Assembly: GCA_046760505.1 (NCBI GenBank)
Contig: JBHIEG010000039.1
Location: 1-13,252 of the forward strand
Reading direction: 5' to 3'
DNA from: Candidatus Hydrothermarchaeota archaeon
Lineage (GTDB): Archaea > CAYFZR01
DNA: 13,252 nucleotides
Part shown: one piece after another, positions 1-13,252 of the stretch
Layout of the letters: every line of letters starts with the position of its first letter
Position numbering within the stretch: the stretch's first letter is position 1
Made by a program: the position numbers and the translations under genes
The notes under the pieces: model-generated
Told to the model about the DNA's origin: nothing
What the model saw: only the letters and a program-made list of their open reading frames with translations
Databases searched by the model: none

Positions 1-75
1 GGCTCATGTAAAAGTACTCATTTAGCTTAGTTAATTCTCATTCATTTTTCAGCATCTAAAAGCAGGTGATAAAGA

Positions 76-330
76 TTAGATCTTGCTGTTGATTGCCTCG
101 ATGAGGCTTTTCTTGTCGGGCCTTCCGACAAATTCTACGGTTCCGTTTATTGCAACGGTTGGAACCGCATATATTCCGTATTTCGATACCTTTGAAGGCT
201 GCTCTGACACGTCGATTATCTCGATTTCTGTCTCATTTCTCAATTCTTTCACAACACTCTTCACAAACTCTATGGTTGGATCACAATAGGGACAATCTGA
301 AGACTTAAATATCTCTATCTTAACTGGCAT
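76..330 (-). CDS. Small thioredoxin/glutaredoxin-like thiol-disulfide oxidoreductase (archaeal MJ0307/MTH807-like)
   Basis: 84 aa with CPYC active-site motif, 'YGIYAVPTVAING' cis-Pro segment and C-terminal FVG-x-P. Strong SD GAGGTGA (341..335) lies 4 nt before the ATG. Confidence 0.9.
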   Translation of the reverse strand: MPVKIEIFKSSDCPYCDPTIEFVKSVVKELRNETEIEIIDVSEQPSKVSKYGIYAVPTVAINGTVEFVGRPDKKSLIEAINSKI

Positions 331-334
331 TAGT

Positions 335-341
335 TCACCTC
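335..341 (-). promoter_or_regulatory. Shine-Dalgarno site GAGGTGA for the thioredoxin-like gene
   Basis: The reverse complement of tcacctc matches the archaeal SD consensus, just upstream of the ATG at 330. Confidence 0.8.
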
Positions 342-352
342 GCTTGTGATTG

Positions 353-360
353 AAAAAAAA
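353..360 (-). terminator. Oligo(T)8 tract, likely ppcA transcription terminator
   Basis: A8 on + gives T8 on -, about 33 nt after the ppcA stop. Oligo-T tracts are the usual archaeal termination signal. Confidence 0.5.
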
Positions 361-392
361 TTCTCTTATTTATATCTTACGAGCACCCAACC

Positions 393-1862
393 TCATCCTA
401 AAAATCTTCTCAAATTTGCCGCTCTCAGAACGTATTCTCCCAGATATTCTTTTTTGACCTTTCTTAATGAACTCAAGATATAACTTGTTATTTCTTCGTG
501 TTCTCCATTGGTTTCGTAATCTGTAAGTTCACCTACTCTTATTTCCTGAGATTTTGGTAATAAACTCAGTGATTCTTGATTAAAATATTTGAGGGCGTCC
601 CTTAAATCATTCTCGAAATTTACATAGGCTTTCTTAACAAATTGGAGATCATTCTCATCTAAAGCGTTCAAACCCAAGATTTCTGGTGGCAAACCTATAG
701 AATACAGAGCAGCAGTAAATTTTATCGCTCTTGGAAGTTTAACCCCTTCAACATCTCTCGAATAACCGAATAAGCCTATATGTAACTTTCTTTTTCTTCT
801 GCTTGGCACATAATTTGCAATCTCGTTGATTACTGGTGCCAAGACCATTATCTGTTTCCTATATTCTTGTGAATATTTCTTAATTATTTCAAGACATATT
901 TCTTCATCTACTTCTTGCGGAGAATTTCTTTTCTTCCTCTGCATCTTTCTTATTGCTTCTCTGACCTCTTCTGGAGGATTGTCATACTTGAATGCGGATT
1001 GAATGGTGAATGTATGGGCGCTTGGATATTCTTTTCCAACCATTTCAACTGTTTGTGGTCTGAGGTTGCCTCTGAACGGGGCTGATCCAACTCCGACGAT
1101 AGGATAAATTTCAACCCCGATTTCCTTTGACAATCTTTCTAACCTTTGGAGAGCAATTTTATTTAGGAGAACTGCGCTAACCAACCCATAATTCAACGCA
1201 GGATCTGACCTTGCTAGGAAAACTCTTTGATACTCTACATTTTTGTCCTCCAGATACTCTTTGGTTATACCATGGGCGTTGAGCATGTGTTCCATGTCTT
1301 CAAAGAGAGGTATAACATTGATTCTTTCTGGCTTAAATTCTCCAATCCATTCAGCTATTGTTATATCTCTCTTTTTTAAAGATTTATTCTGTTTTCCTAC
1401 GACAAAATCACAGTAATACCTGTAAACTCTGTCAATACATCTTGATGAATCAGTCATTGGCAGGATAACTTCAAATATCGGCGGGATATCATCCTTATAG
1501 AATAATTTGGCAGCATCGAATGATCTGGGAATGCTCTCCAATGTTTCCAGTAATATCTTTGCTTCAGATTTTTCTACGCTTGGATTTGGTACCCTCAAAG
1601 TTATGAATATGTCCTTTCCTAATTTCTTGTTCCTGAAAAAGGATTCATACTTTGTCAATAGTTTTTTAACAACGTAGTTGTCCACTTCTTTGCCCTCGCA
1701 ATCCCACATTTGCTCATCGCACCCTAAGTGAGAGAATACATAATATGCTTCCTGTATTTCGTCCTCTCCACCAAGTTCAGTATTTTCCGCAAAGAAAGGA
1801 GGGTTCACGTTATCTGGGTGTTGTGTACTCATACACTTAGGTACCTTTGGCATTTCAATCAA
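393..1862 (-). CDS. ppcA: Archaeal-type phosphoenolpyruvate carboxylase (start is TTG 1862 or ATG 1853)
   Basis: N-terminal MSTQHPDN with the catalytic His, plus MWDCEGK, LRVPNP, VIPLFED, RVFLARSDPA, GVGSAPFRG, GLFGYSR and LPRAIKFTAALYSIGLPPE. The length of about 490 aa is typical of PpcA. Confidence 0.96.
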   Translation of the reverse strand: MIEMPKVPKCMSTQHPDNVNPPFFAENTELGGEDEIQEAYYVFSHLGCDEQMWDCEGKEVDNYVVKKLLTKYESFFRNKKLGKDIFITLRVPNPSVEKSEAKILLETLESIPRSFDAAKLFYKDDIPPIFEVILPMTDSSRCIDRVYRYYCDFVVGKQNKSLKKRDITIAEWIGEFKPERINVIPLFEDMEHMLNAHGITKEYLEDKNVEYQRVFLARSDPALNYGLVSAVLLNKIALQRLERLSKEIGVEIYPIVGVGSAPFRGNLRPQTVEMVGKEYPSAHTFTIQSAFKYDNPPEEVREAIRKMQRKKRNSPQEVDEEICLEIIKKYSQEYRKQIMVLAPVINEIANYVPSRRKRKLHIGLFGYSRDVEGVKLPRAIKFTAALYSIGLPPEILGLNALDENDLQFVKKAYVNFENDLRDALKYFNQESLSLLPKSQEIRVGELTDYETNGEHEEITSYILSSLRKVKKEYLGEYVLRAANLRRFLG

Positions 1863-1883
1863 TCTTATCGGTTATTTTCAATA

Positions 1884-1896
1884 CTTATAAACTTTC
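1884..1896 (-). promoter_or_regulatory. BRE/TATA promoter of ppcA (GAAAG-TTTATAAG)
   Basis: The minus strand reads GAAAGTTTATAAG about 22-34 nt upstream of the TTG at 1862. This fits a leaderless or very short-leader transcript. Confidence 0.65.
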
Positions 1897-1921
1897 AAAA
1901 ATCAATAACCTAATTTCTTGA

Positions 1922-2041
1922 TGGGGGCACAGGGATTTGAACCCTGGTCCACGGATATCTCCGATCATCGAATAATCTCAGTACTCCAGAGGATTCCAAT
2001 CTCTGGAGTCCGTGATGATAGCCAGGCTACACCATGCCCCC
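1922..2041 (-). tRNA. tRNA-Trp (anticodon CCA) with a 46-nt intron at 37/38 (intron 1957..2002); 3' CCA not encoded
   Basis: Acceptor stem GGGGGCA/TGCCCCC plus discriminator A; D arm GTGTAGCCTGGCTATCAT; anticodon stem ACGGA/TCCGT with CCA at 2006..2004; T arm CAGGG-TTCAAAT-CCCTG. The mature length is 74 nt. Canonical BHB: CTCC(32-35) pairs with intron GGAG, the 3-nt bulges are AG|A and AT|A, and the outer stem is GATTG/TGATC. Confidence 0.97.
1957..2002 (-). ncRNA. tRNA-Trp intron, putative box C/D-type guide for 2'-O-methylation of C34
   Basis: Contains CTCTGGAGT (1991..1983), complementary to ACTCCAGAG around the anticodon. It is followed by A, a perfect D box CTGA (1981..1978) and a C-like box TCGATGA (1971..1965). 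The N+5 rule lands on C34. Confidence 0.65.
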
Positions 2042-2067
2042 GCGAATCCAAAGAAATCAATTCTCTT

Positions 2068-2080
2068 TTATATAACTTTC
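2068..2080 (-). promoter_or_regulatory. BRE/TATA promoter of tRNA-Trp (GAAAG-TTATATAA)
   Basis: The minus strand reads GAAAGTTATATAA about 27-39 nt upstream of tRNA position 1. The GAAAG BRE is the same as in the ppcA promoter. Confidence 0.7.
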
Positions 2081-2139
2081 GTGAAATTTATCTTATGGTT
2101 TTATTTTATGATTTCCACAAGATTGTGGTGAGCTAAAAA

Positions 2140-2502
2140 ATGAATGATGAAAGATTGTTGGAGGTAAGAGCATCTTGGTGGAATTTCTTTTGGCACATAG
2201 CCTTCGCTTGGTTAATCATCCCGCTTGTTGTTGCCCTATGGAAGCGCGCTTCTCTCGTTTTTCGTGTCTATGAGGATAGAATTGTTCTTGAGAGGGGAGT
2301 TCTCTCGAAAGAAATAAAAGAGATATTCATTACGGACATTCGCACAATCGATGTAAGGCAGAGTTTCATCCAAAGGATTTTTAACATAGGTGACTTAATG
2401 ATCGCAACATCTGGAACATCAGGGTACGAAAGCATTGCATATGGTTTACCAGATCCAAAGGGCATCAAGGACGTGATCATAGCGCAACGCAGGAGTAAGT
2501 AG
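2140..2502 (+). CDS. Membrane-anchored bacterial-type PH domain protein (bPH_2/YdbS-like)
   Basis: N-terminal hydrophobic helix followed by 'RIVLERGVLSK...I.I.DIR.IDVRQSFIQRIFNIGDL.I.TSG', the typical bPH_2 pattern. SD GGTGA lies 8 nt upstream. Confidence 0.8.
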   Translation: MNDERLLEVRASWWNFFWHIAFAWLIIPLVVALWKRASLVFRVYEDRIVLERGVLSKEIKEIFITDIRTIDVRQSFIQRIFNIGDLMIATSGTSGYESIAYGLPDPKGIKDVIIAQRRSK

Positions 2503-2507
2503 ATTAA

Positions 2508-2543
2508 TTTATAGAGATAATAACCTATAGGGAACTCTATAAA
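2508..2543. terminator. Inverted repeat between convergent genes, possible bidirectional terminator
   Basis: TTTATAGAG (2508-2516) and CTCTATAAA (2535-2543) form perfect 9-bp arms with an 18-nt loop in the 43-nt convergent gap. Confidence 0.4.
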
Positions 2544-2545
2544 GT

Positions 2546-3190
2546 CTAGCATTTAATGCTCTTCATTATCTCGAGTATTTTTTCGCTTTGGGGATAACCA
2601 ACTGCGTAATGAATCTTTTTTTCACAAACCCAAAACAAAGAGTAACCTTCTCTACCATTTTCAAAAACAACCTTGGAGAGGGTAGCATTCTTTCCTTCTT
2701 TAAAGATCAAAGTAGAGTTTAACTCTTCTTTTATGTCCAGATATCCAGCTAACCTGCTCTTGAAAATTTCCGGGTTATCGATGATGTTCATGGACACCTC
2801 GGTTATTGAGCTGTTGTGATTCGAAATTTTAAGAATTCTAATGCCGTAAAAATCTGTTTTAGCCATCCTCACACTCCAATCTTTCGGAACTATAACGTAA
2901 TTGTCCGGATTTTTTACATCACCTATTTTAGGATTTAGGTAAAAAATTAGGGAAATTGACGCAATACAAAATAGGATTATCATTCCAAAGAAGAAGAAAG
3001 AAAGAATCCTTATCCAGTTTCTTTTTTCTTTAAAAAGAACTTTTGGTCTTTCATAGGAATTTTCTTCGATTCCTAGTTTATCTAGGATCTCCCTTCTCCT
3101 TCTTTCATATTCCTCATCAGAGATCTTGCCTAGTTCATAGTACGTCGTTAGTTGATCTAGTTCCATCCTTAATCTTTCTTCTTCTTCCAT
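2546..3190 (-). CDS. Hypothetical single-pass membrane protein with an N-terminal SHOCT-like domain
   Basis: 'ELDQLTTYYELGKISDEEYERRRREIL' matches the SHOCT (also GvpG-like) pattern. One TM helix (about aa 61-85) follows a basic stretch, and the C-terminal domain is unrecognised. Confidence 0.7.
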   Translation of the reverse strand: MEEEERLRMELDQLTTYYELGKISDEEYERRRREILDKLGIEENSYERPKVLFKEKRNWIRILSFFFFGMIILFCIASISLIFYLNPKIGDVKNPDNYVIVPKDWSVRMAKTDFYGIRILKISNHNSSITEVSMNIIDNPEIFKSRLAGYLDIKEELNSTLIFKEGKNATLSKVVFENGREGYSLFWVCEKKIHYAVGYPQSEKILEIMKSIKC

Positions 3191-3239
3191 GAAATTAGAA
3201 TGTGCACAATTAGTATAAATAATATGATCCAGACTTAAG

Positions 3240-3263
3240 TATCACTTTTATAATAGAGTGATA
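3240..3263 (+). promoter_or_regulatory. Putative por operon promoter: TATA (TTTATAA) flanked by the inverted repeat TATCACT/AGTGATA
   Basis: TATCACT (3240-3246) - TTTATAATAG - AGTGATA (3257-3263), upstream of the likely porG start at 3325. Confidence 0.5.
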
Positions 3264-3324
3264 AATGAGTAATGGATTGTGGAGGAGTAAGTTAAAGAAA
3301 CAGGTTAAAAAGGTGAAGGACGCC

Positions 3325-3849
3325 ATGATAGAGTTAAGGTTTCATGGGAGAGGAGGACAAGGGGCTGTAACCGCTGCTTCACTTTTGGTTTCCGCAGCCA
3401 TTGAAGAGGGAAGATATGCACAAGCGGTACCTAGTTTCGGACCAGAGAGGAGAGGTGCTCCGGTAGAAAGCTATGTGCGCATTTCAGACGAACCTATACT
3501 CGCAAGATACGATGTTTTGGAACCTGAGTACGTAATAGTACTTGATCCCACCTTGCTGAACGTTGTAGATTATAGGAAGGGATTAAAGGAAGGTGGAATG
3601 CCTATATTAAACCTTCCTACAAGACCCAATGAAAAAGGGGTTGCATGGGTAAATGCTACCGATCTTGCCAACGAGATTCTCGGAAAACCCATAACAAATA
3701 CGGCCATGTTAGGTGCTTTACTAAAGGTAAAGCGTCTTGTCAATTCTAGATCCTTGAGAAAGGCCATAAAGGACCAGTTTCCTGGTAAACTTGGCGAAAA
3801 AAATTGTAATTTAATAAGAAAAGCCTATAAGGAGACTGAAATACTATGA
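3325..3849 (+). CDS. porG: Pyruvate/2-oxoacid:ferredoxin oxidoreductase gamma subunit (likely start ATG 3325, not 3265)
   Basis: MIELRFHGRGGQGAVTA, FGPERRGAPV and NTAMLGAL motifs. SD AGGTGA lies shortly upstream of ATG 3325. Confidence 0.93.
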   Translation: MIELRFHGRGGQGAVTAASLLVSAAIEEGRYAQAVPSFGPERRGAPVESYVRISDEPILARYDVLEPEYVIVLDPTLLNVVDYRKGLKEGGMPILNLPTRPNEKGVAWVNATDLANEILGKPITNTAMLGALLKVKRLVNSRSLRKAIKDQFPGKLGEKNCNLIRKAYKETEIL

Positions 3850-4127
3850 GTTGGAGAGAATTGCCAATTGGTGCTGTAATAAAGGGAGGAGCAACATCTT
3901 TGGTAAATAAGACAGGTTCTTGGAGAACAATGCGTCCGGTAATTATGTACGATAAATGCACAGACTGCGGTATATGCTGGCTTTACTGTCCTGATTCTGC
4001 CATAAGAAAAACAGAAAAGGGAAATTATGAAATAGACTACGAGTACTGCAAAGGATGTCAAATTTGCGCTGCAGAATGTCGTGTTGGCGCAATAGAAACT
4101 GTTGCGGAGGAATATAAAAGTGATTAA
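3846..4127 (+). CDS. porD: Pyruvate/2-oxoacid:ferredoxin oxidoreductase delta subunit (2x[4Fe-4S])
   Basis: KTGSWRTMRP motif and two ferredoxin motifs, CTDCGICWLYCP and CKGCQICAAEC. ATGA overlap with porG. Confidence 0.93.
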   Translation: MSWRELPIGAVIKGGATSLVNKTGSWRTMRPVIMYDKCTDCGICWLYCPDSAIRKTEKGNYEIDYEYCKGCQICAAECRVGAIETVAEEYKSD

Positions 4128-5241
4128 GCCATTGACAGGTAATTATGCAGTAGCAGAAGCCGTCAAACTCTGTGATGTAGATGTTATCGCTGCCTACCCT
4201 ATAACACCATCTACCCAGATGGTAGAGAGGATTTCAGAAATGGTGGCAAATGGAGAAATTGATGCTGAATTCATACCTGTAGAATCCGAACACAGTGCGA
4301 TGAGCGCCTGCATAGGGGCTTCTTCAACTGGTGCGAGAGTATTCACTGGAACCGCTTCTCAGGGTCTTGCATTGATGCACGAAATGCTATTCGTTGCCTC
4401 GGGAATGAGACTCCCGATCGTTATGGGGGTTGGAAACAGGGCACTTTCTGCGCCACTTAGCATTTGGTGCGACCATAATGATACTTTGGCTCAAAGAGAT
4501 TCCGGATGGATACAATTTTATGCTGAGAACTCTCAAGAGGCTCTAGATCTTATATTCATAGCGTATAGAACTGCTGAGCATCATGAGGTGCAGTTGCCTG
4601 CTATGGTCTGTTTAGATGGATTCATACTCACTCACACGGTAGATAGGGTAAATGTACCTGAAAAAGAACTGGTTGATTCTTTCTTGCCCCCAAGAGATCC
4701 TATATATACGGTAAATCCTGAAGTCCCAACCACTATGGGTGCGTATGCGTTTCCAAGCCATTACTTTGAGTTCAGGAGGCAGCAGGAGGAAGGAATGAGA
4801 AATGCAAAGAAATTGCTTCCAGAATTTACCAAAGAGTTCCTAAAAATATTTGAGAGAAAATACGGATTCTTTGAGATTCTAAATCCAGAGGCAGAAACTT
4901 TCTTTTTTGCAATGGGTTCCTCATGCACGACAATGAAAGGCTTAATTCAGGGGAAGGATGATCTCGGATTGTTAAAGTTAACAGTTTTCAGACCTTTTCC
5001 CTATGAGGAACTGGAGAAGGCTCTAAAAAGCGCTGAAAGGGTGATAGTAGTGGATAGAGATATTGCACCAGGAGCACAAGGTGCCATTCTATATGGAGAG
5101 GTAAGGAATGCACTGTACGAGACAGGAGTAGATGTTATCAACGTGATAACAGGCCTAGGTGGAAGAGACATTAGACCTGATATACTTGAAAAGGCGCTCA
5201 AATTGGAAAAAGGAGTACACTTTTTGGGGTTGAGAGAATGA
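4120..5241 (+). CDS. porA: Pyruvate/2-oxoacid:ferredoxin oxidoreductase alpha subunit (likely start GTG 4120)
   Basis: GNYAVAEA, AAYPITP, ESEHSAMS, TASQGLALMHE, NRALSAP, FRPFP and GLGGRD motifs. SD GGAGG at 4106-4110. Confidence 0.93.
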   Translation: MIKPLTGNYAVAEAVKLCDVDVIAAYPITPSTQMVERISEMVANGEIDAEFIPVESEHSAMSACIGASSTGARVFTGTASQGLALMHEMLFVASGMRLPIVMGVGNRALSAPLSIWCDHNDTLAQRDSGWIQFYAENSQEALDLIFIAYRTAEHHEVQLPAMVCLDGFILTHTVDRVNVPEKELVDSFLPPRDPIYTVNPEVPTTMGAYAFPSHYFEFRRQQEEGMRNAKKLLPEFTKEFLKIFERKYGFFEILNPEAETFFFAMGSSCTTMKGLIQGKDDLGLLKLTVFRPFPYEELEKALKSAERVIVVDRDIAPGAQGAILYGEVRNALYETGVDVINVITGLGGRDIRPDILEKALKLEKGVHFLGLRE

Positions 5242-6143
5242 AGATGTCTGAAATTCCATTGGAAGAATACTTTGCAAAGGGACATAGAGCCTGCCAAGGC
5301 TGTGGGGTAACTATCGCAGTTAGGCTTGCAATGAAGGTAATCGGGAAAAATTCCATCATTCCCTGCGCCACAAGTTGTTTAGAGATTGTATCCACGCCCT
5401 TTCCTGAAACTGCATGGGAAGTTCCATGGATTCATGCAGCCTTTGAATGTGCAGCCGCTGTTTCTTCAGGCATAACAAGAGGCATAGATGTCTTGATGAG
5501 AAAGGGAAAATGGAAGGGTGAAAAACCTAAAATCGTTGCCTTTGCGGGAGATGGAGGTACTTTTGACATTGGGCTTCAAGCTCTTTCCGGCTCATTAGAG
5601 AGAGGAGACGACTTCACATACATTTGTCTGGACAACGAGGCTTATATGAACACAGGGATTCAAAGATCCGGTGGTACCCCCTATGGGGCTTGGACCACGA
5701 CAAGTCCGCCGGGAAAATTGAAGATAGGCAAGGAAGAGTGGAAAAAAGATCTCGCTGCAATCGTAGCTGCGCATCATATACCCTACCTCGCTACCGCAGG
5801 TATAGCACAACCAATGGATCTCCTCACCAAGGTAAAGAAAGCAGTTGAAACGGAAGGACCGAGTTTCATACACATTCAATGCCCATGTCCAACGGGATGG
5901 AGATTTGAACCACATCAAACCGTTATTATAGCCAGAATGGCTGTTCAGACAGGAATGTGGGTCTTGTACGAAGTAGTGAACGGCGAGATGAATCTAACTT
6001 ATCACATAAGATCTAGGAGACCGGTTAAAGATTATTTGAGGGCTCAGGGAAGGTTTAAGCATCTCTCAGATGAGGATATAAACTACATCGATGAGATCGT
6101 AGAGAGAAGATACAAAGAGTTATCAGAGAAGAGACTTATATAA
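5238..6143 (+). CDS. porB: Pyruvate/2-oxoacid:ferredoxin oxidoreductase beta subunit (TPP-binding)
   Basis: GHRACQGCG, the TPP motif GDGG...DNEAYMNTGIQRS, CPTGW and YLRAQGRFKHL. ATGA overlap with porA. Confidence 0.94.
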   Translation: MKMSEIPLEEYFAKGHRACQGCGVTIAVRLAMKVIGKNSIIPCATSCLEIVSTPFPETAWEVPWIHAAFECAAAVSSGITRGIDVLMRKGKWKGEKPKIVAFAGDGGTFDIGLQALSGSLERGDDFTYICLDNEAYMNTGIQRSGGTPYGAWTTTSPPGKLKIGKEEWKKDLAAIVAAHHIPYLATAGIAQPMDLLTKVKKAVETEGPSFIHIQCPCPTGWRFEPHQTVIIARMAVQTGMWVLYEVVNGEMNLTYHIRSRRPVKDYLRAQGRFKHLSDEDINYIDEIVERRYKELSEKRLI

Positions 6144-7229
6144 ACCCAGAAGGTGGAGATTCCCCACGTGGACGTTATTTAAATATTTCTTAGAAGTCTC
6201 CAGACATTTCTTAACCTGCGAGAATGGAGTAACAGATAGATCCTTCATGTAAAATTGAGGGTGAAACACAAGAAGACTGTAAGGTATATCTCGATCAAGG
6301 TCTGATATGAATCTTGCAATACCCTCCACTTCCTTTTCATCTACGTATCCTGGCACAAGTAAAGTCGTTGCAGTGAGCAGTGGAACCTCCTTTCTTTCTT
6401 CATAGAAGTTGTGGTATATCATCTCGAAGTTTTTGTAGGCCTCTTCGTTAGAAACACCTGATAAAGCAAGACTTAGGGTAGGGGAAAAGGTTTTTAGATC
6501 AAACTTGATAATACCTCCACTCTCCAATGAGATTTTGGCTAATTTTTTCACCAAATTTTTGTTACCACAACCATTCCATTCCATACAAATTCTTACTAGT
6601 CTATCAGCCTCTTCTAAAATCTTCCTAGATGCTCTAATTACAAAAGGAAGCTGAGGCTCAGGAGAGCCCCCAAAATAACAGACACAACTTATTTTACCGT
6701 TACTCTTAATTTTATGAGTAAAATCGGATATATCGACCAGTTGGGAGTTTTCCAAATTTTTATGAGAGTAATTTTGACAGAACAGGCAACTGAAATTACA
6801 TCCATAGAAAAAAACAGCGTAATTATAGTATCCTAGCTCGCCGGATTTTCTGTAACTGTACTTTGGATATCCTCTTCCAGTTGCAGGACAGAACCATGCA
6901 GCGCAGCAATTAGTTATGTGTGGATCCAGATACGAGTACAGGAGAGCCCTATTCCCGCTTACTTCTGAGTGGAATTTCCCATTCTTGTTCCATCTGAGTC
7001 CACAGTATCCTCTCTTCCCTTCACTGATCCTGCATTTATTAGAGCATAAATTGCAAGATATTCCTTTTTCTCTTGGAGGCATTATTGGGAGATCGTATGG
7101 AAGCCTTGCATTTTGATGACTCTCTATTATGTAAGGAAGTGCTTCTTCACTTGATCGGATACAATCAGCACATATGCCCAGAATTTTAGAAACACTAACT
7201 TCTCTGCCGCATATTCGACATCTTCTCAT
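6123..7229 (-). CDS. Radical SAM protein, PFL-activase/AmmeMemoRadiSam-like with a Cys-rich N-terminus
   Basis: CNFSCLFC (CxxxCxxC), GGSPEP, KFDLK, TTLLVPGY and FHPQFYM motifs. The N-terminus carries CxxC...CxxC, CxxCxxxC...C and a NCCxxWFC segment. Confidence 0.88.
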   Translation of the reverse strand: MRRCRICGREVSVSKILGICADCIRSSEEALPYIIESHQNARLPYDLPIMPPREKGISCNLCSNKCRISEGKRGYCGLRWNKNGKFHSEVSGNRALLYSYLDPHITNCCAAWFCPATGRGYPKYSYRKSGELGYYNYAVFFYGCNFSCLFCQNYSHKNLENSQLVDISDFTHKIKSNGKISCVCYFGGSPEPQLPFVIRASRKILEEADRLVRICMEWNGCGNKNLVKKLAKISLESGGIIKFDLKTFSPTLSLALSGVSNEEAYKNFEMIYHNFYEERKEVPLLTATTLLVPGYVDEKEVEGIARFISDLDRDIPYSLLVFHPQFYMKDLSVTPFSQVKKCLETSKKYLNNVHVGNLHLLGLYKSLL

Positions 7230-7244
7230 GGATTAATTTTCCTT

Positions 7245-8510
7245 TCAATCACTTAAAGACCTTTGCCTTCTTACGTATAGCCTAAGTCCCTTGATATCTT
7301 CTACGACAACAGGAGTATCTTTTTCTATATCCCCCTCTAGGGATATGGCTTTCCAAATTTCTCCATGAATCTTGACCTCGCCCTCTGGTTTCAGTGGGGT
7401 TATGGTGATTCCTTCAAGCCCAACCATTCCCTCTCTTCCAGTAGTAGGTTTTCTTTTGAATGTTCTTATTACCGCTCCCAAAACAAGGATAAAGAAGCCG
7501 GCCGTTACAATTACGCTGGCCAATATCAAGTTGAAGGATACTTTGATGAATGGTTCTTTTTCTACATTAGGTAGTAACAAAGAACCCAGTATTAGAGATA
7601 TTATGCCCCCTACGGTTAAAGCACCGTAGGTAGGTGTGAGGAGTTCTGCAATGAATAAAATCAACGCAAAGATTATTAACGCTATTCCAGCCTTGTTCAT
7701 GCTTAAAACATTAAAGGACCATAGGGCTAGAATTATGCATAAACCGCCAAGAACTCCGGGTATCGTAGCACCAGGATTTGAAAGCTCTAATATTATACCA
7801 TAGATTCCTATCATAAAGAGTACGTATGCCACGTTTGGATTCGATAGGGTGTGGAGAATTTGTTGGCGCAGAGTCATCTCCTTGTACGTTAATCTTAGAT
7901 CTTTGGTGCTCAAGGTAATGTTCTCACCCTTTACACTAACATTTCTGTTATCTATCTTCTCTAATAAGACAGTTGTATTATCAGCGATTAATTCTATTAC
8001 GTTGAATTTTAATGCTTCTTCTGGAGTCGCAGACATGGATTTCCTTACTGCATACTCTGCCCAAGTGACGTTTCTGTGGTGTCTTTCTGCAAGAGCCTTC
8101 ATATAGGATGCAAAGTGTTCCGTTATTTTTTCAGGCACCTCTCCCTGACCCGTAATCTCTACTGGATGTGCTGCCCCTATTGTAGTGCCAGGAGCCATGG
8201 CGGCTATATGACTTGACATGAGAATAAATGTTCCCGCTGAAGCGGCTCTCGCGCCTGAAGGATAAACGTAAACTACCACAGGAGAATCGGAAGATTCTAT
8301 ATCTTTTACAATTTCCATCATAGAATCGCCCAATCCTCCAGGCGTATCTATTCTGATTATAATTATGTAATTCTCCTCTAAAAGAGATAGGTGGACGTAT
8401 TCTGCCACGGTAGGATCTATTACTCCTTTTACATCCAGTACTAATCCCTGCTTTCCAAAGACAGGAGCCATTATGAGCAGAATTATAAAGAGTATTAATC
8501 TCCTTCTCAT
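7245..8510 (-). CDS. nfeD: NfeD-family membrane-bound serine protease (ClpP-like domain, TM bundle, C-terminal OB-fold)
   Basis: Signal peptide, IDTPGG, ARAASAGTFI (catalytic Ser), APGTTIGAAHP and a Lys in 'PEKIT'. Several TM helices follow, then C-terminal 'PTTGREGMVG...PLKPEGEVKIHGEIWKA'. Confidence 0.92.
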   Translation of the reverse strand: MRRRLILFIILLIMAPVFGKQGLVLDVKGVIDPTVAEYVHLSLLEENYIIIIRIDTPGGLGDSMMEIVKDIESSDSPVVVYVYPSGARAASAGTFILMSSHIAAMAPGTTIGAAHPVEITGQGEVPEKITEHFASYMKALAERHHRNVTWAEYAVRKSMSATPEEALKFNVIELIADNTTVLLEKIDNRNVSVKGENITLSTKDLRLTYKEMTLRQQILHTLSNPNVAYVLFMIGIYGIILELSNPGATIPGVLGGLCIILALWSFNVLSMNKAGIALIIFALILFIAELLTPTYGALTVGGIISLILGSLLLPNVEKEPFIKVSFNLILASVIVTAGFFILVLGAVIRTFKRKPTTGREGMVGLEGITITPLKPEGEVKIHGEIWKAISLEGDIEKDTPVVVEDIKGLRLYVRRQRSLSD

Positions 8511-8557
8511 ATAGGAACTTTAAAATATTGAGTATATATTTATGTTTAGTGTTCAAA
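8511..8557. promoter_or_regulatory. Compact divergent promoter region shared by nfeD and rfcS
   Basis: 47-nt AT-rich gap between ATG 8510 (-) and ATG 8558 (+), with a central TATATATTTA tract and no obvious SD for either gene. Confidence 0.5.
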
Positions 8558-9514
8558 ATGGATATCCCTTGGACGGAAAAATACAGACCAAAGCGGCTTT
8601 CTGAAATTGTAGGTCAAGAGGAGATTGTGAAAAGACTGGAAACCTATGTGAAACTAAGAAATCTACCACATTTACTCTTTGCAGGAGGAGCCGGAGTAGG
8701 AAAAACTACATGTGCTTTAGTTCTTGCGAGAGAATTTTTTGGAGAAGAGTGGCACAGAAATTTTTTGGAATTAAATGCAAGCGACGAACGCGGGATAGAT
8801 GTTGTTAGAAATAAAATTAAGGACTTTGCTAGGACCATACCTCTCGGGGAGCACGGTTTCAAGATAATTTTTTTGGACGAGAGCGATGCTTTAACGCCGG
8901 ATGCTCAGAATGCTCTGAGGAGAACAATGGAGAGATATACGGCTACTTGCAGGTTTATTCTTTCCTGTAACTATTCTAGTAAAATTATACCTCCTATTCA
9001 ATCTAGATGCGCCTTGTTTAGGTTTAGGCCACTGAATTCTGAAGATATGACAAAAAGACTTAAATATATAGCGGAAAAAGAAGGAGTAAAGCTTGAAGAT
9101 GGCGCCATTGAAGCGACCATTTACATATCAGAGGGGGATATGAGGATGGCGATAAACATACTGCAAGCAGTATCTTCATTTGGAGAGACAGTAAATGCTG
9201 AGAAGGTTTATGAGATAGCAGGTACGGCGAGACCAGCAGATATAAGAGATATGATCAAACTGGCCTTACAAGGTAATTTTATGGGGGCCAAAGAAAAATT
9301 GGAGAATTTACTCACGAATTACGGAGTTTCAGGTTTAGACGTTATCAAACAAATCCACAAGGAACTCTTCAACCTAGATATACCCGATAAATTGAAGATT
9401 TTGATGCTTGATAAGACTGGAGAATTCGAATTTAGGCTGGTTGAGGGGAGCAATGAGAGAATACAACTTGAGGCATTGCTGGCGAATTTTGCTCTCTTAG
9501 GTAAAGGTGGTTGA
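8558..9514 (+). CDS. rfcS: Replication factor C small subunit (clamp loader), no intein; likely start ATG 8558
   Basis: PWTEKYRP, Walker A GGAGVGKT, ELNASDERGID, Walker B FLDESD, AQNALRRTME, IQSRC and GDMR motifs. Confidence 0.96.
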   Translation: MDIPWTEKYRPKRLSEIVGQEEIVKRLETYVKLRNLPHLLFAGGAGVGKTTCALVLAREFFGEEWHRNFLELNASDERGIDVVRNKIKDFARTIPLGEHGFKIIFLDESDALTPDAQNALRRTMERYTATCRFILSCNYSSKIIPPIQSRCALFRFRPLNSEDMTKRLKYIAEKEGVKLEDGAIEATIYISEGDMRMAINILQAVSSFGETVNAEKVYEIAGTARPADIRDMIKLALQGNFMGAKEKLENLLTNYGVSGLDVIKQIHKELFNLDIPDKLKILMLDKTGEFEFRLVEGSNERIQLEALLANFALLGKGG

Positions 9515-10421
9515 AATAACAATTTCAGGGCTCTCCTTCTCAAGGGAAATGGTAGAGAAGAACATACTTGTTATGGGGAAGGTAGACTATGAAGCCAGCC
9601 TTAAGATCTACAAAAAGGTGGGAGAAACGGGTTATGACAGGATAGCCTTCATAGGCAAGCGTGACTTGATAAAAACTCTTCCATGCGATTTGAGAATTTC
9701 ATGGCGAGAAATAAAAAATGATTCAATTATCGTTCCCATAGATTACTTTGAGATGAGCGAGTTTGAGTCATTGTATCATGCTGCGGCGGGATACCATCCT
9801 TCTTTTGAGGAATTAAAAATCTTGGAAAGAATACTTAATACTCTAAAAGAAAAGGGAAAAAACAAAGCCCAAGATTTTCAGGATATTGCTGAGGAGATTC
9901 TTGAAAGCGAAGGCGGCAGTGCAATTGAGAAAATAGTAATAAAATTAGTCGGCGGAGCTACGGAACGCTTATCTTGTGTACTGGGTGACGAAAGAGGACT
10001 GGAAAAAATGAAAGGAGACATTGTGATAGACGCTACGGAATTACCGGGTACCGGACAGAGAGCAATGCTTTTTACGCTCGCGAGCAGAATCCCTGCCTCG
10101 AATCTAGTAGTTTTTTTTGATAGGGGTGAAGTGCTCGCAGAAACCTCTCCATTCATAAGTTACGATTATACAATATTCAATGAATTGAGAAGGAGAAATA
10201 TTTTCTTTTTCCTGATCATAGAAAGCCTTGAGGGTATTCCAAAGATAATTCTGGATCAATTCAGGTATCATCTCGTAGGAAGGTTAAAAAAATTTGAGGT
10301 ATCTATACTTAGGGATTTCTACAAAATGGAAGCCAAGTTAGCTGATATAATTCTAGACCTCCCAGAAGGAGTCTTTTTGTTATTCAAGGATAATAAGTTC
10401 ATAGACGTTGTAGAGGTGTAA
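9507..10421 (+). CDS. Hypothetical protein; probable inactivated HerA/FtsK-superfamily (DUF87-like) P-loop ATPase
   Basis: Intact 304-aa ORF overlapping the rfcS stop by 8 nt. Segments collinear with HerA-family motifs are present, but the catalytic residues are substituted (see findings). CDS status is confident; the family call is by eye. Confidence 0.65.
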   Translation: MVEITISGLSFSREMVEKNILVMGKVDYEASLKIYKKVGETGYDRIAFIGKRDLIKTLPCDLRISWREIKNDSIIVPIDYFEMSEFESLYHAAAGYHPSFEELKILERILNTLKEKGKNKAQDFQDIAEEILESEGGSAIEKIVIKLVGGATERLSCVLGDERGLEKMKGDIVIDATELPGTGQRAMLFTLASRIPASNLVVFFDRGEVLAETSPFISYDYTIFNELRRRNIFFFLIIESLEGIPKIILDQFRYHLVGRLKKFEVSILRDFYKMEAKLADIILDLPEGVFLLFKDNKFIDVVEV

Positions 10422-10423
10422 CT

Positions 10424-11353
10424 TTGAGGAGCATCTTATCGGTTTTAGACTACAAGGATGTATTATTTGATCTGCTAAATTTTTCTAAATTTTTGAAAGA
10501 ACACAAGTTTCAGGAATTATTGAAGGGTAAAAGCCTTGGGATGATATTCGAAAAGCCTTCTACTCGCACAAGAGTCTCATTTGAAGTAGCAATGACCCAA
10601 CTAGGTGGTCATGCGCTGAATCTTTCTCCCGGAGATTTACAGCTTGCAAGAGGAGAATCAATAGAGGATACTGCAAGAACCTTAAGCAGATACGTCGATG
10701 CAATAATGATTAGGGCTAAGAAACATGAAAATTTGGAGCTTTTTGCTGAATACTCAGGCGTTCCTGTTATCAACGGCTTAACTGAAAGAGAACATCCATG
10801 CCAGGCTCTTGCAGATCTATTTACAATAAGAGAACACAAAGGTTTCGAATGCAAACTGGTCTGGATCGGAGATGCAAATAATGTTTGCAATTCTTTAATG
10901 CTTGGCTCATCTATTTTAGGCATGGATATGGTAGTTTCGTCCCCTAAGAAATACAAACCAAGACCAGAGATTTTCAATATTGCTAAAAAACTCTCAAAAG
11001 AGACTGGAGGAAAAATAGCGTATATAGAAAACCCAAAAGAAGCAATAAAAGATGCAGACATAGTTTATACAGATGTATGGGTGAGCATGGGAGACGAAGA
11101 AGAATACGAAGATAGAATCATCGCCTTTAAACAATATCAGGTTAATAAAGATCTCTTAGAACATGCTAAGGATGATTACATATTCATGCATTGCCTCCCT
11201 GCTCAGAGGGGACTGGAAGTAACTGACGATATAATCGATGGAAAAAATTCGGTTGTATTCGATCAGGCTGAAAACCGGCTTCATACCCAAAAGGCTTTAT
11301 TAGTATATGTGATGCTTGGAAGGCAGGCAGTAAGGAGGTTTTTGCATGGGTAA
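10424..11353 (+). CDS. argF: Ornithine carbamoyltransferase
   Basis: FEKPSTRTRVSFE (carbamoyl-phosphate site), HPCQ, TDVWVSMG, FMHCLP and QAENRLH motifs. TTG start preceded by GAGGT. Confidence 0.96.
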   Translation: MRSILSVLDYKDVLFDLLNFSKFLKEHKFQELLKGKSLGMIFEKPSTRTRVSFEVAMTQLGGHALNLSPGDLQLARGESIEDTARTLSRYVDAIMIRAKKHENLELFAEYSGVPVINGLTEREHPCQALADLFTIREHKGFECKLVWIGDANNVCNSLMLGSSILGMDMVVSSPKKYKPRPEIFNIAKKLSKETGGKIAYIENPKEAIKDADIVYTDVWVSMGDEEEYEDRIIAFKQYQVNKDLLEHAKDDYIFMHCLPAQRGLEVTDDIIDGKNSVVFDQAENRLHTQKALLVYVMLGRQAVRRFLHG

Positions 11354-12602
11354 GACGATGGCTGAGAAGATACTTAGCAAAAAATCTGGAAGAGATGCTT
11401 ATGCCGGAGATATAGTGCTCGCCGATGTAGATTTCGCCATGGGTCAAGACGGTACTACTCCTCTGGCGATAAAGTCATTCAACGAAATGAATGGAAAAGA
11501 AGTATGGAATGGGGAAAAAATCGCATTTGTAATCGACCATAGTGCGCCAAGCCCAAACGAAAAAATATCATCTCTCCATAAAATGATGAGAGACTTCGCA
11601 AAAAAAAACAGGATTAGTGTTTACGACATAGGCTCTGGAATATGCCATCAGGTAATTGTAGAAAATGGCCATGTACTTCCTGGCTCACTCGTAGTTGGTG
11701 CAGATTCTCATACTTGCACCTATGGTGCATTAGGAGCCTTTTCCACAGGTATTGGAAGCACTGACATGGCTGCGGTATTCATATCAGGGAAATTATGGTT
11801 TAAGGTACCGGAAACCATAAAGTTTACTATCAACGGAAACTTACAGGCAGGAGTTTACTCAAAGGATCTTATTTTATATTTGATTGGTAAAATGGGAAGC
11901 GATGGTGCAACATATATGGCTTTGGAATTTGAGGGGGACACTATTTCTTCTTTAAGCATGGATGCAAGAATGACTATTTGTAACATGGCAGTTGAGATGG
12001 GTGCCAAGACAGGAATGATAAAGGCGGATGAAAAGACGATAGAATGGCTGAGAAAAAGAACTTCTAAAAATTTTGAGGTTATAGATAGCGATGATGACGG
12101 TAGCTTTAACAAAGTAATAGAAGTTAATGCCTCTGATATTTCTCCTATGATTTCTTGCCCACATGCAGTAGATAACGTTAGACCTGTAGAAGATGTAGAA
12201 GGAATTGAAATAAACCAAGCCTTTTTGGGAACCTGTACCAACGGAAGACTTGAAGATTTAACCATAGCCGCGAAAATATTGAAAGATAAAAAAATAGATG
12301 AAAATGTAAGGATGATCGTTGCTCCAGCCTCGAGAGAGGTATTGATAAGGGGAATGGAAACAGGAATCATCCAAGAACTAATAAGGGCTGGTGCATGTCT
12401 AATATCGCCAGGATGCGGTCCGTGCGTGGGAACGCATCTTGGAATCCCGAGCGATGGAGAGAATGTTATATCTACGGCGAATAGAAACTTTAAGGGAAGA
12501 ATGGGTAACAGCAATTCATTTATATATCTCGCATCTCCCGCAACAGTAGCGATCTCAGCACTTCATGGAGAAATAAGAGATCCGAGAGAGGAGATAAAAT
12601 GA
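11346..12602 (+). CDS. 3-isopropylmalate dehydratase/homoaconitase family large subunit (LeuC/HacA)
   Basis: GKTMAEKIL, DH, GICHQ, GADSHTCT and NMAVEMGAK motifs; [4Fe-4S] ligands in GTCTNGR and CGPC; NRNFKGRMG and ASPAT. Substrate specificity is not resolved, so no symbol is given. Confidence 0.92.
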   Translation: MGKTMAEKILSKKSGRDAYAGDIVLADVDFAMGQDGTTPLAIKSFNEMNGKEVWNGEKIAFVIDHSAPSPNEKISSLHKMMRDFAKKNRISVYDIGSGICHQVIVENGHVLPGSLVVGADSHTCTYGALGAFSTGIGSTDMAAVFISGKLWFKVPETIKFTINGNLQAGVYSKDLILYLIGKMGSDGATYMALEFEGDTISSLSMDARMTICNMAVEMGAKTGMIKADEKTIEWLRKRTSKNFEVIDSDDDGSFNKVIEVNASDISPMISCPHAVDNVRPVEDVEGIEINQAFLGTCTNGRLEDLTIAAKILKDKKIDENVRMIVAPASREVLIRGMETGIIQELIRAGACLISPGCGPCVGTHLGIPSDGENVISTANRNFKGRMGNSNSFIYLASPATVAISALHGEIRDPREEIK

Positions 12603-13099
12603 TTTTTGAAGGAAAGGCTCATAAATTCGGAGACAACATAAATACGGATTACATCATCTCCGGAAAGTATAAGTTCTCTACTCTAGACATGAAAGAACTA
12701 GCAAAACATTTGATGGAGGATATAGACCCTAATTTCTACGAGAAAATCACTCCGGGAGATATAATTGTTGGAGGAAAGAATTTTGGTTGCGGCTCAAGCA
12801 GGGAGCAGGCACCTCTGGTAATAAAGCATGCCAACATTTCATGCGTTATAGCAAAGAGTTTTGCGAGAATATTCTACAGAAATGGAATAAACATAGGACT
12901 TCCTCTGATAGAATGCGAATCCGTTGATGAAATAAGCGATGGAGACTTAATCACTGTAAATTTAGAAGAAGGCAAGATAATAAACAGGACCAAGAATAGA
13001 GAGATTAAAACGAAAAAATTACCAGAATTCATGCTTAGAATACTCAGAGAAGGCGGTCTTGCAGAGCACTTTAAGAAGCATGGCGGTTTTAATTTCTAA
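12599..13099 (+). CDS. 3-isopropylmalate dehydratase/homoaconitase family small subunit (LeuD/HacB)
   Basis: [23 protein letters not shown] and [16 protein letters not shown] motifs. ATGA overlap with the large subunit. Confidence 0.92.
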
Positions 13100-13135
13100 A
13101 GAAGGGGGTCTTAAGTAATTTATACTGAATTTACA

Positions 13136-13194
13136 CTATTTCACCCTACCACCCCCTCTCTACACCCCTTATAAAATAGAGGGTGGAAATAGGG
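13136..13194. repeat. C-rich/G-rich imperfect inverted repeat with an internal (A)CACCC(C)T-type triplication
   Basis: CTATTTCACCCT (13136-13147) pairs with AGGGTGGAAATAG (13180-13192) with one bulge. Alternatively, CCCTA-CCACC..CTCT pairs with AGAG-GGTGG-aaa-TAGGG. Confidence 0.5.
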
Positions 13195-13252
13195 CGGATA
13201 AAAAGTTTAGAACGGAAAAAGAGTAAAAAAGTAGAAAACAACCCTCTTGTCT

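Follow-up and report, generated by a model that had tools for sequence, protein, structure and literature searches.

A genus-restricted protein with a predicted HerA/FtsK-type fold and without catalytic motifs, encoded between rfcS and argF in a Hydrothermarchaeota archaeon

Archaeal HerA (Sulfolobus solfataricus, PDB 4D2I), which combines a DUF87 ATPase domain (PF01935) with a HAS barrel (PF09378) in about 500 aa, is one of the nearest known counterparts of the protein reported here. Its hexamer is stabilised by a C-terminal brace, residues D461-E467, and its K154A variant binds neither ATP-gamma-S nor dsDNA, according to one study (PMC5715905). Another (PMC4351679) identifies R381 as the arginine finger, describes the role of D176 and reports that ATPase or ATP-dependent nuclease activity was lost or strongly reduced in the K154R, E356Q and R381K variants. 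For DUF4297-HerA, an R/K pair acting in trans is described (PMC11291478). Other systems to be compared are the VirB4 C-terminal ATPase domain and the TrwB-type coupling proteins (PDB 4AG5, 1E9R), the packaging NTPase B204 of STIV2 (PDB 4KFR) and the degenerate FtsK-like D2/D3 domains of the type VII secretion proteins EssC/EccC (PDB 6TV1, 9JV8, 4NH0). A text search of the literature brought up no natural HerA-fold protein that stands alone and lacks the catalytic motifs; "inactive HerA" referred to engineered mutants only.

The window, that is, the whole analysed stretch of 13,252 nt, contains a 304-aa ORF that begins with GTG and whose frame is open over 306 codons only. The ORF and its surroundings are as follows.

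8528..9514, + strand: rfcS, for the small subunit of replication factor C, the gene upstream of the ORF (NF001679, E 1.5e-152; 507 bits, cut-off 303)
9507..9514, + strand: 8-nt overlap between the end of rfcS (stop TGA) and the GTG start of the 304-aa ORF (ORF coordinates; identical in the sister species)
9507..10421, + strand: the 304-aa ORF, predicted to encode a free-standing ATPase-like domain of the HerA/FtsK superfamily that has neither a HAS barrel nor catalytic motifs (ORF list and translation, orthologue, fold evidence)
10424..11353, + strand: argF, ornithine carbamoyltransferase, downstream neighbour, beginning 2 nt past the ORF stop (TIGR00658, E 2.2e-128)

The rfcS product carries Rep_fac_C and AAA domains (Pfam). 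GAGGTG stands directly 5' of the ORF stop codon, at the junction with argF, and further downstream argF overlaps hacA by 8 nt and hacA overlaps hacB by 4 nt. The GC content of the ORF (0.389; GC3 0.393) is similar to that of the adjoining genes. Housekeeping genes surround the ORF, neither an integrase nor a tRNA appears among the annotated ORFs, and Pfam and NCBIfam scans of the neighbours detected no secretion-system or conjugation genes. With rfcS and argF as neighbours, the ORF does not lie beside nurA, mre11 or rad50. A whole-genome DUF87 search recovered three canonical HerA paralogues, with NurA upstream of two, on other contigs, and did not recover the 304-aa ORF, which adjoins no HerA or NurA gene anywhere in the genome. 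A weak DUF87 match in the same genome was a 316-aa P-loop protein and not a short HerA; it resembles a GTPase of the MeaB/ArgK type.

A single orthologue was found, in a sister species of the same genus. It shares 77% identity without gaps and the same synteny, and in both species the start and stop positions coincide and the frame of 304 codons is intact. The dN/dS ratio of this pair was 0.125 (NG86) or 0.187 (YN00) at a dS of 0.72-1.01, values from two sequences, too few to resolve conservation and selection well at single sites. By the same measures (NG86/YN00), rfcS gave 0.061/0.069 and argF 0.087/0.087, so the ORF evolves faster than either neighbour. The intact frame and the dN/dS of 0.12-0.19 indicate that the ORF is under purifying selection, in agreement with the sequence-only reading, which had noted the intact frame. 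Codons 1-14 differ between the orthologues by five synonymous and three non-synonymous changes, which shows that they are translated as well. The ORF is a real coding gene that is native to its genome and occurs in a single genus.

Searches of 5.8 billion clustered proteins, of 1.84 billion representatives and of 299 other archaeal genomes brought up no further homologue. When a profile of the two orthologues was searched against 301 archaeal genomes, only weak matches were obtained outside the genus (E of at least 0.001 per genome). Inspection of the eight best of these revealed none in a HerA-like frame; two of the eight begin like what are presumably isopropylmalate/homocitrate synthases, and one appears to carry a GTPase-like P-loop. 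Pfam, NCBIfam, PHROGs and PADLOC assigned a family neither to the ORF nor to its orthologue, and the only library matches were at chance level (CbiK, E 0.14; ArlX, E 0.021). In Pfam, nothing reached E ≤ 0.01 for the 304-aa protein, and DUF87 was absent even at E ≤ 10. A sequence search of the PDB returned annexin A8 only (E 0.014), and the two-sequence profile returned nothing. With the three HerA paralogues of the genome, BLASTP aligned short helical stretches only, at E values no better than 1.8, 0.45 and 0.015.

Structure models and profile-profile alignment supported a HerA/FtsK-like fold, as had been proposed from the sequence. The alignment-free ESM Atlas model had a pTM of 0.75, and all ten listed structure rows were HerA/VirB4-type P-loop clusters (TM by query 0.79-0.84, residues 1-304), nine of them with mostly DUF87 members and one with mostly P-loop_TraG; the taxa in these rows are no sign of transfer. 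Language-model features gave 0.95 against short DUF87/TrwB-type ATPases, for the protein and its orthologue alike. In profile-profile alignment (hhalign) with 31 diverse archaeal HerA ATPase domains, the score was 31.9 (E 0.0011, 207 columns, aa 76-294); across the hhalign runs with HerA the probability was 1.4-20.7% only. The reversed query scored 18.3, and 60 column-shuffled queries scored 16.0 on average (sd 2.5, maximum 22.1). Since none of the 60 shuffles reached the real score, the resemblance over aa 76-294 is beyond chance. The N-terminal 75 residues showed no significant HerA similarity by sequence alone (E 0.24), and the N-terminal 100 residues submitted alone were aligned, at the same E value, with an unrelated part of HerA. 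Identity to HerA in the MAFFT alignments was about 13-19%.

The AF2 model had a mean pLDDT of 66.4 and a pTM of 0.62, with low confidence at aa 1-8, 69-81, 91-97, 147-164 and 297-304; a single-sequence AF2 run was unusable (pLDDT 37.9). A Foldseek search of the model against the PDB placed Sulfolobus HerA (4d2i_A) at the top (E 9.3e-10) among 75 matches with E ≤ 0.001, and all the rows shown were HerA, VirB4, TdpAB, DndH or untitled cryo-EM entries (8wj3, 8wiv). VIA aligned residues 5-295 of the model with residues 122-450 of 4d2i_B, a chain of 458 residues as searched. HerA rows entered the AF2 alignment over aa 58-304 and not over aa 1-57; over the former region, therefore, the model, Foldseek and VIA do not test the HerA hypothesis independently. 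In the HerA-row-free region a strand (20-23), a loop (24-27), a helix (28-39) and a second strand (45-50) were predicted at a pLDDT of 71-82. When the HerA domains were cut to begin 45 residues ahead of their Walker A Lys, MAFFT instead set ORF residues 1-10 under the HerA P-loop. This register was rejected because AF2 placed the beta1-loop-alpha1-beta2 unit at aa 20-50 and VIA paired residue 5 with HerA residue 122; the N-terminal register depends on one AF2 model. Taken as modelled, the protein has the fold of the FtsK-HerA superfamily, with an ASCE/RecA-like core that resembles solved members of this superfamily more closely than other P-loop classes.

The predicted counterparts of the HerA motifs are the following.

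9564..9599, + strand: beta1 (aa 20-23), shortened degenerate P-loop GKVD (aa 24-27) and start of alpha1 (AF2 strand 20-23, helix 28-39)
9639..9656, + strand: beta2, RIAFIG (aa 45-50; RIAFIGK, aa 45-51; AF2 strand 45-50)
9753..9983, + strand: helical insert (aa 83-159), equivalent to the HerA bundle between beta2 and the next core strand (AF2, hhalign)
10104..10124, + strand: Walker B remnant LVVFFDR (aa 200-206; LVVFFDRGE, aa 200-208; MAFFT, AF2 strand 200-205)
10182..10196, + strand: E226-L-R228-R229-R230, compared with the HerA E-G-R-K arginine-finger motif (MAFFT, hhalign)
10203..10226, + strand: sensor strand FFFLIIES (aa 233-240), E239-S240 compared with Q-R of HerA S-Q-R-P (hhalign, MAFFT, AF2 strand 233-238)
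10359..10382, + strand: LPEGVFLL (aa 285-292), compared with HerA L-x-x-G-E-A (MAFFT; L285 and G288 in invariant columns)

The sequence-only reading had singled out this gene, its 8-nt overlap with rfcS and a series of motif strings, and all of them are present in the translation as placed, including NILVMGKVDYEAS (aa 19-31, with GKVDYEAS at aa 24-31, nt 9576-9599), IVIDATELPGTGQ (aa 172-184) and FNELRRRNIFFFLIIESLEGIPKIILDQFRYHLVGRL (aa 224-260). Its assignment of aa 24-31 to the former P-loop agrees with the strand-loop-helix that AF2 predicted there free of HerA rows. Neither GK[ST] nor G....GK occurs anywhere along the two orthologues, which accords with the proposed loss of the Walker A Gly and Lys. 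The beta1-alpha1 loop of the model has four residues (aa 24-27) and is shorter than a phosphate-binding P-loop. G24-K25 and D205 are kept in both orthologues, aa 29-31 vary between them (EAS versus KSI), and identity falls to 60% in the block of the former P-loop (aa 21-40) compared with 95% at aa 241-260. RIAFIGK, which the sequence-only reading had set against v.ifDp.gE, forms beta2 in the model. By strand register, as no significant alignment covers this part, Gly in the 304-aa protein and Cys in the orthologue would stand where HerA has its conserved Asp (Sulfolobus D176).

The insert is modelled as five helices (83-96, 100-116, 121-135, 138-148 and 151-159). hhalign paired aa 76-170 with the HerA insert, and weak BLASTP matches ran colinear with the inserts of two of the genome's own HerA paralogues. 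At Walker B, MAFFT set D205-R206 under the E-E of HerA, so that Asp205 is kept and Arg stands at the position of the catalytic Glu, the substitution proposed earlier. hhalign instead gapped the E-E-A-H segment of HerA, and by either alignment there is no catalytic Glu. E226 and R228 fell in the invariant HerA E-G-R columns in five alignments (MAFFT with 28 HerA rows; hhalign gave the same pairing), and E239 stands in place of the sensor Gln; a lost Gln beside a retained Arg had likewise been noted from the sequence. The suggested match of LPEGVFLL to L-x-x-G-E-A also held. A HAS barrel is absent, as the frame spans 306 codons and the fold matches begin at model residues 1-5, and no transmembrane segment was found (highest 19-residue Kyte-Doolittle mean 1.56, in a stretch with E, E and K); both absences had been noted from the sequence. 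The C-terminal brace is missing too; the protein ends 12 residues past LPEGVFLL.

Compared with archaeal HerA, the protein thus has 304 instead of about 500 aa and lacks the HAS barrel, the brace, the Walker A Lys/Ser, the catalytic Glu and the sensor Gln. It does not reach the Pfam DUF87 gathering score and is not associated with nurA, mre11 or rad50, but it shares with HerA proper the helical insert within the ATPase domain. Its rmsd to VirB4/TrwB is high (6.0 A), and unlike these proteins it has no secretion or conjugation genes nearby and has lost the catalytic motifs. B204 has 204 residues, is active according to its PDB title and lacks a long helical insert, whereas the ORF stands in a housekeeping context without a PHROGs match. 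The EssC/EccC domains are parts of a large membrane ATPase with an active domain in cis; the dead domain described here is free-standing, and its structural similarity to them is far below that to HerA/VirB4.

Based on these results, we consider the protein, with a probability of roughly 60%, to be a genus-restricted, non-catalytic single HerA/FtsK-fold domain, a structural or regulatory pseudo-ATPase whose gene overlaps rfcS through tight packing. Lost are the Walker A Lys and Ser/Thr, the catalytic Glu of Walker B, whose place is taken by Arg, the sensor Gln and, by strand register, the beta2 Asp. With the catalytic motifs gone, the protein most likely neither binds nor hydrolyses ATP, and it probably has no ATPase activity. 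It would survive in a structural or regulatory role. Conservation is highest at aa 226-260, the counterpart of the HerA segment that runs from E-G-R-K to L-S-Q; in HerA this segment lies at the subunit interface and carries the trans-acting Arg. Selection would then maintain a protein-protein, possibly a DNA, contact through this face, and one of the three canonical HerA paralogues of the genome may be the partner.

A nucleotide-binding or even NTPase function in which, for example, K25 or the RRR cluster replaces the Walker motifs would be in line with the G24-K25 and D205 shared by both orthologues and with the retained ASCE core. Such a function is nevertheless very unlikely, as the beta1-alpha1 loop is so short in the model, the residues at the start of the helix differ between the orthologues, and a Ser/Thr for Mg2+, a catalytic Glu and a sensor Gln are all missing. 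The same losses, together with the restriction to one genus and the faster evolution than the neighbours, could be expected of a functionless HerA-derived duplicate that is heading for loss and open by chance. Against erosion stand the gap-free frame of 304 codons in both species at a dS of about 0.7-1.0 and a dN/dS of 0.12-0.19, the identical start and stop positions and the confident compact fold from the alignment-free predictor, which make this explanation quite improbable. An origin from a mobile or viral short ATPase of the HerA/VirB4/packaging type (about 300-350 aa, HAS-less), inactivated after capture and given a lineage-specific role, is considered unlikely: the composition is native, the neighbours are housekeeping genes without an integrase or tRNA among the annotated ORFs, PHROGs and PADLOC were empty, and the profile-profile signal came from cellular archaeal HerA, its helical insert included.

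It can also be imagined that the protein is a regulatory pseudo-subunit that enters the ring of an active HerA paralogue or of another FtsK/HerA-type motor, or sits on it as a cap, modulates this motor by donating R228 in trans to the active site of a neighbour and, being co-translated with RfcS, serves replication or repair. E226 and R228 in the E-G-R columns, the three canonical HerA paralogues with NurA upstream of two, and the rfcS overlap kept in the sister species speak for such a role. In HerA the Walker B Glu pairs with the trans Arg (PMC4351679), and a dead subunit that donates an Arg would be mechanistically conceivable. However, the elements that hold the HerA hexamer together, the HAS barrel and the brace, are absent, which argues against a HerA-like ring; the ORF is beside no HerA or NurA gene, the rfcS linkage is confined to one genus, and argF is joined just as tightly. 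R206 takes the place of the Glu that is paired with the trans Arg in HerA, and it would be expected to clash with R228 if identical subunits met in an interface of the HerA type. A complex prediction with three copies of the protein (score 0.00, mark 0.42) spoke neither for nor against self-association. R228 may act in trans, or the protein may belong to a heteromeric ring, but the full pseudo-subunit scenario is unlikely. Its boldest form, a dead Arg-donating subunit or cap kept in fixed ratio with RfcS by translational coupling and thereby linking clamp loading and DNA-end processing in a deep-branching archaeal lineage, is highly improbable.

The overlap with rfcS, which the sequence-only reading had taken as a hint of a replication or repair role, did not sustain that interpretation. 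The 8-nt overlap was found elsewhere in one sister species only, and a related gene was downstream of rfcS in none of the 28 other archaeal loci examined. The functional link between rfcS and the ORF is weak, because argF lies only 2 nt away and the 28 other rfcS loci have other downstream genes. General tight, operon-like packing, and not a role in clamp loading, is the most likely explanation of the overlap. The ORF is not a divergent RfcL, the gene for which is on another contig, and an AAA+ module with an RFC C-terminal domain was not found in the 304-aa protein. Two genes of 257 and 295 aa that follow rfcS in two other genomes with a 4-nt overlap were rejected as relatives (phmmer E 1.7 for one, the other unlisted at E ≤ 100); their motifs resemble those of the MptA/FolE2 GTP cyclohydrolase.

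Language-model structure, profile-profile alignment controlled by shuffled queries and modelling that was in part alignment-free together allowed a protein that was an orphan to all sequence libraries to be assigned to a superfamily. The reach of the finding is limited to two sequences from one genus, and its connection with replication is weak. Molecular machines are repeatedly regulated or scaffolded by pseudo-enzymes with the fold of a motor ATPase. If a contact of this protein with a HerA ring or with DNA is true, it would offer a simple natural system for studying non-catalytic subunit interfaces and arginine fingers.

The ORF under study lies between rfcS and argF, and the three frames were placed as follows:

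8528-9514, + strand: rfcS, upstream of the ORF, with AAA and Rep_fac_C domains (NF001679, E 1.5e-152; 507 bits, cut-off 303)
9507-10421, + strand: the ORF, an open frame of 304 codons with a GTG start
from 10424, + strand: argF, downstream of the ORF (TIGR00658, E 2.2e-128)

The frames of rfcS and the ORF overlap by 8 nt, as the sequence-only reading had reported, and the amino acid strings quoted there were all recovered from the ORF translation where it had located them. Two nucleotides separate the ORF stop from the argF start, and GAGGTG stands directly 5' of the ORF stop codon. The next gene shares 8 nt with argF and 4 nt with the one after it; this pair encodes the large and the small subunit of a homoaconitase or isopropylmalate dehydratase of the aconitase family. 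All junctions from rfcS to the dehydratase genes (window 8528-13099, + strand; -8, +2, -8 and -4 nt) therefore overlap or nearly touch, so that one strand carries five closely abutting genes of unrelated function. The string is operon-like and mixes replication with amino-acid biosynthesis. The TTG start of rfcS may be too far upstream, as the profile matches from residue 11 onwards and the gene of the sister species has 324 aa and an ATG start.

The other genes of the window were assigned as follows:

393-1862, - strand: archaeal-type phosphoenolpyruvate carboxylase (PF14010, E 7.2e-204)
2546-3190, - strand: 214-aa ORF, its first 40 residues weakly GvpG-like (E 8.6e-6; 26.3 bits, short of the 30.6 gathering score)
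3265-6143, + strand: four-gene pyruvate:ferredoxin oxidoreductase cluster, namely gamma (PF01558), delta ferredoxin-like, PorA (NF040682, 495 bits, under the cut-off of 550) and PorB (NF008819, 420 bits, over the cut-off of 405)
6123-7229, - strand: radical SAM protein of 368 aa, weakly like AmmeMemoRadiSam and glycyl-radical activases, all far under cut-offs; convergent with porB, the 3' ends overlapping by 21 nt
7245-8510, - strand: NfeD-type membrane protein with an NfeD1b N-terminal (ClpP-like) domain, divergent from rfcS, the two listed starts lying only 17 nt apart

The ORF is a genuine gene. In 5.8 billion clustered proteins, the ORF protein was accompanied by one further sequence, 304 aa long and 77% identical without gaps, and phmmer, run exhaustively on 1.84 billion representatives, returned the same single orthologue and nothing else. 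Its host is the sole other same-genus genome among 40 relatives, and this sister species keeps both the gene order rfcS-ORF-argF and the 8-nt overlap. Codons 1-14 differ between the two species by 5 synonymous and 3 non-synonymous substitutions, a pattern indicating that the GTG-proximal part is translated.

No meaningful match to the ORF was obtained in Pfam, NCBIfam, PHROGs, PADLOC or PDB sequence searches. When a profile of the two orthologues was run against 301 archaeal genomes, matches were confined to the two genomes of the genus, the best 8 weak matches outside it all falling in unrelated frames. The lineage itself is isolated, since all relatives outside the genus are labelled 'same domain' only. 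The source genome has one same-genus genome among 300 'relatives', the rest carrying that label, which points to an organism from a deep archaeal lineage with very sparse sampling. Among named relatives, its HerA is closest to sequences labelled Hydrothermarchaeales (about 55% identity).

Four lines of evidence place the protein in the HerA/FtsK/VirB4 group, the fold that had been proposed from the sequence. The ESM Atlas includes the exact ORF sequence and its own model of it, made without an alignment (pTM 0.75), and the structure rows listed there were all HerA/VirB4-type P-loop clusters (10/10; nine mostly DUF87, one mainly P-loop_TraG), with TM by query of 0.79-0.84 over residues 1-304. 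When language-model features were compared with those of DUF87/TrwB-type ATPases of 339-373 aa, the ORF protein and its orthologue both reached 0.95. Using hhalign, an E value of 0.037 (probability 1.4%, aa 173-295) was obtained against 28 full-length HerA sequences, and 0.0011 (probability 20.7%) against 31 diverse archaeal HerA ATPase domains. The latter match covered 207 colinear columns (aa 76-294) and scored 31.9, versus 16.0 +/- 2.5 (max 22.1) for 60 column-shuffled queries and 18.3 for the reversed query. In the Foldseek search of the PDB with the AF2 model (mean pLDDT 66.4, pTM 0.62), the top match was Sulfolobus HerA 4d2i_A (E 9.3e-10; 75 matches at E <= 0.001), and the matches listed were HerA, VirB4, TdpAB, DndH or untitled cryo-EM entries. 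The AF2 input alignment held HerA rows over aa 58-304 only, and this line is tied to the HerA hypothesis for that stretch, whereas the other three are independent.

The critical residues of Sulfolobus HerA are K154, D176, E356 and R381, the last being the arginine finger and the trans partner of E356, according to PMC4351679. In DUF4297-HerA, an R/K pair acts in trans (PMC11291478), and the HerA K154A mutant binds neither ATP-gamma-S nor dsDNA (PMC5715905). The ORF has lost the equivalents of K154 and E356 and, judged by strand register, that of D176, but retains the counterpart of R381. GK[ST] and G....GK are absent throughout from both orthologues, which bears out the claimed loss of Walker A. 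The N-terminal register is not fixed by sequence alone; the other register offered by MAFFT was set aside for the order in the AF2 model (aa 1-57 without HerA rows) and the VIA alignment. The model shows a strand (20-23), a four-residue loop GKVD (24-27), a helix (28-39) and a strand (45-50) at pLDDT 71-82, and VIA aligned model residue 5 to HerA residue 122, about 30 residues before K154. Both are consistent with the P-loop placement of the sequence-only reading, and the former P-loop appears shortened in the predicted structure. The positions for Lys and Ser/Thr vary between the orthologues (EAS vs KSI), and aa 21-40 are among the least conserved blocks (60%). At Walker B, VVFFD205-R206 falls beneath the HerA E-E in two MAFFT alignments, while hhalign gaps the segment; the catalytic Glu is missing under either alignment, as had been claimed, whereas its replacement by Arg appears with MAFFT only. 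E239-S240 stands in place of the Q-R of S-Q-R-P, in line with the reported loss of the sensor Gln. E226 and R228 fall in invariant columns common to all 28 HerA rows, so the Arg said to be retained is probably so by alignment; Q251, L285 and G288 likewise fall at positions that HerA conserves.

We favour, with a probability of about 0.6, a native pseudo-ATPase of the FtsK-HerA superfamily that is confined to one lineage and kept by selection for a non-catalytic role. Simple decay is very improbable: dN/dS between the two species was 0.125 (NG86) and 0.187 (YN00) at dS 0.72-1.01, compared with 0.061/0.069 for rfcS and 0.087/0.087 for argF. Descent from a short HerA/VirB4-type ATPase of a mobile element or virus is unlikely, and the GC and GC3 of the ORF agree with those of the adjoining genes. 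Residual non-canonical nucleotide binding is quite improbable.

It had also been proposed that the protein serves as a pseudo-subunit providing its Arg in trans. This model is unlikely, as the assembly elements are missing and R206 would stand where a Glu normally pairs with the trans Arg. There is no room in the frame for a HAS barrel, and the chain ends at about the expected start of the C-terminal brace, which stabilises the HerA hexamer (PMC5715905); the absence of the barrel had been recognised earlier, as had that of a TM segment, none being found in the protein. The protein is folded like a HerA/VirB4-type domain; it differs from HerA proper in the family-defining tests (Pfam model, HAS barrel, nurA neighbour and Walker motifs). 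The source genome (G000) carries three canonical HerA paralogues, each about 500 aa long and none near the ORF, with matches at:

contig C2, 93438-94073: HerA paralogue (L011)
contig C2, 65584-66216: HerA paralogue (L012)
contig C15, 43800-44414: HerA paralogue (L013)

NurA precedes two of them; the third, which contains a HAS barrel and matches HerA_C, lies between PhzF-like and amino-acid kinase genes.

The rfcS overlap, from which a replication or repair role had been suggested, probably reflects tight gene packing instead, as the linkage is seen only within the genus and all junctions of the region are tight. No relative of the ORF was found downstream of rfcS at 28 loci of other archaeal genomes (best phmmer E 0.41), so the linkage is a feature of one genus. 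An RfcL-like gene, judged by its N-terminal motif, followed rfcS in 4 of these genomes; RfcL of the source genome is on another contig. At 2 of the 28 loci the downstream motifs recall what we take to be an MptA-type GTP cyclohydrolase, and the remaining inspected loci had assorted or no same-strand ORFs. Six further archaeal genomes (L066; G030, G034, G014, G037, G032) have open frames of 641-922 aa in which the match to rfcS begins at query residue 57 or 82; these are presumably intein-containing RFC small subunits.

Inactive domains of the P-loop type are widely known, and a text search of the literature found no description of a natural HerA-fold pseudo-ATPase. The phrase 'degenerate Walker' with HerA and archaea led to BREX work, where it denotes STAND domains, and 'inactive HerA', in PMC5715905, denotes the engineered K154A mutant. 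In the selected, non-catalytic protein that we favour, the block most conserved between orthologues (aa 241-260, 95%) and the kept E-x-R would sit in the region of the fold through which neighbouring subunits meet in HerA rings. From this location we infer that the role of the protein may be based on protein or DNA contact.
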